Sequence record: OP745616
Length of the DNA stretch: 64,000 nucleotides
Reading direction: 5' to 3' (one strand)
From: Escherichia phage E20
Part shown: positions 1 to 64,000 of the stretch, in pieces
How the letters are laid out: every line of letters begins with the position of its first letter
How positions within the stretch are numbered: the first letter of the stretch is position 1
Made by a program: the position numbers and the translations under genes
Notes under the pieces: model-generated
What the model saw: only the letters and a program-made list of their open reading frames with translations
Databases searched by the model: none
Told to the model about the DNA's origin: nothing

Positions 1-18
1 CCACCTTACACGTTACAC

Positions 19-31
19 GTTGCTCCGCAAC
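19..31 (+). promoter_or_regulatory. Putative virion-RNAP (vRNAP) early hairpin promoter, copy 1: GTTGC-TCC-GCAAC followed by CTATGGACATG
   Basis: 5-bp stem/3-nt loop hairpin (loop TCC on + strand, GGA on template strand) with conserved downstream GGA(T/C); three copies precede early gene blocks; matches the known N4 vRNAP hairpin-promoter architecture. Confidence 0.6.
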
Positions 32-74
32 CTATGGACATGTCGTCCTATCATCAACTATTGGAGCTATCATC

Positions 75-398
75 ATGACTACTACCGCTACTGTACGTAT
101 GACCGCAGGAACTTTACTTGGTACTGTTAACTCTGCTGCTACTACTGTTGCAGATACATTTGGTACTGCTACTAAAGCAGTAGGTATGCTTAACTCATAT
201 GTATCTACTATGGCAGAGAAACAAGCCATTCGTACTAAATTAGAAATGCATACATTCGTAAACAAATTAGCTGAAGAAACAGCTATGAACGAGACTATGC
301 GTAAGAAAAGTATCGAAGAATTCTGCAAAGATTCAGAGAACGCTCGTATCTATAACGCAGAATATTCCAAAGTAATCGACATCCTGACTAAAGACTAA
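75..398 (+). CDS. Hypothetical early protein (107 aa)
   Basis: First ORF after hairpin promoter 1; followed by a rho-independent terminator. Confidence 0.5.
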   Translation: MTTTATVRMTAGTLLGTVNSAATTVADTFGTATKAVGMLNSYVSTMAEKQAIRTKLEMHTFVNKLAEETAMNETMRKKSIEEFCKDSENARIYNAEYSKVIDILTKD

Positions 399-405
399 AT
401 CAATA

Positions 406-431
406 GGAGACTCTTCGGAGTCTCCTTTTAT
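406..431 (+). terminator. Rho-independent terminator (GGAGACTC-TTCG-GAGTCTCC + TTTTA)
   Basis: Perfect 8-bp GC-rich stem, tetraloop, T-run. Confidence 0.7.
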
Positions 432-683
432 AAACATTAGATAGATAGTCTATTTTGCATAAAAAGTTAAAAGAGAATCCTACTATGAGCAAACTAGAAA
501 ACGCATTTATCCTGACTGTTTGTGTACTTGCAATTGTTACTTTGGTTTCCATTCACATTGGGAAACCTCTGGTAAATACTGACTATGGCAATGGTCAAAA
601 AGTAAAATCCATCTTGCTAATGGATAAGTAAAAACCGCTGTTCCACAGCTTACGGATACATTTCAACCAATTAGGAGACATCC

Positions 684-899
684 ATGCACACAGAAAATAT
701 CCGTATAATTGAGAATTGCTTTAGTAACAAACCAGTAGACCTCAGCAACGCAAGAAGGTCTACTGATAAAGAGTATGGAGAGTTTCTATCCTTACTCGAT
801 GAGTATCGTATGCAAGGGCATGTTGAATTACATGCCTATCTGCATAACTCAGGCTACTTCATGGATAAACTGGAATCTGAAACAGGCTGTCCATTCTAA
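684..899 (+). CDS. Hypothetical early protein (71 aa)
   Basis: ORF with AGGAGA ribosome-binding site a few nt upstream. Confidence 0.5.
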   Translation: MHTENIRIIENCFSNKPVDLSNARRSTDKEYGEFLSLLDEYRMQGHVELHAYLHNSGYFMDKLESETGCPF

Positions 900-950
900 G
901 TAAACAATTCCCTCTTAAGAGGGAATCAGCACAGAGTGCTTAAAACCAGG

Positions 951-963
951 GCTGCTCCGCAGC
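951..963 (+). promoter_or_regulatory. Putative vRNAP early hairpin promoter, copy 2: GCTGC-TCC-GCAGC followed by CTTTGGATG
   Basis: Same hairpin and flank as copies 1 and 3; lies upstream of ORF 1076..1459. Confidence 0.6.
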
Positions 964-1075
964 CTTTGGATGATTTATGCATCCACTAATCATTGAAATC
1001 TTAAGTCTTTTCTTGGGTTTAGTCACCGACGGACAAACCCATAAATCAAACAATCATTTATCTGGAGAGTACAAA

Positions 1076-1459
1076 ATGTCTATTCAAAAATTCACTTTCG
1101 GTCAATCTAACCCTGCTGCTACCACTGAAACTAAAACTGCTAAGCCTAAAGCTCAGTTCTGGTTGAACATTGGTTATATTGCTAATGAAGGCTCTGAAGA
1201 TGAGAAGTTCATCTCTCTGCCTACTGGTATTCCACTGGATACTCAGGAACCACTGCCTACTAATAGCAGCAATGCTGACTTCCGTGCTATGCGTTGTGCA
1301 CAGAACGACTTGCTGGAACAGTTAATCGAATATGCTCAGAACCTGGAACCAGGTGAAGAAGGTATCATTAACCTGCAAGTTCAACTACGTCGTGTGAAAG
1401 CAGAGGCTGCTGACATCCCAGCAGACGAGAATAAATATGCTCGTAAACTGACTTTCTAA
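1076..1459 (+). CDS. Hypothetical early protein (127 aa; ORF track gives 977 as longest start)
   Basis: In-frame ATG at 1076 preceded by GGAGAG RBS; downstream of hairpin promoter 2. Confidence 0.5.
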
Positions 1460-1468
1460 TCAACAACT

Positions 1469-1497
1469 GGACTCCCTTCGGGGAGTCTTTTATTTTT
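1469..1497 (+). terminator. Rho-independent terminator (GGACTCCC-TTCG-GGGAGTC + T-run)
   Basis: GC stem, TTCG loop, TTTTATTTTT. Confidence 0.7.
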
Positions 1498-1602
1498 AAC
1501 TAGACGATAAGCTATTTCTACTTTTTGAGTATCTTTAGACGAAGGGTACTGAAACAGTAACCAGATAGATATAGATTTATATTAGATGAAGGAGTAACCA
1601 CT

Positions 1603-1899
1603 ATGCGTACATTATGTAACCGTTATAACTCACAAAAGTTGATTGATACGTTGCAACCTTGGGGTAGTAAGATGTCACTGAATGCTCGCTGGCAGGTAAG
1701 TGTAAAAGATGAAAACGGTCACTGCTATGACCACTTCTTTGTAACTAAACCTACTCGTAAACAAATCCGTAAACTTCACAATGTGCAAAAACATTACCTA
1801 TCACAAAAATGCTATGAGTGTGGTAAGAGAATAGAACTAGGTAAAGAATTTACTTTTGATGATCTCAACTATGCTCACACTGACTGCCTGAAAGGATAA
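1603..1899 (+). CDS. Hypothetical early protein with Cys/His pairs (possible zinc-binding), 98 aa
   Basis: RBS GAAGGAG upstream; CYDH...CYECGK...HTDC pattern. Confidence 0.55.
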   Translation: MRTLCNRYNSQKLIDTLQPWGSKMSLNARWQVSVKDENGHCYDHFFVTKPTRKQIRKLHNVQKHYLSQKCYECGKRIELGKEFTFDDLNYAHTDCLKG

Positions 1900-1903
1900 G
1901 ACT

Positions 1904-2122
1904 ATGCTGGACTTCATTGCGTTTGTAATACTCTGCTCTGTACTGTATCGCCTGCGTGGTTACATCCTCAATGGAGCCAAGTGGGTAAGAACTAAGTTGG
2001 TACTTATCTGTAAGTTACCCGTTGTATTCGTTAAGTGTCTGTTTGCTTCCATAGTAGCTAAAGAAGTTCGTAAGCAACTCTGGGCTAAAGAAGCAGAAGA
2101 GTTTGCAAAGAGGAACCAGTGA
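1904..2122 (+). CDS. Hypothetical small protein (72 aa)
   Basis: ORF in tight early operon. Confidence 0.4.
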   Translation: MLDFIAFVILCSVLYRLRGYILNGAKWVRTKLVLICKLPVVFVKCLFASIVAKEVRKQLWAKEAEEFAKRNQ

Positions 2123-2415
2123 TATTCACTAACATTGAGGATGCCATTGAAGAATGTATCTTCCGTAGATATCACACTGGAGTACAGAAGCGACACTATG
2201 GTGTTGTACAGCTCAATGGTTATCAAATGGCTGTAAGAATTGTACGTAACAATAAACCTTTTAACTTTATGTGGAGTACTAAACATGCGTAAGTCATTAA
2301 TCATGGGAACCAAAGCTGACGTACAGAAGATGAAAGAGCGTCTGGCTGCTAAGCAACAGACATCTGAACCAGTACGTAAGATTGTTACCTTCAACCATCC
2401 GTGCATAAAATAGTA

Positions 2416-2453
2416 AGGAGTCCTCCAATAGGAGGCTCCTATTTTTTATTTTT
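2416..2453 (+). terminator. Rho-independent terminator
   Basis: AGGAGTCCTCC-AATA-GGAGGCTCCT stem-loop then ATTTTTTATTTTT. Confidence 0.7.
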
Positions 2454-2490
2454 GAATAGTTAGTTATGTATTTAAATAGGAGAAAGAGCC

Positions 2491-2805
2491 TTGAATGAAA
2501 TAGTATGTATACTTCCTCACTTAGCTAAAGTAGCTGACAGGAATATACGGGTACATTTACCCTTCCCATTAAGTAATCCATTCACTCGTAATGAAAGAAC
2601 CACAGTAGAAGATATAGAGGTAGCTTATGAGGCTTATCTTCGTAATCGTCTTATTAGTGGTGACAAATTAATTACAGCAGAGATGGAAAGGATTGCATCC
2701 TTTGTCACAGATAGTACTAAGAAACCTGTTGGTTTAATTGGTACTGAATCTGATGTTAACGTTATTCGTAAAATATTAATGGAGGCTTTAGGTGAACAAC
2801 CTTAG
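2491..2805 (+). CDS. Hypothetical protein (104 aa)
   Basis: ORF; start codon uncertain. Confidence 0.4.
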   Translation: MNEIVCILPHLAKVADRNIRVHLPFPLSNPFTRNERTTVEDIEVAYEAYLRNRLISGDKLITAEMERIASFVTDSTKKPVGLIGTESDVNVIRKILMEALGEQP

Positions 2806-3025
2806 TGATGTAATAGTAGGTAATGAAATATTCGTTAACCGAAAAGGTTATGCACGAATTAAGCTAAAGAGTACTAACAGAACTATTGTTCGTAAGGTGT
2901 ACTCTAAACCTTTTAGTAATTTCTCTATTGATGAGGTGCGTATTAATAACAAAATGTACCTCATAGATAGTAAAGTATCTGTATGCCATACAGACGGTAA
3001 AACCTCACTTGAATATGCTTATTAA
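2792..3025 (+). CDS. Hypothetical protein (77 aa)
   Basis: ORF overlapping previous stop. Confidence 0.4.
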   Translation: MNNLSDVIVGNEIFVNRKGYARIKLKSTNRTIVRKVYSKPFSNFSIDEVRINNKMYLIDSKVSVCHTDGKTSLEYAY

Positions 3026-3037
3026 GGAATAAACAAA

Positions 3038-3259
3038 ATGTTGTTCAGCACTAATTATGGTATTTGCCCGATTTGCAATAAAGGAAGAGGAGTTGCTAAT
3101 CATAAGAAGTGTAGTCGTATCCTACAGAAACAACGGAACCAGGAAGAATGGGATAAGTTGTTAAATAATCAGCATAAAGAAGAGAACCAACAGATGGCTG
3201 TTAAGGCATCTACTCAACGTATTCGCCGTATTAACTATATACAGGGGTATCAGAAATGA
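3038..3259 (+). CDS. Hypothetical small protein with CxxC zinc-ribbon-like motif (73 aa)
   Basis: CPICNKG...HKKC pattern. Confidence 0.45.
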   Translation: MLFSTNYGICPICNKGRGVANHKKCSRILQKQRNQEEWDKLLNNQHKEENQQMAVKASTQRIRRINYIQGYQK

Positions 3260-3612
3260 AACTAATTGTAGCTGGGGGACGTGACTTCACTGACACCAAT
3301 CGTATGATTGCTGAATTACAGAAGCTAGTAGAATCAGGTGAAATAACTGATTCACCTGAACTTGTATGTGGTATGGCTCGAGGAGCAGATATGCTTGCAT
3401 ATAGTCTCTGGGCTAATAACCGTATGCCTATCCACAACTTCCCAGCAAACTGGAATAAGCATGGAAAGTCTGCTGGTTATAAACGTAATCAGGAAATGGG
3501 TGAATTTGCAGATGCTGCTGTATGTTTCTGGGATGGTAATTCCAAAGGAACCAAGCACATGATTGATATCATGAATAGGCTTAATAAACCTGTATACATT
3601 GTGAGGTACTGA
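3256..3612 (+). CDS. SLOG/DUF2493-like Rossmann-fold protein (118 aa)
   Basis: MKLIVAGGRDF ... GMARGADMLAYSWA ... CFWDG pattern typical of the DprA/LOG-like phage family. Confidence 0.5.
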   Translation: MKLIVAGGRDFTDTNRMIAELQKLVESGEITDSPELVCGMARGADMLAYSLWANNRMPIHNFPANWNKHGKSAGYKRNQEMGEFADAAVCFWDGNSKGTKHMIDIMNRLNKPVYIVRY

Positions 3613-3870
3613 GTGATTATTACATTCCCTGTAACTAAATCATTTAACTATATGGGACAAACTATTGAAGTCCCATTATGGGTTAAATATGTAGCATTAT
3701 TACCTCGTCCTCAGAAAAGCAAGAATGCCTCACTAATTGGATTTAGTAGAAAGCCTAAGCTAACCGAAAACTGTATTTGGAAGTCTAGTGGTAGACAAGA
3801 GGAAATTGGTTTTTGTGACTATGTGCTTCAACCAAATACAGTATATCTAACTCTGGAGAAAGTAGAGTGA
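3613..3870 (+). CDS. Hypothetical protein (85 aa)
   Basis: ORF, GTG or ATG start. Confidence 0.4.
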   Translation: MIITFPVTKSFNYMGQTIEVPLWVKYVALLPRPQKSKNASLIGFSRKPKLTENCIWKSSGRQEEIGFCDYVLQPNTVYLTLEKVE

Positions 3871-4187
3871 ATAACATTGTAGTAGTACATGATAATACAT
3901 TTACTGATGTCGATAAGATGATGCGTAATATTGATTACGTATCTCAGACTAGTAAAGCATTCAATGAAGAGTTCACTATTTACTGTGAACCAGAGTCACC
4001 ACTGGTTCCTGTATTAAAGGAAGCAGGTCTACCGTTCTCTACAGAGAACTTCCCAGAAGAACCAGAGTACATGATTACATTCATATATGACTTACATGAT
4101 GGCTCACATGCCAGTGAACTAGCCATGAACCAATGGCGTAGTAAACGTCCTGTATTCGCATTTCAGGTACTTAAACCAAAGGATTAA
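3867..4187 (+). CDS. Hypothetical protein (106 aa)
   Basis: ORF with overlapping stop/start. Confidence 0.45.
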   Translation: MNNIVVVHDNTFTDVDKMMRNIDYVSQTSKAFNEEFTIYCEPESPLVPVLKEAGLPFSTENFPEEPEYMITFIYDLHDGSHASELAMNQWRSKRPVFAFQVLKPKD

Positions 4188-4191
4188 TCAA

Positions 4192-4551
4192 ATGAAAGAG
4201 ATATTCGTATTCACTACTAACACATTAGGTCAGCATACCAATGCTGCTGCCAAGTTAGCCTATAAGAAGCATGGTGCTCGTTGGGGTATGGCCTATGGTC
4301 ATTATGGTAATAGCTTTGCCATTCCAGTAAGAGATGGCAATGGTAACCGTATCAAAGAGGGTGCTATTTATGGCTTCATTGAAGGTTTTATTGCCTATGC
4401 GTCTACTAATCCGCAGTGGGATTTCAAAGTCATGAGTAATGACTATCTGGACCCATACCAATTCATTAATGTAACTGGCAATGTACTGTTACCGGAAGCA
4501 TGGCGTAAACACTTAGGTGATGCTTACAACTACTGGGGAACATTCTCATGA
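4192..4551 (+). CDS. Hypothetical protein (119 aa)
   Basis: ORF. Confidence 0.45.
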   Translation: MKEIFVFTTNTLGQHTNAAAKLAYKKHGARWGMAYGHYGNSFAIPVRDGNGNRIKEGAIYGFIEGFIAYASTNPQWDFKVMSNDYLDPYQFINVTGNVLLPEAWRKHLGDAYNYWGTFS

Positions 4552-4808
4552 CATATGAAGAACTATGGGCTGCTCAGGTCAGAGCCAGAGCACTCACACG
4601 GCATGACATCTATTGTGCATTGCAGAACGAATTAAAAGGTCGTACTAAGCTAGGTCACATATCAGGTTTAGTTAAAATACCTATGCGTAGTCTAGTATGG
4701 CCTTATCAGAAAAAAAGTAATGAATTTAACGGTAATGGTTTATATGTACGTATTAACTACCTTGGTCAAGAGAACAGTATTCGTATTGCCTTTTGGACTA
4801 AGCGGTAG
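4548..4808 (+). CDS. Hypothetical protein (86 aa)
   Basis: ORF. Confidence 0.45.
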   Translation: MTYEELWAAQVRARALTRHDIYCALQNELKGRTKLGHISGLVKIPMRSLVWPYQKKSNEFNGNGLYVRINYLGQENSIRIAFWTKR

Positions 4809-4814
4809 GCAATA

Positions 4815-4827
4815 GCTGCTCCGCAGC
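4815..4827 (+). promoter_or_regulatory. Putative vRNAP early hairpin promoter, copy 3: GCTGC-TCC-GCAGC followed by TTGAGGATG
   Basis: Identical 13-nt hairpin to copy 2; upstream of ORF 4842 and the RNAPII genes. Confidence 0.6.
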
Positions 4828-4841
4828 TTGAGGATGTAATC

Positions 4842-5072
4842 ATGGCAGTATCCATTCAGGAAATCATTGTTAAAAGGCACAAGAGAAAATGGGAAAGCTA
4901 TTACAAGCTAAAAGAGGTAATTAATGCTGCTTACCTTAGTGAAGAAGGTTATGCCTGGGTTGAACTAAATAGTGTATGGCCTTGGAGACATAACATCTAT
5001 ACAGACAGTTTAATCATATTCTACAGCTATGCGAATGAGCATAGTGGTAGGCGTCTAATTGCAAGAATGTAA
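4842..5072 (+). CDS. Hypothetical protein (76 aa)
   Basis: First ORF after hairpin promoter 3. Confidence 0.45.
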   Translation: MAVSIQEIIVKRHKRKWESYYKLKEVINAAYLSEEGYAWVELNSVWPWRHNIYTDSLIIFYSYANEHSGRRLIARM

Positions 5073-5094
5073 TTAACTAATTGGAGAATATGCG

Positions 5095-5913
5095 ATGTAC
5101 TCATCAATAGAACATCAGAAGCAGCTTGAAGTCCTATTCAATAAAAATCAATTACTGCCTCGCATGAGGAAGGAATTCGAGGACTCCAAAGAAATTGACT
5201 TTAAGGCATTCGCTGCCTATTTAGAAATTGATTATAAGCTGCTCATTGATGCAATGGTGCAGATTGCCCTACATAAACGTGCTGACATCCAGACTATGAT
5301 TGGCTCTCTCATGAGTCACTCAGATGATGCTCAGTACATCGCTGACTGTCTATATAAGATGGCAGAGAATGACTGCTTCAACTATGACCCTACCATCGAC
5401 AAATTCGGTGTTATCTATGAGATTAGTGAAGATGTTCAGATGGAACTGGAAGCATTCCAGTATCCATTACCTATCGTAAGTGCTCCTAAGCCTGTTCTGT
5501 GTAACCGTGATACAGGTTACTACGAAAGCAGAGGCAGCATCATCCTCAAGAAGAATCATCATGAAATGGACGTCTGCCTTGACCACATCAACCGTATGAA
5601 CAATCAACGTCTCTGTATTAACTGGGACGTTGCCAACTATGTAAAAGACTCTCGTCCTAACATGGATAAACCCAAAGAGGGGGAAACCCGTCAGGACTAT
5701 GAGAAACGTGTTAAAGCCTTTGAGAAGTACAGTCGTACTGCTAAGGAAGTAATGGAGTTAGTAACTCAAGAAGGCAATAACTTCTCACTAGCACATAAGT
5801 ACGATAAGAGGGGCAGAACCTATGCCTGTGGATACCATATCAATTTTCAAGGGACTTCATATAACAAGGCAGTGATTGAATTTGCTGATAAGGAGCTGGT
5901 AAACGATGATTAA
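5095..5913 (+). CDS. RNAPII N-terminal (small) subunit of a split T7-like RNA polymerase (N4 gp15-like), 272 aa
   Basis: Size and position immediately upstream of the catalytic subunit; N4 RNAPII is a heterodimer of roughly 270 and 400 aa. Confidence 0.65.
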   Translation: MYSSIEHQKQLEVLFNKNQLLPRMRKEFEDSKEIDFKAFAAYLEIDYKLLIDAMVQIALHKRADIQTMIGSLMSHSDDAQYIADCLYKMAENDCFNYDPTIDKFGVIYEISEDVQMELEAFQYPLPIVSAPKPVLCNRDTGYYESRGSIILKKNHHEMDVCLDHINRMNNQRLCINWDVANYVKDSRPNMDKPKEGETRQDYEKRVKAFEKYSRTAKEVMELVTQEGNNFSLAHKYDKRGRTYACGYHINFQGTSYNKAVIEFADKELVNDD

Positions 5914-6054
5914 TAAACGTGCAGTAGAAGACTTCTATGCTCATAGAGAGTTGGTACTGAAACGCATCAATGAAGCAATGAAACGTGAGGCTGAAGCTAA
6001 AGCTAAGCATAACCGTAAATAAATCCAAATGCGAGCCAAGAGGACTAATCTCAA

Positions 6055-6297
6055 ATGAGTAAGCTATTAAAACTGTGGTTAATTAGCCAAAGTGAAAACC
6101 GTGGGCATGACTCCTTTGATTCTGCTGTTGTAGCAGCCTACACAGAGGAAGAAGCTAAACAAATTAATCCAGACGGAGAATGGAAACTATACACCGCCTG
6201 GTGTTCTTCACCAGATAAAGTACATGTTGAGTACCTGGGTATTGCCACCGAAGGCGTGGAACCAGGAATAGTATTGTCATCATTTAATGCTGGTTAA
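6055..6297 (+). CDS. Hypothetical protein (80 aa)
   Basis: ORF between the two RNAPII genes. Confidence 0.45.
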   Translation: MSKLLKLWLISQSENRGHDSFDSAVVAAYTEEEAKQINPDGEWKLYTAWCSSPDKVHVEYLGIATEGVEPGIVLSSFNAG

Positions 6298-6351
6298 TCA
6301 TCCAATAAGCAGGCTCTCCATAGTGGGGAGCCAAGAAGCGAGGAATATACA

Positions 6352-7569
6352 ATGCAACTGTTAACTGCCCGTGAATACCTGAAAGTAGATGTCGCTAACA
6401 ACTATGGCTTAGATAAAAAGACATGGGATGAACGTATTAGCTGGTTCGATGAGAACGAAGCTAATCTGCTCAATCTGGTAGATGAAGCTGAAGAATCTGC
6501 ACTGTTCTATGCTGGTGTAAACGCATGGAAAGATATGAAAGCTGGTAAGCCTATTGGTTATGCCGTAGCTCTGGATGCTACATCATCTGGCTTACAGTTA
6601 CTGGCTTGCCTGACTGGTGACCGTTCTGCTGCTGAACTGTGTAACGTAGTTAACTACATGGGCAAGAATGGTAAGCCATTACGTCGTGATGCTTATACAG
6701 TTATCTATCATAAGATGCTGGACATCCTTGGTGAAGCATCTCGTATTAAACGTAGTGACACCAAGCAGGCAGTTATGACTGCATTCTATGGTTCAGAAGC
6801 TAAACCTAAAGAAGTATTCGGTGAAGGTATCCGTCTCAAGACTTTTGAGAATGTAATGGAAACTGTTGCTAGTGGACCTTGGGCATTGAACAAGTTCTTA
6901 CTGCAATGTGGTAACCCAGACGCTAACCGTTATGTATGGGTATTGCCTGACAACTTCCATGCTGTCATTAAAGTTATGGTTCCTGAAGTACAGACTGTTA
7001 ACTTCTTAGGTAAGCCATTCGACATCACTCGTATGGTCCAAGGTACTGAAGAGAAGACCCGTATGCTCTCTGCTAACATCACCCACTCTATTGATGGGAT
7101 GGTAGTACGTGAGATGCTGCGTCGTTGTAACTTCAACATGAACCAGGTGAACTATATTAAGTCCCTCTGTGAGGGAACCAGTGAATACATGGTTGGCTCT
7201 GATGATAACTATGAAATGGTTAACACACTGTGGTCTAACTATGAGAAGTCGGGATTCCTGTCTACCCGTATCTTTGATTATCTGGACTCTGAAACAATTG
7301 CATTGGTTGATACAGATGTAATCATGGCTATGCTCAATACCATGCCTAAGAAACCATTCCCTGTAATGACCGTACACGACTGCTTCCGTTGTCATCCTAA
7401 CTACGGTAATGACCTGCGTCGTCAGTACAATCAGATTCTGTCTGACATTGCTAAGAGTGACCTACTGGGCTTCATCCTGTCTCAGGTACTGGGACAAGAG
7501 TTCTCTGCTGGTAAGCTGGATGACAGCCTTTGGCAGGACATCCTTGAAACAGATTATGCATTAAGTTAA
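6352..7569 (+). CDS. RNAPII catalytic subunit, T7-like single-subunit RNAP palm/fingers (N4 gp16-like), 405 aa
   Basis: T7 RNAP motif A-like DATSSGLQ, motif B-like RSDTKQAVMTAFYGS, motif C-like TVHDCF. Confidence 0.85.
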   Translation: MQLLTAREYLKVDVANNYGLDKKTWDERISWFDENEANLLNLVDEAEESALFYAGVNAWKDMKAGKPIGYAVALDATSSGLQLLACLTGDRSAAELCNVVNYMGKNGKPLRRDAYTVIYHKMLDILGEASRIKRSDTKQAVMTAFYGSEAKPKEVFGEGIRLKTFENVMETVASGPWALNKFLLQCGNPDANRYVWVLPDNFHAVIKVMVPEVQTVNFLGKPFDITRMVQGTEEKTRMLSANITHSIDGMVVREMLRRCNFNMNQVNYIKSLCEGTSEYMVGSDDNYEMVNTLWSNYEKSGFLSTRIFDYLDSETIALVDTDVIMAMLNTMPKKPFPVMTVHDCFRCHPNYGNDLRRQYNQILSDIAKSDLLGFILSQVLGQEFSAGKLDDSLWQDILETDYALS

Positions 7570-7575
7570 TAAACT

Positions 7576-7611
7576 GGCCTCATACCTTCGGGTATGGGGC
7601 TTTTATTTTTT
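7576..7611 (+). terminator. Rho-independent terminator
   Basis: GCCTCATACC-TTCG-GGTATGGGGC then TTTTATTTTTT. Confidence 0.7.
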
Positions 7612-7613
7612 GC

Positions 7614-7811
7614 TTGGAGGTAGTCAACATGCCAGACATCTATGATGTTATTACTAAAACCGTACTGATAGTTTTATCTGCTATTGTGATACTCACTATA
7701 GTTAACGCCCACAAATCCAAGTTTGCTTATTGCTACTATGGAGCATACTCTGCCGGATGTTTTGTATTAGCCGGTTGGATAGCTTACTGGATTTACCACA
7801 TCAACAACTAG
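7614..7811 (+). CDS. Small membrane protein (65 aa)
   Basis: Hydrophobic segments; bracketed by two terminators. Confidence 0.45.
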   Translation: MEVVNMPDIYDVITKTVLIVLSAIVILTIVNAHKSKFAYCYYGAYSAGCFVLAGWIAYWIYHINN

Positions 7812-7840
7812 CCACCCTCAAGGGTGGCTTTCTTTTTTAT
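7811..7840 (+). terminator. Rho-independent terminator
   Basis: GCCACCCT-CAA-GGGTGGC then TTTCTTTTTT. Confidence 0.7.
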
Positions 7841-7885
7841 CAGCCTTCATAATGATTAGGCATATTTACTCAAGAGGATACATAC

Positions 7886-8719
7886 ATGCCAACCCTAAAG
7901 ATTGCGTTTAATAAAACTACCAACGTTGCTACCGTGCTTGATTCAGGTGGCAGTGTTCCAGGTGGTTCCGTGGAAGTAGGTACTTTTGAACATCCAGATG
8001 CCACTTACCCTGATAGCTTAGTTATCTATCACGGTGTTCGTGACCTGTTGTATAAACGTTCTGCTAAAAACCCTGCTGAAGAAGGCTTCTGGCCTGACAA
8101 CATCGTGGATATGCAATCGGTCACTATCGACATGCAAGCTACTCCACGACTGACTGTTGCTACCAAACTGCCTCGTGTAGTCTCTGCCATCGAAGGAGTA
8201 GATGTTAACTGGCATATTGATGTAGCAGGTGGTAAAGCACCATTTACTTATAAGTGGCAATTCAAAGCTGATACTGCTGGTGCAGTATTCACTGATATTG
8301 ATTCTGGTGATAACGCATCTGCTATCACTGCAACATTGACCCTTAGTAACGTAACAGCTGCTTCTGCCGGTACTTATAAAGTGATTGTTACTGATGCTAA
8401 TGGAACCACGGTAGAAGATACCTCGTTGCTGGCTGTAGGTTACTACGAAGCAAGTTCACTGGTAGCTACTCCTACTTCACTGGCTCTGTCTGTTGCTGAA
8501 GATCTCGCCGCTGGCAAGACTGTAACCATTGCTGCTATGCCTGTTGGTTCATCTGCTGGTACTTTGTCTATCAAGACTGCTCCAGATTCTGCCCGTGCTA
8601 CAGCTACCATTGCTGGTAACGTACTGACAGTTAAACCTGTGGCTGCTGGTGATGCTACTTCTGTTGTAGTTACCAACGGTACTGTCGATGTAACCATCGC
8701 TGTTACTGTTGCAGAGTAA
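7886..8719 (+). CDS. Ig-like (BIG2-type) domain protein, putative capsid decoration protein (N4 gp17-like), 277 aa
   Basis: Two Ig-like stretches (TYKWQF...SAGTYKVIVTDANGTT; TVKPVAAGDATSVVVTNGTVDVTI); syntenic with N4 gp17, directly after RNAPII. Confidence 0.55.
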   Translation: MPTLKIAFNKTTNVATVLDSGGSVPGGSVEVGTFEHPDATYPDSLVIYHGVRDLLYKRSAKNPAEEGFWPDNIVDMQSVTIDMQATPRLTVATKLPRVVSAIEGVDVNWHIDVAGGKAPFTYKWQFKADTAGAVFTDIDSGDNASAITATLTLSNVTAASAGTYKVIVTDANGTTVEDTSLLAVGYYEASSLVATPTSLALSVAEDLAAGKTVTIAAMPVGSSAGTLSIKTAPDSARATATIAGNVLTVKPVAAGDATSVVVTNGTVDVTIAVTVAE

Positions 8720-8770
8720 GGGTATCCCTTATTTGGGGTTATAAACCCCGAAAGGAAACCCTCAAGTTTG

Positions 8771-8800
8771 GCCTCCCTATTGAAGGGAGGTCTTTTTTTG
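8771..8800 (+). terminator. Rho-independent terminator
   Basis: CCTCCCT-ATTGAA-GGGAGG then TCTTTTTTTG; a weaker hairpin also at 8735-8750. Confidence 0.7.
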
Positions 8801-8856
8801 ACTATTGTTTGTCTGTTATATGAATATGTATCAATCTACTAACTAAGAAGGTAACT

Positions 8857-9117
8857 ATGCGTAAAATTGCTATTGGATTCGGTTGTAGTGCTGTTACGGG
8901 CCTTATCGCTTATGCTGCCCACGTAATCTTGGGTATGTCACTGATTGACCTGACACCGGTCATGGTAGCTGCTATCGCAGCCCCACTATTTGGTATCGTA
9001 GTCTTTGACTTTAAAGCATTCAGCCGTGCTGCTGCTGAAGTAAGCAATCTAATCCTGGGCCGACTTGGACATCGTTCCTTTGGTTCTGGTAGTCTATGCC
9101 GACCTCATGGTCTGTAA
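8857..9117 (+). CDS. Membrane protein (86 aa)
   Basis: Two hydrophobic helices. Confidence 0.45.
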   Translation: MRKIAIGFGCSAVTGLIAYAAHVILGMSLIDLTPVMVAAIAAPLFGIVVFDFKAFSRAAAEVSNLILGRLGHRSFGSGSLCRPHGL

Positions 9118-9134
9118 AGTATAAACTGATAGAT

Positions 9135-9162
9135 AAACCCCAGCATTGACTGGGGTTTTTTG
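9135..9162 (+). terminator. Rho-independent terminator
   Basis: AACCCCAG-CATTGA-CTGGGGTT then TTTTT. Confidence 0.6.
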
Positions 9163-9178
9163 CATCTGGAGCCAGGAA

Positions 9179-9367
9179 ATGTATAAAGAGATTGCATTCT
9201 TCTCGTTCTTGTTAGGAGGGTTAATTGGTGCAGGAATTGTAGCTATTTCTAATACCTACTTTGGTTCTACTCCAAACTCTGTAACACAAACCCACAAGCA
9301 TGAATGTGAATTGAATATCCCTCGTAATCAAAACTGCGTAATGCAGTTCGTACCGGAGAAGAAATGA
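9179..9367 (+). CDS. Small membrane protein (62 aa; ORF track start 9146 lies inside the terminator)
   Basis: ATG at 9179 with GGAG RBS; TM helix FFSFLLGGLIGAGIVAI. Confidence 0.4.
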   Translation: MYKEIAFFSFLLGGLIGAGIVAISNTYFGSTPNSVTQTHKHECELNIPRNQNCVMQFVPEKK

Positions 9368-9549
9368 AACTTACCCAGTCCCAAGTAATATTCCTTCGCA
9401 TGGTTCAAGGTGGTTCTGCCACCAGCAACCGTAATAACAAAACCGCACAGTCTCTTAAGAAGCTGGGCTTAGTACAGTTCAATACTGGTCTTGGGTGGTC
9501 ATTAACCCCTACCGGAGTAATTCAACTCAACGAATTAAAAGGTAACTAA
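9364..9549 (+). CDS. Hypothetical protein (61 aa)
   Basis: ORF. Confidence 0.35.
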   Translation: MKLTQSQVIFLRMVQGGSATSNRNNKTAQSLKKLGLVQFNTGLGWSLTPTGVIQLNELKGN

Positions 9550-9876
9550 ATGAAAACTTTAATTGCTGTTGCTGTAGTAGCTTTATCAGTTCTGTCATTC
9601 GGTGCTCAAGCATCTAGTCGTGCAACCTTGCTGGAAGCTGCTGCTGATTACAAAGCTAATAATACAAACTTTGTGAACCAGGGTTACTTCATGGGCATGG
9701 TTACCATGGGGGTGGAAGCAGGAAAGAACTGTGTACCTGACGATATGAAGTTAGGGCACATTTTTGACAGAGTGGCTTCTATTATTCTGTATGACCGAAA
9801 GGTTAATGCAATGAAAGTACCTTCAGACATGGTTCTGTTAGCGATTGATACAGCGTATCCCTGCGTTAAATCTTAA
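9550..9876 (+). CDS. Secreted/periplasmic protein with cleavable signal peptide (108 aa)
   Basis: N-terminal MKTLIAVAVVALSVLSFGAQA|SS signal-peptidase I pattern. Confidence 0.5.
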   Translation: MKTLIAVAVVALSVLSFGAQASSRATLLEAAADYKANNTNFVNQGYFMGMVTMGVEAGKNCVPDDMKLGHIFDRVASIILYDRKVNAMKVPSDMVLLAIDTAYPCVKS

Positions 9877-9910
9877 TTAGTAATTCCATTAACTTTAGGA
9901 GAGTAAGTAA

Positions 9911-10963
9911 ATGGCGAGCATTGACTCCTTGACTGTATGTAATACACGCCAAGCCCGTAACTTTATTATCCGTGCCTTACAAGCAGGTAACGTACCGTTC
10001 CTGACTTCATCGCCGGGCATGGGTAAATCTGCAATTATCCGTTCTGTTGCAGAAGAATTTGGCATGAAGCTGATTGACCATCGTCTATCTACTTCTGCCC
10101 CGGAAGACTTATCTGGTCTACCATTCCGTAATGGTGACCGTGCAGAGTTTATCCCTTTCGCTGACTTATTCCCTATTGAGGGGGATGAAGTACCGGAAGG
10201 TTATAATGGCTGGCTCCTGTTCCTTGATGAGTTCAACTCAGCTAAGAAAGAAGTAGTAGCTGCTGCATACAAACTGATTCTAGACCGTATGACTGGACAG
10301 AAGAAACTACATCCTAATGTGATGATTATCTGTGCCGGTAACAAAGCTACTGACCGTGCTATCGTTAACCCACTGGGTACTGCAATGCAGTCCCGTGTTG
10401 TCCACTTCGAAATGGAACTTAACTTCGACATTTTTGTTGAAGACGTAATGATTCCGCAAGAATGGGATGAGCGTCTGGTTGCATTCTTACATGCTAATCC
10501 AGGCTATCTGCATGACTTCGACCCTGCCCATAAGAACAAAACATTCTGTTGTCCTCGTACCTGGGACTTTGTTAACAAAGACCTCAAGAACCGACCAGAA
10601 GGTGCTCTGCCTGATGAAGATTCTATCTACTATGCAGGCCACGTTACTGCCGGTAAAGCTACAGAATTTGTTCAGTTCACCCAGGTATATAATCGTATGA
10701 TTACGATTGAGAAGGTAGTCAAAGACCCATTGGGCTGTGCACTGCCTGAAGATAATAACCTGTGTTGGGCTACTGTTAACCATCTGGCTAACAAGACTAC
10801 TGAAGATAACTTCGTTGATGTACTTAAGTACATTGAACGATTCAAAACGTTCACCCATAAGATTCTGTACTTCCGTACAGCGGGTAAAGCATTACCAGAA
10901 ATTCAGGCTACTCCTGAATGGCGTAAAGCTGCTGCCAACATCTCTCGTTACATTCACGGATAA
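9911..10963 (+). CDS. MoxR-like AAA+ ATPase (N4 gp24-like), 350 aa
   Basis: Walker A SPGMGKS, Walker B LLFLDEFN, sensor region. Confidence 0.75.
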   Translation: MASIDSLTVCNTRQARNFIIRALQAGNVPFLTSSPGMGKSAIIRSVAEEFGMKLIDHRLSTSAPEDLSGLPFRNGDRAEFIPFADLFPIEGDEVPEGYNGWLLFLDEFNSAKKEVVAAAYKLILDRMTGQKKLHPNVMIICAGNKATDRAIVNPLGTAMQSRVVHFEMELNFDIFVEDVMIPQEWDERLVAFLHANPGYLHDFDPAHKNKTFCCPRTWDFVNKDLKNRPEGALPDEDSIYYAGHVTAGKATEFVQFTQVYNRMITIEKVVKDPLGCALPEDNNLCWATVNHLANKTTEDNFVDVLKYIERFKTFTHKILYFRTAGKALPEIQATPEWRKAAANISRYIHG

Positions 10964-10970
10964 TCACAAC

Positions 10971-12146
10971 ATGAACCAGATACCTCAGCACACACTTAGT
11001 GATGAACAACTCATGCGCGAGTATGACCGTATTCAGGCCCAAGCTTTCCTAGGCAAGTCTGCTGCGTTTTTTGGTTCATTGCTGTGTAGTCTTAAGTTCT
11101 CATGGAATCGTGAGGATTGCCCCACTGCATGTACTGACGGAATAGAACTCCATTTCAACCCAGACTTCTTTGTCTGGATGTGCCCTGATGCAAGAGAAAC
11201 AGTGCTAATGCACGAACTCTGGCATGTGGCATATCTACATGGCATCCGTTGTGGAAGCCGTGACCCGGAAGTCTGGAACCAGGCATGTGACCACTTCATT
11301 AACCTTCAGTTAGAAGAAGACGGTTACAAGTTCACTGGTATCGACAAAGGCATTTGCAAAGACCCTCAATATAAAGGATGGGTTGAAGAAGACATCTACG
11401 ATGACCTGATGAAGAACCCTCAGAAAAGGCAGAAGCCGTCAGGGGGTGCTGGAGCAGGTCTTGCTGGCGACATGAAAGCTCCCTCTTCGGGGCAGTCCCA
11501 GGGTGCTGTTGTCAACAACGTAGTACGTGCAATGCAAAGCCAGAAGATGGCTGGTGGAATAATGCCCGGTAAAGGTGCTGGTCGTATGGAAGAGGTTATT
11601 ACCCAATTCCTTAAACCAGTAGTTCCATGGCAGGAAGTCCTGCTGAACTTCTTTACCGACATTGATGACACACACTATACGTGGGCCAGACCTAACCGTC
11701 GTTTTACTGACATCTATCTACCATCACTGGAAGATGATGAAGGTCGTTTACGACACCTAGCTTACTTTGAGGATGTATCTGGTTCTATTAGTAATTCTGA
11801 CTCTCTGCGTTTTAACTCAGAGGTTGCCTACGTTAAGAGCCAGTTCAATCCTAAGAAGATGACCCTTATTACCTTCGACGATATTATCCAAGAAGAAATA
11901 GACATCACTGAAGAAGATACTTTTGAAGAGATTAAGATTACTGGTCGTGGTGGTACAAACCTTGAACCAGTGCGTGAATGGATTATTAAGAATAAGCCAA
12001 CCGCTGCAATCATATTCTCCGATATGTATGTTCGTCCTATGGAAGAATTACCATTTGATATCCCTATCATCTGGTGTGTTCTGAATAATCCCAATGCTAC
12101 CGTACCTTTTGGGGAGGTAGTTCATATCCCTAAAGGAATGAAATAA
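10971..12146 (+). CDS. vWA domain protein with N-terminal HExxH metal-binding module (N4 gp25-like), 391 aa
   Basis: HELWH motif; MIDAS DxSGS (FEDVSGSIS); ATG at 10971 directly after the ATPase stop (ORF track 10737 is an in-frame extension overlapping the ATPase gene). Confidence 0.6.
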   Translation: MNQIPQHTLSDEQLMREYDRIQAQAFLGKSAAFFGSLLCSLKFSWNREDCPTACTDGIELHFNPDFFVWMCPDARETVLMHELWHVAYLHGIRCGSRDPEVWNQACDHFINLQLEEDGYKFTGIDKGICKDPQYKGWVEEDIYDDLMKNPQKRQKPSGGAGAGLAGDMKAPSSGQSQGAVVNNVVRAMQSQKMAGGIMPGKGAGRMEEVITQFLKPVVPWQEVLLNFFTDIDDTHYTWARPNRRFTDIYLPSLEDDEGRLRHLAYFEDVSGSISNSDSLRFNSEVAYVKSQFNPKKMTLITFDDIIQEEIDITEEDTFEEIKITGRGGTNLEPVREWIIKNKPTAAIIFSDMYVRPMEELPFDIPIIWCVLNNPNATVPFGEVVHIPKGMK

Positions 12147-12652
12147 TGGTTGTTAATGGTAATTCTCTATACCGTTCATCTCAATTGCTGGACATCCCAG
12201 ACCATAAAGTATCCAAGCATGGTGTAAGTTATGGATTAGGTGAAGCCGGTTATGATATTCGTATCAAACAAGATATCACTTTCTATCGCTTATTCGGGTT
12301 GATTCCAATGGTGAAGACTGTCGATGCTGGGGTTGTTAAACGCCACTTCGGTAAATTCGCATTGGCTTCAGCAATTGAGAAGTTCAACATGTCCCCATCC
12401 TGTGTAGCTATCGTTCACGATAAGTCTACATGGGCAAGACGTGCATTATCAGTGTTCAATACTGTAATAGAACCAGGATGGAAAGGGTATCTTACTCTCG
12501 AACTGGTCTATCATGGTCGTAAGAAACTGCATATCCCGGCTGGTGCTGGGATAGCTCAAGTATTATTTCATCTGGTTCAAGAGCCTGCTAATTACAATGG
12601 CAAGTATCAGAACCAGGAAGACAAACCAGTATCTGCTAGACCTTCAAAATAA
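12146..12652 (+). CDS. dCTP deaminase/dUTPase-fold protein, 168 aa
   Basis: GYDIR ... EPGWKG pattern characteristic of the dCTP deaminase family. Confidence 0.6.
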   Translation: MVVNGNSLYRSSQLLDIPDHKVSKHGVSYGLGEAGYDIRIKQDITFYRLFGLIPMVKTVDAGVVKRHFGKFALASAIEKFNMSPSCVAIVHDKSTWARRALSVFNTVIEPGWKGYLTLELVYHGRKKLHIPAGAGIAQVLFHLVQEPANYNGKYQNQEDKPVSARPSK

Positions 12653-12682
12653 AAGGCTATCCAGATTAATCAAGGAAATAAC

Positions 12683-12868
12683 ATGTCTGTATTTCAAGTA
12701 ACTCCTGCTGACAGTACCCAACGTAAAACTATTGTTGCAACTAACGTAGTAGATGTAGATGAAACTCCGGCTGGTGCTGTAATTCATCTCATTGATGGGC
12801 GAACTGTAACTGTAAAAGAAAGCTACCGTTCGGTACGCGGTTACATTCGTAAAGCTTTAGCTGAGTAA
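12683..12868 (+). CDS. Hypothetical protein (61 aa)
   Basis: ORF. Confidence 0.4.
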   Translation: MSVFQVTPADSTQRKTIVATNVVDVDETPAGAVIHLIDGRTVTVKESYRSVRGYIRKALAE

Positions 12869-12880
12869 GTAGCTGCCTAA

Positions 12881-12907
12881 ATAGCCCAGCATAGTTGGGC
12901 TATTTGT
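12881..12907 (+). terminator. Possible terminator hairpin
   Basis: TAGCCCA-GCATAGT-TGGGCTA then TTTG; short T-run. Confidence 0.4.
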
Positions 12908-13202
12908 GAAGAAACTAACTCAACCCCACATAGGAACTATCATGGAATCTTTAGCAGCAATCCTTATTCTGTTATTTGCACTAGCTGTATACCTTATCCC
13001 TACTATTATTGCTTTTGCACGAGGCCATGCCTCTAAGTGGGGAATTGGTGTACTCAATATTGTATTAGGCTGGTCTTTGGTCTTCTGGGTAGTAGCACTG
13101 ATTTGGTCACTGTCTAATAAAGGACAGTCTCAGACTACAATCGTTAACGTTGGTAGTGGGAACCAATACAACGTGTCTCAAACGAGCCAGTCTGATAAGT
13201 AA
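12906..13202 (+). CDS. Superinfection immunity (Imm-like) membrane protein, 98 aa
   Basis: YLIPTIIAFARGHASKWGIGVLNIVLGWSLVFWVVALIWSL closely matches the Imm/superinfection-immunity family signature; two TM helices. Confidence 0.7.
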   Translation: MKKLTQPHIGTIMESLAAILILLFALAVYLIPTIIAFARGHASKWGIGVLNIVLGWSLVFWVVALIWSLSNKGQSQTTIVNVGSGNQYNVSQTSQSDK

Positions 13203-13276
13203 CTAACCTAAGCATCATTGCATAGTGGTGCTTGTGGAAGTTACTTTCAGCTCATTGCTTATCCATCTCCTAATCC

Positions 13277-13305
13277 AAGCCCACCTAACCCGTGGGCTTT
13301 TTTAA
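13277..13305 (+). terminator. Rho-independent terminator
   Basis: AAGCCCAC-CTAACC-CGTGGGCTT then TTTTT. Confidence 0.65.
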
Positions 13306-13319
13306 TTACAGGTACTCTT

Positions 13320-13703
13320 ATGTCAAACAGACAAAATGGTAAGTCTATCTTATATGGACTGGACTTAAGTAAACTGGAACAAACTGCAATGCTTACTTTA
13401 GGTAAAACTATACATGACCAAGTAGAGAATGAAATAGAATCAGATGTTTATGCAGCAATGCAAGCTGCTATTCTGAAAGGATGGACTAGTAGATCATTTA
13501 ATGTTTTCCCATACATCCCTCCTGAACCTCATCTGAAATCTAAGGTAGACCGTATCATAGATAAGTTCTGGCTTAGTCCTTGCTATGACGAAATGCATCT
13601 TTACCTGGCTCAAATACAAAAGAATCCACGTACTAAGGATTTGTTCAAAGGCAAGAGCACTACCCATCATTACCCTTGGTATAGAAGAGGTAGTAAATAC
13701 TAA
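13320..13703 (+). CDS. Hypothetical protein (127 aa; ORF track start 13218 spans the terminator)
   Basis: In-frame ATG at 13320 downstream of terminator. Confidence 0.45.
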   Translation: MSNRQNGKSILYGLDLSKLEQTAMLTLGKTIHDQVENEIESDVYAAMQAAILKGWTSRSFNVFPYIPPEPHLKSKVDRIIDKFWLSPCYDEMHLYLAQIQKNPRTKDLFKGKSTTHHYPWYRRGSKY

Positions 13704-14146
13704 TGCGTATCCCATTCCTAAGAAAAAGGGAACGAAATCCTGTTCTTTATAATAAAGGCATAGAGGATGAGTACGAACTTAACCGTAAGGCCCGTTCCTA
13801 CGCAGCAAAATTATTAATGGGGGCTACCAACCCTGATAGATTACTGGACTTTGTTTTCGAACAAGTCTTTATCATATACAGCTTAGCTATGTCTGCTGGT
13901 TCACAAGAAGTAAGTGATAAGGCAAGAGATGCTCTCTGTATGCTCCGTAAAGAGTATGAAGCCCTCATGTATGAAGACTTGTACTCCTTTAAAAAAGAAA
14001 CCGCTGTAGCGTGTTCTGTGGCTCTTACTGAAGGTATAGCAGTATTACAGGAACTACCACGTAGTGAGTTTAAACTGGTATATGTTCAGGCCAAGAGGAT
14101 TACAGAAAGCCGTAGTGGTATTACCAACTATCTAAGGTCATTCTAA
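13703..14146 (+). CDS. Hypothetical protein (147 aa)
   Basis: ORF with ATGA-type overlap to neighbours. Confidence 0.5.
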   Translation: MRIPFLRKRERNPVLYNKGIEDEYELNRKARSYAAKLLMGATNPDRLLDFVFEQVFIIYSLAMSAGSQEVSDKARDALCMLRKEYEALMYEDLYSFKKETAVACSVALTEGIAVLQELPRSEFKLVYVQAKRITESRSGITNYLRSF

Positions 14147-15090
14147 TGATTAAGGCAACTGTCATTGCAGATTCCGTTCATCATGCAACGGGTACTCGTA
14201 TTACTACCTTTGAATTGGTCTATCCCCGATTCATTCACAGTGAGTTTATGACCCACCGTGTATTCAACCGAAATGCTTCAAGTAGTCGTGCTATCCCTAC
14301 TTCTAAGTTCATCGAACAAGTTCGTAATGAACCAGTGATGCCAAGTCACTGGGGCAAGAACCAGAAGGGTATGCAGGCATTTGAGGAACTGTCCGAAGAC
14401 CAACGTAGTGATGCAATCTTTATCTGGAACCAGGCTGCGTCAAGTGCTGCTACCTATGCGGAAATGCTTCGTCGTGGACAAGTTCATAAGCAGATTGTTA
14501 ACCGTATTCTGGAACCATTCACACATATCCGTGTAGTGGTAACTTCAACTAGCTGGGCTAATTTCTATGGCTTACGTGACCATGAAGATGCCCAACCAGA
14601 GATTCGTGAATTAGCTCAAGCAATGCGTAAGGCTCATAATGAAAGCACTCCAAGAGCACTCCCACAAGGGGAATGGCATTTACCGTATATTGCTCATATT
14701 GATCGTGTCGGGGCTTATAATTACTGCAAACATCAGCGAATTACTCGTGATGAACCAAGTAGTGAAGAAGTGTATGGCTTACTTCTTAAGGTAAGTGCTG
14801 CTCGTTGTGCTCGTGCTTCTTACAACAATTTTGAAGGCCGTCCTTCTACTATTGAAGAAGACTTAGGATTGTTTGCTAAGTTAGTAGAGAACCAACCTAT
14901 TCATGCATCCCCTACAGAACACCAGGCAACTCCTATGCTGTTCGGTGATAAGTTCATTAACAACCAGAACCCATTAACCTGGGAACAGGGTGTTACTTCA
15001 ATGGATCGTGAAGGTAATCTGTATTCAGGTAACCTGTTAGATTTCATCCAATTCCGTAAACTAATCCCCGGAGAAACAATTACAGAATGA
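14146..15090 (+). CDS. thyX: FAD-dependent thymidylate synthase ThyX-like, 314 aa
   Basis: ThyX-like HR-x7-S motif (THRVFNRNASSSR) and AQPEIRELA motif. Confidence 0.6.
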   Translation: MIKATVIADSVHHATGTRITTFELVYPRFIHSEFMTHRVFNRNASSSRAIPTSKFIEQVRNEPVMPSHWGKNQKGMQAFEELSEDQRSDAIFIWNQAASSAATYAEMLRRGQVHKQIVNRILEPFTHIRVVVTSTSWANFYGLRDHEDAQPEIRELAQAMRKAHNESTPRALPQGEWHLPYIAHIDRVGAYNYCKHQRITRDEPSSEEVYGLLLKVSAARCARASYNNFEGRPSTIEEDLGLFAKLVENQPIHASPTEHQATPMLFGDKFINNQNPLTWEQGVTSMDREGNLYSGNLLDFIQFRKLIPGETITE

Positions 15091-15323
15091 AACGTTTAGC
15101 TATCCAAGCCCTGTTTATAAGTATCATCCTGGTTCTGGAATTTGTATTTGCACTGCATGGTGCACAGAGCCTAGAAGAGATGTTCTTCGTAGTAGCCCGT
15201 TTTTCTGCATGTGTTCTTAGCTTATGGTGTGTGTATTACTATGCACGCGATTATGTAGCCATCAAGGAACAGGATGATGCTAAGGAACGTCTATTACAAT
15301 TCGTAGAACAGAATCGTAAGTAA
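15087..15323 (+). CDS. Small membrane protein (78 aa)
   Basis: Hydrophobic helices. Confidence 0.45.
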   Translation: MKRLAIQALFISIILVLEFVFALHGAQSLEEMFFVVARFSACVLSLWCVYYYARDYVAIKEQDDAKERLLQFVEQNRK

Positions 15324-15326
15324 ACC

Positions 15327-15357
15327 TAAGACCTCCTCCGGGAGGTCTTTTTTTGGT
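15327..15357 (+). terminator. Rho-independent terminator
   Basis: AAGACCTCC-TCCG-GGAGGTCTT then TTTTTT. Confidence 0.7.
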
Positions 15358-15383
15358 TTCAATTAACTCTTTTAGGGGGGCAT

Positions 15384-15596
15384 ATGCCTGCTAAATACCG
15401 TATCAAAGACACTCCACTAATGTGTGAGGGTGAGAAGGGTGACATTGTATATGCCTGTATCCAGGATGATTTCAATGCTGCTCTGATGTTAACCCAAATG
15501 ACAAATACACTGCATGTATCAGTAACACTGGACCCTACCGGTGACTATCCATGCTTCCCTATCCCTGCCCATAACCTGGAGCAAATCCATGATTAA
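15384..15596 (+). CDS. Hypothetical protein (70 aa)
   Basis: ORF. Confidence 0.4.
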   Translation: MPAKYRIKDTPLMCEGEKGDIVYACIQDDFNAALMLTQMTNTLHVSVTLDPTGDYPCFPIPAHNLEQIHD

Positions 15597-15903
15597 TCCT
15601 GAAGTTATTCATAGTAAAACTGGTAAGGCTATTCCACTTAGTGATATTGCAGTTACCGGTGATATTGCTGCTTGTCCGGCTAACATCGCTTCCCTGTGTA
15701 TGTGCATTGCTGCACTAGCAGAGGAACGTAAATTATGGCTGGAACCAAGCAAAGAAATGGTACTAGCTGGCATGTCTGAACTGAATGCACTTCTGAAAGA
15801 AATGTATGACGAGGATGGTCAATTAGTTGAGCCAACTGATGACCAGATTTCTGATGCTGTAGTATTTATCCTTCAAGCAATGGCAGGTAAACGTAATGGC
15901 TAA
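15589..15903 (+). CDS. Hypothetical protein (104 aa from ATG 15589; ORF track GTG start 15541)
   Basis: ATG overlapping previous stop. Confidence 0.4.
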   Translation: MINPEVIHSKTGKAIPLSDIAVTGDIAACPANIASLCMCIAALAEERKLWLEPSKEMVLAGMSELNALLKEMYDEDGQLVEPTDDQISDAVVFILQAMAGKRNG

Positions 15904-16087
15904 TGTAAATATCGCCTCAGAGAAAACATATAGCATTCAAATTAATGGCTTAACAGAATATCAGGTCTTATTCCTAATGAATGCTTTTCAAAACAGTCCA
16001 GTGGGTCACCATCCTAATGATGAACCACGGGAAGAAGCTGAGCTTCGTAAAGCTATTTTTGATAAGTGTAAACAAGTACTACTTTAA
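15896..16087 (+). CDS. Hypothetical protein (63 aa)
   Basis: ORF. Confidence 0.4.
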   Translation: MANVNIASEKTYSIQINGLTEYQVLFLMNAFQNSPVGHHPNDEPREEAELRKAIFDKCKQVLL

Positions 16088-16114
16088 GCAACATTTAAAC
16101 TGGAGAGTAAATAA

Positions 16115-18682
16115 ATGTTAGTTGCAGATACTAATCAATCAGCCACTTCAGCGACACTGGGTGGCAAAGAAGCAATCGCCTTTGGCATCTCTGATGACCC
16201 GGCATTCTTTCACGTATTAAGTACTTCCTTGTATAACAACCCTACTCTGGCAGTAGTCCGTGAGACTATCTGTAACAGTTGGGATGCCCACATTGAAACA
16301 GGTAAGACTGATACACCTATCCGTATTACCATTGATACTGACAACTTTATTACCTTCCGTGACTTTGGTAACGGAATCCCGGATGAACTCATTGGTTCCA
16401 TTTACGGTGTCTATGGTGCATCCACTAAGAAGTCCAACAGCAGTGTTACTGGTGGCTTTGGTCTGGGATGTAAATCCCCATTCGCTTATACAGATAGCTT
16501 CCAGGTTACTTCATGGAACCAAGGAAAGATGTCTGTGTATAACGTAGCTAAGGCTGCAATTGAGAATGATGGTAAACCAGGTATTGTTCCTATTGTTACT
16601 GGTATTCCTACTGAGGAATCTGGTCTGGAAGTTAAATTCCAGTTAGGTAAGCACGACGTAAATACCTTTGTGCATTACATCACATCAATTGTGTTTAACG
16701 GTGAAATTAAGGCCGAGCTTAGTCTTCCCAAATTAATTCGTGAAGAAACAGGTAATAGTATTCAACAAGGTGACTACACGCTACTGAATACATTAGGTAT
16801 GTCATTTGAACCTGGTTCGTATGATATGTCTGATAGCTGGTATCAAAGCTATATGGGTAGCAGTAACATCTTTGTTCGTTACGGTAACGTAATGTACCCA
16901 ATAGTATCCAGCCCAGCTAGTGAAGAAGCTGTAGGTCTTATTCTCAACTTCATGAATATTATTGGTGCTGACACTTTAGTAGTTCAGGCTGCACCAGATA
17001 CCTTAGCTATTGCCCCTAGTCGTGAAACCCTGTCTAACCAGAAGCTAACTGACGATGGTATTACTGCTCTATGTGTAGATTTAGTAGACCGTATGGAGAA
17101 AGAGATTAAGGCTAAGATTCCTGAAGCTATTAAGCAGATTGAAGAATACGCCTCTGAATCTTCTACTCAATATTGGGAATACCCATCTTTCCTGGGTGCT
17201 GTTACAGATAGAACTGTTCAACGCTATATGTCCTCCAGTTTGTGGGCTAAGCAACGTAAGCATCATATTAAGCACTGGCGTAATCTATCCAATAAGGCAT
17301 TACTAGCTCGCCCTGAGTATGCAGGTCTTAAAAAACTGTATAGTAAAGCTATGAGTGCTCTTAAGGATACTCGTGCAGATGGTACAAGATACCCATTCCA
17401 GGAATTAGTATACCGGCATCTGCACTTACCTCAGCTTGCTGCTTTAAAAGCCACTGGTATTAAGTGGTCTGGTTACATAATGAACCAAGGTTATAGTGTT
17501 GACCTGGTGAAAGGTAAACTTACTGACTACTTTAAGATAGGTTATAACTCCCATCTAGGTATTGGTATTTTCACTACTAAGAACGTTGTAGTTACTCGAC
17601 GTTTATCCGACTGTGCAGTCTCTTTCGCATACTTCCCTGAATACAGTAAAGGTGACCTGGAGCGTACAGCTTTTGTTCACGTTGTTAGTCCTAAGAAGGG
17701 AGAAGCAGAAAAAGCTGTAGCTAAGTTCACTGCTATGGGTTATCGGGTTATTAACCTTACTCAATATAATGAGTGGGACAAGCCAACTAACCTCCGCAGA
17801 GAACAAGCTAAGATAGCTGCTGAGAAACGTGCTAAGACGATAGCTGCCAATAAAACCAAAGCAGGAGGTAAAACTAATGCACTGGTTTCATTGAATGCAG
17901 TACTTGGTACTAACCCTGTACGAGATAAAAGTGGCGATTGGGTATCTAAGCCGTACATTGACGGGGGATTTGCTGACCCAGCACGCCATGAGAAATACGG
18001 TTTTGTTGAGGTAGAACAGCCTAAGTACTACGTACTAGCCAATCAGGTTGGTTCTGGTAGTCCTGTAACTGCTCGAATTGGAACCATGTGGAAATGGTAC
18101 GAGTTATCTGATGAGATGAAAGCAGAGACTGTTGTCTGTCGCAATCAAATCGAGGCTAACAAGGCCAAACGACGTGGTGCTATACACATTGATGATGTTC
18201 GTTTTAACGAACTGATGTCAGTTATTACCAGTAAAGTTTTCAAGAAATATGTTACTGAACACCGTATTGGTATTCTGGAATATGTAGGACTTGATGACAG
18301 AGAATATTGGGAAATCCTTGATATTCTGGGGCTAACCTTCAAACCATTACAGAATCTGATTTTTAAACCAGAGTATGAATGGGCATATGACTTTCTAAGG
18401 AATCGACCACATGGCTACAAAGAAAAACTTGTTGAAATGGGTTGTATTAAGTCAGTGGATGACTTAGAGCCATATACAATGATGGTTAATCCACGTAATC
18501 ATAAGTACTTTGAAATGCTTAATCAATACAAAGGATTATTCCGTTATAGCTGGGGTGCTGGTGACATACTACAGAGTCTGGACTTAGGTAGTTTAGTTAA
18601 ACATCTCAAGAGAAATCCAGAGGATATTCCTGGGTTTAAGTCCCTCTACCGTAATCGTCTAAATAAACTGAAAGGTAAATAA
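16115..18682 (+). CDS. rIIA: rIIA-like protein with N-terminal GHKL-type ATPase domain, 855 aa
   Basis: GHKL N-box ETICNSWDA, G1 box DFGNG, G2 box GGFGLG; size and position as in N4-like phages. Confidence 0.6.
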   Translation: MLVADTNQSATSATLGGKEAIAFGISDDPAFFHVLSTSLYNNPTLAVVRETICNSWDAHIETGKTDTPIRITIDTDNFITFRDFGNGIPDELIGSIYGVYGASTKKSNSSVTGGFGLGCKSPFAYTDSFQVTSWNQGKMSVYNVAKAAIENDGKPGIVPIVTGIPTEESGLEVKFQLGKHDVNTFVHYITSIVFNGEIKAELSLPKLIREETGNSIQQGDYTLLNTLGMSFEPGSYDMSDSWYQSYMGSSNIFVRYGNVMYPIVSSPASEEAVGLILNFMNIIGADTLVVQAAPDTLAIAPSRETLSNQKLTDDGITALCVDLVDRMEKEIKAKIPEAIKQIEEYASESSTQYWEYPSFLGAVTDRTVQRYMSSSLWAKQRKHHIKHWRNLSNKALLARPEYAGLKKLYSKAMSALKDTRADGTRYPFQELVYRHLHLPQLAALKATGIKWSGYIMNQGYSVDLVKGKLTDYFKIGYNSHLGIGIFTTKNVVVTRRLSDCAVSFAYFPEYSKGDLERTAFVHVVSPKKGEAEKAVAKFTAMGYRVINLTQYNEWDKPTNLRREQAKIAAEKRAKTIAANKTKAGGKTNALVSLNAVLGTNPVRDKSGDWVSKPYIDGGFADPARHEKYGFVEVEQPKYYVLANQVGSGSPVTARIGTMWKWYELSDEMKAETVVCRNQIEANKAKRRGAIHIDDVRFNELMSVITSKVFKKYVTEHRIGILEYVGLDDREYWEILDILGLTFKPLQNLIFKPEYEWAYDFLRNRPHGYKEKLVEMGCIKSVDDLEPYTMMVNPRNHKYFEMLNQYKGLFRYSWGAGDILQSLDLGSLVKHLKRNPEDIPGFKSLYRNRLNKLKGK

Positions 18683-18686
18683 TCTG

Positions 18687-20717
18687 ATGAAAATCGAATT
18701 GATTTCTATCATCGCACTGGCAGTTGACAGTCGAAACCTTACACTGTGGAAGCCTGATGGCTCCACGGTTGTATATCCACAGAGTGACCCACGGGTTGCT
18801 CGTATTGTATCTGAAGCACAGACTAAAGGTCTGGGCACTATCCATGACCAAATAGAAGTAAACATTGCACCAGAAGTAGAGTTACGTACTGAATATCTGG
18901 AAGCAGAGAAGAACACCAACGGATTCGTCCGTTTCTTCAAGGTAGCTAAGGCTAAACTCATAGAGTTCTTCGAGGATGGTACAAGTGACCAACCAGCCCG
19001 TACCATCCCGGATATTAAGCTGGGTAATCCTACGAAAACTCTGGTGTCTAAAGCCATGGATACCTTCCTGGCTGTTCAGGCTAATGAACCAGAAGTAACA
19101 GTAGCAGACGGTTGTTACGATAAACGTGACAATCTAATGTGGGTTACTGGCTGGGATAAAGACCATAACCATCCTGCACTGGTTCGTTTTATTAACGACG
19201 TACTAGGTTGGGGTTATGACCATACTAACCGTATTCTTAGACGGGAATGGCCTATTGGAATTCGTGCAGTATCTGATGATGAAATGGGGGAGTTTGCTAA
19301 ACAAGCCCAGAACATCAAAGGTGTACACGTTGTATTTACCAACCGTGAAGAAACACCATTGCCTTATGAGGAAGTAGTTAAAACTACGAACCAGGATAAG
19401 CTGGCTGCTGCTTCTGAGAAGTTAGCTGCATTAGGTGCTATCAGTACCGATAATGCTAACTTCCACACTGATGTGAAGGAAGATGAGGTAGTTGTTGCTG
19501 TTACCAACAATGGGGTTATCCCTGGAGTTGAGAACCTGCAACGTCACCTGCGTCAATCTGCCAAGCTAAAAGACTACAAGGGCTTTACCAAGTTCCTTGA
19601 GCGTCTAGCTCCGGTTATTAAAGACCGTTTGCACTCAGTGGAAGACCTGATGAAGTTCATGGAAACTGCTGAACTGCCTATTGCTGATGATGGTTCCATC
19701 CTGTTCCTGAAACGCCTTAAGTTCAGAGGCGAAGAAAATGGTAAACGTGTATTCGTTGACTGTCACTCAGGCAATATCCGTCAATGGGTAGGCTGTAAGG
19801 TACAGGTACGAGAAGACCTGGTAGACCCTGACCGTCGTCAGGACTGCTCTAACGGTCTGCATGTGGCATCCATGAGTTACATCCGTACCTTCGGTGGTAA
19901 CGTAACTATTCTTGGTAAAGTAGCACCAGAAGATGTATTTGCTGTTCCTGAGTACAACACTAATAAGATGCGTGTAGCTGCGTATCACATTATTGCTGAA
20001 CTTCCAGAAGAGGAACGTATTAACGTTAACAATGGTATCTACCTGTCTAAGACAAAAGTGGGTAAGAAATTACTTAATGATGCCATCGTTGGGAACCATA
20101 GTTCACCTACCACACTTGTTATGGTTGGTGGTCACTATGGTACTAACCTCAAATACACCAATCTCTCATCTGGTTCTGTAGAACAATTCCGTACAGTTGC
20201 TAACAAAGAAGCACTGAATATGGAAGAGTCACTCAATGAAGCTGTAGCTGCTGAACCAGTGAAGGCTACTGACCTTAAACCTATTGTTAATAAGGCCCCT
20301 ACCGTGAAAGAACAAATTCAGGAACTGGTAAAAGAGTTCCTCACTGCAACAACCCCAGAAGATAAATTAGCTGCTGCTGACCTTCTGGTAGAACTGCGTT
20401 CCAAAGCCAGAAAGCCTTGGGGTGCATTCGATGTAGGTAGTGATGTAGTAGCTAAGATTGCTGATGTACGTGCAACCTATACAGCTAAGCCTGTTGGCAA
20501 ACCTGTGAAGGTTAAAGCCACCAAGTCTAAGTCAGTATCTAAGGGTAAGAATGCAGACATCATTCGTTCCTGGCTCAATGATACTGGTATGTCTGATTAT
20601 CAGAAAGCCCACTCCATTCATGACCTGAAACGTGCAGCTAAGAAGTCATATGCTGCTATGGGTCTTACTGAAGAAGAGTGCAAAGCCATTGATAAGCTGA
20701 AGCACCACCTTAAGTAA
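18687..20717 (+). CDS. rIIB: rIIB-like protein (by synteny), 676 aa
   Basis: Immediately downstream of rIIA-like gene, co-oriented; no motif recognised directly. Confidence 0.4.
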   Translation: MKIELISIIALAVDSRNLTLWKPDGSTVVYPQSDPRVARIVSEAQTKGLGTIHDQIEVNIAPEVELRTEYLEAEKNTNGFVRFFKVAKAKLIEFFEDGTSDQPARTIPDIKLGNPTKTLVSKAMDTFLAVQANEPEVTVADGCYDKRDNLMWVTGWDKDHNHPALVRFINDVLGWGYDHTNRILRREWPIGIRAVSDDEMGEFAKQAQNIKGVHVVFTNREETPLPYEEVVKTTNQDKLAAASEKLAALGAISTDNANFHTDVKEDEVVVAVTNNGVIPGVENLQRHLRQSAKLKDYKGFTKFLERLAPVIKDRLHSVEDLMKFMETAELPIADDGSILFLKRLKFRGEENGKRVFVDCHSGNIRQWVGCKVQVREDLVDPDRRQDCSNGLHVASMSYIRTFGGNVTILGKVAPEDVFAVPEYNTNKMRVAAYHIIAELPEEERINVNNGIYLSKTKVGKKLLNDAIVGNHSSPTTLVMVGGHYGTNLKYTNLSSGSVEQFRTVANKEALNMEESLNEAVAAEPVKATDLKPIVNKAPTVKEQIQELVKEFLTATTPEDKLAAADLLVELRSKARKPWGAFDVGSDVVAKIADVRATYTAKPVGKPVKVKATKSKSVSKGKNADIIRSWLNDTGMSDYQKAHSIHDLKRAAKKSYAAMGLTEEECKAIDKLKHHLK

Positions 20718-20732
20718 TAGCCTGTTCAAATG

Positions 20733-20764
20733 GCCTCACTTATAATAAAGTGAGGCTATCTTTG
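20733..20764 (+). terminator. Possible terminator hairpin
   Basis: GCCTCACT-TATAATAA-AGTGAGGC then TATCTTTG. Confidence 0.45.
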
Positions 20765-20779
20765 AAGAGGAAATAAGCT

Positions 20780-21175
20780 ATGTCTAAAGTATTCAGAAGT
20801 AATCGCAAAGCAACTGATGAAGACATCATTCGTATGAATGCTGTTGGTCTGTCCCTCGCAACTATCGCTAAGACGTTGGGGGTTCACCCCACTACGGTTA
20901 CTTTGCGATTGCGTTCTCTAAACATTGAACCAGCCGACACACGTCGGACGTTCATGGAGAATGTACTCCGTCCATTACCAACCCATGTGGCAGATTGGCT
21001 TTCAGAACAAGTTGGTCCTAAGTACGAGATTCGCTCATACGTAAGAGACTTGATTCTGGAGGCATATAATAATCGCCACCTTAACCAAGAGAGTGAGCAT
21101 GACAAGTTCATCCGTTTGTACGCTGGCAAAAACCGAAGCCTGGTTCAAGAAGGTAGTACCGAATCCAACGAGTAA
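20780..21175 (+). CDS. HTH DNA-binding protein (131 aa)
   Basis: GLSLATIAKTLGVHPTTVTLRLR helix-turn-helix-like segment. Confidence 0.45.
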   Translation: MSKVFRSNRKATDEDIIRMNAVGLSLATIAKTLGVHPTTVTLRLRSLNIEPADTRRTFMENVLRPLPTHVADWLSEQVGPKYEIRSYVRDLILEAYNNRHLNQESEHDKFIRLYAGKNRSLVQEGSTESNE

Positions 21176-21191
21176 GAATATTAGTACCCAG

Positions 21192-21563
21192 ATGGGTTGC
21201 CATTTGGAGGAAGTAGTAGAGATGCTGGATGTACTCCAGACTAAATATCCTGGTTACAAAAACAAGTTAGATGATGCTCGTAAACATTTACGCTTCATTT
21301 CCAACTTACTGAAACAGGAAGAAGGTAGCTTCTTCATTCAGGAAGAAGACCGTGTGGAACTACTGGACGCACTGGCAGATCAGATTGTTACAGCAACTGG
21401 CGTCGGTACTTTCCTTGGGATGAATGTCTCCGGAGCATTGGCAGAAGTAAATCGCTCAAACTATTCAAAATTTAACGCTGAAGGTGAACCAATCTTCAAC
21501 GAAAATATGAAAGTCATGAAAGGCCCATTTTATACAAAGCCTGATTTAACCCCTTACGTCTAA
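21192..21563 (+). CDS. Hypothetical protein, possibly all-alpha NTP pyrophosphohydrolase (MazG-like); 123 aa from ATG 21192 (ORF track 21093)
   Basis: Weak resemblance only; start chosen to avoid overlap with upstream gene. Confidence 0.35.
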   Translation: MGCHLEEVVEMLDVLQTKYPGYKNKLDDARKHLRFISNLLKQEEGSFFIQEEDRVELLDALADQIVTATGVGTFLGMNVSGALAEVNRSNYSKFNAEGEPIFNENMKVMKGPFYTKPDLTPYV

Positions 21564-21585
21564 CCCTCTACGGAGGGTTTTTTAC
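21563..21585 (+). terminator. Rho-independent terminator
   Basis: AACCCTC-TACG-GAGGGTT then TTTTT. Confidence 0.65.
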
Positions 21586-21596
21586 TGGAGATTTAA

Positions 21597-22907
21597 ATGT
21601 TTTCCAAACCTACCAAAGCCCCATTGAACCAGGGGCAAGAAGCGGTTGCGAAGGAGTTCTTCGACTTCCTGCTCGACCCTAATGCCACAGAGTTCGGAAT
21701 CAGTGGACCTGGAGGAACTGGTAAGACATTCCTGATGTCGCACCTGATTGATGACACTATGCCTGCATATATGGAAACCTGTTCTCTGATGGGAACCAAG
21801 CCTCTGTATAACGAAGTTGTCATGACAGCGACCACGAACAAAGCTGCTGAAGTTCTGGCTCAGGCTACTGGACGTCCAACGTCTACCTATCATTCCTTCC
21901 AGGGGCTGATTGTTAAGAATGACTTTAAGACAGGTGAGGCTAATGTCGTACCGTCTAAGTCATTCACTATTAAGAAGAACAAAATCATCTTCGTAGATGA
22001 AGCATCCATGATTGACCGTCAGTTACTTAAGTATGCTCGTGAAGGTACTCACCAGTGCAAACTGGTATTCGTAGGTGATGCTTCTCAGCTTCTGCCCGTT
22101 AAAGAGAGTAAGTCTCCAGTGTATGCAGGTAATATCCCAACACACTATCTGACTGAACAAATGCGTACCGATACACCAGAACTCAAAGCATTGCACCAGC
22201 AATTGCGTGATACGGTGGAGGGTAAGACAGGCTTCCTGCCTATTAAATGTATTCCGGGCATTATTGACTGGGTACAAGGAGAAGAGATGGAGAAACTGGT
22301 TCTCAGTCACTTCACCCAACCCACCAACAGCCGTATTGTTGCTTACACAAATGACCAGGTTATTAATTACAATAACTACATTCGTGAAGCTAATGGCTAC
22401 GTGGGTGAATACTCCATCGGTGAACAGCTTGTTTCTAACTCAGCCGTTCGCTTAGGCGTGGATGACCGTCTGTCTATCGAGCAGGACGTAAAACTCATTG
22501 ACCAGGATAGCAGTACTCGCATGATTAAGGTTACAGGTGACCTGGAACTGGAAGTTCGTGATAGTACTCTCGATCTTGGTTATGGTGGTATCGTAAGTGA
22601 AGTACCAGTTCCTACCGACCCAGACTACTTTAACCGTTTGGTTAAGTGGTTAGGTAAAGAGAAGAACTGGGAACCTTATTTCCGTCTTAAAGAAACCATT
22701 CCAGACCTCCGTGCTACTCATGCATGTACTGTTCATAAATCACAAGGCTCTACTTACGACACAATCTTCATTGATGCAGATGACCTCTCAAGCTGTCGCC
22801 AACCTGATATGGTTGCCCGTCTGCTTTACGTCGCTGTGTCCCGTGCCCGTAAGCGTGTAGTGTTCTATGGCAATCTTGCCAGTAAGTATGGTGGTCTAAC
22901 TTTCTAA
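21597..22907 (+). CDS. SF1 Dda/RecD-like DNA helicase, 436 aa
   Basis: Walker A GPGGTGKT, Walker B FVDEASM, C-terminal VHKSQGSTYD and AVSRARKRV motifs. Confidence 0.8.
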   Translation: MFSKPTKAPLNQGQEAVAKEFFDFLLDPNATEFGISGPGGTGKTFLMSHLIDDTMPAYMETCSLMGTKPLYNEVVMTATTNKAAEVLAQATGRPTSTYHSFQGLIVKNDFKTGEANVVPSKSFTIKKNKIIFVDEASMIDRQLLKYAREGTHQCKLVFVGDASQLLPVKESKSPVYAGNIPTHYLTEQMRTDTPELKALHQQLRDTVEGKTGFLPIKCIPGIIDWVQGEEMEKLVLSHFTQPTNSRIVAYTNDQVINYNNYIREANGYVGEYSIGEQLVSNSAVRLGVDDRLSIEQDVKLIDQDSSTRMIKVTGDLELEVRDSTLDLGYGGIVSEVPVPTDPDYFNRLVKWLGKEKNWEPYFRLKETIPDLRATHACTVHKSQGSTYDTIFIDADDLSSCRQPDMVARLLYVAVSRARKRVVFYGNLASKYGGLTF

Positions 22908-22917
22908 GGGAGGGTAT

Positions 22918-23448
22918 ATGCCTCAGATTGGTTCAGCAACTATTGGTCAGGTTGCCAATAGCAGCGAAATAGTCAAGCACCTGTTCTTAGCAGAACTGGT
23001 TCGTCTTGATGGTGTGTTAAACGGTATCATTGATAAGAATGACCGTATTAATGGTGTAGATGTATCGGCTGGATTCCTTCACCAAGGGGAGTTCTATCAG
23101 CGTTCTAATGCTTCCAGACCCCCAACCTACGGAGAACGATTAACGCTTAATCCAGAACTCTGGCCTGCAATGGACAAGTATCTAAAAGCCTCCAGCCGTC
23201 TGATTATGGAAGTACACCTTGTGAACCAGACTGTATATCGACTGGTTCGTGGTTGTATGTCCTATCAGGATGTACGTGATGCTTTACCTGAATGTCTGGT
23301 AGCACAAGACCAGACTGGTCAGTACAAAGGACTACCGCGTACTCGTGAAGCAGCTTGGACTCTTGCTGGTGATGCTATGGCAATCAAACAGTATGAGAAG
23401 ATTCTACCTTCTATTGAGTACTATGCAGCTTCACATCTGATCTTCTAA
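22918..23448 (+). CDS. Hypothetical protein (176 aa)
   Basis: ORF in replication module. Confidence 0.5.
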   Translation: MPQIGSATIGQVANSSEIVKHLFLAELVRLDGVLNGIIDKNDRINGVDVSAGFLHQGEFYQRSNASRPPTYGERLTLNPELWPAMDKYLKASSRLIMEVHLVNQTVYRLVRGCMSYQDVRDALPECLVAQDQTGQYKGLPRTREAAWTLAGDAMAIKQYEKILPSIEYYAASHLIF

Positions 23449-23457
23449 GGTAAAGCT

Positions 23458-26037
23458 ATGCGTTACATCACCTCTCAGGATACTGGCAAGTATCCTATTG
23501 CTATCCTCGGTCATCAAATCCGAAGGGAGGAGATGATTAAAACCTACCTGCTGCCTTATGACCTAAGCATGGAAGATTTCATCTTCCTTGAACTTCATTC
23601 TGCCCCAGGTAAGAAGAAGACTCCTGCAAGGGAGATCAAGGAGTTCATACAGCAGGAACTGCAACAAGTACTGGACGATGCAGAGACTCGGTACATTATC
23701 TGTACCGATTCTGACTATTTCAAAATACTGACTAAAGAAGCTAAAGCAGAGGCAAACCTCGGCTATGTTTGTGATTCAGTATGGGGTAAGCAGAAGGTTA
23801 TCTATACACCCAGTTACAGACAGGTCTTTTATGACCCACCTGTAGTGAAAGCCAAGATTGCTCAGGGTATGGATGCATTACTTAACCACATTCGTGGACA
23901 GTATGCTGAACCAGGACAGGGAATCATTGAGTTTGAAGCCTATCCAGATACGCCTGAAAAGATTAAAGCCTGGTTAGACCAGTTGCTTGAGATGAATAAG
24001 CCTCTGGCTATAGACATCGAATCCTTCGGTTTAAAGCACTATAACGCTGGTATAGGAACGATTACGTTCTGTTGGAGTAAGACACAAGGCATAGCCTTTA
24101 ATGTGGACTACGAGCCGATTAAGGGGGCTACTGAAGCTCCTTATGGGCGTATCAACAGGAACGATGTTGTTCGTAACCTATTACGTGAGTTCTTCATTAA
24201 GTACACACAGCGGCAGATGTATCACAACATTAGCTATGACGTGTACATACTTATCTATCAGTTATTCATGGATAATCTGATTGATACGGAGGGCTTACTG
24301 CATGGCATGGAAATCATGCTGCGTAACTGGGACTGTACTAAGTTAATCACATATCTGGCTACTAACAGTTGTGCTGGCAATCACCTTAGTCTTAAAGACC
24401 AGGCTCAGGAGTATGCTGGTAACTATGCTCAGGATGATATTAAAGACATTCGTCTTATTCCTAATGAGCAATTGTTACGCTACAACCTCATTGATGGTTT
24501 GTGTACGTGGTACACCTACGAGAAGCACTGGGATACTCTCATTGCTGATGACCAACTGGATGTTTACAACAACATCTTTAAACCAGCCTGTGAAGACATT
24601 ATTCAGATGCAGTTAACCGGTATGCCCATGAATATGGAAACCGTTAACCAAGTAGCTGAAGAGATGGAAACTGACAGGAACCAGGCACTGAAAACTATTC
24701 ATGAGTCTAAGCTCATGAAGAACTTCACCCTGATGCTTCGTCAGGAATGGGTAGACGATAAGAATGCTAAGCTTAAGAAGAAGCAGGTAACGCTGGCTGA
24801 TTGTGACATCGAGTTTAATCCTAACTCCGGTCCACAATTACAGAAACTGTTATTTGATTATATTGGCTTACCAGTTCTTAGTCTTACTAAGAGCAAGCAA
24901 CCTGCTACTGACGGTGACACTATTAAAGCACTGCGTACACATACGCAGAGTGAAGATGTTAAGGAACTGCTCAATGCACTTATCGACTATAAACTCGTGG
25001 ATAAGATTATCACTTCATTCATACCAGCTTTCCGTAATGCACAACCTGGACCAGATGGATGGCACTACCTGTTCGGTAACCTCAATCTTGGAGGAACGGT
25101 ATCAGGACGTCTCTCAGCGTCCGAACCTAATCTACAGACCATCCCCAGTGGTTCTAAATATGCCAAGAAGATTAAGAAATGCTTCGAAGCACCACCAGGC
25201 TGGATATTTTGTGGACTGGACTTTGCAAGCCTTGAAGACCGTATCTCAGCTTTAACTACGAAAGACCCTCAGAAACTTAAGGTATATACCGATGGTTACG
25301 ATGGGCATAGTCTACGTGCGTATGCTTACTTTGGTGAGCAGATGCCAGACATTGTAGATACAGTTGAGTCAATTAATTCTATTCAGACGAAGTACAAGCA
25401 CTTGCGTAGTGATTCCAAAGCCCCAACGTTCTTGCTTACCTATGGTGGCACGTATATGGGCTTGATGAAAAACTGTGGCTTCTCAGAAGAGAAAGCTAAG
25501 ACAACAGAGAAACGTTATCACGACCTCTATGTAGTTAGTGATATGTGGGTTCAGGCTAAGCTAGACGAAGCTGCCAAAACTGGTTATGTAACTGCTGCAT
25601 TTGGTTTGAGAGTGCGTACTCCTTTACTGGCTCAGGTATTACGTGGGACATGTAAGACTCCATATGAAGCAGAAGCTGAAGGTAGAACTGCTGGTAATGC
25701 CTTGGGGCAAAGCTGGTGTCTACTGAATAACCGTGCTGGTTCAGAGTTTATGCGTAAAGTCAGAGCCAGTGAGTTCAGATTAGATATACGTCCTAGTATT
25801 CACATTCATGATGCTCAGTACTTCATGATTCGTGACAACATGGATACCTTGCAGTACACGAACAAGCATTTGGTTGAAGCCGTTAACTGGCAAGACCATC
25901 CTGATATTGCTCATCCAGAAGTTGGTTTGGGTGGGGAACTATCCTTGTTTTACCCAACGTGGGCTAACGAGATTGAGATTCCAAATCACGCTACCCCAGA
26001 AGAAGTTAATCAAATAATTCAAAAGGCATTCGCATGA
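23458..26037 (+). CDS. Family A DNA polymerase with 3'-5' exonuclease domain, 859 aa
   Basis: Exo motif DIESFG; Pol A motif A LDFASLEDR, motif B KAPTFLLTYGG, motif C HIHDAQ; PNLQTIPS. Confidence 0.9.
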   Translation: MRYITSQDTGKYPIAILGHQIRREEMIKTYLLPYDLSMEDFIFLELHSAPGKKKTPAREIKEFIQQELQQVLDDAETRYIICTDSDYFKILTKEAKAEANLGYVCDSVWGKQKVIYTPSYRQVFYDPPVVKAKIAQGMDALLNHIRGQYAEPGQGIIEFEAYPDTPEKIKAWLDQLLEMNKPLAIDIESFGLKHYNAGIGTITFCWSKTQGIAFNVDYEPIKGATEAPYGRINRNDVVRNLLREFFIKYTQRQMYHNISYDVYILIYQLFMDNLIDTEGLLHGMEIMLRNWDCTKLITYLATNSCAGNHLSLKDQAQEYAGNYAQDDIKDIRLIPNEQLLRYNLIDGLCTWYTYEKHWDTLIADDQLDVYNNIFKPACEDIIQMQLTGMPMNMETVNQVAEEMETDRNQALKTIHESKLMKNFTLMLRQEWVDDKNAKLKKKQVTLADCDIEFNPNSGPQLQKLLFDYIGLPVLSLTKSKQPATDGDTIKALRTHTQSEDVKELLNALIDYKLVDKIITSFIPAFRNAQPGPDGWHYLFGNLNLGGTVSGRLSASEPNLQTIPSGSKYAKKIKKCFEAPPGWIFCGLDFASLEDRISALTTKDPQKLKVYTDGYDGHSLRAYAYFGEQMPDIVDTVESINSIQTKYKHLRSDSKAPTFLLTYGGTYMGLMKNCGFSEEKAKTTEKRYHDLYVVSDMWVQAKLDEAAKTGYVTAAFGLRVRTPLLAQVLRGTCKTPYEAEAEGRTAGNALGQSWCLLNNRAGSEFMRKVRASEFRLDIRPSIHIHDAQYFMIRDNMDTLQYTNKHLVEAVNWQDHPDIAHPEVGLGGELSLFYPTWANEIEIPNHATPEEVNQIIQKAFA

Positions 26038-26339
26038 CTAAAAGTACTAAAGAAACCGTCGTCAAAAAATATCATTGGATGGTGGCAGCACAGGTAATCT
26101 TCCAGCTTCCTAAAGCTGAAGATGGTTCCCTGCTTACCATGAACACAATGCTGCTCACTGACGAACCTCATGTGACTTATAAAGATTTGGCTCGTGTCAA
26201 TCACTCCCTGAAGATTAGTCTGGACCAGCGTTTCGACACCTCGGTTGACCTGAAAGATATTGTTTATCTGTCTCTTAGCAACCTGGGTCTGATGTCTGAA
26301 CCAGAGTTCCAGGCAAACATGATTCCCAAGGGGGAATAA
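26034..26339 (+). CDS. Hypothetical protein (101 aa)
   Basis: ORF. Confidence 0.5.
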   Translation: MTKSTKETVVKKYHWMVAAQVIFQLPKAEDGSLLTMNTMLLTDEPHVTYKDLARVNHSLKISLDQRFDTSVDLKDIVYLSLSNLGLMSEPEFQANMIPKGE

Positions 26340-26623
26340 TGACTAAGCTCTCCGGTGGTCTTAATAACTACTATGTAGTTCCAATTAAGAATCCCCAACG
26401 GAAAGAGCAAGAGCCATATCAAGCAGAGTGTGAGGATATTATCCAAGCACTGGGCATGACCTTCGATGAAGGTTGTGCCTTTAAAGCTCTATGGCGAAAT
26501 GCTGCTGCCCGTATGGGTAATGGTAAACCAGGTAACTCTTCGGTGTACGACTCAGAGAAGATTGTGCACTATGCCAATCGAATATTGAAAAAGGCTTATA
26601 ATGAAGATAACCAACAATCATGA
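26339..26623 (+). CDS. Hypothetical protein (94 aa)
   Basis: ORF. Confidence 0.5.
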   Translation: MTKLSGGLNNYYVVPIKNPQRKEQEPYQAECEDIIQALGMTFDEGCAFKALWRNAAARMGNGKPGNSSVYDSEKIVHYANRILKKAYNEDNQQS

Positions 26624-27581
26624 TGTCTCATTGGCTCTGGCTGTATGGCTATTACATGACGAGTATGATTACGTAGACAATCCTAAGTACCTGTCTGCTA
26701 CCACATTGCTTAAACCTATTAAGCAAATCGTCATGAAGCATCGTGTAGATTTTAGTGACCAGTCCATTGATGTTATGGATTTCGTATCCACATCAATGGG
26801 TACTGGCTTACATGACTCTATAGAGAAAGCCTGGAAGCTGGGCCATAAGACTGCATTGAAGAAGCTAGGTTATCCTCAGCGAGTAATTGATGCAGTAGTC
26901 ATTAACCCAACCAAAGCAGACTTTGCTGCTAATCCTGACCTTATCCCAATCTACATTGAACAACGTGGAACCAAACAGGTTAAGGGATGGACTATTGGTG
27001 GTAAGTTCGACATCGTAACGGAAGGTCTGCTGCAAGACTTCAAGTCTACCTCAACCTATTCCTGGGTTGCTGGTTCCCGTGATGATGAACACAAGATGCA
27101 AGGCAGCTTGTATCGTTGGATTCACAACGACATCATTACTGAGGATGTAATTCGTATTAACTACATCTTCACCGACTTCATGAAACACATGGCTAACAGC
27201 AATCCGAACTATCCTGCTAATCGCATTATGCATAAGGATATTCCATTGCTATCTGTCGAGAAGACTGAGCGTTGGGTAGAGGAGAAGATTCACTTAATTG
27301 AAAAGTACTGGGATGCACCTGAAGAGGAAATCCCTGAATGTACTGACGAGGAGTTGTGGCGAACAGAGCCACAGTTCAAATACTTCTCTGATGCTTCTAA
27401 GGTAGATGTACCTGGAGCCAGAAGTACCAAAAACTTTGACGATATGGCATCTGCCCGTATCTTCATGGCTGAAAAAGGTGGCAAGGGTGCTATCAAGGTC
27501 GTGGAGGGACAGGTTAAAAGATGTCTTTACTGTCCTGTCGCATCTATTTGCAAACAAAGAGAGAGATATTTTCCATCATGA
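26601..27581 (+). CDS. PD-(D/E)xK nuclease with C-terminal Cys cluster (Cas4/RecB-like exonuclease), 326 aa
   Basis: FDIV ... QDFK (D/ExK) core and C-terminal CLYCPVASIC (CxxCx5C) typical of Fe-S Cas4/RecB-family nucleases. Confidence 0.5.
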   Translation: MKITNNHDVSLALAVWLLHDEYDYVDNPKYLSATTLLKPIKQIVMKHRVDFSDQSIDVMDFVSTSMGTGLHDSIEKAWKLGHKTALKKLGYPQRVIDAVVINPTKADFAANPDLIPIYIEQRGTKQVKGWTIGGKFDIVTEGLLQDFKSTSTYSWVAGSRDDEHKMQGSLYRWIHNDIITEDVIRINYIFTDFMKHMANSNPNYPANRIMHKDIPLLSVEKTERWVEEKIHLIEKYWDAPEEEIPECTDEELWRTEPQFKYFSDASKVDVPGARSTKNFDDMASARIFMAEKGGKGAIKVVEGQVKRCLYCPVASICKQRERYFPS

Positions 27582-29731
27582 GTATTGACCTTACCGGAGT
27601 AGTGCACCATCCAGCGATTGAAGAAATCGTAGATGTGCTCTGCAATAAAACCCAGAATAACGACCGGGGATTCTTCCGTGTCGAAGTAGCCTACTTCTTG
27701 GCTAAAATGGCATCCTGCATGGGTGCAACCATCGTAACTAAAGACCGTGGTGACCTGCCGGTAAACATCTACGCTATGGCGTTGGCTACATCTGGTTTCG
27801 GTAAAGGTCACTCGGTAAATATCATTGAAGACGGGTTCATGACTGGCTTCCGTAAACGTTTTATGGAAGACACCATGCCCGTCATTGCAAATGACCGTTT
27901 ATGGAAGATTGCTAACGAACGTGCTGCTCGTCAGGGTACGGACCAGAATGATGAGTTTGATAAAGTCGAAGCAGAGTATAAACGTGCTGGGGCATTCCCA
28001 TTCACATTCGACTCTGGTACAGCACCTGCTGTAAAACAACTTCGTCACAAACTACTTATGGCTGGTTGTGGTGCTATTAACCTACAGATTGATGAGATTG
28101 GTTCCAACCTCATTGCCAACGTTGAAGTACTTAACCTGTTCCTTGAGTTGTATGACCAGGGGAAAGTAAAACAGAAGTTAACCAAGAACACTGCTGAAAG
28201 TATTCGTGGTGAAGAACTGGATGGTAAGACTCCTGCTAACCTGCTGCTGTTCGGTACTCCGAGTAAGCTGCTGGATGGTGGGCAGACTGAAGACCAGTTC
28301 TATGACTTCCTCGATACAGGGTATGCACGTCGTTGTCTGTTTGCGATTGGACACTTAGACAAGCGAGCACATGCAACGCTGACCCCGGAAGAAATCTACC
28401 GTAACCTGATTAAGCAGGATAACGTTCAATCTCTTGGTAAGTGGGCTAACCACTTCCATAGTCTGGCTGACCCAAACCTGTTTGGCTTTAAGATGATTGT
28501 GGAAGATGCAGTGGGTATTGCTTTAATTACTTACAAAATTGATTGTGAGAAAAAAGCAGAAGCTATGGCTGACCACGAAGAAATTCGTAAGGCTGAAATC
28601 TCTCACCGTTACTTTAAGGCTCTTAAGCTGGCAGGTGCACTGGCGTTTGTTGACCAGAGTTCATTCATTGAGATGTCTCACCTTAAACAAGCAATCCTGC
28701 TCGTAGAAGAATCCGGGGCAGCATTCCAGGGTATTCTCAATCGCGAGAAAGCCTATGTGAAGCTGGCTAAGTACATTGCCTCCGTAGGTAAGGAAGTGAC
28801 ACATGCTGACTTGCTGGAGTCATTACCGTTCTATAAGAGTGGTAATGCAGCTCGCAATGAGATGATGACTCTTGCTACAGCATGGGGTTACAAACAGCAC
28901 ATCATTATTAAGAAAACCTTCAATGAAGGTATTGAGTTCTTTCGTGGTGAGACTCTGAAAGAGACTGACACCAATGAGATGATAGTGGCATATAGTGATA
29001 GCTTTGCTTATGACTATGTTGGTGAACGTGTACCGTTTGACCAGCTACATGTATTAACCCAAGCTCCCGGTATGCACTGGGTGAACCATCACATGAAGAA
29101 TGGGCATCGTTCTGAAGAGAACGTTATTCCAGGATTTAACATGATTGTTATTGATTGTGATGGCGGAGTACCTCTGCATACGTGCCATGAACTGATGAAG
29201 GAATATAAGTTCATGACCTATACCACTAAGCGTCATACCGACGAAGAGAACCGCTTCCGTCTGATTATTCCAATGAACTATGAGTTACACCTCGACACTG
29301 AGGAATACAAAGAGTTCATGAATAACGTTATGGCTTGGCTACCATTTGAAACGGATGAGTCTGCTAACCAACGAGCCAAGAAGTGGATGTCCTGTGAGAC
29401 TGGTTCCTATCATTACAACCTTGATGCAAATCTGTTGGATGTACGTGACTTTATTCCTCGTACCAGTAAGAACGAGCAGTTCCAGAACCAGATGAAGGAA
29501 GTTCAGTCGTTAGACAATCTGGAGCGTTGGTTCGCTGGTCGTATTGCCTCCGGTAATCGTAATAATCAAATGATTAAGTACGCACTGGCATTAGTAGACA
29601 GTGGTTGGGACTTTGCTCAAGTACAGCAAGCCGTCTACTCATTCAATAAGAAACTGGCTAATCCATTACCAGATGATGAATTGAATTCAACCGTAATGGT
29701 CACCGTGGCTAAACGCTTCGCTGGCAAGTAA
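27578..29731 (+). CDS. Replication protein, putative primase-like (N4 gp43-like), 717 aa
   Basis: Large replication-module protein; IVIDCDGG acidic motif; ATGA overlap with upstream gene (ORF track 27521 is an in-frame extension). Confidence 0.4.
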   Translation: MSIDLTGVVHHPAIEEIVDVLCNKTQNNDRGFFRVEVAYFLAKMASCMGATIVTKDRGDLPVNIYAMALATSGFGKGHSVNIIEDGFMTGFRKRFMEDTMPVIANDRLWKIANERAARQGTDQNDEFDKVEAEYKRAGAFPFTFDSGTAPAVKQLRHKLLMAGCGAINLQIDEIGSNLIANVEVLNLFLELYDQGKVKQKLTKNTAESIRGEELDGKTPANLLLFGTPSKLLDGGQTEDQFYDFLDTGYARRCLFAIGHLDKRAHATLTPEEIYRNLIKQDNVQSLGKWANHFHSLADPNLFGFKMIVEDAVGIALITYKIDCEKKAEAMADHEEIRKAEISHRYFKALKLAGALAFVDQSSFIEMSHLKQAILLVEESGAAFQGILNREKAYVKLAKYIASVGKEVTHADLLESLPFYKSGNAARNEMMTLATAWGYKQHIIIKKTFNEGIEFFRGETLKETDTNEMIVAYSDSFAYDYVGERVPFDQLHVLTQAPGMHWVNHHMKNGHRSEENVIPGFNMIVIDCDGGVPLHTCHELMKEYKFMTYTTKRHTDEENRFRLIIPMNYELHLDTEEYKEFMNNVMAWLPFETDESANQRAKKWMSCETGSYHYNLDANLLDVRDFIPRTSKNEQFQNQMKEVQSLDNLERWFAGRIASGNRNNQMIKYALALVDSGWDFAQVQQAVYSFNKKLANPLPDDELNSTVMVTVAKRFAGK

Positions 29732-29787
29732 GCAAACAGGAGTCTTTCTTTGGTTTGAAGGACTCCTAAACTAAACGAGGAAAAATA

Positions 29788-30540
29788 ATGTCCGAAGAAA
29801 TCTCCAACGATATGAACACTCAGCTAATCCTGATTGCAGGATTCTCAGCAAGTGGTAAATCAGCATCGCTGCGTAATATCCGGAACCAGGAACGCTGGCT
29901 GTATCTGAATACAGAAGCAGGCAAGCGTCTACCTTTTCGTAATAAATTCAACACCTACAACATTGAAGACCCATATCAGATTTGGGAAGCATTTGATGTT
30001 GCATCTCCAGGTGGTGAAATGGCAGATGATGTTGATGGTATCATCATCGACTCTGCTACCTTCATGATGGACATGTTGGAATCCCAGTATGTATTGCCAT
30101 CTGCTAATACTCAGAAAGCCTGGGGAGACTTTGCACAGTTCTTTAAAATACTGCTGCAACAGAAAGTCGTTAAGTTTGGTAAGCCAGTAATTATTACTGC
30201 ACATGCCAAAGATGAACTCGACGAAGCTGCTGGTGTGATGAAAACATTCATCCCAGTTAAAGGCTCCCTGAAGAACAATGGCCTTGAGGCTTACTTCTCT
30301 ACAGTGGTTTACGCAGAACGTGTAGACATTAAGGAACTGGAGAAGTACGGCAACAAGATGCTTGATATTACGGAAGAAGAACGTGACTTAGGCTATAAGC
30401 ACGTATTCCAGACACGTCCAACCAAGAAGTCTGTTGGTAAACGACTTCGCTCACCGATGGGTATGTTTGATAAGTCGCAGACTTACATTGATAATGATGC
30501 CCAAAAACTCTTAGACCATCTGGCTGAATACTACGCTTAA
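29788..30540 (+). CDS. P-loop NTPase, possibly RecA/Sak4-like recombination ATPase, 250 aa
   Basis: Walker A GFSASGKS and Walker B-like IIIDSA. Confidence 0.45.
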   Translation: MSEEISNDMNTQLILIAGFSASGKSASLRNIRNQERWLYLNTEAGKRLPFRNKFNTYNIEDPYQIWEAFDVASPGGEMADDVDGIIIDSATFMMDMLESQYVLPSANTQKAWGDFAQFFKILLQQKVVKFGKPVIITAHAKDELDEAAGVMKTFIPVKGSLKNNGLEAYFSTVVYAERVDIKELEKYGNKMLDITEEERDLGYKHVFQTRPTKKSVGKRLRSPMGMFDKSQTYIDNDAQKLLDHLAEYYA

Positions 30541-30580
30541 GCGTTTGCCTGGTTGTTAATCACTTATTAGGAAAAATATT

Positions 30581-31384
30581 ATGTCACTGTTCGGTAACTT
30601 GAAAGAAAAAACCAAAAACGTTGAAGCTGCAAAAGACACTCTTGGTGGTGGTGGCTTCGGTGCTAAAGAATCTGATATCTACACTGGTACTGTAAAAGTA
30701 GCTTACGTAGGTAAAGCTGATTCTGGTGCAGACTGGATGCAGTTAATCATCGAAAACCTGAAAGGTTCTGACGGCAATGATGCTGGTGAGTTCCGTGCTC
30801 AGGTGTACTTTACTTCCGGTAATGCTAAAGGCAATAAGCCGACTTACGAGAAGAATGGTAAAGAATACTTCCTGCCTGGCTACACTGTCATTAATGACAT
30901 GATGCTGATGGCTACTGGTTGTGAACTGCCAGATGCAGACTTCGAAGAGAAGATTGTTAAAGTCTATGACTTCGACCTGAAAGCTGAAACCAATAAGTCT
31001 GTCATGGTTCCAGTTGACCTGGTTGGGCAGACTGTTACCTTCGCTCTGGAAAAGGTTCTGGAAGCTAAGCAGGTTAAAGGTGACAACGGTTACGTTGACT
31101 CCGGAGAAACTCGTGAAGTAAACGAGATTCAGAAAGTATTTCACCCGGAATTGCTGGTCACAGTCGTCGAGGCTCAGGAAGCAGAGAAGGCTGAGAAAGA
31201 ACTGACCCCAGAACTGGCTGTATTCTATGCAGCATGGCTGGAAAAGAACAAAGGTAAAACCCGTGATAAGACCAAGGGTTCTGCTGGTGGTAATGGTAAA
31301 GGTGGCTTACCTCCTAAACCAGGTGCAGGTGCTGGCACAGGTACTACTCCTGCTGGTGGTAAATCTCTGTTCGGTAAGCGTTAA
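30581..31384 (+). CDS. Putative single-stranded DNA-binding protein (N4 gp45-like), 267 aa
   Basis: Size and position as N4 SSB; Gly-rich flexible C-terminal tail; no OB-fold motif verified. Confidence 0.45.
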   Translation: MSLFGNLKEKTKNVEAAKDTLGGGGFGAKESDIYTGTVKVAYVGKADSGADWMQLIIENLKGSDGNDAGEFRAQVYFTSGNAKGNKPTYEKNGKEYFLPGYTVINDMMLMATGCELPDADFEEKIVKVYDFDLKAETNKSVMVPVDLVGQTVTFALEKVLEAKQVKGDNGYVDSGETREVNEIQKVFHPELLVTVVEAQEAEKAEKELTPELAVFYAAWLEKNKGKTRDKTKGSAGGNGKGGLPPKPGAGAGTGTTPAGGKSLFGKR

Positions 31385-31938
31385 TGAAAATCCCAATTGT
31401 CGGTGCAGACATTAGTCTCCGCAATTGGGGATTAGCTCGTGGGATGCTGGACATTGAGTCCGGCGTCTTCGAGCAGGTCGAACTTAAACTGGTTCAAACT
31501 GAAGTTGACCACAACAAACAAGTTCGAACCAACTCCAAAGATATACAAGCTGCCCATGATTTGTTTCTTGGTTGTGAGGAATGGTTACGGTCTGCTAAAG
31601 CAGTATTCGTAGAAGTACCAGTAGGCTCTCAGTCTGCTAATGGTATGAAGTCCTATGGTGTATGCGTAGGACTAATCGGTGCATTCCGTGCATTGGGTTG
31701 CCCAATCTTTGAAGTATCCCCAATTGAAAACAAACTTGCACTGGTCGGTGATAAAACTGCATCCAAAGACACGATGATCCGTGCTGCTCATGCCATCTAT
31801 CCTGAAGCCAACTGGCTCACGGATAAGAAAGGTAAACTTCTGAATAAGAATGAGCACTTAGCCGATGCAATCGGTGCAATCCACGCTGGGGTAAATCTAC
31901 CAGCTTTCCAGAATCTCATTAAATTAATAAAGGCATAA
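31384..31938 (+). CDS. RuvC-like Holliday junction resolvase, 184 aa
   Basis: N-terminal IVGADISLRNWGLA and C-terminal EHLADAIGAIHAG resemble RuvC catalytic motifs. Confidence 0.6.
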   Translation: MKIPIVGADISLRNWGLARGMLDIESGVFEQVELKLVQTEVDHNKQVRTNSKDIQAAHDLFLGCEEWLRSAKAVFVEVPVGSQSANGMKSYGVCVGLIGAFRALGCPIFEVSPIENKLALVGDKTASKDTMIRAAHAIYPEANWLTDKKGKLLNKNEHLADAIGAIHAGVNLPAFQNLIKLIKA

Positions 31939-31939
31939 T

Positions 31940-32389
31940 ATGCAAATCGTTCTGAACCAGTCTGAAGTAGAAGCTGCTATTGAAGCTTATGTAAATGAAC
32001 AAGTTAATCTTGCCGGGGACATTAATATCCTGGTGAATGCAGATGGTACTGCCACTATTGGTATCAATGAAGAGGTCGGTCATAGTGATGACACTCCCCC
32101 CGTGGTAGAGAAGAAGACTCGCCGTCCTCGTAAGAACCCACAAGAAGCCAAACACCGTCCGGTAGAACCAGAACCGGTTGTTGAGGATGAAGCCGAAGAA
32201 GAGGTAAAGGAAGAAGAAATCCAGACCTCTACTGGTGGAGCGAACGAGAGTTCTACGCCGGAACCTGAAGAAACAGTAGCTGAACCAGAAGCACAAGAAG
32301 AAGTTGTGCAGGAGGAAGTTAAGGCTGAAGAACCAGCAGAGAAACCTGCTGCGAAGCCTTCACTGTTCGCTGGCCTGAAACGTAGTTAA
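31940..32389 (+). CDS. Highly acidic Glu/Pro-rich low-complexity protein, 149 aa
   Basis: EPEPVVEDEAEEEVKEEEIQ and EPEETVAEPEAQEEVVQEEVKAEEPAEKP. Confidence 0.5.
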   Translation: MQIVLNQSEVEAAIEAYVNEQVNLAGDINILVNADGTATIGINEEVGHSDDTPPVVEKKTRRPRKNPQEAKHRPVEPEPVVEDEAEEEVKEEEIQTSTGGANESSTPEPEETVAEPEAQEEVVQEEVKAEEPAEKPAAKPSLFAGLKRS

Positions 32390-33394
32390 TCTGGTAGGTG
32401 GCTCAGAAGCTGCTGCTAGGTGTGGTAGTGTTTATAGTCCTGATGCTACTACTGGTCAGGATTATAGACGTGTCGGCTCCATACATAGCTTTTATCATCA
32501 CTGTCATTATCCTGTGGAAATGCAGTGGTAAACACGGTGGTGACAAGCCGCCAGAATAACAACAACCGAACCAGTGGATTGGAATACTCTCCCCAGTCCA
32601 TTGGTTCAATCGGGGTTACTATGAACAAATTTACTATTCACTGGCTCAATGGAAAGGTTAGTTCTTTCATGGGTGGAGAACCTGCTGAAGGAAGCATTGA
32701 AAAAGAGTAGTTAATATCGTGAAGGGTTCTGTTAGAATCTTTTGAGATAGGAACTCCTATCATAACCTTTCTTAACTTAATCTTTGCCGTATGGCACTGA
32801 CGCTAGGGGTGGCCCCCCATCCGTCAGACAGACTATTTTAAGAATGGGTTATCTCAGAAAATGTAAAGCAACATTCGGGTTAATCAATGGCCTCTCCTAT
32901 AGGGGCCATTTCTGAATCTTAGGCTATATCCCAAAGGTTAGTATCTTTGGGATAAGGCTTCAGATCCCTTATCAAACTAACCGCTCATGTTGAGCATATT
33001 AATTAACCCAGCCCACTAAGGGGGCGGGAGTTTAATGCCGGTAAGCATAAGCCTATCCGACTACAACATCGAACTGTTAGGTCTTACATGCAACATAGGG
33101 TATAAAGGGAGGATTCGTCCCCTCCCTCCTATTATGAACTACCGGAGAGTGCATTAGTTGATTAGCTGTGGAAGGTAGGCCGATGTCCACAAGCGTGGCC
33201 CAGAGCTAGTGTACTCCCCGATAGTTTTCGTAGCGATTATGCGGTTTTTTAGAAACGAACCAATAACATAAATGCAAACGAAGAAGCGTATCTGATGGTC
33301 GCCTAACAGCGTAACCTCAGTCAGGAGTGAGTCGTCCTGATTATCAAACGACCATGGAGTTCTCCCGTCCATGTATTAGAAACGGGGGGCCAAT

Positions 33395-33518
33395 TACCAG
33401 TTGCACGAGATGGCTTGACATGCTCAAGTTTGGACTAAGTGTGACACCGCTAGATTGGAGGGCTGCTGCGGTAAGCTATAGACTCCAACCGGAGGTTCGA
33501 ATCCTTCACTGGTAACCA
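33395..33518 (+). ncRNA. tRNA-like 3' domain (T-arm GGAGG-TTCGAAT-CCTTC, acceptor 3' strand, encoded ACCA); 5' boundary unresolved
   Basis: Canonical T-arm at 33491-33507 followed by ACTGGTA-A-CCA; only perfect acceptor complement TACCAGT is 120 nt upstream at 33395-33401. Confidence 0.25.
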
Positions 33519-33522
33519 ATCA

Positions 33523-33630
33523 GAAGTAGCACTGCATAGAACGCGAAAAGGTTCAGCGACGTTAGCCATACGGTATTGTAAGGTTCGAGTCCTTACCTAT
33601 GAGCAGTGACGACTGCAACAGTGCTACTTC
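33523..33630 (+). ncRNA. Structured element: 12-nt inverted repeat GAAGTAGCACTG/CAGTGCTACTTC enclosing a T-arm-like hairpin (TAAGG-TTCGAGT-CCTTA)
   Basis: Inverted repeat at 33523-33534 and 33619-33630; T-arm-like at 33579-33595; no acceptor stem could be paired. Confidence 0.25.
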
Positions 33631-33646
33631 TAATTGGAATAAATAT

Positions 33647-33724
33647 TGTGGGTGAGCATACGGTTATGCTACAGGCTTCCACACCTGTATGTGAAGTGAG
33701 GTTCAACTCCTCCGCCTGCAACCA
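33647..33724 (+). tRNA. tRNA-like gene with encoded CCA; anticodon loop non-canonical by hand fold (8-nt loop CTTCCACA)
   Basis: Acceptor TGTGGGT/GCCTGCA (7 bp, 3 G-U), D-arm GCAT..ATGC, anticodon stem ACAGG/CCTGT, T-arm TGAGG-TTCAACT-CCTCC, ACCA 3' end. Confidence 0.4.
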
Positions 33725-34291
33725 AACAATGGGGGTAAGTCGTAAATACGACGGCGTAAGTACCAGATGAAACCTCTGGACGCCCCTACCATATTTGAGA
33801 TGTAACAGTTAAATCCGTACCCGGAAGTGCTATTCTAGATACGCTGCCAATGTGGAGACGGTAAGGCTGTACAGGACTCGGACTCCCATCTCAAACCAAA
33901 GTCGCCAGGTACTTATGGCAAACGGGTAGTAACGAACTAGTCATTCGTCAAACGCCCACCTAATTATGAGTCAGCAAGAACGCCTTCACTTAAACTTAAA
34001 CAAAAAAGCTTAACGCAATAATTATGTAGGGGTATGTAAGGATTGCGAAGAAGGAGCCAGTTAGAGCCTGGCATGACTCACCTAATATGAGCACGTCTAA
34101 TCATCCTGGTTAAGCAGTAGCTAATTACTTATTGCTGTAAAATGAACTACTTAATATAGTTCTTCAGATACAGAGTAACTTGGTTGGATGGGGTAGGTAT
34201 CCTGCCCCTGCTCATTCTATTATAGGTAGCTCGTACTAGTTACGAGGCAGTCAATCTGTGGCAGTGTAAGGCTGCCCTACCCTTTCATTAA

Positions 34292-34364
34292 TACCCGGTA
34301 GGCTTAGTGGCAAAGCCCCACTAGTAAACTAACTAGGACGCAGGTTCGAATCCTGCCCGGGTAA
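34292..34364 (+). tRNA. tRNA-like gene; canonical acceptor, D and T arms, but anticodon loop folds as 6 nt
   Basis: Perfect 7-bp acceptor TACCCGG/CCGGGTA, D-arm GGCT-TAGTGGCAA-AGCC, T-arm GCAGG-TTCGAAT-CCTGC; anticodon stem CTAGT/ACTAG with loop AAACTA. Confidence 0.45.
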
Positions 34365-34373
34365 TCATACTAT

Positions 34374-34447
34374 GTCCACTTAGCTTAGACTGGGAAAGCA
34401 ACCGACTAATAATCGGAAGGTCACTGGTTCAAATCCAGTAGTGGACA
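34374..34447 (+). tRNA. tRNA, anticodon AAT by hand fold (would read Ile codons if A34 modified); needs tRNAscan confirmation
   Basis: Perfect 7-bp acceptor GTCCACT/AGTGGAC, D-arm GCTT-AGACTGGGA-AAGC, anticodon arm ACCGA-CTAATAA-TCGGA (C32 U33 ... A37 A38), T-arm ACTGG-TTCAAAT-CCAGT. Confidence 0.55.
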
Positions 34448-34683
34448 CCCATTCAGCAGTAACATAGTCCTGATTGCATAGCACTCTAAAGACAACACTG
34501 GTAAGACAGTCCAGTGGCTGCTAATGTATTGTTATTCCCCTCGACGGGAATTTCGCTAGTGAAGGTAACACTTAAAAATCCAAACCTACGTCTTACTACT
34601 ATCGGGCTATCAACCCACGGTCGCTTAACCCACTAGTGGTAGTAGTTTGACGGCCTGCCTCGTTGACTGCGTTAAAGTCACTA

Positions 34684-34720
34684 AGTCCCCTGGAGCCGTC
34701 ACTCTGGGGGACTTTTTTAT
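34684..34720 (+). terminator. Rho-independent terminator closing the tRNA-like region
   Basis: GTCCCC ... GGGGGAC stem then TTTTTTATTT. Confidence 0.6.
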
Positions 34721-34877
34721 TTGAGAACTACTTATTGGACGATTCATATGATTGACCTAATCTTAACCCCGTATGCCTATGAGGTAACGGATAACCGAGG
34801 ACGTAAGTCTTTGGTGTTTGCAGGTAGCGTAGCCTATAACAACGCAGTCATGTTTAAATACAAACTCAAACCACTCT

Positions 34878-35270
34878 ATGAGGCTAATAATGGCAACAGT
34901 AAGTAAAGAATCAATCGAAGCTAAGATTAAGAGCGTCTACTATTTCAATGGTGCTGATGCAGTAAAGTCTGCCTTCGTTAACCCTTCTGCACTTCCGGCA
35001 GATGATTTGACTAACCTGGGCCTAGTAACATACTGTATTATCATTCTGGAAAATGACTTCAAAGTTGAAGGTGTATCTGCCTGTGTTGACCCAGCTATCT
35101 ATGATGAGCAGAAAGGCCGTCAGTATGCATATGAGAATGCATTCAATAAGATTTGGGAATTGGAGGGTTACCTCCTACGTCAGGCACTGCATGAGAAAGA
35201 GGAGACTGCTAAGGCTCTGGCTTCCTTTGCAGAAAACAACACCTGTGATGGTGGTGGTTGCACCATTTAA
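34878..35270 (+). CDS. Hypothetical protein (130 aa)
   Basis: ORF after tRNA-region terminator. Confidence 0.45.
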   Translation: MRLIMATVSKESIEAKIKSVYYFNGADAVKSAFVNPSALPADDLTNLGLVTYCIIILENDFKVEGVSACVDPAIYDEQKGRQYAYENAFNKIWELEGYLLRQALHEKEETAKALASFAENNTCDGGGCTI

Positions 35271-35388
35271 CAAACAGGTATATGGTAGTTTTTACCGAAA
35301 GGTACTGAACTACCCGACATGTGGTAAGGCTCATGAAGCCAAAACAAAACAAGCCCTCCTAGTGAGGGCTTTATCATTTGAGGTAGTT

Positions 35389-35889
35389 ATGTCAGAAGAA
35401 ATTAAAGTTCACTTCACCAACTACATTGGAACCAAGTGTGTAAATGGTTTCAAGATGAACAAGGAAACATATTGCAAACTTCGTGGATGGGATGTGCCTG
35501 CTAATGAGGACCCGTTAGAAGTAGGTTACTTAGTAGAATACCCGGATTCTAAACCTAACCATGAGCAATTCCGTGGTTATATTAGCTGGTCACCAAGGGC
35601 TGCATTTGAAGCTGCATATTGTGATGTAGACAAAGGCTGCACGTTTGGTCATGCCGTAGAGCTTCTTAAAACAGGCTTCAAACTAGCCCGTAAAGGCTGG
35701 AACGGTAAGGGAATGTACATTGAGTATGTTGCCGCTGAAGAATGGAACAGCAGTAGCCTAGAGCGTCCAGGATTTGCCGATGAACTGAAGCCTCGACCGT
35801 GGATTGGTATCAAAACTGCTGATGACCAGTTTATGCCTTGGGTTCCTTCTCAATCGGATGTATTAGCCGAAGATTGGATAATTCTGTAG
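35389..35889 (+). CDS. DUF2829-like phage protein (KGWNGKG motif), 166 aa
   Basis: LARKGWNGKGMYIEY motif; ATG 35389 follows a hairpin at 35351-35372 (ORF track 35053 is an extension overlapping the upstream gene). Confidence 0.45.
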   Translation: MSEEIKVHFTNYIGTKCVNGFKMNKETYCKLRGWDVPANEDPLEVGYLVEYPDSKPNHEQFRGYISWSPRAAFEAAYCDVDKGCTFGHAVELLKTGFKLARKGWNGKGMYIEYVAAEEWNSSSLERPGFADELKPRPWIGIKTADDQFMPWVPSQSDVLAEDWIIL

Positions 35890-35898
35890 GAAACTATT

Positions 35899-36177
35899 AT
35901 GACGCAAGTATCTATTACCTCTGTTGTTCGTGAAGCCATTCTCAACAATACAGTCCGTACTTATTCATTCGATGAAATCGCAGAGAAGCTGGGAGTAACC
36001 CGTTACGTAGCTAAGAAACTTTACTTCTCTTTCCTGTGGTTCCCTACGGAAGAAACATTACAGAAGATAAAAGAGACTGGTAAATTACCTAGTGAAGGGC
36101 GTAAGTCTAAAATGTGGGAAACATATGACAAAATCATTAGCAGCACATCAAGTACGGGTACTAGTAGAAAGAGATAA
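35899..36177 (+). CDS. Hypothetical protein (92 aa)
   Basis: ORF. Confidence 0.45.
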   Translation: MTQVSITSVVREAILNNTVRTYSFDEIAEKLGVTRYVAKKLYFSFLWFPTEETLQKIKETGKLPSEGRKSKMWETYDKIISSTSSTGTSRKR

Positions 36178-36335
36178 TCTCAAAGAGAAGTATGAAGCTT
36201 TGGGTACTTTCTTACTCAGTCACAAGTCCCGTGAAATTGAGCCAGAAGATAAGTACCTACTTGGTTTACAGCATCAAGCTATGGGTTCTTATTTGTATGT
36301 TCTTAATAAGCGAATTGAAAGATTCTAGGAGCAGT

Positions 36336-36629
36336 ATGGAACTCTTTAAGAAAGGGCAGCTTATACCAAAGCGTATCGGTGGATTGCATGTCCATCGTAA
36401 AGCAAGACACCGTTTAGTCTTTGGTTGTGATGTACAAATTGATGGTAATAATTGGATTGCCATACCTGATACTGGTAACACAATGATTCACTGCAAGAAG
36501 TTAGGTATTCGTAGAAACAATGGTACTTATCAAAGTGTACATGCTGATTTTGTAGATATTCATTTTGAAGCTAACAAAATTGATTATGTAATCAAGACTG
36601 AACGAAAAATTCTTGTAGTTAAGAAATAA
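36336..36629 (+). CDS. Hypothetical protein (97 aa from ATG 36336; ORF track 36192)
   Basis: Last plus-strand ORF before convergent junction. Confidence 0.4.
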   Translation: MELFKKGQLIPKRIGGLHVHRKARHRLVFGCDVQIDGNNWIAIPDTGNTMIHCKKLGIRRNNGTYQSVHADFVDIHFEANKIDYVIKTERKILVVKK

Positions 36630-36635
36630 ATTAGA

Positions 36636-36666
36636 AGCCCCTCCTTTGAGGGGCTTTTTTATTTTA
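36636..36666. terminator. Bidirectional terminator at the convergent junction of plus-strand genes and minus-strand late genes
   Basis: AGCCCCTC-CTTT-GAGGGGCT flanked by A-rich upstream and TTTTTTATTTT downstream; overlaps vRNAP stop. Confidence 0.7.
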
Positions 36667-39600
36667 GTTTACTAAGTTCATCCAAGGGTTCAGGTTGTGA
36701 GCACGAAGACCCTGACCAAAGCCCCAAGAGTAATCCAGACTACCCTTAGCAGCAATACTAAAGATGTTGTCCTGAATAGGTAAGCCAACGTTACCAAACA
36801 TGGTAGGGGTTGGAGCCAGCATCGCCATTGCTGCATGAACCGGGTTGTTACGAATCATGGACACTGCAACCTTAGCTGAACGAATCTTAAAGTTGTAGAA
36901 CCACATCAAACCAACACTTTCCATATACCCACGGAAGCGACCTGGTAAACGGTCATAGTTAACGAACTCTTCCGTTACACGTCCCAGTGCTTCTTCACGA
37001 GTCTTACCTTTACGCTGAGTCAGTTCATCATAGATGATTGCTTTAGCGATGAAGTCGGAGTACTCAACAGTCTTCTGGATACCCTGGAACAAAGCAGTAT
37101 CCTTAGTGATAAGTGCATAACGACCAGCAGTACGTACAGACTTAGGTAATTTATCAGCCAGCTTTTCCATGTATTCGTGAAGTTTGCCCTCAGTAATCAA
37201 GATGTCATCACGACCAATACCAGCATCTGCAATTGAAGAGAACTCACCTGCTTCTAACAGAGGCCAGATACTCATACGCTTATGGCTATCAGTAATAGAC
37301 TGAATTTCAGCCTTAAGTTTACGAATCTGGTTCGGGTTAGTAGCTGCACGTAATTCTGCTTCTGCATCTACCTGACGCAGACGAGATTTAAGATACTGGT
37401 TAATCTCAGCAGTTTTCTGTGGAATGCTCTTAGCAATATTCTTAACAGGTACACCACGAGCAACCATCTGGTAAAGGTTAGCCAAGAAGTTAACAGCAGG
37501 TACGACTACTGACTTAACTACAATCAGCGTCTTAGCTTCTTTAACTAAGTTTTGAACCAGGTTCTCACCACCCATTGTGTACTTATAAGCACGGTTGCCA
37601 AATACACCCAGCATAGCTTTCTTGAAGGTATCCAATGTTTCCGGGGACCAACGAGAATTACCTGACCAGGCATCTCCAACGGAAGCTGCACGATAACCTA
37701 GTGCATCATTCAGCATGTCACGACGTACCCACAGTTCACCTTCACCGAACAAACTCTCTGCTTTCTGGCGTGTTTCACTATTCATCAGCTTAAGAGCATC
37801 AGCAGTTACTGGGTCCAGTTTAGAACCAAGAAGGTTAACGTACTGGGACTTATTAGCAGAAGACATCTTAATGTCATTCTCATACATGCTATGCAGGTTC
37901 TCAATCAGCATATCGTTGAAACGCTGAGCCTTAGCTTCTTCCACCTGACGACCACGCCATACACCTATTGCACGGGCAAGATGGTTTTCACCTTCAATGT
38001 GTTTCAGCATGTTAGGGTCAATGGATTGTTCATAGGCAACCACATTACCTTTATCGTCATATACAGGCATCAGTGGTTCATTACCACGTTCCCCACGAGC
38101 CAATGCTTTAGTGATACGGTCTACGGAAGGCTTGTCAGTAATACGACCAGCTACCATGGAACCCATCGTAAAACCTGTGCCGATGTCTACACCACCAGCA
38201 GTATTGCGAACGTTTTGTAGGATACCCTGTGAGAAAGGAGCTTGTGCCTGTACCGGTGCAAAATAGTAGCTACGTGCTGGACCACGATTAGCGGAGCTAC
38301 CTTGATAAGTACCCAGACGTACATAGGACTTCTCAATCAAATCACCAAACTGACTATCTTCAGCAACAATCAGATTAACACCTTGTTTAGTCTCACTCGG
38401 GATATGTCCTTTGTACTGGTTCAAGGTTGCACGCATATCAGATTTGGCTTTAGCCATTTCATCTTTACGCTGACCAACCAGGTAAGAAGTAGCAAAATCC
38501 ATTCCATCAACTTCTGATTGAGCCAGTGAAGATAACATCTCACGGTCGGACTTGTTCATTGCTTCCAGTGCATACAGGGTAATCAGCTTATCCAGTTGAG
38601 CTACATCTACAGTAGAACGAGCAGCCTGACGTTCGCCCAGCATACGGGAGATTGCAGTAGCATTACGCAGCAGGTTATTACCGACTGTACCGTTAATCAT
38701 GAACTGAGCCAGTTGCTTAGATTTACGACTAATCAGAGGCCAGTTACGGCCTGCTTGTTTCTGTAAATCTGCTTCCAGCTTATTCACTTCACGGTCAACA
38801 ATCTTCTGGTCAGACAGCAAGTCACGGATTTCAGCCAGAGACATGGTGTCACGCAGAACAGCCAAATCAGTTTTACCCATACCAGTGTGCATTGCTTTCC
38901 ACTCATCGTTAGTCAGCTTACGGCTGAACTTAGATGCGATAGTGGTAGGCAGATGTTCACGGAACTGCTGACGATCTGCCTGCACCTGTGCACGCACTGC
39001 TTTAATCAAATCGTATACAGAAGCATTACTCTTAGTACGACCAGTTAAGTCATTAACCAGGTCATGGAAAGGTTGCCATACCTTACCCTGGTTCATTGCA
39101 GCCATAACACCTTCAGCTACGATTGCACCATTCTTCTCTGTAGCAATAGCAGCTATCAGTTGTGCAGCATGAGCAGCACCTTTGACCAATGGATTCTTGG
39201 TATTAGCTGCAACTTCACGAGCACTTTCTAAAGCACGGGTAGACAGTGCATCAATAGAATCCACCAGATACTGGTTAGAACGGTCAATAGCATTACCACT
39301 AGGAGTAGCAACAGAATCATATAATGACTGTGCATTGAGGCTAGTCTGCATGATTGTTTGAGCCAGTGCATCCATACCTTCCTGTACGTTGGTAGCTTTA
39401 GTGTCACCTGCTACACGGGCATTCAAGCTAGACATTGCAGCAGTACCGATGTTAGTCAGCATTGCATCAATGGTATTCCCAGATTTCTTATCTGCTTTCA
39501 TAACAGGAATGTTAGCCAGTACGTTACGTACTTCTTCGCTTACCATTGCCAGACCAACAAAGGTAGGCAGTAAGGAAGAACGACCCTGTGCGTCAAACTC

Positions 39601-42600
39601 AATATTGTTAGCACCCATGATGGTATCGAACTTCTGCTGAGCATAGTAACGGTCAGCTGGGTTAGTGCTATCCGGGTCAGCCATGAATGCTTCAACTGTC
39701 AGGTTCTTAGTAACGTGTGCATAGTATTCCTGTGCCCGAGAAAGAGCAGCCGGACTAATAGCAGCTTCAATAGCCAAAGCAGCAACGATATTAGTGAACA
39801 GGCGTTGTTCCTGCATATTCATAGTAAAGCCATGAGCCTGAACATCACGGGTTACTTTAGTTGCATTCACTACTGCATCAGAGAACTTACCTTTACGAAT
39901 TACTTGCTGTACTGGTTCAGAACCAATGTAGTTAGTAATCAGTTTGTCAAAAGTCTGTCCCAACTCTTCCAGACGGATATTGTCACCATACGCCTTGTTA
40001 TGGAACAAGGTAGTGTCTTTGGATACAGCAGCCGTAGGAGCCTGTCCACGCATAACTACAGAAGAGTTAAACAGCAAGCCGGAGAACATATCATCTGCAT
40101 TAGCAGGTGCTTTCTTACGACCAAATACCAGACGCTTGATTGCCTCATACACAGACTGAACCATAGTTTTCAATGCAGTGGTTTTCTTCTGCTTACCAAT
40201 CAGTTCACGGTTGGTTAAACCCCAAGCCATATACTCATTCAGTGCAGCAGCTTTAGCCATTGCAGGTTCAATAAAGCCATTAGACAAGTGACCGTTAATG
40301 GTATTGAGAGCATCAGCATATGCTTCACGTACTGCCGGGGATTCATTCTTAACATCCAGAGTACGGAACTGGTTCATCAGGTCTTCAATATTCTGAACTG
40401 CTTCATTAGGAGTACCCTCATAGTGAGCCAGTACAGATTCAAAAGTAGAAGCATGTACTAATTCATGAACCAGAGTCTCTAAGGAAGGGGTAACTAAGTA
40501 GATGGTCTTATCATCAAAGTTAGTCCAGCCATATGCATTACCAGCTTCGGCAGCTTCAATATCTTCTGGTGCTGGGCGAGTAATGTTCTTCTCAATAGCA
40601 TAAGCATCCAGTTGAGCAGGAGTACCGTAAACAACCTTGTAGTCTTTAGCAGCAAGGGATTTCTGTACTTCTTTCAATACTGCTTGCTGTTCAGGAGACA
40701 TCTCTTTAGCCAGCCTAGTGATAGCAGTATTGGACAGCATACGTACACCAGACTTCAGTACACGACCAACCTGTTCCATTGCTGGTACTTCTTTAACAGG
40801 TACTTCTTTCACTGGTTCTGCTTTAGCAGCACGTACTGCATCGCGACGCTTGTTTAATTCAGCATCAAACAGTTCGTTCAGCTTAGCTACTTGCTGGTCT
40901 ACAGTCAGACCTTCCAGAGAGATTTTACCGTTGTTCACATAAGGAGCACCCACAGCAGCCATCTGATCAACAGTGGTCTGTACCTGGTTCATTACTTTGT
41001 GGCGAATATCTACACCCAGAGCAATGTTACGCAGGTTACGTTCAATAAGGTTAACACCGGAATTCTTAATCATATCAATCTTATACTGCCTGTCTCCCTC
41101 AACACGACTGATATGAGAAAGCTGTTCAAAATCCAAAGCAGAACGGGCAATGTCATCAATTGTCTTATCCGACAACTTATTAAAGTCTACGTTCTTCATG
41201 AACTTAGAGAAGGAGTCATAAACATTCTTGATAGGATTACCCTGCCAAGAAGTATATACAGCCTCATTAGCTTTACGGCTTGCATCAGTGATGTCATTGA
41301 TACCAATGTTCATACCATCAAAGATTTTCAGGGTATTCTTCGGTGCACCTTTCATAGTAGAAAGGGTCTGCATCATCATGCCATCACCAGTACCAATGGT
41401 CATAAATGGAATACCTGCAACACCTGCTTGTGAAGGAGCATAGACGCTCATTGGCACACGCATACGGTCATCTAAGTTGGTAGCCAGTACTTGGTTAGCA
41501 ACATCAGTATTCTCACTACCAGCAATGTAGAAAGTTTGTGAGCCAGTCTCAATCATTGGAGCCAGTGGAGATAATGATTCCTGGATTTCATTAAGTTCTT
41601 TCTGCGTTAAGAAATCGCCCTTCTTCCAGGTTGGGTCTTTTTCTTTTTCTGCTAGTTTAGCCTGTACTGCTTGTTGGAACATATCCTGCAATACTAAAGA
41701 CTGAATTTGAGTAGCCTTCTGCAAGTTCTCAGTGGAGTGCATCAGACCTTCACCAACAGTGAACCGGATACTTTGTCTCATTGGTTCAACGAAGAAGTGC
41801 AACATATTCTCTTGTAAGTTCTTAAGGGCATCACCAGATACAGTAAACTCCTGGGGATCTAACTCACCAGTCAGAGCACCATCTACCTCCTTAATAAATA
41901 ACTTACCTTTACGCTTGGCTGGAATTTTACCAGTCAGTGCTTCCATAGAAGTAAGGAAAGTATCCAGCATAGCCTGAGCATCCGCTTCAGACGCAGCCTC
42001 CTTACCAAACATTGCCATAGCTGGGGAAATGCTAGGGTCAGCAGCACGTGCTTGCAGAACGTCACTGAGGCGTTCATAGATGGTATCAGTAATTGCACTA
42101 ACCATCTTGCCAGCAATACCACGAGCACCAGAACCATAGATGGTAATGGTCAGTGGGTTTTTAGCTATACCACGTTTCAGGTCCAGAGTACCGTCTTCAT
42201 TCAGGTTAAAGTCTTTAATGAACAGGTCCATTAACTTCTGGAGATGATTCATCTGGCTCATAATCGGAACGTTGTTACGGTAAGCACTACGTAATTCATT
42301 TAGATAGAATTGCAAACTATTGGTAGATGCTTCATATAAGTCAATGCTGTCATCATATGAATGATGTTCATTCATAGTCTTACCGGCTTTACCGAAGAAC
42401 AAGCCACCCTTAGCAGTATTCTTAATCCAATTTTGGGTGAACTTACCACCAGTCATTAATACCATTGCGTTGATTGGGCCGTTGGTTACACCATCAGCTT
42501 CGACATACAGTGGGGTATTAAAGTTGGCACGGTCATCGCTGTTCAGGTAACGGGCATATTCCATCAGAGCCATGAGAGCTACAAAGGATTTGTTATCACC

Positions 42601-45600
42601 CAGGGAGGACTTCAGAATATCTACTGCATCTGTGGGTAAGTAACCAGACTTATTAAATTCAACCATCATATCAACAGCAGGCTTCAGATTGCCTTCCAGA
42701 GCTTTGGTCAGATTTTCAGACATAGCTTCACGGGACATTTTATGTACCTTAATGCCTAATGCCTGAGCCAGTCCCAGCTGGAAGTCAGAGAACGCTTGGC
42801 TATTTTCATTACTCAGGTCAATAGTAGAGAAGGTTGGCAGAATTGCTTCACGAACCAGCTTACTGGATTGTGGGTTGTTCTTACCAAGCATCTGCATACG
42901 ACCTACTCGGGTCATGTTATAGCCATAGTGAATGGGGGTATCCAAACCATTCTCTTGTTCTTTTAGCTGATTAATTAAACCGAACAAGGAATCATATGCC
43001 ATAGATACTGATAAGTTCTTACCTTCCAGTGATTTGGCATTGTTCTTATTCAGCAAATCGGGATTAAGAGTACCAGCACCCATTAGTTCCAGAATGCTGT
43101 CTCGACCCAATGCTTCATAGAAGTTAACCATCGGCATGTGTACACGGAACTCAGTAGCCTGTTCAGCTTTCAGTGCAGCTTTCTGTTCGGGGGTATTCTT
43201 AACAGCAGGATTACGTAACTGAGTTTGGGCCACGGAAGGAATGTCGTCACCAAAGTACATTTTCTCTTCCGGATTTACCAACACAGCTTCTTCAATTGCT
43301 GTAGGGAAATTATTAATAGGGTCTTTATCAGCCAACTTATTAATAGTGTACAGACCAATAGTCTTATTAGAGTCCGGGTCAATCTCAGACACATCCAGCA
43401 TAGTCTCTGTAACTGCACCCATCTCAATGAGGGAAGACAGAATCTCTGTAGCCATTGCCACTGGAATGCCTTTTGTATAACCCAGTGGTGCATTAGGGTT
43501 ACGATTCAAACCCCAATAAGATTCAATCTTCTGAGCCAGTGAGCTAGTAGCTTCGACCAGGGTCTGGGCATTCTCAAATTCAGCCAGAATACTTTCTGGT
43601 AACAAGGATGCTTCTACTCCAGTAATGGCAGCTACGTCTTTTATGTCTTTAATGGCAGCATTCTGTGCAGCAGTCAGTCGCCATTGCAGACCAGCAAGCA
43701 CGGCAGTCTCTAACAACTGGTCATTGAACTTAAAGGTATCACCATCTTTTTCAACGATATTCAGCAGTTTGCCACCTACCCAACGGTTAGCTTCAGTACC
43801 TTCTGCAAAACGTTTACCAACGTTCTTATTAGCAAGGAACTTAGCCAGTCGTTCAGACAGAGTAGTCTTCAGTGTTTCCCCAAAGTCCATCAAATCTTGG
43901 TAACGTTCTAACACATCACCCGTGAGAGCGTTATTTTCTTTTTGAGTGAATGCTTCAAAGCGAGCAGCAGAAGACAGTGCTTGCTTAATATCAGCTAAAG
44001 GAGATTCAGAACCAATGGTACGGGACTTGGGTTCTTCTGGCAGGGTAAATGCTTTCAGGAACTGGTTCGGTGTCTTTTCATTGTTATAGACAGGGAACAC
44101 TGTTTCCATCTCAGAAAGAGGTTTGCCACCTACTGTATAATCTGCTTTTAGCTGAGCCAGCGATACTTCATCTTTCTCCACGTTGTTAGTGTTACGGCCA
44201 GAGGTATCTACACCAACCAGAATCTGTGCATTATTGGCTTCAACGAAAGATTGAACAGTATTGAATTGTTCAGCGGTCAGCTTTTGATTATCAAACAGTT
44301 GTAGGGACACAAACGGTTGTTCACTGCCTTTATAGAAAGTAGAGCGAATAGAACCAGTATCCAAAGACATATCACGATAGCCATCATGCCCAAATACGTC
44401 AGACAGGCTGATATGGTCGCCATTAGAACCAACCACAGTACCATCAGCAAACAACCACGGACTCTCTCTACGGTCACCACTCTTATTAAGAGTTTCCTGT
44501 GAAATGGTATTTTCTTTCACATAAGCATCTCTTTCAGATTCAGTAGGTTGCTCAATGGTATCCTCATTAGTGAGGGTAGCATCTACTGTTTCAGGCTTAG
44601 TAGTAGAAACTTCTTCTGTTTTTGGGCTAGTCTCCTTAGTAGGAGCAGTCTTATTTTCTACCACTGGTTTAGCTTTAGGCTGTACAGTAGTAGTGTCCTC
44701 TTGCACTGGTGCAGGAGTTTCATCAACCTGATTCACTGGTTCATTAGTCTGTTGAGACTGAGTGGCATCAAGACCACCTTGACGGAACTCTTTAACTACC
44801 TGGGCAGCAGGCTTGTTCAGACGTGAATCCAACGAGGTAACTTTCACATGAGAAACATTAAGCTCCGGGTAAGCCGTAGCAAGTGCATTAGCAATATCAG
44901 CTACGGTCTTGGCTTCCAGTCCTACTTGCTGGGCAAACTTAACAGACTTGGTATCATACGGATTGACACCGAGGCCAGTACGACTACGTACCCATTCACG
45001 GGAAGGCGAGAGAGCCTGATAATGAACAGACTTATTCTTATCCGCATTCCCCGAAATCAGATGCTCATTCAACGCTCCGACCTTATTCTGCATGTGCTGG
45101 GCGAACTTCATAAAGTCGCTCAGATAAGCGGAGGCCAAATCGAAGTTACCAGAGTTATACGCAGAACGAATGCGTTTCGCATGTTGCAACGCAGAGTACT
45201 GTCCTTCATTAGAACGAGACTCATCGGTTTTAATCTGTTTACTAACAATGTCTTGAGGACGTAAGCCTAGTTCTTCTGCTTTAGCGTCGAACTCACGTGC
45301 ACCCTGTAACAAGGCAGCAGCAGATTGCAGGGCAGCACGTTGACGATTCCCTAATGTAATCTTACCTTCACTCGCATGTTTCAGAATCATGTTAACTGAA
45401 TCTGCATCCAGTACTTCTGGAGACACATCAGCAGCCATAGCAATATTGTTTGCTTGGGCTTGATTAGCTTCTTCAGTAGCTTTCAGCTTACCTGCTTCAG
45501 CCTGTTCCTGAATCATGGAATGGATGGCACGGAATGCACGAAGTACTTTAGGGGTATTCTGTACGTTAGCCATCAGGCCAGAGAACTGGTCTACGATTGC

Positions 45601-47496
45601 AGCAGCAGGGGAACCTTGTTCCAGATTAGCCAGAGCACCCGGGTCACGGTTAATGAAGCTATCCATAGACATGATGTTGTCGTACATCTGGATTGCAGCT
45701 TCCATTTGAACGTTGGGGTCTTCGGCAGTATTAACCAAGTCAGCCATCTTCTGAATAGCTTCTACACGGTTAGTGGAACCAGAAACAGCTTCACGGATTA
45801 CTGGGTTAACTTGTTCCAGTTCTACTGGGTCAAACTTCATTGCCTGAGTTAAGTCAGCAGCATACTGGGTAGCAGCAGCTTTCTCTTCCGGAGAAATATC
45901 CATTGCATCTACTGCTTCCTGTACAGTTGCTTGTGCTTGTTCTGCCTGAGCAGCAGCTTCCTGTGCAGCAGCATTAACCGTAGCATCAGCTACAGGGGAT
46001 GCTTGTTCATTACGCTTGGCAACTTCTTCACCACGTTGAACCAGAATGTTAGTAAGAGGAGATGCAGCTTTTGCTAGTGTTTTACCAACCAGAGAAGCAC
46101 CAGCCAGGGTAGTACGAAGAGTAGGGCCAGCAGCAGCACCGGCAGCTTTAACAGTTGCACCAGGGACTTGAGCAACTCCAGCACTACCGAAGCCATAAAG
46201 TGCACCAAGACCTGCTTGCTCACCAACCCCTTTGAGGGTGTCACGGGATGCATCAACGTTTTCTTTGATTGCAGTATTCTGTGCGAACTGACCAAAGCCG
46301 GATTGAATACCTTCCTCTACAGTTTCACGCAGCATATTAGAACCAGCACCTGCCAGTGAACCTACCTTAAGTGGGTTAAGTTCAAAGCGAGATACCAGTG
46401 GGCCGGTAGCAGCAGCAACTGGAGCAGTTAAGCCAGCAGCAATGATACCTGTTTCAGATGCAGTCTGACGACGTGCTTCATCAGGAGATAAACCATCAGC
46501 AATATGCTGTTGGTAAACAGGAGACTTACTTGCCAGTTCTTGGTGGGACATCTTCATGATTTCAGAAGCAGTCTGTTGGTATGCACCACCAGCTTCCATA
46601 CCACCGATTGCAATAGCAGGTGCAGCAACACGACCAGCAGACAGTGCAACCTGTGCAGGACGTGAACCTAACCCAGCAGCTAAGGTAATACCCTTAACAG
46701 CTTTATCACCACCTACCATTACTTTACCGAGTGCAGATACACCACGAATAAGTGGACCACCGGTAAAGAGGGAACCAACACCTTCACTCAGTCCGTCAGA
46801 GGCAGCCATACCATTATCAAGTGTATTAGCAACAGAATCGAAAGCATCACGACCAATACGAGACAAGGAGGCAACCAAATCGTTCTCCCCATTTTTGATG
46901 TCTTGTTCATAAAGTTTCTGATTCTTTTGAGCAGAAATCTGGTTCTGATTCTGAACAACCTTACGGGTAGCATTCAGTGCATCAGACTGTAGATTGTGTA
47001 CGCCTTCATTCAACCAATCCATCCCGGAAGCAATGGTTGCCCCGGCATTATCATTGACCAAACCTGTGCCAAGAGCAGCAATGCCCCCAAGGGTATTAGC
47101 AACACCAAGACCAACACCAGAAAGAGTATCGCCAAATGCTTCTGCGTTAGTACGTTGTTTAGATAAGTCCTGACGTACAACATCCGCAGCATTAGCTCGG
47201 CTATTAAGAATTTGTAGACCTTGCTCATTACCGTATTTATTAATGATTTCTAATGGGGAGGCTTGAGTGAAATCTGCCTGAAGTGAACCTGGTTCGAATG
47301 CACCGATTCCAAGATTACCTACACGTCCGGTCTGGAGATTGTAAGCATTCTCTGGGGTTAATTGGAAAGGGATTTGCCCTTGTGCAGCTTGCTTCTGAGA
47401 GGTTGCAGTAGAGACATCGACTCGCTTAGCATTAGTGATGCTGTCTGCGAAACCTGCCAGACGGTCAAATGTTGACATAGCATGTTTCCTGTTCAA
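36664..47496 (-). CDS. Virion-encapsidated giant RNA polymerase (vRNAP, N4 gp50-like), 3610 aa
   Basis: Single 10.8-kb ORF; central T7-like RNAP motifs (A-like EADGVTNGPINAM, B-like KNPLTITIYGSG, C-like KIFDGMNIG); position at distal end of late operon. Confidence 0.9.
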   Translation of the reverse strand: MNRKHAMSTFDRLAGFADSITNAKRVDVSTATSQKQAAQGQIPFQLTPENAYNLQTGRVGNLGIGAFEPGSLQADFTQASPLEIINKYGNEQGLQILNSRANAADVVRQDLSKQRTNAEAFGDTLSGVGLGVANTLGGIAALGTGLVNDNAGATIASGMDWLNEGVHNLQSDALNATRKVVQNQNQISAQKNQKLYEQDIKNGENDLVASLSRIGRDAFDSVANTLDNGMAASDGLSEGVGSLFTGGPLIRGVSALGKVMVGGDKAVKGITLAAGLGSRPAQVALSAGRVAAPAIAIGGMEAGGAYQQTASEIMKMSHQELASKSPVYQQHIADGLSPDEARRQTASETGIIAAGLTAPVAAATGPLVSRFELNPLKVGSLAGAGSNMLRETVEEGIQSGFGQFAQNTAIKENVDASRDTLKGVGEQAGLGALYGFGSAGVAQVPGATVKAAGAAAGPTLRTTLAGASLVGKTLAKAASPLTNILVQRGEEVAKRNEQASPVADATVNAAAQEAAAQAEQAQATVQEAVDAMDISPEEKAAATQYAADLTQAMKFDPVELEQVNPVIREAVSGSTNRVEAIQKMADLVNTAEDPNVQMEAAIQMYDNIMSMDSFINRDPGALANLEQGSPAAAIVDQFSGLMANVQNTPKVLRAFRAIHSMIQEQAEAGKLKATEEANQAQANNIAMAADVSPEVLDADSVNMILKHASEGKITLGNRQRAALQSAAALLQGAREFDAKAEELGLRPQDIVSKQIKTDESRSNEGQYSALQHAKRIRSAYNSGNFDLASAYLSDFMKFAQHMQNKVGALNEHLISGNADKNKSVHYQALSPSREWVRSRTGLGVNPYDTKSVKFAQQVGLEAKTVADIANALATAYPELNVSHVKVTSLDSRLNKPAAQVVKEFRQGGLDATQSQQTNEPVNQVDETPAPVQEDTTTVQPKAKPVVENKTAPTKETSPKTEEVSTTKPETVDATLTNEDTIEQPTESERDAYVKENTISQETLNKSGDRRESPWLFADGTVVGSNGDHISLSDVFGHDGYRDMSLDTGSIRSTFYKGSEQPFVSLQLFDNQKLTAEQFNTVQSFVEANNAQILVGVDTSGRNTNNVEKDEVSLAQLKADYTVGGKPLSEMETVFPVYNNEKTPNQFLKAFTLPEEPKSRTIGSESPLADIKQALSSAARFEAFTQKENNALTGDVLERYQDLMDFGETLKTTLSERLAKFLANKNVGKRFAEGTEANRWVGGKLLNIVEKDGDTFKFNDQLLETAVLAGLQWRLTAAQNAAIKDIKDVAAITGVEASLLPESILAEFENAQTLVEATSSLAQKIESYWGLNRNPNAPLGYTKGIPVAMATEILSSLIEMGAVTETMLDVSEIDPDSNKTIGLYTINKLADKDPINNFPTAIEEAVLVNPEEKMYFGDDIPSVAQTQLRNPAVKNTPEQKAALKAEQATEFRVHMPMVNFYEALGRDSILELMGAGTLNPDLLNKNNAKSLEGKNLSVSMAYDSLFGLINQLKEQENGLDTPIHYGYNMTRVGRMQMLGKNNPQSSKLVREAILPTFSTIDLSNENSQAFSDFQLGLAQALGIKVHKMSREAMSENLTKALEGNLKPAVDMMVEFNKSGYLPTDAVDILKSSLGDNKSFVALMALMEYARYLNSDDRANFNTPLYVEADGVTNGPINAMVLMTGGKFTQNWIKNTAKGGLFFGKAGKTMNEHHSYDDSIDLYEASTNSLQFYLNELRSAYRNNVPIMSQMNHLQKLMDLFIKDFNLNEDGTLDLKRGIAKNPLTITIYGSGARGIAGKMVSAITDTIYERLSDVLQARAADPSISPAMAMFGKEAASEADAQAMLDTFLTSMEALTGKIPAKRKGKLFIKEVDGALTGELDPQEFTVSGDALKNLQENMLHFFVEPMRQSIRFTVGEGLMHSTENLQKATQIQSLVLQDMFQQAVQAKLAEKEKDPTWKKGDFLTQKELNEIQESLSPLAPMIETGSQTFYIAGSENTDVANQVLATNLDDRMRVPMSVYAPSQAGVAGIPFMTIGTGDGMMMQTLSTMKGAPKNTLKIFDGMNIGINDITDASRKANEAVYTSWQGNPIKNVYDSFSKFMKNVDFNKLSDKTIDDIARSALDFEQLSHISRVEGDRQYKIDMIKNSGVNLIERNLRNIALGVDIRHKVMNQVQTTVDQMAAVGAPYVNNGKISLEGLTVDQQVAKLNELFDAELNKRRDAVRAAKAEPVKEVPVKEVPAMEQVGRVLKSGVRMLSNTAITRLAKEMSPEQQAVLKEVQKSLAAKDYKVVYGTPAQLDAYAIEKNITRPAPEDIEAAEAGNAYGWTNFDDKTIYLVTPSLETLVHELVHASTFESVLAHYEGTPNEAVQNIEDLMNQFRTLDVKNESPAVREAYADALNTINGHLSNGFIEPAMAKAAALNEYMAWGLTNRELIGKQKKTTALKTMVQSVYEAIKRLVFGRKKAPANADDMFSGLLFNSSVVMRGQAPTAAVSKDTTLFHNKAYGDNIRLEELGQTFDKLITNYIGSEPVQQVIRKGKFSDAVVNATKVTRDVQAHGFTMNMQEQRLFTNIVAALAIEAAISPAALSRAQEYYAHVTKNLTVEAFMADPDSTNPADRYYAQQKFDTIMGANNIEFDAQGRSSLLPTFVGLAMVSEEVRNVLANIPVMKADKKSGNTIDAMLTNIGTAAMSSLNARVAGDTKATNVQEGMDALAQTIMQTSLNAQSLYDSVATPSGNAIDRSNQYLVDSIDALSTRALESAREVAANTKNPLVKGAAHAAQLIAAIATEKNGAIVAEGVMAAMNQGKVWQPFHDLVNDLTGRTKSNASVYDLIKAVRAQVQADRQQFREHLPTTIASKFSRKLTNDEWKAMHTGMGKTDLAVLRDTMSLAEIRDLLSDQKIVDREVNKLEADLQKQAGRNWPLISRKSKQLAQFMINGTVGNNLLRNATAISRMLGERQAARSTVDVAQLDKLITLYALEAMNKSDREMLSSLAQSEVDGMDFATSYLVGQRKDEMAKAKSDMRATLNQYKGHIPSETKQGVNLIVAEDSQFGDLIEKSYVRLGTYQGSSANRGPARSYYFAPVQAQAPFSQGILQNVRNTAGGVDIGTGFTMGSMVAGRITDKPSVDRITKALARGERGNEPLMPVYDDKGNVVAYEQSIDPNMLKHIEGENHLARAIGVWRGRQVEEAKAQRFNDMLIENLHSMYENDIKMSSANKSQYVNLLGSKLDPVTADALKLMNSETRQKAESLFGEGELWVRRDMLNDALGYRAASVGDAWSGNSRWSPETLDTFKKAMLGVFGNRAYKYTMGGENLVQNLVKEAKTLIVVKSVVVPAVNFLANLYQMVARGVPVKNIAKSIPQKTAEINQYLKSRLRQVDAEAELRAATNPNQIRKLKAEIQSITDSHKRMSIWPLLEAGEFSSIADAGIGRDDILITEGKLHEYMEKLADKLPKSVRTAGRYALITKDTALFQGIQKTVEYSDFIAKAIIYDELTQRKGKTREEALGRVTEEFVNYDRLPGRFRGYMESVGLMWFYNFKIRSAKVAVSMIRNNPVHAAMAMLAPTPTMFGNVGLPIQDNIFSIAAKGSLDYSWGFGQGLRAHNLNPWMNLVN

Positions 47497-47547
47497 ACTT
47501 ATATCGTATATAGGTAACTTACTCTACAGTAAGCCAGTGTAAGAAAA

Positions 47548-47568
47548 AAGCCCCGTAGGGCTTTTATT
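47548..47568. terminator. Hairpin/terminator between virion protein gene and vRNAP gene
   Basis: AAGCCC-CGTA-GGGCTT with A-run on one side and T-run on the other. Confidence 0.5.
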
Positions 47569-47572
47569 AGTA

Positions 47573-49537
47573 TTACCGATTTTGTCTTGGTTGCATATAC
47601 TCGGGCAGTCCTTGTGCCTGACGTAAGTATCGTGCAGCACGCTCTTCATCTTCCTTGGCTCGTGCCCTGTCCACACTAGCCTGTGACTGGAAACCTCTTG
47701 GAGCCAGGTTAGCTGGGTCAGCTTGAACTTGTGCCTGTGCAGCTTGGAGCATTGCAGCAGCTTTAGTAACAGCTTCCTGTCTTGCAGGTAACAATGCAGT
47801 AAGACCTGTTTGTCCGGTGTTAATCTTATTCTGGGTATTTGCCAGTGCAGCTACAGCAGCATCATATGCAGTCTGTGCTGCCTGAATATTCTGCATAGCT
47901 TGAGCACGACCCAGGTTACGAACACTACCTTCCAGTGGCTCTCCCCGTTTCACACCCTCAATTAACTGTTCTACCTGACGGTCATTAAGACGCATACCAT
48001 TACCAGCTTCATTGGTAATGAATGGGTTAACTGCATCAATAGCACGGCTAATATAACCCTCCGGTACACCAGTCTGTGCACGTTGCATAACAGCAGCAGC
48101 CATAGCTGGTGACATATTCCCACGTTGAGAAATATCATTCAGTCGGTTCAGTACCCAGTTACGGTCAGCACCTTTAAAATCACCCTCCAACAGACGGTTA
48201 GCAATCTCACCTACTGGGGTATTATCAGTGACAGTACCAAGGAAGTCGGTGTTAAGACTACCGGTGTTATCCTGCATAGAACGAGTACCAATCATACCAG
48301 TAGCCAAAGTAGATACTGCCTGATTACCTTGATTATTCTGAACCATAGCGAGTGGGTCAGCCCCCACTTCTGCTTGGGCAATAACAGGTTTAATCTGTTC
48401 CCAAGTCATATCCTTATAAGCACCCGGAGTAGAGTTAGGTAGAGCAGCCCAGGTATCTTTAAGATTACCATTCTTGCGAGACTCGAAGATAGCCTTACCA
48501 ATCTTATCCTGGTTCTCAGGAGAAAGCGGCTGGCTTTGCCAATCTGAACCAAGAACTTTAGGAGCGAAGTCTTGCAGAGTAGCTTGGTTAATCTGGAATG
48601 CACCAACAGGTGAAGCACCCTGGTTCGTCTTCATACCTTCTTGATGCTTAACTACATCACCAATACTCATTTGAGTAATAGGAGTAGAAGTACCAGCAAA
48701 CTGGTAAGTAACATCATAAGGGGAACCCTGACGTGTACCAGCAGTACCCGGAGCAGATGCAGCACCCACACCATTACCGTATACACCCGGGTAAGCACTA
48801 GCCAGTAATCCCTGCAAACGTGCCTGTGCAACCGGGGACAGGTTCTTACTATATGCTTCTGCCAACAGACGGGCATCATTAGGGTTCTCAGCACCACGGG
48901 TAATCTGTGACATTACACCCATAGCAGCCTGACTATCAGCATCATTACGCTGAGCAACACCTAAATCAAAACGATTCTGAGCTTGATTAATAGCCTGACC
49001 ACCCTGACCTTGAAGACTACTCAGCATGTCCAATTGCTGGTTAGCAGGGAGTGCAGACAATGCATCACGGGTCTGACTTAATGCAGCATTAATACGGTTC
49101 TGGTCACCGGACTGATAAGCCTCAGACAGTAAACGAATAGCAGGGGAAGCATTATCTAATGCAGAGTTAGTATCCTGCAAACGTCCAAAGATATAAGCAT
49201 TGTAGTCATTGGTTCCCTGCTGACCTTGTTGAGTCAGTAATGTACCTGCTCTCTCGTCCAGATTCTGGAGAGTACGCTGGTTTATCAGTGAAGGGTCAAC
49301 CCCCTGAAACAATGCACCAGATGCTAAAGCATTACGGTACTCATTCGGGTCTTGATACTGCATAGCATTCATCATGACGGCATTGCCAGCCTCCTGCTTG
49401 GCAGCGTTCTGGAAATTACCCAGTGCATCACTTAAGCCGGAGGTGGCGTTACCAATCATGTTGCCAAATGTGCGAATGCTGTCACCAACTCCAGAGAAGT
49501 TAGGTGCATCAACATTTCTCCACGTTATCTGAGCCAT
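47573..49537 (-). CDS. Virion protein (N4 gp51-like), 654 aa; possible lytic transglycosylase-like segment
   Basis: Synteny; Q/N/A-rich; segment EG...GASPVGAFQINQATL loosely resembles SLT-domain core. Confidence 0.5.
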   Translation of the reverse strand: MAQITWRNVDAPNFSGVGDSIRTFGNMIGNATSGLSDALGNFQNAAKQEAGNAVMMNAMQYQDPNEYRNALASGALFQGVDPSLINQRTLQNLDERAGTLLTQQGQQGTNDYNAYIFGRLQDTNSALDNASPAIRLLSEAYQSGDQNRINAALSQTRDALSALPANQQLDMLSSLQGQGGQAINQAQNRFDLGVAQRNDADSQAAMGVMSQITRGAENPNDARLLAEAYSKNLSPVAQARLQGLLASAYPGVYGNGVGAASAPGTAGTRQGSPYDVTYQFAGTSTPITQMSIGDVVKHQEGMKTNQGASPVGAFQINQATLQDFAPKVLGSDWQSQPLSPENQDKIGKAIFESRKNGNLKDTWAALPNSTPGAYKDMTWEQIKPVIAQAEVGADPLAMVQNNQGNQAVSTLATGMIGTRSMQDNTGSLNTDFLGTVTDNTPVGEIANRLLEGDFKGADRNWVLNRLNDISQRGNMSPAMAAAVMQRAQTGVPEGYISRAIDAVNPFITNEAGNGMRLNDRQVEQLIEGVKRGEPLEGSVRNLGRAQAMQNIQAAQTAYDAAVAALANTQNKINTGQTGLTALLPARQEAVTKAAAMLQAAQAQVQADPANLAPRGFQSQASVDRARAKEDEERAARYLRQAQGLPEYMQPRQNR

Positions 49538-49549
49538 GATGGTTTCCTA

Positions 49550-50014
49550 TTAACGGGTTAGTTTATTAGCTGCAATGTAAGCATCAGCTGAAGACTGGTC
49601 ACGGTTCTCTGCTGTAGCACGACTACGAGCACGGTCTTCCAGTGCAGTGTTATAAGACTTAATCTGGTTATTCAGGTTAGTGTTAGTAACACTCTTAGTA
49701 AAGTTCAACTGGTCTTTGGCTAACTTGTTAGCCTGGAAACCACTATAGATACCAGCTAAGGAACCAAGTGCACCAAGTCCTAGTTGGAAGGTAGGTACAT
49801 TCATACCAAACTGATTAGCTGAACCAGACAAGAAAGAGGTAGGGGTAGTTAACCCTGTACCTGCATTCATACCAATAGCTGCACCGGGGGCATAGTTCAT
49901 AGCTGGGGTATTAAAGTTCTGATTGTTATTAGACATCCAAGACATAGCCGCTGGCTGTGGGGTTTGGTTGCCTGTTAAGAATGACAAATCCATAGGGATT
50001 CTCCTGTTAAACAA
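49550..50014 (-). CDS. Virion protein (N4 gp52-like), 154 aa
   Basis: Synteny; Gly/Asn-rich. Confidence 0.45.
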   Translation of the reverse strand: MFNRRIPMDLSFLTGNQTPQPAAMSWMSNNNQNFNTPAMNYAPGAAIGMNAGTGLTTPTSFLSGSANQFGMNVPTFQLGLGALGSLAGIYSGFQANKLAKDQLNFTKSVTNTNLNNQIKSYNTALEDRARSRATAENRDQSSADAYIAANKLTR

Positions 50015-52661
50015 GGTCAGTATTAAGAGTCATATCAGAGTAGCTGCCAACCATGTTTAAAGACATGTCAGCTATATCCGAACCAGTCATAAGAGTACGT
50101 GAGAGGAAAGAATCCAACGACTCCATTGACACAAATTGCATAGGGTCAATTACACCCTGCCCAGCAGTACCAAACATTTCTTCATACTGCTTATTGATTG
50201 CCATCATATCAGTATTGTACTGCTGCATTACATTCTCTGCTTTCTGAATAGTAACAGCCGTAGATGCATTAATATACTGGCTAATGCCGTTACCTACTGA
50301 ACTGGTAAGTTGCATGATGTTCTGAGCATTCATCATTTCACTGGCTAAAGTAGATAAGGATGTACCAGTAGACAGAGCAGTACCAACGTTCATGGCTACC
50401 ATTGAAGCAACAGCAGCAATGATAAAGCCTAGCTTATCACCAAAGAGTGAAGTGGATACTTTAGTGATAATAGATACCAGAATCATTGCAGCAATGGCGT
50501 TTGCTACAGCACCTACTATTACAGCAGCCAATCCAACAAAACCAAGTGATGCACCAACTGCACCGTATGCCCCAAGAATACCTGCACCACCAGCACCCAT
50601 AGTGAATACGGATACAACAACAGCAACTACAACAACCACAATCTTAAAGGCAGATGTTGTATACCATTTCTGCTTAACTTTCTTATATGAGTTCATTACT
50701 AAGTAGGAACAAGCAGTAGACAGTTGAGTACTACGAGTCAGTGACATTGAACGGTAGATGTTAGTGTGCAGTGGGATAATGAATCCACTCTCTTCTGCAT
50801 CACCCATTGCTTCAGCAACATCAATGCTTACTGACTTATTTTTATATACCCTGTTATTGTGATTTAAACCAAGTACCCTAAGTTTACGGTAGGTATTGTT
50901 ACCATCCTGCCAAAGCAATTCATACTCCTGCATAGAATAAAACGTAGTGGTAACTTCCAGTTTCTTAGTCGAACCAGAGTTACTAGCAGTTCGTATATTC
51001 TTACGGGTAAGTGTTATATCTCCTGCATACCTGGCTCGAAGTTGCCCTTGCTTAGCACCAGTCCATGCTTCACCGGAATGGGTAGTTTCAGACGCATAGT
51101 TCCACCCAATGGTCATGTCGTACTTGTACTGTTTATTACTATGTACCCTAAACTCTCGCTTAGGTATAACAGGGTATTCTGGAAGAGGTGGAGGTGTTCC
51201 AACAGTTTGACCTTCCTGCCTGTTCCACCATTCTACGTATGCATCAACTGCATCATTTGCTGCCTGATAACCTGCAATCACTGCTTCCAGTGTGGGGTAG
51301 GTTGGGTCAGGTGGGAATGCTTCAGTAGCCATCTGAAAGAAACGGTAGATGTATTCCTTAGCAGTATCCTCAGGAGTATTAAGAGATACACCGAATGTGC
51401 CATAGATGTATTGGATATCACCTATGTCGTCATTCTTCTTAAGCTCAGTCACTACTTTATTGAGCTTACCACCAGTAGCTTTATAGAGTGCCTTCTTGCA
51501 GTGAGGGTAGATTGGGTCATTCTCTACCCATTGCTTATCATTCCTGATTGGAATGAATGGATAGAATCGGTTATCAGTAGCTTCAGTCTCAAACAGAGAA
51601 TCGAGTGCAACGTTGCCAGAGTTCTGCTTATAGATAAGCATCTTAGGTGTACCAACAGCAGTCATCTCAGTATCAGTACGAGTAGTCTGGGATGAGTACT
51701 TACGAACCAGTGTCTCTGTAGTTGTAGTGATTGTATCAGTGCGAGTAACACCTCCACCTAAATCAACAACATTGGTAGTTACAGTAGTACTGGATTGAAT
51801 CTCACCAAACTTTGTATGAGTCATTACCCTGTCAGATACAACTACAGTTACATCATCAGGTTTCTCAGTGAACCCTCTACGGTAAACCTTAACGTAAGAG
51901 TTCCAGTTATCCACACTTGGTTCAGTAACAGTACTGTCTTCATCCGGTCTACCATCAGAGTAAACAGAATGAGTCTGTATAGTCTTAGTAAGATTGGTTG
52001 TGTTAGCTGTCGTATCGCTTGAGATGGTAGTCCACAACAAAGTAGACGGTAAGTCATCCTCGTCATCATAGACAGTAGTCGGTCCTACTACTGGTGGATT
52101 AGTAGCTGGGGACTTATAGAATGTGTAATCAGCATAGAGGTATAAAGCACCTGGTTCAAAGTTAGTAGGTGTGAATGTAATGGTAGAACCTCCATCCAGG
52201 GAGGTCATAGTAATTTCATTAGTATCCTCATCAATGTCTACGTCGAATCGTTCCATGATTCGACTTGGGGCATTCTCGTAAAGATACTGATCACACCATT
52301 GCTCAAAGTCAGCAAAGCCAATCTCTGCTGCCTGAACATAGACTGATTCACCAGCAGGTGGAGTAATTTGACCCTCTATAACAGTAGGGTCAATCTTAGC
52401 CAGTACACCTAATGAAGAACCTGCCATACCAACTTCTGAGTCATAGTGGTTCTTACTCCAGCTGGAGAACAGTCGCATACGAATACCAGGCCCATTCAGA
52501 TAACTATCAGAGATAGTGTCTGCCATAGTGAAACCTGTATCAGCAACAATCTTACCGATGACTACAGTCTTCATATAGTTTGGACGCTTATGAATATCCC
52601 CTGCCATGTTATAGACAGAGGATGCTACGTATACTTTGGTCTTCCCACTGAATAAGCCCAT
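50007..52661 (-). CDS. Large virion protein with C-terminal Gly/Ala-rich multi-TM region (N4 gp53-like), 884 aa
   Basis: Synteny; C-terminal KIVVVVVAVVVSVFTMGAGGAGILGAYGAVGASLGFVGLAAVIVGAVANAIAAMILV hydrophobic cluster. Confidence 0.5.
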   Translation of the reverse strand: MGLFSGKTKVYVASSVYNMAGDIHKRPNYMKTVVIGKIVADTGFTMADTISDSYLNGPGIRMRLFSSWSKNHYDSEVGMAGSSLGVLAKIDPTVIEGQITPPAGESVYVQAAEIGFADFEQWCDQYLYENAPSRIMERFDVDIDEDTNEITMTSLDGGSTITFTPTNFEPGALYLYADYTFYKSPATNPPVVGPTTVYDDEDDLPSTLLWTTISSDTTANTTNLTKTIQTHSVYSDGRPDEDSTVTEPSVDNWNSYVKVYRRGFTEKPDDVTVVVSDRVMTHTKFGEIQSSTTVTTNVVDLGGGVTRTDTITTTTETLVRKYSSQTTRTDTEMTAVGTPKMLIYKQNSGNVALDSLFETEATDNRFYPFIPIRNDKQWVENDPIYPHCKKALYKATGGKLNKVVTELKKNDDIGDIQYIYGTFGVSLNTPEDTAKEYIYRFFQMATEAFPPDPTYPTLEAVIAGYQAANDAVDAYVEWWNRQEGQTVGTPPPLPEYPVIPKREFRVHSNKQYKYDMTIGWNYASETTHSGEAWTGAKQGQLRARYAGDITLTRKNIRTASNSGSTKKLEVTTTFYSMQEYELLWQDGNNTYRKLRVLGLNHNNRVYKNKSVSIDVAEAMGDAEESGFIIPLHTNIYRSMSLTRSTQLSTACSYLVMNSYKKVKQKWYTTSAFKIVVVVVAVVVSVFTMGAGGAGILGAYGAVGASLGFVGLAAVIVGAVANAIAAMILVSIITKVSTSLFGDKLGFIIAAVASMVAMNVGTALSTGTSLSTLASEMMNAQNIMQLTSSVGNGISQYINASTAVTIQKAENVMQQYNTDMMAINKQYEEMFGTAGQGVIDPMQFVSMESLDSFLSRTLMTGSDIADMSLNMVGSYSDMTLNTDLV

Positions 52662-52662
52662 A

Positions 52663-53505
52663 TTAGTTCAGCCCGTTGTTAGACTTCAGCTTGGTCAGAA
52701 TGGTATCAATACTTGCGTTAGTGAAACCATTAGGTGGGTTCAAGCCTTCATCAATAGTCTTCTGTGTAATCCATGCATCAGTAAACAGTTTAGATGCTTT
52801 AACTTCTGCATCACGTTGGTAAGAAGTAATCTGTTGAGAGTACAACTCTTTCTGCTTACCTACGGAACCAGTAACAGTAGCTCCATCACTGCGAGTATCC
52901 AGTGTCTGTGCACGCTGTGCTTCGGTCTGCTCAGTAATCAGTTTAAGCTGTTGAGGTAACATCTGGTCAGCATTAAACAATGCAGCACAGTATGTTTCAG
53001 ACTCAGTAGCAATCTTCAACTTAGTGAGAGCATATTCACTCTTAGCAGACAGTGCCTGAATCTTAGCTAGCACAAACTGTGCCTTAGATGCTGCCAGTTG
53101 AACACGAGCAGTAACTGCCTGAATCTGTGCCATAGCAGCAGCCCAGTATGCTTGGTCACGACCAAGTAAGAACTGAACAGCATTGCTCATGCACGATTCC
53201 ATCATAGCAATATATGCTTTGGTATATTCACCACCGGTAATACGGTTAGCTTTAAACTCAGCTTTAAGATGGTTATGTGCAGATTCCATTAATGCATCAA
53301 ACGTACCACTACCACCTACTTCACGGGTAGTAAGTGATTCGTTGGTTACTTTAGAAATAGCATCAAAGATTGGGGAATCATCACCACCAGGAATATCCCA
53401 TTCAGGGCCAGACATATCAATATCAGGGAGGGTAAAGTCATCACCCTTAGTTAACTCTTCTAGGAGTCGGTTAGCTTCTACCTCAGCAGAACAAGACATA
53501 ATCAT
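52663..53505 (-). CDS. Virion protein (N4 gp54-like), 280 aa
   Basis: Synteny. Confidence 0.45.
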
Positions 53506-53575
53506 TCCTCTTGGTTCAAAAAGAAACGGCCCACGGAGTTACCCCAGTGAGCCGTGTTGAACTGTAGCTTATACG

Positions 53576-54217
53576 TTAATCGTTCAGGCTACCAGCAGCA
53601 ATCTGTGCTTGAGCCAGTTGAGCCAATTCTGCTTCAGTCAGCGGAGGCAATACTTCAATGGAGAACTCTCGTGCTTCTGTTGCACGGATATCCGGTAAGC
53701 CATTTTTACCTTTACGAGTCGTAATGTTGATGAACTTACGTTCTTTGAGGAACTCGTAGATACAGTACGGAATATGATAACCATTGTCGGTCACTTCACC
53801 GAATGGAACAAACTTACGTACAGTACCCATATATTCGTTAGCTACGGTGATAATCTCACCAGGCAGGTCTTTCTTCTTAGGATCAAGGTTCTGGATACGT
53901 ACACGAATCAGTCGAGTCTGTTCTGCACGAATCTTCTGACCCAGAGTCATTTTCTTAACACCTGCTTCTTGTTTTTCACCCAAAGGATTAACAGCAGTTT
54001 CTTTTACTTCTGGTTCATCTTTTGCTTGTGCAGCTTCAATCTTCTCACGGAGTTTCTCAACGGAGATGTTGTTAGAGAACTTAATATTCATCAACGTTGC
54101 ACGTTGCTTAAGAACTTCAAGTTCGCTAGGCATTGCAATATCGTTAACGGTATCTTCGTTGCCCTGTACGTCCAGTTCTACGTCAGTGGTCGGTTTATCG
54201 TTAATGCTCATGTTCAT
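53576..54217 (-). CDS. Hypothetical structural/assembly protein (N4 gp55-like), 213 aa
   Basis: Synteny, immediately downstream of capsid gene. Confidence 0.45.
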   Translation of the reverse strand: MNMSINDKPTTDVELDVQGNEDTVNDIAMPSELEVLKQRATLMNIKFSNNISVEKLREKIEAAQAKDEPEVKETAVNPLGEKQEAGVKKMTLGQKIRAEQTRLIRVRIQNLDPKKKDLPGEIITVANEYMGTVRKFVPFGEVTDNGYHIPYCIYEFLKERKFINITTRKGKNGLPDIRATEAREFSIEVLPPLTEAELAQLAQAQIAAGSLND

Positions 54218-54236
54218 ATTTCCTGTGGTTCAACTA

Positions 54237-54283
54237 GTTTTATTAAGAGGGGGACTTATGTCCCCCTTGTTTTATTTAGGACT
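54237..54283. terminator. Strong GC hairpin between capsid gene and downstream gene (possible attenuator/stability element)
   Basis: AGGGGGAC-TTAT-GTCCCCCT; T-run is on the plus strand side (GTTTTATTT), so minus-strand terminator function uncertain. Confidence 0.4.
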
Positions 54284-54284
54284 A

Positions 54285-55487
54285 TTACAGAGGAGCAACA
54301 GTCTTAATCAGAGCCAGACGTTCTGGACGTTTAACCAGGATACCGTAGTACCACTTGATGGAACTGAAGCCAGTCTCACCATACGGATCATTACGGTCAG
54401 CAGTTTCTCGACCAGGCATCTTAGTCATGATGGAGAACTTAACAGACTTACCATCAGTCTGGAAGCCAATGGTAGAGAAGGAGTCATCACCAACTACCAG
54501 CATCGGGAATACGTCGTAGTGTTCTTGACCACTAACCATAGAAGAACGATAACCTGGGTTAGTAGTAACCTGAGCACCAGCACCTGCCCAATGCAGCATT
54601 TCTGGAACCTGGATAATACGGAACTTGTCGATACAACCAATCTCACCATTCATCAGAGTACCAGCATCAGCATAGTGCTGAACCTCGATGAATGCTTTGT
54701 TACCGAACAGGTCTTTCATCGCTTTCAGTTCTGGAACCAGTTCAGAACCAACGTACATTACACGAGTACCACCAAGTACTTTGGTATCAGTAAGTTTAGA
54801 ACCAGTGATGATAGTAGTCTGGGTCGGAGTACGGTTCTCAGTAAGAATCTGGTCAAGACGCATCAGGTTCTTATAAGAAACTACAGACGGGGTAGAACCT
54901 TCGCCAGTGATGGTAGCATCAGAGGTAGCAGCACCTGCATACAGTACAGTACCAGCAGCAGCCAACAGGTCTTTCTGGAGAACAGCTTCAGTCAACTGTA
55001 CAGCACCGTTCATCAGTTCACGAGACAGGTGTTCTTTCAGCTGGTCATCAGAATCAAAGTCCAGGGACTCTTGAGTAAATTCGTAGAAGAAACCGAACTT
55101 ATGAATGGAACCTTCACGAGACAGACGGGTAAAGCCTACACGGTTAACACGACCACCGTTCTCTGACAGCAGAGGCAGTTTAGAGGTGATGTTACCAACG
55201 TCTTTAGAAGAACCGTACAGGTTACCATTAACGATGGTAGCACCGTTGGCATCAATACCCTGGTCGTTAATGTTCTTATCGTCAAGCAGTGGAACGTACT
55301 CATACACCTTAACAGTCTTACCGTAGTGCTTCGGCATGTTAATGGTGTTAGCCAGTGGCATGAAGTACTGGTCTTTACGAGACTGAATAATAGCTTTCTT
55401 CAGCCAGTAATAGGTATTCATCTGGTCGGAACCAGCACCATCAATGCTAGATTTCTGGCCGTCAATTGGGGCGTTATAGTTTAACAT
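54285..55487 (-). CDS. Major capsid protein (N4 gp56-like), 400 aa
   Basis: Size matches N4 MCP (about 400 aa); position between portal and vRNAP; followed by strong hairpin. Confidence 0.6.
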
Positions 55488-55503
55488 ATCATCTTATTCC
55501 TGT

Positions 55504-56724
55504 TTAAAGACTACCCGGTACTGGGAGTTTAGCGAAATCTTCATCACTCATAGCGAGTGGGTTTACAATAGGTGTTGCTTTACGTGTAGCAGCCCGATTA
55601 AGGGAAGCTGCTTTAGCTTGCTCACTGTTAGCCAGAGTCTGCTTAGGTTGTGCTACACGCACTACCGGCTGAACTACTGGTTTAACTGCTTGTACCGGTT
55701 CTGGCTTAGCTACTCGGTTAAATGCCCCTTGTTGTGCAAGGAGGTTACCGACGTGGTTATAAGCCTGAATGAACGGAGTACCTACCGGAATCTGACCTAA
55801 CATCTGAAGACGGTTCACTTCATTTGCAATGGTGTCATAAATACCATTCTCACGTTGTTCGTGAATAGTCTGGAGTAGGCCACGATTCTGGTAAAGAGCA
55901 TCTTTACTGGCAGCATCCCATGTCGAGCCGATAACACCTAATGTAGCTTGTCCTTCTTGAGTAGACTTTAAGTCGTCAATTTCGGTTGCAAAATCTGCTT
56001 CGGTGTCGGTAACACGGTGATTGCCACCCTGGTAGTTAATTTCCTCATCTGGGTTAAAGTCCAGAGGATCTGTACCAGAGTCTTTGAGCAACTTCTTAAT
56101 GGCTTCAGGATTCTTTTTATCCAGGTCAATAAGGAAAGAAAGTTTATCCTCATCCATTAAACCGTTGTTCTGTAACATCAGCATTACCTTACGGTAAGGC
56201 TTTAGTTCTTGCATCTTACGAGTATAGTTAGCACCCATCTGCATCAGGCTAATGGCCTCCTCCGGTGAACGGGGAGTAATCACTTTGCCGTTAGCTTTAA
56301 AAGGAGCCATCAACTTCTCGTAACTTTCCTTATAGTTGAAGTCAGCAGGCAGACCTTCAGACTGTTTGCCTTCTTCTTCCTGTTCCTGGCCTGGTTCAGT
56401 AGTAGAAGGTTCAGCTTTAGTAATCGGCTCGCCGTTACTATCAACTTCTGTGTCAACAACTTTATCATCAACTTTATCAGAAGTTAAAGGATTTGCTGAA
56501 TCTTCTTCATCAGGTTCAATTTCAGGGGAGGTTTCTTCGGTTGGTGGGTTTTCAACAGCAGGGGTGTCAACTTCTTCTTCAGGAGTCTGTACGCCGTTGG
56601 TTTCTGGGTTGTTCTGAGTGGAAGTATCTTCCTCAGCGATAATTGCTGGGGCTTCCATATTCAGAATCTCATCATCCGACATTGCGAGAATGTCGGAAGC
56701 TGTGGCTGCAGCTTCCGTAGTCAT
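55504..56724 (-). CDS. Virion protein with acidic N-terminal region (N4 gp57-like), 406 aa
   Basis: Synteny; possibly scaffold-like. Confidence 0.45.
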   Translation of the reverse strand: MTTEAAATASDILAMSDDEILNMEAPAIIAEEDTSTQNNPETNGVQTPEEEVDTPAVENPPTEETSPEIEPDEEDSANPLTSDKVDDKVVDTEVDSNGEPITKAEPSTTEPGQEQEEEGKQSEGLPADFNYKESYEKLMAPFKANGKVITPRSPEEAISLMQMGANYTRKMQELKPYRKVMLMLQNNGLMDEDKLSFLIDLDKKNPEAIKKLLKDSGTDPLDFNPDEEINYQGGNHRVTDTEADFATEIDDLKSTQEGQATLGVIGSTWDAASKDALYQNRGLLQTIHEQRENGIYDTIANEVNRLQMLGQIPVGTPFIQAYNHVGNLLAQQGAFNRVAKPEPVQAVKPVVQPVVRVAQPKQTLANSEQAKAASLNRAATRKATPIVNPLAMSDEDFAKLPVPGSL

Positions 56725-56743
56725 AGGAAATATCTCCGGTTAA

Positions 56744-57088
56744 TTATTCGTCTTCAGGTTCAGCACGAACTGCGTCGAGTTCTTCTTCTACCTGTAGAAT
56801 AACGTCAGCTTCATTTTCGCCCATGCGAATGGCGAGGTCGAGCCAACGACGTAAGTGACCAGCAGCTTGAGCCATGTTCAATGCATCTGCACGGTTATTA
56901 GCTTCAAGCAGTGGGTCACCAGACTCTTGCACGTAACGTGCACAATCTTCCGTACAGAACTGGCGAAGAATTACTTTACGGAACAGTGGATTCTCCAGAA
57001 GTTTACGTACATCTTCTGCATGTGCAACTGCACCTTTAGCAGCTTCCAGGCGATGTTCCAGTCCAGCGATTGTTGTTTCTTTACTCAT
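56744..57088 (-). CDS. Hypothetical protein (N4 gp58-like), 114 aa
   Basis: Synteny. Confidence 0.45.
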   Translation of the reverse strand: MSKETTIAGLEHRLEAAKGAVAHAEDVRKLLENPLFRKVILRQFCTEDCARYVQESGDPLLEANNRADALNMAQAAGHLRRWLDLAIRMGENEADVILQVEEELDAVRAEPEDE

Positions 57089-57101
57089 GTGAAGGTCTGC
57101 C

Positions 57102-59372
57102 TTACAGGTTCATGCCAAGAGCCGATGCTGGGTCTTGGCTAGGGTCATAGTATTGGGAACTAAGTGAATAAGCCGGGTCTTGCTGAGCAGCTAAATCACG
57201 TTCTGGTATAGAGTTCCCGTCAGTCAAAGTATTATATCCAACAGCAGCAGATATGTTGGGGGTAGTTTCCCCTTCTTTAATAGGTGTTGTCAATGCCTTA
57301 GTTATTTGAAGGTTCTGGTTTCCTTGGGATTGTGCTTTTTGTTTTTCCATATCACGAGCATGTTTAGTACCAGATTCCTGTTCCAGATAATCCAGATCTT
57401 TAAGGTCACCAGCAGAAGCAGCCTCTTTAGCCTTAGCCATATTGAGTGCAATCTTACTTTGTAACTCTTCATTCTCAAGCTGTGCTTTCTGAATTGCCAA
57501 TTGCTTAAGCTGTTCTTCCATAGGGTCTGGTTGTGGTTGCCAAGTACGTAACTCATGGGCCAGGTCAGGCATACGTTTAAGTTCTGCAATTTTAGCTACA
57601 AGAGATAATGTAATAGTCTGGTCAACCGTATTACCCAATGTTTGAACCATGAAGCTCAAGTCCTGGGATTTATGGTTATCAATTTCAGCAGTGTTAATAT
57701 CAACCTCAATGTCGAAGTTACCTTTAAGGTCTTCACGGTTAATCTCTACATACTGCTCGTTAGTAATACGTACTACTTCCTTCTCAGATAAGAACACAGC
57801 ATTCATTGCACAAATCTTAGTACCAATATCTGCCATACCCTTAGCTAATCGACGAAGGATTGCCATCTCACGTTTGGATGCTGCATCAAGTGCTCCACGA
57901 ATACCAGCAGCCACATCTCCATAAGCTGAACCAGTTACACCACCAGAGAATGCTTTAACACCAGTTAGGGATTCAGCTTCCTGGTTTTGCATCTGGGTCA
58001 TTATTATTGCCGACTGAGGTAACTCAGGGAACTTATGTTCCATAATGGCCTGACTAGGATTGCCCTGCATCGGGTTGTATTCATAGTCTTGCCCATCGTC
58101 ATATCGACGGCGGTTTAGTGTATCCAGCATCCCTTTAGGATAACCACGTTGACCATTTGCACTTCGACCTAACAGGTCAATCATCCCACGCATAGTTGCA
58201 CCAAGAATTGCTTGGTTATCTCCTAACAGTTCAGCATCAGCTTCACCGAATAGCTCTCGTTTACGTGGCATGTAAGGAACAACTACCAAAGGTAACTTAC
58301 CATCCGGGAAAGGGTTCTTCTCCATACGAATAAGAGTAGAGCCAATCCAGGTAGCAACAATTGGTTCCAGAGAACCATCATCATTGATGTCGTAAAATCC
58401 CCAGTACTCATAAGCAACGACTTTCTTACGTAGTGCATCCTTAAACTGGAAGTCGCTTGGAGTTTTACTCTCATGGTCTGGATCAGTCATAGGACTGGAG
58501 CTTTCCCAATCAATCTTATCTAAATTGTGGTAACGATCTTTGTTCTTCATGAGGTCTGCTTTACATGTCTCAAACGAGATAACTGCATACAGAGCCTTAT
58601 CCAAATCACCATTACAACTAGGGTCAATAACTACGTTATTAGGGTTAAGCATTTCAACGGTGGGTCTGTTAACCAGTGCCTTCTCTACTTCTACTTCAGT
58701 AACCCCAGTCTGGATTGCATAGGTAGCTTCCCCAGTTTCATTGAAGTAGTTAACAGCTTCTTTAATATCTTCAGGCATTGTTTCATCGTACTCACGAGGA
58801 TTCTCTGCCTGAAGCTGTAAAGCCTGTTGAAGAACATCTGCCTGTTCCTGGTTCTCAATTGGATACAACTGAAATACTGGAGTTTCAGTTTTAATCTTAA
58901 CAGTCTTACGTTCCCAACCAATACGAGCAATACCAGTACCGTCATCTACGACACTGTGTACGTAATCATCTATCAGTTTCACTTTATTAAGCTGGGTACG
59001 GAATTGGTAGTTAAGAACTAATTCATTCTGACGTGCAGCTAATTCATCTTCAAAAGTAACCGGAGTTACTTTAAAGAGTTTATTAGATGAGAGGAATGGT
59101 TCAGACAATGGAGCATATCGCCACTCTGCCTGACGGCGAACCAGTCTAGGCTGGACTTGCGAACGTCCCTTAACCTTTGGGGGTTTAGCCTTACCCTTGA
59201 CTTCCATCAGGTCATTCCACTCACGAATCTGTGCCATAATCGCATCGTGAGCAGGTTTAGCTGATTCCAAATCACCCTTCAGCAATTGGATACTTGGTTC
59301 CTTCTTCCAGTCCGTTATCTTCTCTGATTGAGCCGGGTCTGGTAAAGGCTTAAAAGTGTCTTGGTGTTCCAT
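57102..59372 (-). CDS. Portal protein (N4 gp59-like), 756 aa
   Basis: Size (N4 portal about 760 aa) and position upstream of capsid genes. Confidence 0.6.
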
Positions 59373-59380
59373 AGTTATTC

Positions 59381-59908
59381 CTATTCAAAAAGTTTACGGT
59401 CAGCCTGAATTTGTTTACCCAACTCAATTAGTTGGTTGTCACGGAGTCTAACAGTTGCCCGGAGTTCTTCAACCAAACGTCTGCCTTCTTCAAGACTGTT
59501 GTCGAGTCTGGCTGCATGGCTTGCAAGACTTCTGCACTCAAGGGTTCCGGCTTCGGCTTGACGTTTATATACCGATGCTCGTCTTTCAGACTGTTGCATC
59601 CGGCTGTCGTAATCACTGCTAACGCGAGCAAGCTCGCTTGCGTAATTACTCTCAGCCGTCTGCAACCGGGAAGTGAGTAACCCGACTTCATAACTATGGT
59701 TTCTTTGGAGAGCATTGTATTTGTCCTGTAGTTTTTGTATTGCCTTCAGGTCTTCAACCTTTTGGACATCCCACTTCTTTTGAACAGTAGACTGCCCATT
59801 GGAATTGCCCCAAAAGTAAATGGTGGCCCCGAGGACCACCACCAGAAGATAAGGCCAACCTTTAGAGATTAGCATCTTCATTACATGCCTCCAGTGGTAC
59901 ATTACCAA
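59381..59908 (-). CDS. Rz-like i-spanin (N-terminal TM + periplasmic coiled coil), 175 aa; start may be an internal Met
   Basis: TM helix [16 protein letters not shown] then charged coiled-coil; directly downstream of endolysin; contains embedded lipoprotein ORF. Confidence 0.6.
59428..59691 (-). CDS. Rz1-like o-spanin lipoprotein embedded in Rz in an alternative frame, about 88 aa
   Basis: Signal peptide with lipobox AVITTAG|C, then proline-rich KPKPEP segment; entirely inside Rz gene. Confidence 0.55.
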   Translation of the reverse strand: MKSGYSLPGCRRLRVITQASLLALAVITTAGCNSLKDEHRYINVKPKPEPLSAEVLQAMQPDSTTVLKKADVWLKNSGQLLDSVTTN

Positions 59909-60497
59909 TTCGGTTAGCTACCCAACCATACGTAAAGTCTGGCATGTTCAATGAGGTGTAGTGGTTCAGCTGTTTAGCATCAAGTAACTTAATCACTACC
60001 TGACATGCTGCAACTTTGCCTCGTTTTTTCTGTAATGCTTTATATGCATTAACAGTACCTGCACCGACTTTACCATCAACTTGTATTTTAGGGTAGTCTT
60101 TGCCATCACGGGACATTTCATTAAGAGATTGCTGCAACCACTTAGCTGGTCTGGTTACACCGGTATTAACACCAGCATCAACCAGTTTATGTGTTACAGC
60201 AGGAGATATATCAGCGAAGGCTACGAAGTTAGGCTTAAGTACGTAGTCATCAATGTATATCTCAGCAGCCATCTCTTTCGATAAACCCTTCATGGAACCA
60301 TTCCAACCATACTCCGTAGCCAGAACTTCTTTATGAGACTTAGCTACTGATTGGGTAATACCATGATTAGTTTCCCCACCTGGGTCACGGGGATTGTTTA
60401 CGTACCCTCCTTCCATATAAAACACTGCCCCCAGAATAGCAGCGACAACTCCTCCCACTGCACCACCTTTTGCAGCAAGTTTCTGTTTAGCTTTCAT
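59862..60497 (-). CDS. GH108-family N-acetylmuramidase endolysin with N-terminal membrane anchor (SAR-type candidate), 211 aa
   Basis: EGGYVNNPRDPGGETNHGIT catalytic signature; N-terminal GGAVGGVVAAILGAVF hydrophobic helix; C-terminal peptidoglycan-binding-like region. Confidence 0.8.
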   Translation of the reverse strand: MKAKQKLAAKGGAVGGVVAAILGAVFYMEGGYVNNPRDPGGETNHGITQSVAKSHKEVLATEYGWNGSMKGLSKEMAAEIYIDDYVLKPNFVAFADISPAVTHKLVDAGVNTGVTRPAKWLQQSLNEMSRDGKDYPKIQVDGKVGAGTVNAYKALQKKRGKVAACQVVIKLLDAKQLNHYTSLNMPDFTYGWVANRIGNVPLEACNEDANL

Positions 60498-60813
60498 GAG
60501 AATCTTCCTTTGGATGGAATCGTATTAGTCTGCCTACAATGTTTAGGGCAAACAAAGCGATTGTAATGCTGGAACCATGGGGAATATCTTCAAGGATGTG
60601 ACGAGGTAGTCCTGTTAGCATTGGTTGGATAATATCTACAGCAGAAAACAGAATTAACCCAAACGTACTAATCTGAACAGATGCCCACTTCCAGGACTTC
60701 TTCCAGTTAGGTACTAGCCCTATCTTTCTTTTTAGCCTGCAAACCATGCGAATATCTCCCGTCTTGCAGCAGCCAATACACCAATAATTGCACCTGCTCC
60801 AGCCCACACCCAC
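60487..60813 (-). CDS. Holin-like protein with two TM helices (up to 108 aa; likely starts at internal Met)
   Basis: TM1 VQISTFGLILFSAVDII, TM2 SSITIALFALNIVGRLI; immediately upstream of endolysin. Confidence 0.45.
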   Translation of the reverse strand: MGVGWSRCNYWCIGCCKTGDIRMVCRLKRKIGLVPNWKKSWKWASVQISTFGLILFSAVDIIQPMLTGLPRHILEDIPHGSSITIALFALNIVGRLIRFHPKEDSHES

Positions 60814-61064
60814 TTACCAAAAATTCCAGCACCAGCAACTTTATGTTTAATGGTGATGAACTCTTCGATAGTAGGTTCAGACTTAGTGATGCTCTCCTCT
60901 ACCCGTTTAAGTCGGGTACTAAGATCGCCCATAGACTCACTTAGTTTTTTAATAGACTCTTCCATTTTCTCCCTTTCCCTCGCTTCTCGGGTTTGGTTTT
61001 CGAAAATGTTTCTCAATCTCTCTTCGAGTCTGGCTAGAGTTACGTTATCTGGTTCATTTCCCAT
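60732..61064 (-). CDS. Coiled-coil protein with C-terminal Gly-rich TM helix (lysis-cassette membrane protein, possible holin/antiholin), 110 aa
   Basis: C-terminal VAGAGIFGKWVWAGAGAIIGVLAAA. Confidence 0.4.
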   Translation of the reverse strand: MGNEPDNVTLARLEERLRNIFENQTREAREREKMEESIKKLSESMGDLSTRLKRVEESITKSEPTIEEFITIKHKVAGAGIFGKWVWAGAGAIIGVLAAARREIFAWFAG

Positions 61065-61140
61065 AGGGACTTTCTCAGGTTAGTTAAGTCGTGATTGACT
61101 GAAACAGTCTACATAAAGGATTGTTTGGGATACAACAAAA

Positions 61141-61170
61141 AAGCCCCCAGACGGGGGCTTTGTTTTATTT
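61141..61170 (-). terminator. Rho-independent terminator after tailspike gene
   Basis: On minus strand AAAGCCCCC-GTCT-GGGGGCTTT then TTTTTGTTG. Confidence 0.65.
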
Positions 61171-63424
61171 AGGTGTTATCAGCAACTACCTCAAGTACTC
61201 CGTTATTAGAACGAAGGCGTTTGTAAGTACTATCCCCCACATCTCGGAGTATAATCCCTTTGGTAGCATACATAGTACCGAAACGTCCATCCTTAGAACC
61301 AATATCCTGCAAGGAATCTGTTACTGCTGTCATAACCCCTGCAACACGATTAACTTTACGGGCATACCAGACATTTTTGCCAACATCTTTATCCATAGCA
61401 ACATCGAAGTTAAAGTTTGCAGTATTGGTAGATAAACCATTCATTGCTGCACTAGAAGTATCAACAGTAATCTTGAGAGTACCTCCAGTAAGTCCATCAG
61501 CAGAAACGTACAACTCTGCATTCTTAAAGTTACGAATGCCACCTAGACCATTGGCAAAGGTAACTTTAGATGCATCACCATAAACAATTAACCGATTCTC
61601 TTTGAATCGTTCTGCGTAAAGACCGAAAGGAGTAGCGTCCTGATCTTCAATATTAATTGTTGCATGGTTAGTGTTAATGGTGGGTGGGATACCAAATGTA
61701 ATAGTATTCCCTTTAAACTCTTTAACTTTGAAATTCAAACGATACTCATCAGCATAATCATTTGCATATCTGTTCTGAAGTTCACAATCAATAAAGCTAT
61801 AACACTCAAAACCCATAGCAGCAGGCCAGCCAGTATCAATAATACTGCCTATGATGGTTGTGCCTACAAACTTAATATTACGGGCATTACCAGCATTGGA
61901 TACAGCACCCTCAGAGTGCATACTATGTAGCACGCCACCCACAACCAGAATATCGTTAACAGTCCCCGGTACGGATACAGTCTGGAATGCACACTTACCG
62001 GTGTTAACAATTTTAGGGTTAATAACACGAATGTTGTAAGGGTTTCCCCCTTCAGCTTCAATATCAATACCTGCTTCCGGTCCGGTATAATGAGTACCAA
62101 TCCCACCAGCTTTATTGCCTGAGCGGGTAATTACTGGATTAATGATATCAATGTTAGCTCCACCAGTCAGGGAGTAGCAGTTGCGCCCACAGGAATCCCA
62201 GTAACAGTCTTCAATAACAGTGCGTGGAACAATATCCAAGAAACTGAAGCTACCGGTAGATTGATGATATAAGCCATCTACAGGCGAATTAAGGTATTTA
62301 TGTCGGTAAACACGAGCACCTGCTGACTGGTTAATCCACATGTTATAACAAGGAATCTGATAACCAGTGTTACCAAACTTACCCCCCCATACAGCAGAGG
62401 CTAAGTTACCATCACTGGTCCCACCATTAATTACGACGTTAGGTGCTTTGTACAGTTTAATAAGAAAACCTTGGTAAGCCATATAGCTATAATCAGGGGT
62501 TTCAGCTACAACATCCGGTGCAATAGAACCAGTAACAGGATCAAAAGCCCCTAAACGCATACCGTCATTAATCTTAAGTGTCCAGTTACTCATCTCCAGT
62601 TCGATATTAGCATCCGTCATATGAATGGAGAACCAGCCTTTAGCAGAAGCATCTGTCCAGGCACGCTGCTCATAGGAAGGTTTATAAGAACCACCCTGAC
62701 CAGTAGAACCAGTGAGATACTGGGAACCTACTAAACTAGTGCCAGCAGGGAATATCACCTTAACCGGTTCAGTTACCTGTGTGCTTAAGTATTGACCCAA
62801 TTCCCAAAGAGCGTCTGCGTTATCAGCAGAGTCAACAGTTACACCAAAATCCGTAGCATAGATTACACGTCTACCCATTAAATCCATGTTAGCAGCTACG
62901 TTGGTATTAATTGCATTAGGCATACGAACATAGGGAACTTCTTCAGACTTAACTAATGGGCTTAACTTACTCCAGGCATCATTAGCTACACCACCTGAGT
63001 TTTCTGGTGTAGAGGATGCCGGGACAACTTTAGGGAATGCACCATTCCAAATATAATACTCACCATTATGAATCAGTCTTTGGTTTTTAACGGTAAGGGT
63101 AGCCCCAGTAGTAAATGAACCGGGAGAGTTAATATACTCCTTACGTTCTACAGCCAGAGCACCTAAGTCAACATTACCAGCAGAGTGAACTAATACCCCA
63201 GCAGGACTAAGACTTACAGCAGTAACACCTGAACCAATATCAGCAGGTAAGGAGTAAGCACGCTGTGACGCTTTGTCATAGATGACTTTATAACCGCTTA
63301 GTACAGCACCAGTAGAGAAGTAAACAACCTCAGATTGCTTAACCCCAAAGTGACGGGCTACTGCTTGTTTGTTGGTTAAGATTCCAGTTGAACCCTTACC
63401 ACCTTGTGAAAACATTTCGTTCAT
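61169..63424 (-). CDS. Tailspike/tail appendage protein with predicted right-handed beta-helix (possible polysaccharide depolymerase), 751 aa
   Basis: Gly/Asn/Thr/Val-rich repeats typical of beta-helix tailspikes. Confidence 0.5.
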   Translation of the reverse strand: MNEMFSQGGKGSTGILTNKQAVARHFGVKQSEVVYFSTGAVLSGYKVIYDKASQRAYSLPADIGSGVTAVSLSPAGVLVHSAGNVDLGALAVERKEYINSPGSFTTGATLTVKNQRLIHNGEYYIWNGAFPKVVPASSTPENSGGVANDAWSKLSPLVKSEEVPYVRMPNAINTNVAANMDLMGRRVIYATDFGVTVDSADNADALWELGQYLSTQVTEPVKVIFPAGTSLVGSQYLTGSTGQGGSYKPSYEQRAWTDASAKGWFSIHMTDANIELEMSNWTLKINDGMRLGAFDPVTGSIAPDVVAETPDYSYMAYQGFLIKLYKAPNVVINGGTSDGNLASAVWGGKFGNTGYQIPCYNMWINQSAGARVYRHKYLNSPVDGLYHQSTGSFSFLDIVPRTVIEDCYWDSCGRNCYSLTGGANIDIINPVITRSGNKAGGIGTHYTGPEAGIDIEAEGGNPYNIRVINPKIVNTGKCAFQTVSVPGTVNDILVVGGVLHSMHSEGAVSNAGNARNIKFVGTTIIGSIIDTGWPAAMGFECYSFIDCELQNRYANDYADEYRLNFKVKEFKGNTITFGIPPTINTNHATINIEDQDATPFGLYAERFKENRLIVYGDASKVTFANGLGGIRNFKNAELYVSADGLTGGTLKITVDTSSAAMNGLSTNTANFNFDVAMDKDVGKNVWYARKVNRVAGVMTAVTDSLQDIGSKDGRFGTMYATKGIILRDVGDSTYKRLRSNNGVLEVVADNT

Positions 63425-63435
63425 ATAAACCTCAT

Positions 63436-63462
63436 TGTTTTTCTATAAAAGCCCCCTCGGGG
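63436..63462 (-). terminator. Hairpin/possible terminator between tail genes
   Basis: AAAGCCCCC-GAG-GGGGCTTT; short T-run. Confidence 0.4.
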
Positions 63463-63469
63463 GCTTTCT

Positions 63470-64000
63470 TTAAAAGAATTGAGAATCAATTGAGTAGGTA
63501 ATTGTCCCACGTAATTCAGCAGTAGGAGTAATGTCCGATTCTAATAGTGCTGTCGTAGCCTCTTCAGGCTGTTTAAGTATTTGAATTACATTAGACCCTC
63601 TATTCATTACTACAGAAAGTTGTGGGGTTCCTGGTTGCAATCCAGTATATGCACTAATAGTACCACTTGCAGCATTCTTAGCAGGGTAGGGCATATTACG
63701 TATTTGCATAGCACCCGTTTGACCACCTGCACCATTAAGCTTAATAAAGAACTCTACGGTAACTGTATTACCTGTTTTAGTGTACTTAATATCTTTAGTA
63801 GCACCTCCCACATCTGAGGTTACTGAACCAAAAGTAATAGCTGCAAGGGGAACGTCAGCAGTTTCATTCCATGCCTCAAAATTGATGAGGTTGGAATCTC
63901 CAGTTACAATATGTATAAACTTGTTGCTGCCAGTATTAACAATAATCTTAGAGCCAGCAGCATTAGCACTTACCCCAATCTTAGGCAGTTCTCCATTAGA
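63470..64000 (-). CDS. Partial CDS (C-terminal part of a tail fiber/appendage-like protein); N-terminus beyond window edge
   Basis: Reading frame on minus strand stays open from 63811 to position 64000 with no stop; ORF track GTG start at 63811 is probably internal. Confidence 0.5.
   Translation of the reverse strand, partial: SNGELPKIGVSANAAGSKIIVNTGSNKFIHIVTGDSNLINFEAWNETADVPLAAITFGSVTSDVGGATKDIKYTKTGNTVTVEFFIKLNGAGGQTGAMQIRNMPYPAKNAASGTISAYTGLQPGTPQLSVVMNRGSNVIQILKQPEEATTALLESDITPTAELRGTITYSIDSQFF

Follow-up and report, generated by a model that had tools for sequence, protein, structure and literature searches.

A non-coding locus of Escherichia phage E20 combines tRNA-shaped modules with a tmRNA-derived tag-template module

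The window analysed here is a 64,000-nucleotide stretch of Escherichia phage E20 (record OP745616), which is a Gamaleyavirus and hence, as guessed in the original prediction, an N4-like phage. An ORF scan finds no credible genes between positions 32711 and 34722. The original prediction had placed an ORF-free region of 2 kb directly after an acidic-protein gene; the stretch does lack credible genes, but its start has to be moved to about 32711, because two small ORFs with PHROG matches occupy 32398-32710. The promoter-like site at the new border lies within sequence that all Gamaleyavirus relatives conserve, and the terminator proposed to close the region is indeed a strong one, with a terminator annotated at the equivalent place in PhAPEC5. 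The region is probably a single transcription unit, with the promoter-like site (32711) at one end and the terminator (34683) at the other. Comparison with related N4-like phages, a check suggested in the original prediction, shows canonical tRNA-Asn, -Asp, -Tyr, or -Gln at the syntenic site of more distant relatives; the Gamaleyaviruses display a mosaic of modules. The 32711-34722 stretch is a non-coding RNA locus located in the slot of the ordinary tRNA genes of related N4-like phages.

Some relatives are annotated with small proteins in this stretch, e.g., ten hypothetical proteins in Bas96, and ORFs of 30-72 aa can be found in it, one of which matches a PHROG. It is nonetheless very unlikely that the stretch encodes such proteins, since the ORFs (of 72, 62, and 54 aa for the longest within 32711-34720) occur on either strand, run across the RNA modules, and are annotated differently from record to record. 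The PHROG match is that of a 40-aa ORF, four other ORFs of the region having no family match, and the PHROG in question has no assigned function and is assembled from the same unverified phage ORFs. In addition, the frame and length of this 40-aa ORF, found in 33036-33142, shift between relatives though the DNA is conserved; it is probably spurious, because the indels of the relatives are not multiples of three.

Table 1. Features of the non-coding locus (positions within the window).
Feature	Position	Strand	Description and evidence
Candidate sigma-70-like promoter	32711-32738	+	TTAATA, 16-nt spacer, TG-extended TAGAAT; 9/12 matches, consensus scan only
5' structured segment	32745-33035	+	Nested strong hairpins; conserved 79-97% in relatives
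Conserved structured module	33036-33142	+	GGGAGG/CCTCCC hairpin at 33107-33126; conservation, folding
Hairpin A'	33143-33220	+	Long hairpin directly 5' of tag module; pairing 33143-33157/33206-33220 read from the sequence
Candidate PK1 and resume-codon context	33220-33273	+	GTTTT 33224-33228 with GAAAC 33252-33256; ...AACATAAAT precedes resume codon
Tag reading frame, ANEEAYLMVA-stop	33274-33306	+	GCA AAC GAA GAA GCG TAT CTG ATG GTC GCC TAA
P5-like hairpin over stop codon	33300-33311	+	CGC/GCG; family covariation, UA/CG and CG/UA pair types
Pseudoknot PKa	33321-33352	+	S1 33321-33326/33335-33340; S2 33331-33335/33348-33352
Pseudoknot PKb	33353-33389	+	S1 33353-33358/33368-33373; S2 33362-33367/33383-33388
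tRNA-like T1	33395-33518	+	7-bp acceptor TACCAGT/ACTGGTA, T-arm 33491-33507, encoded ACCA
12-bp closing stem around canonical T-arm and two more hairpins	33523-33633	+	z-score -4.2; 0/200 shuffles as stable
tRNA-Sec-shaped RNA	33646-33724	+	9-bp acceptor, 4-bp T-stem, CCA, 8-nt "anticodon" loop CUUCCACA
Mini tRNA-like	33729-33792	+	7-bp closing stem, two hairpins, CCA; z-score -2.1
tRNA-like	33794-33898	+	9-bp acceptor, 3-bp T-like stem, CCA; acceptor covariation
Four more structured modules	33899-34291 (33899-33965, 33966-34090, 34091-34215, 34225-34282)	+	z-scores -1.2 to -3.1
tRNA with 6-nt anticodon loop AAACUA	34292-34364	+	ARAGORN; Rfam tRNA 40 bits
tRNA-Ile, anticodon AAU	34374-34447	+	ARAGORN (34373-34451); Rfam tRNA 65 bits
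3' structured tail and intrinsic terminator	34451-34722	+	13-bp stem 34683-34714, then T-run

About 12 self-closing tRNA-shaped modules make up the mosaic, only two of which score as tRNA with ARAGORN and Rfam. All five matches to the T-arm motif GGTTCRANYCC in the 64-kb window fall inside the region, on the plus strand between 33494 and 34436, while 0.24 are expected and none of 100 shuffles reaches five, in agreement with the initial count of at least five canonical T-arms. The encoded ACCA ends are likewise real, with ACCA or CCA at four sites (33515-33518, 33722-33724, 33788-33790, and 33896-33898), and so are the acceptor stems, with 7 bp in T1, although that of the element at 33646 has 9 bp rather than the 7 first described.

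These T-arms and acceptor stems, and the normal tRNAs of related genera in the syntenic slot, are what one would expect of a conventional phage tRNA cluster whose oddities are errors of folding by hand. However, ARAGORN (default settings) and Rfam accept only two tRNAs in the region. The second, 34374-34447, fits the RF00005 cloverleaf and does have the AAT anticodon read by hand, being called tRNA-Ile(AAT) by ARAGORN and annotated as tRNA-Ile(aat) in relatives. The first, 34292-34364, passes the RF00005 score with the 6-nt loop already noticed, for which ARAGORN reports a tRNA-??? with a 2-nt "anticodon"; tRNA calls with such a loop, AAAC-N-A with U, C, or G as the fifth base, come from 9 of the first 17 relatives compared. 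Every other module fails the cloverleaf model, and relaxed searches add just one element, the tRNA-Sec-like RNA at 33646-33724, whose 8-nt loop had also been recognized correctly; its Rfam tRNA-Sec match (RF01852, 33646-33721) is below the cut-off, at 33.5 bits versus 47, and relaxed ARAGORN gives it the anticodon "tcca". The conventional-cluster reading is thus refuted, because two of about 12 modules are tRNAs and one of these retains its abnormal 6-nt loop wherever a relative possesses it; the rest of the region is not an ordinary tRNA cluster.

The fold and D-arm (6-bp stem, 4-nt loop) of 33646-33724 fit tRNA-Sec, while a variable-arm stem and a UCA anticodon are missing and the loop has 8 nt; Bas96 and NAN33P5 retain this length, although three of the loop bases are different in Bas96. 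The T1 element has an expanded interior without anticodon arm, is confined to N4-like phages, and receives no tRNA call from ARAGORN or Rfam. Its acceptor displays the compensatory variants TATCAGT/ACTGATA and TACTGGT/ACCAGTA, and its T-stem varies from A-U to G-C. Compensatory substitutions are found in the closing stems of several modules, and those of 33794-33898 comprise, over 18 copies, the acceptor pairs TTTGAGATG/CATCTCAAA, TTTGAGGTG/CACCTCAAA, and TTTGGGGTG/CGCCTCAAA. Fold z-scores go down to -6.8, this value being that of 32875-33010, compared to -3.8 for 32745-32880, with 0/200 shuffles as stable; an Rfam search of 32745-33035 gave no match. Two of the four modules in 33899-34291 are cloverleaf-like and have T-like hairpins with a 5-bp stem and a 7-nt loop, and the borders of these modules match mosaic breakpoints in relatives. 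Module content is highly variable even between close Gamaleyaviruses, and the junctions at which modules are exchanged often read ..CCAA. The other suggestion, namely that tRNA-like RNAs which are degenerate or repurposed, or some further structured ncRNA, are present in the region, is supported by the compensatory changes and by the module described below.

tmRNA is regarded as one molecule with two functions, or as two pieces from which such a molecule is reassembled. The region holds a tmRNA-derived tag-template module at 33143-33389, which is a different RNA class from the tRNA-likes. At 33274-33306, a GCN resume codon is followed by a short tag with a hydrophobic/Ala end and a stop codon, as in the mRNA-like domain of tmRNA; relaxed ARAGORN outputs the tag ANEEAYLMVA*, and weak Rfam matches to tmRNA_permuted and beta_tmRNA sit exactly on it. 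Two downstream pseudoknots and the stop-codon hairpin covary. Over 80 distinct sequences, PKa has 98.9% (S1) and 99.2% (S2) of cells paired and six pairs with compensatory changes; for PKb, the values are 96.8% and 85%, with compensatory changes in eight pairs. Within the family alignment, conservation is highest in the segment preceding the tag, 33220-33273, and PK1 therein stays a candidate because its pairing is satisfied in 82% of cases but without covariation. Further upstream, the helix of hairpin A' is also present in the MFE fold of 33144-33518 and shows compensatory differences relative to IME11 (L016), while its apex adopts a small pseudoknot-like fold. This messenger half, the main element of the locus, had been missed by the first reading of the sequence.

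The tag modules form a large, previously unannotated family in enterobacterial phages and prophages. The 350 phage records in which they were found represent at least six groups that are unrelated to each other, including N4-like, Vi01-like, T1-like, P1, and lambdoid phages. Among 5426 E. coli genomes, 143 (2.6% of complete genomes) carry the module, and the copies are those of lambdoid prophages, located between the Q antiterminator and the holin; retrieval from IMG/VR added another 120 loci. The frame has exactly 10 codons in 141/141 family copies examined, while the other two frames vary, and the tags follow the pattern AN[DE][DEN]xxLx[AV]A-stop, with TAA, TAG, and TGA interchanging. Among single-base codon differences, 52% are synonymous, versus 23% possible. 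The family structure has 88% of cells paired, compared to 79% in shuffles and 34-47% when slid, and 18 pairs show compensatory changes, a level that 0/500 shuffles reach.

These data also bear on whether the locus could be a graveyard, i.e., a decaying tRNA cluster together with a functionless captured fragment of host ssrA that hitch-hikes by recombination. Close relatives vary in modules, some being devoid of the tag module or of individual tRNA-likes, the anticodon loops are abnormal, and the 3' CCA of the tRNA with the 6-nt loop is mutated here to TCA, while most relatives having that tRNA encode ACCA. The tag module is even dispensable, since some Gamaleyaviruses (L006 and L015) lack it. 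However, decay of this kind is improbable in view of the compensatory substitutions in closing stems and both pseudoknots, and of a tag frame that is intact in 141/141 copies, which come from unrelated phages, both virulent and temperate, that each provide a promoter context of their own. In addition, the abnormal 6-nt loop is not random but conserved.

In contrast to its messenger half, the tRNA-like domain of tmRNA was not found: the tag module has no enclosing acceptor, and the local tRNA-likes have no G3:U70 pair. In 15 of 85 non-redundant family members, no T-arm is present within -350 to +800. The two sides of the tag module, 5' and 3', are not joined by any helix, and a P2-like closing helix is absent because the flanking hairpins covary locally and not with each other. 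Rfam tmRNA models score below threshold on the tag module and its family (RF00023, 11.7 bits; RF04321, 21-33 bits versus a cut-off of 47), default ARAGORN reports no tmRNA in any family locus examined, and the family sequence profile does not detect E. coli ssrA. Since the module is not enclosed by a tRNA-like domain of the alanine type and is missed by standard detectors, it is considered tmRNA-derived, and not a canonical tmRNA.

Several candidates for the missing half were rejected. One-piece tmRNAs proposed by relaxed ARAGORN (33205-33514 and 33036-33518) have 5' acceptor strands that do not covary with the 3' strand of T1; they are out because the latter covaries with T1's own 5' strand and because 33206-33216 is already paired in hairpin A'. 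A long-range P2 between a pre-tag strand (..GTGCTCTTTCC) and a post-PKb strand (GGTAAGAGCAC) was discarded, the hairpins of L047 being different and each fitting its own partner only. Helix B (TGTGGTG...CACCACA-A-CCA), which has compensatory TGTGCTG/CAGCACA variants, is real and derives from a tRNA, and in one lineage it is a full tRNA-Ile(AAU). However, it follows the tag module on the 3' side instead of surrounding it, and the window and many family members lack it. Association of the tag module with T1 in a two-piece tmRNA was dropped, as no complementarity of at least 7 nt was found between 33144-33393 and T1. An alanine identity of 33646-33724 was excluded since its G:U pair is at 4:69 counted from the CCA end, and hence is not G3:U70, and a resemblance between T1 and the 3' portion of E. 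coli ssrA was likewise dropped, since GACUAAG is all that T1 has in common with the K-12 sequence.

We favor, with a probability of roughly 55%, the view that the locus is an ncRNA mosaic of tRNA-shaped modules and a tmRNA messenger half without a cis tRNA-like domain. Host tRNA-processing enzymes would cut the precursor at the tRNA-like modules, thereby releasing stable RNAs. Ribosomes may then read the tag frame via a template switch of the trans-translation type, which would need a separate tRNA-like partner, either a neighboring module or a host RNA; to our knowledge, known trans-translation is impossible without a tRNA-like domain. The odd tRNA-likes could, for their part, supplement the tRNA pool or act as decoys for it during infection. 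A more tentative extension is that split or parasitic trans-translation exists in many enterobacterial phage families: a separate tRNA-like RNA, or host tmRNA-SmpB, would help to load a stand-alone tag-template RNA onto stalled ribosomes, leading to addition of a phage tag (..LMAA/..LAVA) to stalled peptides late in infection. If true, a messenger-only tmRNA derivative with a tag conserved at the peptide level would represent either a novel route for feeding a tag template to ribosomes or a widespread phage manipulation of ribosome rescue. Phage copies of tmRNA are, as far as we know, thought to be rare and limited to a few actinophages and Bacillus phage G.

The absence of a cis tRNA-like domain is also what would be expected if the tag module were an inhibitor or decoy of host trans-translation, titrating SmpB, S1, RNase R, or ribosomes, or annealing to host tmRNA, so that host ribosome rescue or tagging would be shut down in infection. 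The 5' motif with the highest conservation, UAGUUUUCGU (33222-33231), is an exact complement of ACGAAAACUA, which forms codons 3-6 of the tag in E. coli ssrA. In addition, partial tmRNAs can be inhibitors, since inhibition of tmRNA was reported for the fragment of mycobacteriophage DS6A, which consists of the tRNA-like domain only (PMC4131195). An antisense interaction with host ssrA was nevertheless rejected as an argument: this 10-nt perfect match is not significant alone because 42/1000 shuffles (4%) reach it, and UAGUUUUCGU can instead pair inside candidate PK1. An exact 10-codon frame, a stop codon, and excess synonymous change are, moreover, not needed by a decoy, which we regard as a rather doubtful explanation.

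When compared to known systems, the module with its messenger half resembles one-piece tmRNA (ssrA, RF00023) in its GCA resume codon with U-A at -5 and -4, in its 10-codon tag that starts with A-N-D/E and has hydrophobic residues and A before the stop (ANEEAYLMVA here, ANDENYALAA in E. coli), and in its stop-codon hairpin, H-type pseudoknots 3' of the tag, and candidate 5' pseudoknot. It differs by the lack of a tRNA-like domain formed by its ends, of G3:U70, and of a P2 helix, by two rather than three pseudoknots 3' of the tag, by phage tags ending in ..L(A/M)(V/A)A instead of ..ALAA, and by its rejection by Rfam and ARAGORN. The best, albeit sub-threshold, Rfam matches are to two-piece (permuted) tmRNAs of alpha- and beta-proteobacteria and cyanobacteria (RF01849, RF01850, RF04321), with which it shares the concept of separate pieces, one the tag template and the other the acceptor RNA, made from one precursor. 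However, the acceptor piece is upstream in two-piece tmRNA genes and both pieces build the acceptor stem and P2, whereas the neighboring tRNA-likes here self-close and none was found to pair with the tag module. As for phages, DS6A retains the opposite half of tmRNA from the one present here, and the full tmRNAs of cluster C mycobacteriophages and Bacillus phage G (PMC4131195) are canonical and detected by standard tools, none being reported from enterobacterial phages. Literature searches on N4-like, Gamaleyavirus, and prophage contexts found no phage tmRNA-like element of this kind.

The tRNA-shaped modules have parallels of their own. The tRNA cluster of phage T4 produces stable RNAs, "species 1 and 2", which are not tRNAs but have tRNA-like ends and are freed by tRNA-processing enzymes; they are akin to the present modules by description alone, and T4 has no tag template. 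The 9/4 and 9/3 acceptor/T-stem shapes are those of tRNA-Sec and "allo-tRNA", and YrlA are tRNA-like Y RNAs. Here, 33646-33724, with its D-arm, has the 9/4 shape of tRNA-Sec/allo-tRNA, and 33794-33898 the 9/3 shape; unlike tRNA-Sec, they have neither a UCA anticodon nor a long variable arm, and they are below Rfam cut-offs. The long terminal stem and T-arm of 33523-33633 are reminiscent of YrlA, but the sole YrlA (RF02553) match, of 18 bits for a cut-off of 69, is over the two tRNAs. Phage tRNA arrays with altered anticodon loops evade or neutralize host tRNases such as PARIS, retron effectors, and anticodon nucleases (PMC11464382, PMC11555353, PMC10264068). By analogy, counter-defence against tRNA-cleaving immunity is a plausible role of the odd tRNA-likes, which are candidates in the conflict with such systems, even though counter-defence phage tRNAs are canonical and decodable while most modules here have no anticodon arm or have 6- or 8-nt loops.

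The tag module is annotated in none of the phage records or E. coli genomes that carry it. The element and the tRNA-shaped RNAs that surround it are currently either overlooked or given the wrong label (small hypothetical protein, or tRNA-Ala, -Cys, -Thr, or -Val).

Escherichia phage E20, an N4-like coliphage of G7C type, belongs to the genus Gamaleyavirus and shares 94-96% identity with Bas96, F22, KKP 3715 and PhAPEC5 over the 24 kb surrounding the RNA locus. The original prediction had left the whole interval after the acidic-protein gene without credible coding capacity, which holds from about 32711 onwards but not for 32398-32710; since two short ORFs with PHROG matches fill the latter, the ORF-free stretch truly begins near 32711. 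The 53-aa product of one is hydrophobic, resembles a membrane protein and weakly matches a membrane-protein PHROG of the moron category, and the other (61 aa) matches a PHROG of unknown function. From there to 34722, ORFs are only 30-72 aa long, occur on either strand and run across RNA structures; four of the five tested have no PHROG match. A 40-aa ORF matches phrog_37481, of unknown function (E = 2e-30); its frame and length change among relatives, the DNA being conserved, and its IME11 counterpart uses a different frame and continues through the upstream part of the tag module, the element resembling the messenger half of a tmRNA. The phrog_37481 family seems to consist of copies of this one unverified ORF in related phages. 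The T-arm motif GGTTCRANYCC, of which at least five copies had been claimed, occurs five times, all on the plus strand in 33494-34436, versus 0.24 expected per 64 kb, and the terminator is where it was predicted. Because the ORF, T-arm, terminator and tRNA-call results agree, the earlier description of the region is accurate apart from small corrections. Of note, the nested hairpins near the 5' border, which no Rfam model matches, are kept in all Gamaleyavirus relatives (0/200 shuffles equally stable).

Features of the RNA locus and its borders (window positions)
Feature	Position	Remarks
Two short ORFs	32398-32710	between acidic-protein gene and RNA locus; PHROG matches
TG-extended sigma-70-like promoter match	32711-32738	5' border
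Nested hairpins	32875-33010	z-score -6.8
40-aa ORF	33035-33157	
Tag module	33143-33389	
Candidate pseudoknot PK1 and resume-codon context	33220-33273	upstream of tag
Tag frame	33274-33306	
Pseudoknot PKa	33321-33352	
Pseudoknot PKb	33353-33389	
T1, tRNA-like	33395-33518	7-bp acceptor, canonical T-arm, ACCA
12-bp stem around T-arm	33523-33633	z-score -4.2
tRNA-Sec-like 9/4 shape	33646-33724	8-nt loop; Rfam tRNA-Sec 33.5 bits, cut-off 47
tRNA-like	33729-33792	7-bp closing stem, then CCA
tRNA-like	33794-33898	9-bp closing stem, then CCA
Four looser units	up to 34291	
tRNA	34292-34364	6-nt loop
tRNA-Ile(AAU)	34374-34447	
Terminator	34683-34722	13-bp hairpin and T-run; 3' border

Folding and inspection divide the region into about a dozen self-closing units, of which ARAGORN at default calls just two, a tRNA-??? 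with the predicted 6-nt loop and a tRNA-Ile with the predicted AAU anticodon (34373-34451); Rfam at gathering threshold accepts the same two (40 and 65 bits, respectively). The tRNA-Sec-like unit has the anticipated 8-nt loop; its stem, one of the small corrections, is 9 bp. With two elements only accepted, one of them with a 6-nt loop, the reading of the locus as an ordinary tRNA cluster mis-folded by hand is refuted. More distant N4-like phages from IMG/VR (L023-L029, gp48-like protein 67-71% identical) hold canonical tRNA-Asn(GTT), Asp(GTC), Tyr(GTA) and Gln(TTG) in the syntenic position, from which it follows that the locus is a tRNA cluster that has been transformed, not mis-folded. Three of these four tRNAs have G as first anticodon base (GUN anticodons).

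The other possibility raised at the outset, degenerate or repurposed tRNA-like RNAs or another structured ncRNA, is supported by compensatory changes in closing stems; the region also contains a different class of RNA, the tmRNA-like module. The T1 acceptor TACCAGT/ACTGGTA becomes TATCAGT/ACTGATA or TACTGGT/ACCAGTA, its T-stem shows an A-U to G-C change, and the 9-bp closing stem of 33794-33898 has three compensatory variants. The 6-nt loop of 34292-34364 is retained in 9 of the 17 first-examined relatives, with one loop base variable. The tRNA-shaped modules are structures under selection. Across 17 Gamaleyavirus genomes they form mosaic blocks of 80-99% identity, independently present, absent or reordered, with breakpoints frequently at ..CCAA, the 3' terminus of a tRNA-like unit; annotation of the locus in relatives is inconsistent (tRNA-Ile, tRNA-OTHER, pseudo-tRNAs, tRNA-Ala/Cys/Thr/Val, strings of hypothetical proteins). 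The motif CACCTAAT(T)ATGAG recurs at 33957-33970 and 34079-34091, each time at the 3' border of one of two consecutive modules, and may serve as a signal for processing or recombination. By analogy with tRNAs hit by host tRNases (PMC11464382, PMC11555353, PMC10264068), the odd tRNA-likes may supplement such tRNAs or act as their decoys. Six relatives (L008, L011, L012, L017, L019, L020) carry a further tRNA-like, missing from the window, which lies some 160-235 nt 5' of the tag; ARAGORN calls it tRNA-Ala(CGC) and one genome announcement names it an alanine tRNA. With an acceptor stem of 8 bp and no G3:U70, it probably does not accept alanine.

Under permissive settings, Rfam models of permuted and of beta-proteobacterial tmRNA weakly match 33205-33353, and the aligned stretch, ...AACAUAAAU GCA AAC GAA GAA GCG UAU CUG AUG GUC GCC UAA, reads ANEEAYLMVA-stop, a tag also output by relaxed ARAGORN and equal in length and pattern to the ANDENYALAA of E. 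coli tmRNA. Relatives encode ANDDVVLMAA or ANDDVILMAA, with synonymous differences. The host tag-codon stretch ACGAAAACUA is absent from all phage tag sequences seen. Frame and structure both speak for a functional module. In 141/141 copies the frame is exactly 10 codons, AN[DE][DEN]xxLx[AV]A, with TAA, TAG and TGA interchanging as stop and the other two frames varying in length. Of the single-base codon differences, 52% leave the amino acid unchanged, versus 23% of possible changes. This peptide-level constraint implies that ribosomes read the tag. In an alignment of 84 non-redundant members, the counted structure (candidate PK1, the stop-codon hairpin and the two H-type pseudoknots 3' of the tag) is paired at 88%, versus 79% in shuffles and 34-47% with partners slid; compensatory changes fall in 18 pairs, a covariation reached by 0/500 shuffles. 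In PKa, pairing reaches 99% and six pairs covary; PK1 remains a candidate because it is conserved without covarying. Judged by its tag, resume context and pseudoknot architecture, the tag module is tmRNA-derived.

In a tmRNA the two ends must form a tRNA-like domain that carries G3:U70 and CCA. Several searches for such a domain at the ends of the tag module found none, and 15 of 85 representatives lack any T-arm between -350 and +800. The long hairpins flanking it in many lineages each covary within themselves. In many phages it is followed by helix B, a tRNA-derived domain (TGTGGTG...CACCACA, then A, sometimes CCA) with compensatory variants (TGTGCTG/CAGCACA); as an enclosing domain helix B is ruled out by its position 3' of the tag module, not around it. 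In one IMG/VR lineage (L145) it is the acceptor stem of a complete tRNA-Ile(AAU), about 350-430 nt after the tag, and in other phages it is a degenerate tRNA-like domain, which suggests that helix B derives from that tRNA. This rare-anticodon tRNA lies alongside the tag module in two unrelated lineages, L145 and E20. The E20 copy is a short form in which the second pseudoknot leads directly to T1, itself rejected as partner domain, being self-closing and without complementarity to the tag module. Curated tmRNA models stay below threshold (RF00023, 11.7 bits; RF04321, 21-33 bits, cut-off 47) and default ARAGORN calls no tmRNA; the family sequence profile recovers the E20 copy (33216-33394, E = 3e-37) and does not recover E. 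coli ssrA. Given the lack of an enclosing domain and the failure of curated detectors, the tag module is not classed as a tmRNA proper.

No route other than trans-translation is known for reading a start-less frame of this kind. In the favoured scheme, the locus would be transcribed as a precursor, which RNase P and 3'-processing enzymes would cut at the tRNA-like modules, and the freed tag-template RNA would then act with a separately made tRNA-like partner, from phage or host. The main rival to this scheme would have the RNA inhibit host trans-translation or serve as a decoy for it: the family's most conserved 5' motif, UAGUUUUCGU (33222-33231), is perfectly complementary over 10 nt to host tag codons (nt 97-106 of E. 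coli K-12 ssrA), but 42/1000 shuffles (4%) match this, so that it could be chance, and a decoy would not need the conserved reading frame.

BLAST with 33195-33395 found the tag module in 350 phage records, always unannotated or under a hypothetical ORF, and 120 more loci came from an IMG/VR pattern scan. Carriers include Gamaleyaviruses and Klebsiella N4-likes, the Ackermannviridae Vi01 and Serratia 3M, T1-like Klebsiella and Escherichia phages, Ithacavirus SP-058, Carvaje, P1 and D6. That the region is a pure pseudogene graveyard is unlikely because of this wide distribution and the covariation. Loss in some Gamaleyaviruses (L006, L015) makes the tag module accessory. Genomic context was read in six cases: it adjoins tRNA genes in P1 (tRNA-Asn), ZCKP8 (tRNA-Arg) and Carvaje (tRNA-Ser), and follows its own sigma-70-like promoter in T1-likes and Vi01-likes. 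Surveys of tmRNA genes report no phage copies outside mycobacteriophages and Bacillus phage G (PMC4131195, PMC11915505), with a tRNA-like-domain-only form in DS6A alongside the full phage copies (PMC4131195). Searches of full-text literature outside subscription journals returned no published description of the tag module, which may nonetheless have been mentioned before.

Among species-representative genomes only 4/100,044 are positive (Pseudocitrobacter, Pantoea, an Escherichia sp. and one MAG), so the tag module does not represent chromosomal ssrA in any sampled species. Without annotation, it occurs in 143/5426 complete E. coli genomes, within lambdoid prophages, where it is flanked by the Q antiterminator gene and the holin and preceded by a pR'-like promoter. 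In two such loci (L163, 2190-3220; L164, 2240-2840) it lies in the late-transcript leader, after the pR'-like promoter and a terminator. The 'hairpin A / helix B' unit flanking it in L163 is 100% identical in HK620 (AF335538, 15979-16204), and segments of that unit alone match 177 phage records, irrespective of the presence of the tag module there.

What the first reader, a model, noticed from the sequence alone, without database searches (positions are those of the whole stretch)
33523..33630. 12-nt inverted repeat bracketing a T-arm-like hairpin
GAAGTAGCACTG (33523-33534) and its exact reverse complement CAGTGCTACTTC (33619-33630) can form a long-range stem enclosing about 84 nt that includes a T-arm-like hairpin, but I could not find an acceptor stem. 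This looks like a structured RNA or a recombination/processing site rather than a tRNA.
Basis: seen in the sequence. Interest (0 to 1): 0.45.

Follow-up and report, generated by a model that had tools for sequence, protein, structure and literature searches.

The report
tRNA-shaped RNA inside a long helix
The inverted repeat is the stem of a conserved, folded phage RNA whose tip looks like a tRNA without an anticodon or a CCA end; it sits in a 2-kb cluster of RNA genes next to an unannotated tmRNA-like gene, and what it does is unknown.

Summary
The 12-nt repeat is the top of a 19-position stem with 18 pairs (33516-33534 / 33619-33637). This is the longest Watson-Crick inverted repeat in the 64-kb window.

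The window is an N4-like coliphage of the genus Gamaleyavirus. The element lies on the + strand of a roughly 2-kb stretch with no ORF longer than 72 aa. That stretch has a sigma70-like promoter (32711-32738) and an intrinsic terminator (34683-34714), and it holds tRNAs and tRNA-like RNAs.

In ten homologous copies, including one from a Salmonella phage of another genus, 39 base pairs are kept and 14 show compensatory changes. The fold is a long helix P1 carrying a 5-bp acceptor-like helix, a D-like arm with GG, a stunted anticodon-like hairpin, a 6-bp T-arm (UUCGAGU loop) and an extra hairpin. There is no CCA or free end, and no Rfam family or default ARAGORN call matches it.

The P1 "frame" is conserved in many more relatives, which carry unrelated interiors. 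A homologous second frame lies 5' of a tmRNA-like tag (ANEEAYLMVA) that is widespread in enterobacterial phages. P1 begins on the CCA of the adjacent tRNA-like domain.

Best reading: a processing or boundary helix carrying a selected, non-decoding tRNA mimic. The function is not shown.

The parts
33516..33534 (+). P1 5' arm (CCAAUCAGAAGUAGCACUG). Its first three bases are the CCA end of the upstream tRNA-like domain.
33619..33637 (+). P1 3' arm (CAGUGCUACUUCUAAUUGG)
33535..33539 (+). P2 5' strand (CAUAG), the acceptor-like helix. It is contiguous with P1 on this strand.
   Evidence: TR2 has CACAG/CUGUG, a compensatory change.
33542..33558 (+). D-arm-like hairpin: CGC / GCG stem and an 11-nt loop GAAAAGGUUCA with an invariant GG
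   Evidence: stem and GG invariant in all 10 copies
33560..33572 (+). Stunted anticodon-like hairpin (CGU-UAGCCAU-ACG). A second allele in relatives has a 5-bp stem and a 5-nt loop YAAAC.
   Evidence: G-C / A-U / G.U variants
33578..33596 (+). T-arm: 6-bp stem GUAAGG/CCUUAC and T-loop UUCGAGU
   Evidence: A-U to G-C swap in 5 of 10 copies
33597..33601 (+). P2 3' strand (CUAUG)
33603..33616 (+). P3 hairpin GCAGU-GACG-ACUGC, placed between P2 and the 3' arm of P1
   Evidence: G-C to A-U in TR2
33395..33518 (+). Context: upstream tRNA-like domain ('module A'). It has a 7-bp acceptor UACCAGU/ACUGGUA, T-arm GGAGG-UUCGAAU-CCUUC, discriminator A and CCA.
   Evidence: acceptor covaries: TACCAGT/ACTGGTA in 11 copies, TATCAGT/ACTGATA in 3, plus two G.U variants
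33274..33306 (+). Context: tmRNA-like tag reading frame GCA AAC GAA GAA GCG UAU CUG AUG GUC GCC UAA (ANEEAYLMVA*). It has no start codon.
33136..33227 (+). Context: 'Frame 1', a homologous long helix (arms 33136-33159 / 33204-33227) with a 44-nt interior, directly 5' of the tag leader
32711..32738 (+). Context: sigma70-like promoter with extended -10 (TTAATA-16-TGnTAGAAT) at the start of the RNA array
   Evidence: consensus match only. The conserved block begins at 32740.
34683..34714 (+). Context: intrinsic terminator (13-bp stem followed by a T-run) at the end of the RNA array
   Evidence: PhAPEC7 has a terminator annotated further 3' in its locus.

Best explanation
The repeat is helix P1 of a + strand structured RNA inside a roughly 2-kb phage RNA-gene array that appears to be one transcription unit (promoter-like site at 32711-32738, terminator at 34683-34714).

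P1 is one of two homologous long 'frame' helices per genome. Frame 1 lies directly 5' of a tmRNA-like tag module. Frame 2, this finding, starts on the CCA of the tRNA-like domain that follows the tag module.

Inferred mechanism: the 18-19-bp helix acts as a double-stranded boundary or processing element. Most likely it is cut by host RNase III. That cut would separate the RNAs of the array, define the 3' side of the upstream tRNA-like RNA, and release whatever the helix carries.

In this phage and about a dozen others the helix carries an 84-nt tRNA-shaped domain, consisting of an acceptor-like P2, a D-like arm with GG, a stunted anticodon arm, a T-arm and P3. Selection keeps this domain folded. 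It cannot decode or be charged as it stands, so it most likely works as a tRNA mimic that binds a factor recognising the tRNA elbow or top half.

Shown: the structure, its strand, its conservation, the frame-and-cargo architecture and the neighbourhood. Inferred: RNase III cleavage, release of the cargo, and mimicry.
For: The phage is a Gamaleyavirus.

RNAalifold on ten copies predicts 39 pairs, 14 of them with changes on both sides. In the pair count 98.7% of cells are paired, no shuffle out of 500 reaches any of the measures, and slid controls fall to 24-46% paired. The copy in Salmonella phage TR2, genus Triduovirus, keeps every helix through compensatory changes.

The loops are invariant where a tRNA needs them: the GG of the D-loop and GGUUCGA of the T-loop. 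G.U variants in the interior helices fit only the + strand. The flanking genes, the tRNAs, the promoter-like site and the terminator are all on the + strand.

The same P1 arms enclose at least four other interiors of 38-52 nt in relatives. Each of the Gamaleyavirus loci examined has a second homologous frame, and cargo is shuffled among frames: TR2 carries the tRNA-like cargo in a Frame-1-type stem.

The P1 arm is always preceded by ...ACCA of the upstream module when that module is present. Long hairpins also flank the tmRNA-like gene in unrelated phages.
Against: There are no expression or cleavage data, so RNase III cutting is an inference from helix length alone.

The middle of P1 often has A.C mismatches, which would be G.U on the other strand. 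P1 by itself therefore does not settle the strand.

The cargo is patchy: 12 of 178 related records hold it. It is replaceable, which fits a dispensable passenger.

The tRNA resemblance is partial. The helices are 5 + 6 bp rather than 7 + 5, A takes the place of U8, and there is no Rfam tRNA score at all. No binding partner is known.
Confidence: 0.45

Rival explanations
1. The helix is the functional unit, acting as an inter-RNA processing or insulating hairpin. The tRNA-like interior is a decaying tRNA gene that was captured in its loop and has no function of its own.
For: The interior is interchangeable with unrelated sequences in the same frame. Only 12 of 178 related records carry it. The PhAPEC7 interior weakly resembles a rearranged, partly inverted piece of it (13 of 500 shuffles score as high). 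The anticodon arm is degenerate and exists as two very different alleles.
Against: Four of the five interior helices show compensatory changes; the D-like stem is invariant. The D- and T-loop residues are invariant across two phage genera at about 85% overall identity. A decaying pseudogene should accumulate helix-breaking changes.
Confidence: 0.25
2. The tRNA-shaped cargo belongs functionally to the phage's tmRNA-like system. It would be either the tRNA-like partner of the tag RNA, in a two-piece arrangement held together by P1, or a tRNA-like-domain decoy that titrates SmpB.
For: In TR2 the element sits directly 5' of the tag leader. It is the only T-arm-bearing domain seen in the sequence read between the upstream CDS and the terminator. 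The layout 'long helix enclosing a tRNA-like domain, then resume codon and tag' parallels permuted tmRNA genes. Rfam's tmRNA_permuted model has base pairs only in the tRNA domain (PMC11915505), and it aligns the phage Frame-1 helix plus tag at 23-40 bits. A tRNA-like-domain-only RNA of mycobacteriophage DS6A is reported to inhibit tmRNA (PMC4131195).
Against: There is no G3.U70; position 3:70 would be A-U. There is no CCA or free 3' end. The strand order is a closed standard cloverleaf, not the permuted order. P1 leaves the acceptor end, not the anticodon side. Four phages carry the cargo but blastn finds no tag module in the locus stretch fetched for them. In the window another tRNA-like domain (33395-33518) already follows the tag.
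Confidence: 0.12
3. It is a DNA-level element: an inverted repeat serving as a recombination, inversion or cruciform site, or the ends of a miniature mobile element that carries tRNA-derived DNA.
For: Cargo differs between phages that have identical arms, and cargo has moved between frames, so recombination at or near the arms has happened. PhAPEC7 may hold an inverted fragment.
Against: The arms covary to keep pairing, including across genera. The interior helices tolerate G.U only on the + strand. Frame 1 has up to 7 G.U in 23 pairs, which would be mismatches in DNA or on the minus strand. There are no target-site duplications, no transposase, and no copies elsewhere in the window. E. coli genomes and GTDB species genomes hold no copy.
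Confidence: 0.05
4. It is an unusual but real tRNA, or a tRNA precursor with a paired leader and trailer, that is matured and charged.
For: It has a T-arm with a canonical loop, a D-like arm with GG, a possible A15:U48 pair and cloverleaf order. ARAGORN at an 80% threshold reports a 'tRNA-Leu(cag)' over 33520-33604.
Against: ARAGORN does not call it at default settings and it gets no Rfam tRNA score. The anticodon arm is a 3-bp stem with loop UAGCCAU, or a 5-bp stem with a 5-nt loop. The acceptor-like helix has 5 bp. No CCA is encoded. A 14-nt hairpin flanked by three unpaired bases sits where the 3' end should be.
Confidence: 0.03

Closest known systems
Bacterial Y RNAs with a tRNA-like module (D. 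radiodurans Yrn1; YrlA, Rfam RF02553)
   Same: A long basal helix formed by the 5' and 3' regions carries a tRNA-like module with D- and T-arm mimics and no free CCA end. In Yrn1 the order is also D - anticodon-like arm (non-7-nt loop) - T (PMC4201824).
   Different: There is no GNCGAAN0-1G or GGUCCGA-type Ro/Rsr-binding motif in P1. No Rfam YrlA hit covers the element. YrlA has the order T - acceptor hairpin - D. YrlA genes lie within 4 kb of an rsr (TROVE) gene, and none is known here (not tested).
tRNA (Rfam RF00005)
   Same: T-loop UUCGAGU closed by G-C, GG in a D-like loop, cloverleaf strand order, and location in a phage tRNA cluster.
   Different: The acceptor-like helix has 5 bp and the T stem 6 bp. 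There is no CCA, no free ends and no 7-nt anticodon loop with U33. P3 is inserted on the 3' side. Neither Rfam nor default ARAGORN detects it.
tRNA-like domain of tmRNA, especially permuted (two-piece) tmRNA genes (RF04321, RF01849-51)
   Same: A long helix encloses a T-arm-bearing domain. In TR2 it lies directly upstream of a resume codon and a 10-codon tag. The neighbourhood has pseudoknot-like hairpins after the tag.
   Different: There is no G3.U70, no ACCA end and no intervening sequence between the acceptor strands. The helix leaves from the acceptor end. The element is not required wherever the tag occurs, nor the tag wherever the element occurs.
RNase III processing hairpins of phage polycistronic transcripts (T7 R1.1-type sites), and RNase III action in the T4 tRNA cluster and on T4 species 1 RNA. 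This rests on my own knowledge; no paper was retrieved.
   Same: An imperfect helix of about 20 bp lies between functional RNAs of one transcript in a virulent coliphage. T4 also encodes stable small RNAs of unknown function inside its tRNA cluster.
   Different: Cleavage is untested here. The helix top carries a large conserved structured domain rather than a small loop. The stem sequence itself (AGURGCAYUG/CAGUGCUACU) is conserved across paralogous frames, and similar arms occur in a siphovirus. That hints at sequence-specific recognition.

Membership tests
tRNA | Detected by tRNA covariance or heuristic models | tested here: not met
   ARAGORN at default settings finds only 34292-34364 and 34373-34451. 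Rfam tRNA gives no hit on 33510-33645 at E<=10. The only call is a relaxed-threshold ARAGORN one.
tRNA | 7-bp acceptor stem with a free 5' end and a 3' NCCA (or an end that can be processed to one) | tested here: not met
   A 5-bp helix, CAUAG/CUAUG, continues into P1 on the 5' side. On the 3' side it is followed by A, hairpin P3 and AA. No CCA is present.
tRNA | 5-bp anticodon stem with a 7-nt loop (U33, anticodon, R37) | tested here: not met
   The arm is a 3-bp stem with loop UAGCCAU (A at position 33), or a 5-bp stem with a 5-nt loop YAAAC in the other allele.
tRNA | T-arm with a GUUCRANYC loop, and a D-loop GG for the elbow contact | tested here: met
   GG-UUCGAGU-CC and the D-like loop GAAAAGGUUCA are present. 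These residues are invariant in 10 copies.
tmRNA tRNA-like domain | G3.U70 alanine identity pair and an ACCA 3' end | tested here: not met
   The acceptor-like pairs are C-G, A-U, U-A, A-U, G-C, and there is no CCA. For contrast, the Felixounavirus tRNA-like domain does have CGGGGCG/CGCCUCG-A-CCA with G3.U70.
tmRNA tRNA-like domain | Linked to a tag reading frame in the same RNA | tested here: inconclusive
   It is adjacent to the tag in TR2. In the window the element starts about 210 nt 3' of the tag stop codon, with another tRNA-like domain in between. In four phages that carry the element blastn finds no tag module in the locus stretch fetched.
tmRNA tRNA-like domain | Match to Rfam tmRNA models | tested here: not met
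   No tmRNA-family hit overlaps 33516-33637.
Bacterial Y RNA (YrlA/Yrn1) | Ro/Rsr-binding motif GNCGAAN0-1G (or GGUCCGA) on the 5' strand of the basal helix | tested here: not met
   The P1 5' strand CCAAUCAGAAGUAGCACUG lacks it. The only CGAA is in the D-like arm, as CGCGAAAAGG, which does not fit the motif (motif from PMC4201824).
Bacterial Y RNA (YrlA/Yrn1) | Encoded within about 4 kb of an rsr (TROVE-domain) gene | not tested
   The window's proteins were not scanned for TROVE. The neighbouring genes are small hypothetical ORFs, the SSB-side genes and the virion RNA polymerase.
Bacterial Y RNA (YrlA/Yrn1) | Match to Rfam YrlA | tested here: not met
   The only YrlA hit is 18 bits at 34334-34401, over true tRNAs. 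Nothing matches on the element.
RNase III substrate | Roughly two turns of dsRNA cleaved by RNase III | not testable with these tools
   The helix has 18 pairs in 19 positions, with P2 contiguous on the 5' strand. Cleavage needs an experiment.

The most novel reading that the evidence does not exclude
The tRNA-shaped cargo is a working part of a phage trans-translation system that has not been described. Enterobacterial phages encode a tmRNA-like RNA whose tag template lies 5' of a complete tRNA-like domain. In lineages such as TR2, which lack that 3' domain, the cloverleaf enclosed by the long helix directly 5' of the tag would supply the tRNA-like or SmpB-binding function, or would antagonise host tmRNA-SmpB. 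More generally, the conserved 'frame' helices would be a modular scaffold in which phages swap small structured RNA effectors.
Probability: 0.12. Interest if true: 0.85.

Novelty: new variant of a known kind. Interest (0 to 1): 0.6.

Why it matters
This region is annotated as empty, or as tiny hypothetical ORFs, in dozens of therapeutic-candidate coliphage genomes. It is in fact a dense array of structured RNAs.

The element adds a tRNA mimic with an unusual build: a cloverleaf closed inside a long helix, most like a bacterial Y RNA. It also reveals a conserved helix that carries interchangeable RNA domains.

Together with the neighbouring phage-specific tmRNA-like gene, the region makes testable how virulent phages use non-decoding tRNA-like RNAs. 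Possible uses are processing signals, decoys for tRNA-binding enzymes or defence nucleases, and tampering with ribosome rescue.

Tried and rejected
- **Rfam and ARAGORN.** Rfam at gathering and at E<=10 thresholds, on the window, the 2.5-kb region and the 136-nt element, gave no family for the element. ARAGORN at default gave no call. Relaxed ARAGORN gave an unconvincing tRNA-Leu and several mutually exclusive tmRNA calls. Its standard-order tmRNA (33036-33518) was rejected because the 5' strand TGCCGGT does not track the 3' strand, whereas the local TACCAGT does.
- **YrlA motif.** Absent.
- **Wider homologue searches.** D-arm, T-arm and gapped patterns in IMG/VR found only two true copies among chance hits. 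The metagenome scan gave 74 hits, of which the covariance model confirmed 5. GTDB genomes gave 0 and E. coli genomes gave 0.
- **PhAPEC7 as an inverted copy of the cargo.** The similarity is borderline (13 of 500 shuffles as good), so it is not relied on.
- **Strand call from wobble pairs in P1 alone.** Rejected, because A.C mismatches in the middle of P1 would be G.U on the other strand. The strand rests on the interior helices, Frame 1 and the context.
- **Protein coding.** Only ORFs of 72 aa or fewer lie across the array, and the array is a presence/absence mosaic of modules. The many small 'hypothetical proteins' annotated in Bas96 are likely overcalls.
- **Literature.** Searches for a description of this RNA region in G7C-like phages, or of a coliphage tmRNA, found none.

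Full report
**1. The observation**

The complementarity is longer than reported. It is 13 nt exact, and the arms are 19 nt (33516-33534 / 33619-33637) with one C.A mismatch and 84 nt between them.

An exact 12-mer inverted repeat within 150 nt is expected 0.77 times per shuffled window, so it would not be remarkable on its own. The 18-of-19 stem, however, is the only inverted repeat of that quality in the whole 64 kb.

The + strand folds to -48.9 kcal/mol (z = -6.3) and the minus strand folds almost as well. Thermodynamics therefore does not tell the strands apart.

**2. Where it lies**

The window is an N4-like coliphage of the genus Gamaleyavirus (Schitoviridae); 178 phage records match the surrounding 2.1 kb.

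The element lies in a stretch of about 2 kb (roughly 32740-34720) that has only ORFs of 72 aa or fewer. This stretch is downstream of the SSB-side genes and upstream of small genes that precede the convergently transcribed virion RNA polymerase.

The stretch starts with a sigma70-like promoter match with an extended -10 (32711-32738). It ends with a strong intrinsic terminator (34683-34714), both on the + strand.

It contains:
- a tRNA-Ile(AAU) gene and an odd tRNA with a 6-nt anticodon loop;
- further tRNA-like domains that end in ACCA, at 33395-33518 and about 33646-33724.

Blastn of the window's blocks against 21 relatives shows a mosaic. The first three blocks, one mid-array block and the terminator-proximal block recur in nearly all of the Gamaleyavirus loci (the third block often only in part). 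The blocks between them come and go.

**3. The element is a conserved RNA structure**

Twelve phage records hold the full element. One of them is Salmonella phage TR2, which belongs to another genus, Triduovirus. Two viral contigs and five metagenome contigs hold it as well.

RNAalifold on ten copies gives 39 pairs in six helices, and 14 pairs have changes on both sides. In the pair count 98.7% of cells are paired. No shuffle out of 500 reaches any of the five measures. Sliding the partners by 1-3 columns drops pairing to 24-46% and the number of compensatory pairs to 0-2.

The helices are:
- P1, 17-18 bp.
- P2, CAUAG/CUAUG (CACAG/CUGUG in TR2).
- A D-like hairpin with a CGC/GCG stem and an 11-nt loop holding an invariant GG.
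- A short anticodon-like hairpin with two alleles: 3 bp plus loop UAGCCAU, or 5 bp plus loop YAAAC, with G-C, A-U and G.U variants.
- A 6-bp T-arm with loop UUCGAGU (A-U to G-C swap in half of the copies).
- P3, GCAGU-GACG-ACUGC (G-C to A-U in TR2).

The G.U variants in the interior helices are valid only on the + strand. The T-loop motif, the neighbouring tRNAs, the promoter match and the terminator are on the + strand too.

P1 alone does not decide the strand. Its middle part often carries A.C mismatches, which would be G.U on the other strand.

**4. It is tRNA-shaped but not a tRNA**

The strand order is that of a cloverleaf: acceptor-like strand, D, anticodon-like arm, variable region, T, acceptor-like strand. 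The elbow residues are invariant (GG in the D-loop, UUCGA in the T-loop).

It departs from a tRNA in these ways:
- The acceptor-like helix has 5 bp and is closed inside P1.
- The T stem has 6 bp.
- The anticodon arm is stunted.
- No CCA is present.
- A 14-nt hairpin (P3) flanked by three unpaired bases sits on the 3' side, between P2 and P1.

ARAGORN at default settings does not call it. No Rfam family matches, whether tRNA, tmRNA, YrlA or any other, even at E<=10 on a 136-nt search. It has no counterpart in 5,426 E. coli genomes, and a T-arm pattern search finds none in one genome for each of 185,579 species.

**5. The long helix is a conserved 'frame' with interchangeable cargo**

The covariance model built from the element also hit phage PBM-3 at 35 bits, through the arms only. 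There the same arms enclose an unrelated interior of about 40 nt.

A BLAST with that version found 53 records. Reading twelve of them shows at least four further interiors (38-52 nt) between nearly identical arms, (CC)AAUUCAAAGUAGCAYUG / CAGUGCUACUYUGAAUU(GG). A compensatory CACUG/CAGUG to CACUC/GAGUG swap occurs in one group.

Each of the Gamaleyavirus loci examined also has a second, homologous long helix, 'Frame 1'. Its arms are CUAUC(GG/AA)NGAGURCAYU.. / ..AGUGYACUC(CC/UU)..GAUAG, and in the window it lies at 33136-33159 / 33204-33227. It has its own variable interiors. It shows GG/CC to AA/UU compensation and up to 7 G.U in 23 pairs.

Cargo and frame recombine:
- TR2 carries the tRNA-like cargo in a Frame-1-type stem.
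- AN24P2, HK2 and pSb-1 carry a 63-nt interior in near-identical arms; U1G has a very similar frame.
- Frame-like hairpins with GAGCAYU.. / ..GUGCUC arms also occur in IME11 and in the unrelated siphovirus Bas77.

**6. The neighbourhood holds a tmRNA-like gene**

Just upstream, at 33274-33306, is GCA AAC GAA GAA GCG UAU CUG AUG GUC GCC UAA (ANEEAYLMVA*). It has no start codon and is preceded by ...CAUAAAU.

Evidence that this frame is real:
- Relatives encode ANDDVVLMAA, with only synonymous third-position differences among alleles (GUU/GUC/GUA; GCA/GCG; GCC/GCG/GCU).
- The overlapping AUG frame is not conserved.
- The hairpin after the stop codon covaries.
- Rfam's permuted-tmRNA models align the region at 23-40 bits, below the curated threshold.
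- Relaxed ARAGORN reports the tag.

The roughly 150-nt core occurs in 676 phage records. These include Kuttervirus, Felixounavirus, siphoviruses of 46-60 kb and Klebsiella phages, and the core is unannotated in the records listed. It occurs in only 2 of 185,579 species genomes.

In these phages the order is promoter, leader, tag, hairpin and pseudoknot region, then a complete tRNA-like domain ending in ACCA. In Felixounavirus adrianh that domain has CGGGGCG / CGCCUCG-A-CCA, that is G3.U70 plus A73, the alanine identity set.

The window's equivalent is 33395-33518. Its acceptor stem covaries but has C3-G70.

P1 of the finding starts exactly on the CCA of this domain. Frame 1 ends exactly where the tag leader starts. 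The two homologous helices therefore bracket the tmRNA-like gene. Long hairpins of unrelated sequence occupy the same two positions in other phages.

I found no description of this in the searchable literature. The tmRNA database paper lists 79 unique phage sequences, but the supplementary text held here does not name them.

**7. Interpretation**

What is shown:
- A + strand RNA fold is under selection.
- It consists of a conserved long helix and a tRNA-shaped apical domain.
- The helix is a reusable frame.
- It abuts the 3' end of a tRNA-like domain that follows a tmRNA-like tag.

What I infer:
- The helix is a double-stranded boundary or processing element. RNase III is the obvious host enzyme for about 19 bp plus a helix that is contiguous on one strand.
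- Cutting there would separate the RNAs of the array and free the cargo.
- The cargo acts as a non-decoding tRNA mimic.

The closest architecture I know is the bacterial Y RNA, in particular Yrn1: a basal helix plus D, anticodon-like and T arms, with no free CCA. The Ro-binding motif and the Rfam match are absent, so I do not file the element there.

The alternative that the cargo is a decaying captured tRNA is weakened by the compensatory changes and the invariant loops. Its patchy distribution and replaceability keep that alternative alive.

A role as the tRNA-like partner, or as an antagonist, of the phage's trans-translation template is suggested by TR2. There the element sits directly 5' of the tag and no other T-arm-bearing domain was seen in the sequence read before the terminator. 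It fails the defining tests, though: there is no G3.U70, no CCA, and the helix leaves from the wrong end. Four phages also carry the cargo while blastn finds no tag module in the locus stretch fetched for them.

A purely DNA-level role is unlikely.

**8. Verdict**

This is a real, conserved structured RNA that matches no Rfam family and that I found in none of the papers searched. I class it as a new variant of the tRNA-mimic kind, embedded in a modular helix. Its neighbourhood may be the more important find. The function remains inferred.

Noticed in passing
window 33228-33518 (tag frame 33274-33306; tRNA-like domain 33395-33518); also L206:860-1150, L207:890-1180, L107:1440-1875, L011:1313-1480: A phage-specific tmRNA-like gene. 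It has a leader, a resume codon GCA, a 10-codon tag without a start codon (ANEEAYLMVA; ANDDVVLMAA, ANDNVFLAVA and ANDNTFLAVA in other phages, differing among alleles by synonymous changes), a covarying post-stop hairpin and pseudoknot-like hairpins. A complete tRNA-like domain ending in ACCA follows (G3.U70 + A73 in Felixounavirus). The 5' acceptor strand is internal, which is neither the standard nor the known permuted gene order. The core occurs in 676 phage records of very different families and is unannotated in the records listed. Default ARAGORN and Rfam gathering thresholds do not call it.
   Followed up: partly
window 33136-33227: 'Frame 1': a second long helix homologous to the finding's stem (22 pairs including 4 G.U, with 2 mismatches). 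It has a 44-nt pseudoknot-like interior and lies directly 5' of the tag leader. Its interior also varies among relatives.
   Followed up: partly
window 34292-34364: A tRNA-like gene with a good acceptor, D arm and T arm (Rfam tRNA, 40 bits). Its anticodon loop has 6 nt (CUAGU-AAACUA-ACUAG) and it ends ..GGGUAAUCA here (AACCA in PBM-3). ARAGORN gives 'tRNA-???'. Relatives annotate it as tRNA-OTHER or tRNA-Thr.
   Followed up: no
window 33646-33724: A further tRNA-like RNA ending in ..GCAACCA, with a G.U-rich acceptor stem. It gives a weak tRNA-Sec hit (33.5 bits against a threshold of 47). It is present in only a few relatives (Bas96, K57alpha1.2, NAN33P5).
   Followed up: no
window 32740-34720 against 21 related loci: The whole RNA array is a presence/absence mosaic of blocks. 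tRNA-like modules are joined by a recurring ...NCCA-AU-(+1) junction, so that the next module starts 2 nt after the CCA of the previous one.
   Followed up: partly
L208:1225-1300 (Escherichia phage Bas77, a 46-kb siphovirus); L007:866-941; L006:759-839: Frame-like long hairpins with arms of the form GGUAAGAGCAUU.. / ..(A/G)UGCUCUU, similar to the Gamaleyavirus frames. They lie 3' of the tag module in the unrelated siphovirus Bas77 and in two Gamaleyaviruses (IME11, PD205). This hints that the helix sequence itself is recognised.
   Followed up: no
window 12044-12055 / 12155-12166: The only other exact 12-nt inverted repeat within 150 nt in the window (AGAATTACCATT / AATGGTAATTCT). At this length a chance match is expected.
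   Followed up: no
L001 (Bas96) 1585-3081: Nine small 'hypothetical protein' CDS (29-70 aa, both strands) are annotated across the RNA array in this record. They overlap tRNA-like RNAs and the element, and are probably overcalls.
   Followed up: no

Follow-up and report, generated by a model that had tools for sequence, protein, structure and literature searches.

A conserved tRNA gene with the anticodon AAU in N4-like Escherichia phages, predicted to encode an AUU-reading isoleucine tRNA

Apart from tRNA-Arg(ACG), tRNAs with adenosine at position 34 are very rare in bacterial systems, and little has been established about natural unmodified A34 in living cells (PMC11066159). An anticodon loop of the kind described here has been characterized directly in one case only, an engineered M. 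jannaschii orthogonal tRNA, for which Schmitt et al. (2024) showed that the AAU version carries no inosine at position 34 in E. coli and reassigns AUU at 4.5%, AUC at 0.43%, AUG at 0.27% and AUA below detection (PMC11066159). The loop of that tRNA, described as identical to the tRNA-Arg2 loop, would read CU-AAU-AA, the same as the phage loop, and the host is the same; recognition by TadA depends on the loop sequence only (PMC11066159). The orthogonal tRNA has an artificial archaeal tRNA-Tyr body and is charged with tyrosine, whereas the phage gene is natural and carries bacterial Ile identity elements. Oenococcus oeni likewise has rare bacterial A34 tRNAs, four in number, of which two contain inosine and some appear to be unmodified, according to the account given of them in PMC11066159. 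Among the bacterial A34 cases found, there was no unmodified A34 in the split AUN box, in which AUG encodes Met. The A34 tRNAs of O. oeni are presumably not Ile tRNAs.

Eukaryotic cytoplasmic tRNA-Ile has the same genomic AAT anticodon for isoleucine, but its A34 is quantitatively deaminated to give IAU by the heterodimeric ADAT2/3, and the resulting I34 is a determinant for IleRS; an ADAT2/3-like activity is not expected in E. coli and none was found in the phage. The closest tRNAs outside the clade are the phage and prophage tRNA-Ile2 genes (ileX and ileZ of Stx phage 933W, and CAT tRNAs carried by rV5-like phages and by T4-like phages of Aeromonas and Vibrio), which share with the phage gene C4:G69, A37, A38, A73, a class I body, and an anticodon arm that is the same or has 1-4 changes. 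Both would be phage-borne accessory Ile tRNAs. However, tRNA-Ile2 (CAU), a type common in phages, has C34, depends on TilS and reads AUA, and its phage genes encode CCA, whereas the phage tRNA has A34, is predicted to read AUU, and has no encoded CCA. A wobble change likewise replaces the lysidine system in the TilS-independent tRNA-Ile(UAU) of Mycoplasma mobile (PMC3575796; PMC1635315), but that tRNA has U34, reads AUA, and is a cellular gene that replaced tRNA-Ile2 together with tilS rather than a phage accessory.

The tRNA-Ile(AAU) gene was located in Escherichia phage E20 (OP745616), of which a stretch of 64,000 nt, referred to as the window, was analyzed. The window belongs to a Gamaleyavirus of the G7C/PhAPEC5/Bp4 group, one of the N4-like Schitoviridae podophages of E. 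coli, and the 3 kb around the gene are 90-96% identical to phages of that group. The gene occupies 34374..34447 on the plus strand (positions 1-73, including the discriminator A73 at 34447). The Rfam tRNA model RF00005 matched it end to end (model 1-71 of 71) and scored 65 bits, the gathering score being 29 (E = 3.6e-13 over 3 kb, 7.6e-12 over the entire window), ARAGORN called tRNA-Ile(aat) at 34373-34451, and 19 distinct homologous copies showed covariation. The original prediction that all four arms pair well held for the acceptor stem (GTCCACT/AGTGGAC, 7/7 pairs, 34374-80 with 34440-46), the D stem (GCTT/AAGC, 4/4 pairs, D loop AGACTGGGA) and the T arm (ACTGG-TTCAAAT-CCAGT, 5/5 pairs), but it was slightly generous for the anticodon stem (ACCGA/TCGGA), in which four of five pairs form and a constitutive A.A mismatch stands at 27:43. 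The variable loop is 5 nt long (AGGTC), and the conserved tertiary nucleotides U8, A14, G18-G19, T54-T55-C56, and A58 are present. The 3' sequence runs on as ACCC, so that the CCA end is not encoded, and no ORF of at least 50 amino acids overlaps the gene. A minus-strand match to the model "Plastid-ycf2" (35 bits, gathering score 65.7) was discarded as the mirror image of the same gene. The cloverleaf is a genuine class I tRNA gene.

The anticodon arm (34401..34417, plus strand; ACCGA-CUAAUAA-UCGGA, with the A27.A43 mismatch and four pairs) was assigned by direct reading and comparison. Its 7-nt loop at 34406-34412 consists of C32, U33, A34, A35, U36, A37, and A38, placing the anticodon A34-A35-U36 at 34408..34410. 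The covariance-model alignment set AAU at positions 34-36 with maximal posterior probabilities, and the predicted reading of the loop agreed with this alignment, with ARAGORN and with published tRNAscan-SE calls. No covariance-model fold with a GAT or TAA anticodon and a better score emerged. The assignment to isoleucine was likewise borne out, as ARAGORN gave Ile(aat) and near-identical genes have been published as tRNA-Ile-AAT by tRNAscan-SE (PMC11927229). Relatives carry the gene in GenBank, usually under the label tRNA-Ile but also as "tRNA-Xle" and, in CU10EC, "tRNA-Ile(aat)". Because it is annotated there and named in at least one paper (PMC11927229), the gene itself is not a discovery; its anticodon is unusual, and no discussion of A34 in this tRNA was found in the literature searched.

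The best BLAST matches outside the clade, about 80% identical, were CAT tRNAs labelled tRNA-Met, tRNA-Ile, ileX or ileZ, carried by Stx phages and by T4-like Aeromonas, Yersinia, and Vibrio phages. The matches in E. coli genomes were prophage tRNA-Ile genes (CAT) beside antiterminator genes, and of the seven outgroups nearest to the gene, six were read as CAT by ARAGORN. Over the 17-nt anticodon arm, six CAT tRNAs showed 0-4 mismatches outside position 34, compared with 10 for GAT tRNA-Ile and 6 for Val and Arg tRNAs; the arm of the CAU tRNA in one IMG/VR contig (L007) was identical apart from position 34. Whole-tRNA identity was rejected as proof of tRNA-Ile2 ancestry, as it ranged from 70 to 81% across isotypes and did not discriminate between them: Val-CAC and Arg-TCT (shared T arm) also reach about 80%. 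The claim of ancestry therefore covers the anticodon arm only, together with the order of the BLAST matches. Judged by this comparison, the anticodon arm is of the tRNA-Ile2 (CAU) type with an apparent change of C34 to A, and the body outside the arm may be mosaic.

EcTilS requires both C4:G69 and C5:G68 (PMC12514573). The CAT outgroups retain both pairs, except for L007 with U5:G68, whereas tRNA-Ile(AAU) keeps C4:G69 and has A:U at 5:68 (G:U in seven of the 19 copies). The gene thus has neither the CAU anticodon with C34 nor the EcTilS pair set of tRNA-Ile2, and is related to it through the anticodon arm. When viral, metagenome, and genome collections were searched with the 3' half, which is invariant, no direct ancestor or variant with another anticodon came to light; the matches were AAT copies, an alternative allele (allele B), one unrelated GAT tRNA-Ile, and CPR-bacterial tRNA-Val genes only.

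The gene occurs at 90% identity or more in about 42 phage records in GenBank, and about 42 of 47 close relatives, defined as records sharing the downstream gene at 80% identity or more, have kept it. Between genomes its identity is 91-100%, whereas the mosaic 150-300 nt upstream of it cannot be aligned. The 19 distinct copies were gathered from GenBank, IMG/VR, and metagenome loci; part of this sample was retrieved by an exact 3'-half pattern, so that variation in the T arm is under-sampled. The loop CUAAUAA, and with it the anticodon, was invariant in all 19. Two-sided changes were found at 2:71 (UA/UG/CG), 29:41 (CG/UG/UA), and 30:40 (GC/AU), and 95% of stem cells were paired, the sole unpaired cell besides A27.A43 being A1.C72 in one copy (L055). 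Only one of 500 column shuffles attained the observed covariation score, and sliding of the stem partners reduced pairing to 17-46%; an earlier set of 13 sequences gave the same picture. One metagenomic lineage has G73 in place of A73. Since the clade is shallow (mean column identity of 97% among the 19 copies), the support from covariation is modest. Nevertheless, the invariant loop and the three compensatory stem pairs suggest that the fold is under selection, and this evidence, of moderate weight, argues against a dead gene.

Most of the E. coli Ile identity set (PMC9976931) is present, namely A73, A35, U36, A37 (the t6A site), A38, C4:G69, U12:A23, and C29:G41. C4:G69 and U12:A23 are invariant in the copies, and 29:41 is U:G or U:A in two relatives. 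Position 34, which is G or lysidine in the identity set, is A in all 19 distinct copies, and the D loop AGACUGGGA, numbered with A16 and G20, does not provide the determinants G16, D20, and D21 (G16 and U20 are absent). The MetRS determinant C34 is also absent. With the identity set largely present and C34 gone, isoleucine appears to be by far the most plausible identity, and charging by host IleRS would be expected. Recognition of G34 by bacterial IleRS1 involves stacking and main-chain hydrogen bonds with N1 and the 2-amino group, bonds that are not available to adenine (PMC11685878); with yeast IleRS, charging is about 16-fold worse for A34 than for I34. On account of these G34 contacts and the yeast defect, charging of tRNA-Ile(AAU) may be inefficient; no kinetics of a bacterial IleRS for A34 were found in the literature searched.

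Ile codon usage was counted in 47 long ORFs of the phage (ATT 62%, ATC 29%, ATA 9%), in its late and structural genes (ATT 70%, ATC 21%, ATA 9%), and in 40 annotated CDSs of E. coli (ATT 54%, ATC 38%, ATA 9%). The phage and host distributions differed (chi-square p = 6e-4), and AUU is the commonest Ile codon of the phage. The comparison of late genes with the host that had been proposed for this locus thus showed AUU to be raised (70% vs 54%) and AUA to be level (9%). Enrichment of AUU and not of AUA fits a tRNA that decodes AUU, and does not fit one that decodes AUA or carries inosine. It is a small shift, however, and the host reads AUU already by G:U wobble. E. coli has several copies of the gene for tRNA-Ile(GAU). 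Given these copies and the small shift, the benefit of extra AUU decoding is in doubt.

Taken together, we consider it somewhat better than an even chance that the gene encodes a functional phage elongator tRNA that is charged with isoleucine by host IleRS and reads AUU through unmodified A34. Under this reading, the host would supply 5' and 3' processing and CCA addition as well as the synthetase that charges the tRNA with isoleucine. A34 would remain unmodified and form a Watson-Crick pair with the U of AUU, with AUC being read weakly and AUA not at all. The change of C34 to A in an arm of the tRNA-Ile2 type would remove both the need for TilS and the MetRS determinant, and would move decoding from AUA to AUU, the Ile codon that the phage uses most. 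The position of the gene among aberrant tRNA-like genes counts against this explanation, and about five close relatives have a non-decodable allele at the locus, which indicates that an AUU decoder is dispensable.

From roughly 32.4 to 34.7 kb the window is poor in ORFs, and the gene is found close to the end of this stretch of about 2.3 kb, on the same strand as the early, middle, and replication genes; a minus-strand ORF of 3610 amino acids just downstream encodes the virion RNA polymerase. A strong hairpin resembling an intrinsic terminator (34683..34714, plus strand; 13-bp stem followed by a T run) stands about 235 nt downstream, where a terminator is annotated at the equivalent site in PhAPEC5 and PhAPEC7, and it is likely the 3' end of the tRNA transcription unit. 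A sigma-70 promoter scan gave 5 matches against 4.7 expected, and thus no promoter above chance. Further downstream on the plus strand are a gene of the N4 gp49/Sf6 gp66 family (34878-35270; PF13876, E = 7e-25) and an ORF (35053-35889) with a Tad2-like anti-Thoeris domain in its C-terminal part (PF11195, E = 5e-24), the domain being encoded about 600 nt from the tRNA gene. Relatives annotate anti-CRISPR or Tad2-like proteins downstream of the tRNA locus. With these two genes on its downstream side, the tRNA islet borders an anti-defence region.

The corresponding slot in seven distant N4-like contigs (L018-L024), about 700-1100 nt upstream of the gp49-family gene, holds tRNA-Asn(GTT) and tRNA-Gln(TTG) in six of them (none was called in L020), with tRNA-Tyr(GTA) in three and tRNA-Asp(GTC) in two in addition. 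The occurrence of ordinary tRNAs in the same slot in distant phages marks a variable tRNA islet, and the slot is a hot spot of tRNA exchange among N4-like phages. Queuosine is found in the tRNAs for Asn, Asp, and Tyr, which colicin E5 targets among others.

This setting bears on a first alternative, which also has the tRNA decode AUU but attributes its selection to resistance against nucleases that recognize G34 of tRNA-Ile(GAU), or C34 or lysidine of tRNA-Ile2, so that Ile decoding would be kept alive once host tRNA-Ile is cut. HepS, an anticodon nuclease of the HEPN type encoded by a Salmonella prophage, has tRNA-Ile(GAT) among its secondary targets, and its proposed preference is for U36 together with G at position 34 or 35, which AAU does not offer (PMC13043305); phage tRNAs have also been proposed to evade host tRNases by changes in the anticodon loop (PMC10264068). 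The nearby Tad2-like domain, the anti-CRISPR or Tad2-like genes of the relatives, and the tRNAs for Asn, Asp, Tyr, and Gln that distant N4-like phages have at this place are in keeping with such a role. However, the trigger of HepS is the tail-tip protein of a siphovirus and not a podovirus (PMC13043305), Gamaleyaviruses are not known to activate any such nuclease, none is known to limit Ile decoding in E. coli, the resistance of AAU to a nuclease is putative, and adjacency to anti-defence genes is circumstantial. We therefore regard selection by such nucleases as unlikely. The same view applies to the proposal that A34 is adaptive in itself, in that it may give an Ile tRNA which is independent of both TilS and TadA, lacks G in the anticodon, and could go on decoding AUU after attack on host tRNA-Ile(GAU) by a nuclease that is HepS-like or otherwise depends on G34. 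A paper on Schlafen and CbCash was set aside as not relevant, tRNA-Ile(CAU) being merely a model substrate there.

Two further tRNA-like genes were found upstream in the window. The nearer one (34292..34364, plus strand) ends 9 nt before tRNA-Ile(AAU) and was detected by the Rfam tRNA model with 40 bits, the anticodon arm being skipped, and by ARAGORN as tRNA-?(ac). Its acceptor, D, and T arms are good, and its anticodon arm has either 5 bp with the 6-nt loop AAACUA or 4 bp with an 8-nt loop. The gene is present in 19 phage records, labelled tRNA-OTHER, Undet-NNN or tRNA-Thr, and its loop varies in relatives (AAACTA or AAACCA); in two of the distant N4-like contigs (L022 and L023, 2301-2375), tRNA-Gln is followed by a homolog that is 78% identical and has a 9-nt loop. 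The gene in the window may encode a conserved tRNA-like RNA that does not decode and, judging from the 9-nt spacing, it probably shares a precursor transcript with tRNA-Ile(AAU). The second (33647-33724, plus strand) is a cloverleaf with the 8-nt anticodon loop CUUCCACA, called tRNA-?(Gly|Trp)(tcca) by ARAGORN at a relaxed threshold and matched by the Rfam tRNA-Sec model with 33.5 bits, under its gathering score. It has homologs in K57alpha1.2 (98.7% identical) and Bas96 (93.6%, with another loop sequence), and could be a quadruplet-type or degenerate tRNA.

At the locus of tRNA-Ile(AAU) itself, an alternative allele that does not occur in the window was found in Bas96, pSb-1, HK2, and two metagenome contigs (loci including L003 1930-2014, from Bas96, L051 and L053). 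This allele is 85 nt long and has the acceptor stem and T arm of tRNA-Ile(AAT) and a canonical D arm, and its anticodon domain consists of a 22-nt loop on a stem of 4-5 bp; it scores 54 bits with the Rfam tRNA model and is annotated as tRNA-Val. More than 120 Vi01-like Ackermannviridae phages infecting Salmonella and E. coli carry copies that are 91.5% identical, odd domain included, under the label "tRNA-OTHER". It looks like a widespread, conserved, and unexplained tRNA-like RNA.

Several other calls in the region were not retained. The "tRNA-Cys(ACA)", which would have been a second A34 tRNA, has no homolog in the window by blastn and showed poor acceptor and anticodon stems on inspection by hand, and the "tRNA-Ala(cgc)" was dropped likewise, having no window homolog and weak acceptor and anticodon stems. 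These Ala(cgc) and Cys(aca) calls (L012 360-431 and 723-801; L001 840-919; L035 583-662), from the Bp4/ECBP1/PD38 and UE/PBM groups, have been published as tRNAs and are probably degenerate tRNA remnants. At 33205-33353 (plus strand), the permuted tmRNA model matched weakly with 23 bits and the beta-tmRNA model with 17 bits, a stretch resembling a tag-coding region being included; a tmRNA was rejected there, as these scores are far under the gathering scores and probably due to chance.

The aberrant neighbours raise the question of whether tRNA-Ile(AAU) decodes at all, or is a tRNA-like RNA (a decoy, a regulator or a processing element) whose function resides in the acceptor/T-arm module. The alternative allele combines the same acceptor stem and T arm with a 22-nt "anticodon loop" and is conserved in Ackermannviridae phages, and both neighbours in the window have anticodon loops that cannot be decoded. 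On the other hand, the 7-nt loop with U33, A37, and A38 does not vary among the 19 copies and the anticodon stem contains two compensatory pairs, features that a function of the acceptor/T-arm module would not need and that point to a decoding tRNA. A non-decoding role is accordingly improbable in our judgement.

A decaying relic, that is, a tRNA-Ile2 gene inactivated by the change of C34 to A and persisting because the clade is young, would agree with the shallowness of the clade, the degenerate tRNA-like sequences in the islet, the missing CCA, the G73 and A1.C72 variants, and the loss of the TilS determinant C5:G68. We give this little credence, as all stem substitutions but one keep pairing, including the three two-sided changes, and the gene forms an island of conservation beside mosaic sequence and is kept in most relatives.

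It had also been predicted that inosine modification would be needed to read Ile codons. This was not supported, since A34 pairs with the U of AUU in Watson-Crick geometry and an AAU tRNA without inosine has been described in E. coli (PMC11066159). Conversion of A34 to I34, with reading of AUU, AUC, and AUA as in eukaryotic tRNA-Ile(IAU), would follow the eukaryotic precedent, in which AAU always becomes IAU and I34 is a positive determinant for IleRS in yeast, and it would preserve the AUA reading of the type from which the anticodon arm derives. However, E. coli TadA left AAU unmodified in the orthogonal tRNA, the loop of which would be the same (PMC11066159), and AUA is not enriched in the phage (9%, as in the E. 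coli sample). The loop differs from that of an Arg-ACG tRNA at A35 and U36, and no phage tRNA adenosine deaminase was detected: the CDA-fold deaminase motif [HC][AV]E...[PS]CxxC was not found in the six frames of the window, in which many ORFs have no functional annotation. The full annotation of the relative Bas96 lists a dCTP deaminase as its sole deaminase and no tRNA-modifying or repair enzymes, and the window homolog of this dCTP deaminase has the DCD/dUTPase fold. With no inosine on AAU in E. coli and no deaminase found, an AUU-specific decoder with unmodified A34 is predicted, and we hold an inosine tRNA to be very doubtful.

Finally, the suggestion that a shift of one nucleotide would give the anticodon UAA and a tRNA-Leu can be dismissed with near certainty: UAA does occur twice inside the loop CUAAUAA, but in both shifted frames position 33 would be C or A and position 37 would be U, and the anticodon stem would be lost; the covariance model places AAU at 34-36 with the highest posterior probabilities, and the 5-nt variable loop is at odds with the long variable arm of bacterial tRNA-Leu, a class II tRNA, so that the loss of U33 and of a purine at position 37, together with the short variable loop, excludes it on structure.

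If A34 is indeed adaptive, the gene would represent a natural, functional tRNA whose unmodified A34 serves a split codon box in bacterial translation, and it would be part of an islet of non-canonical tRNA-like RNAs beside anti-defence genes. If it serves ordinary codon supplementation, it would be a footnote to phage tRNA biology. As a naturally selected case of A34 in the best-studied host, present in about 42 sequenced coliphages, it would offer a test case for the acceptance of A34 by E. coli IleRS, for the modification state of A34, and for codon supply versus escape from anticodon nucleases.
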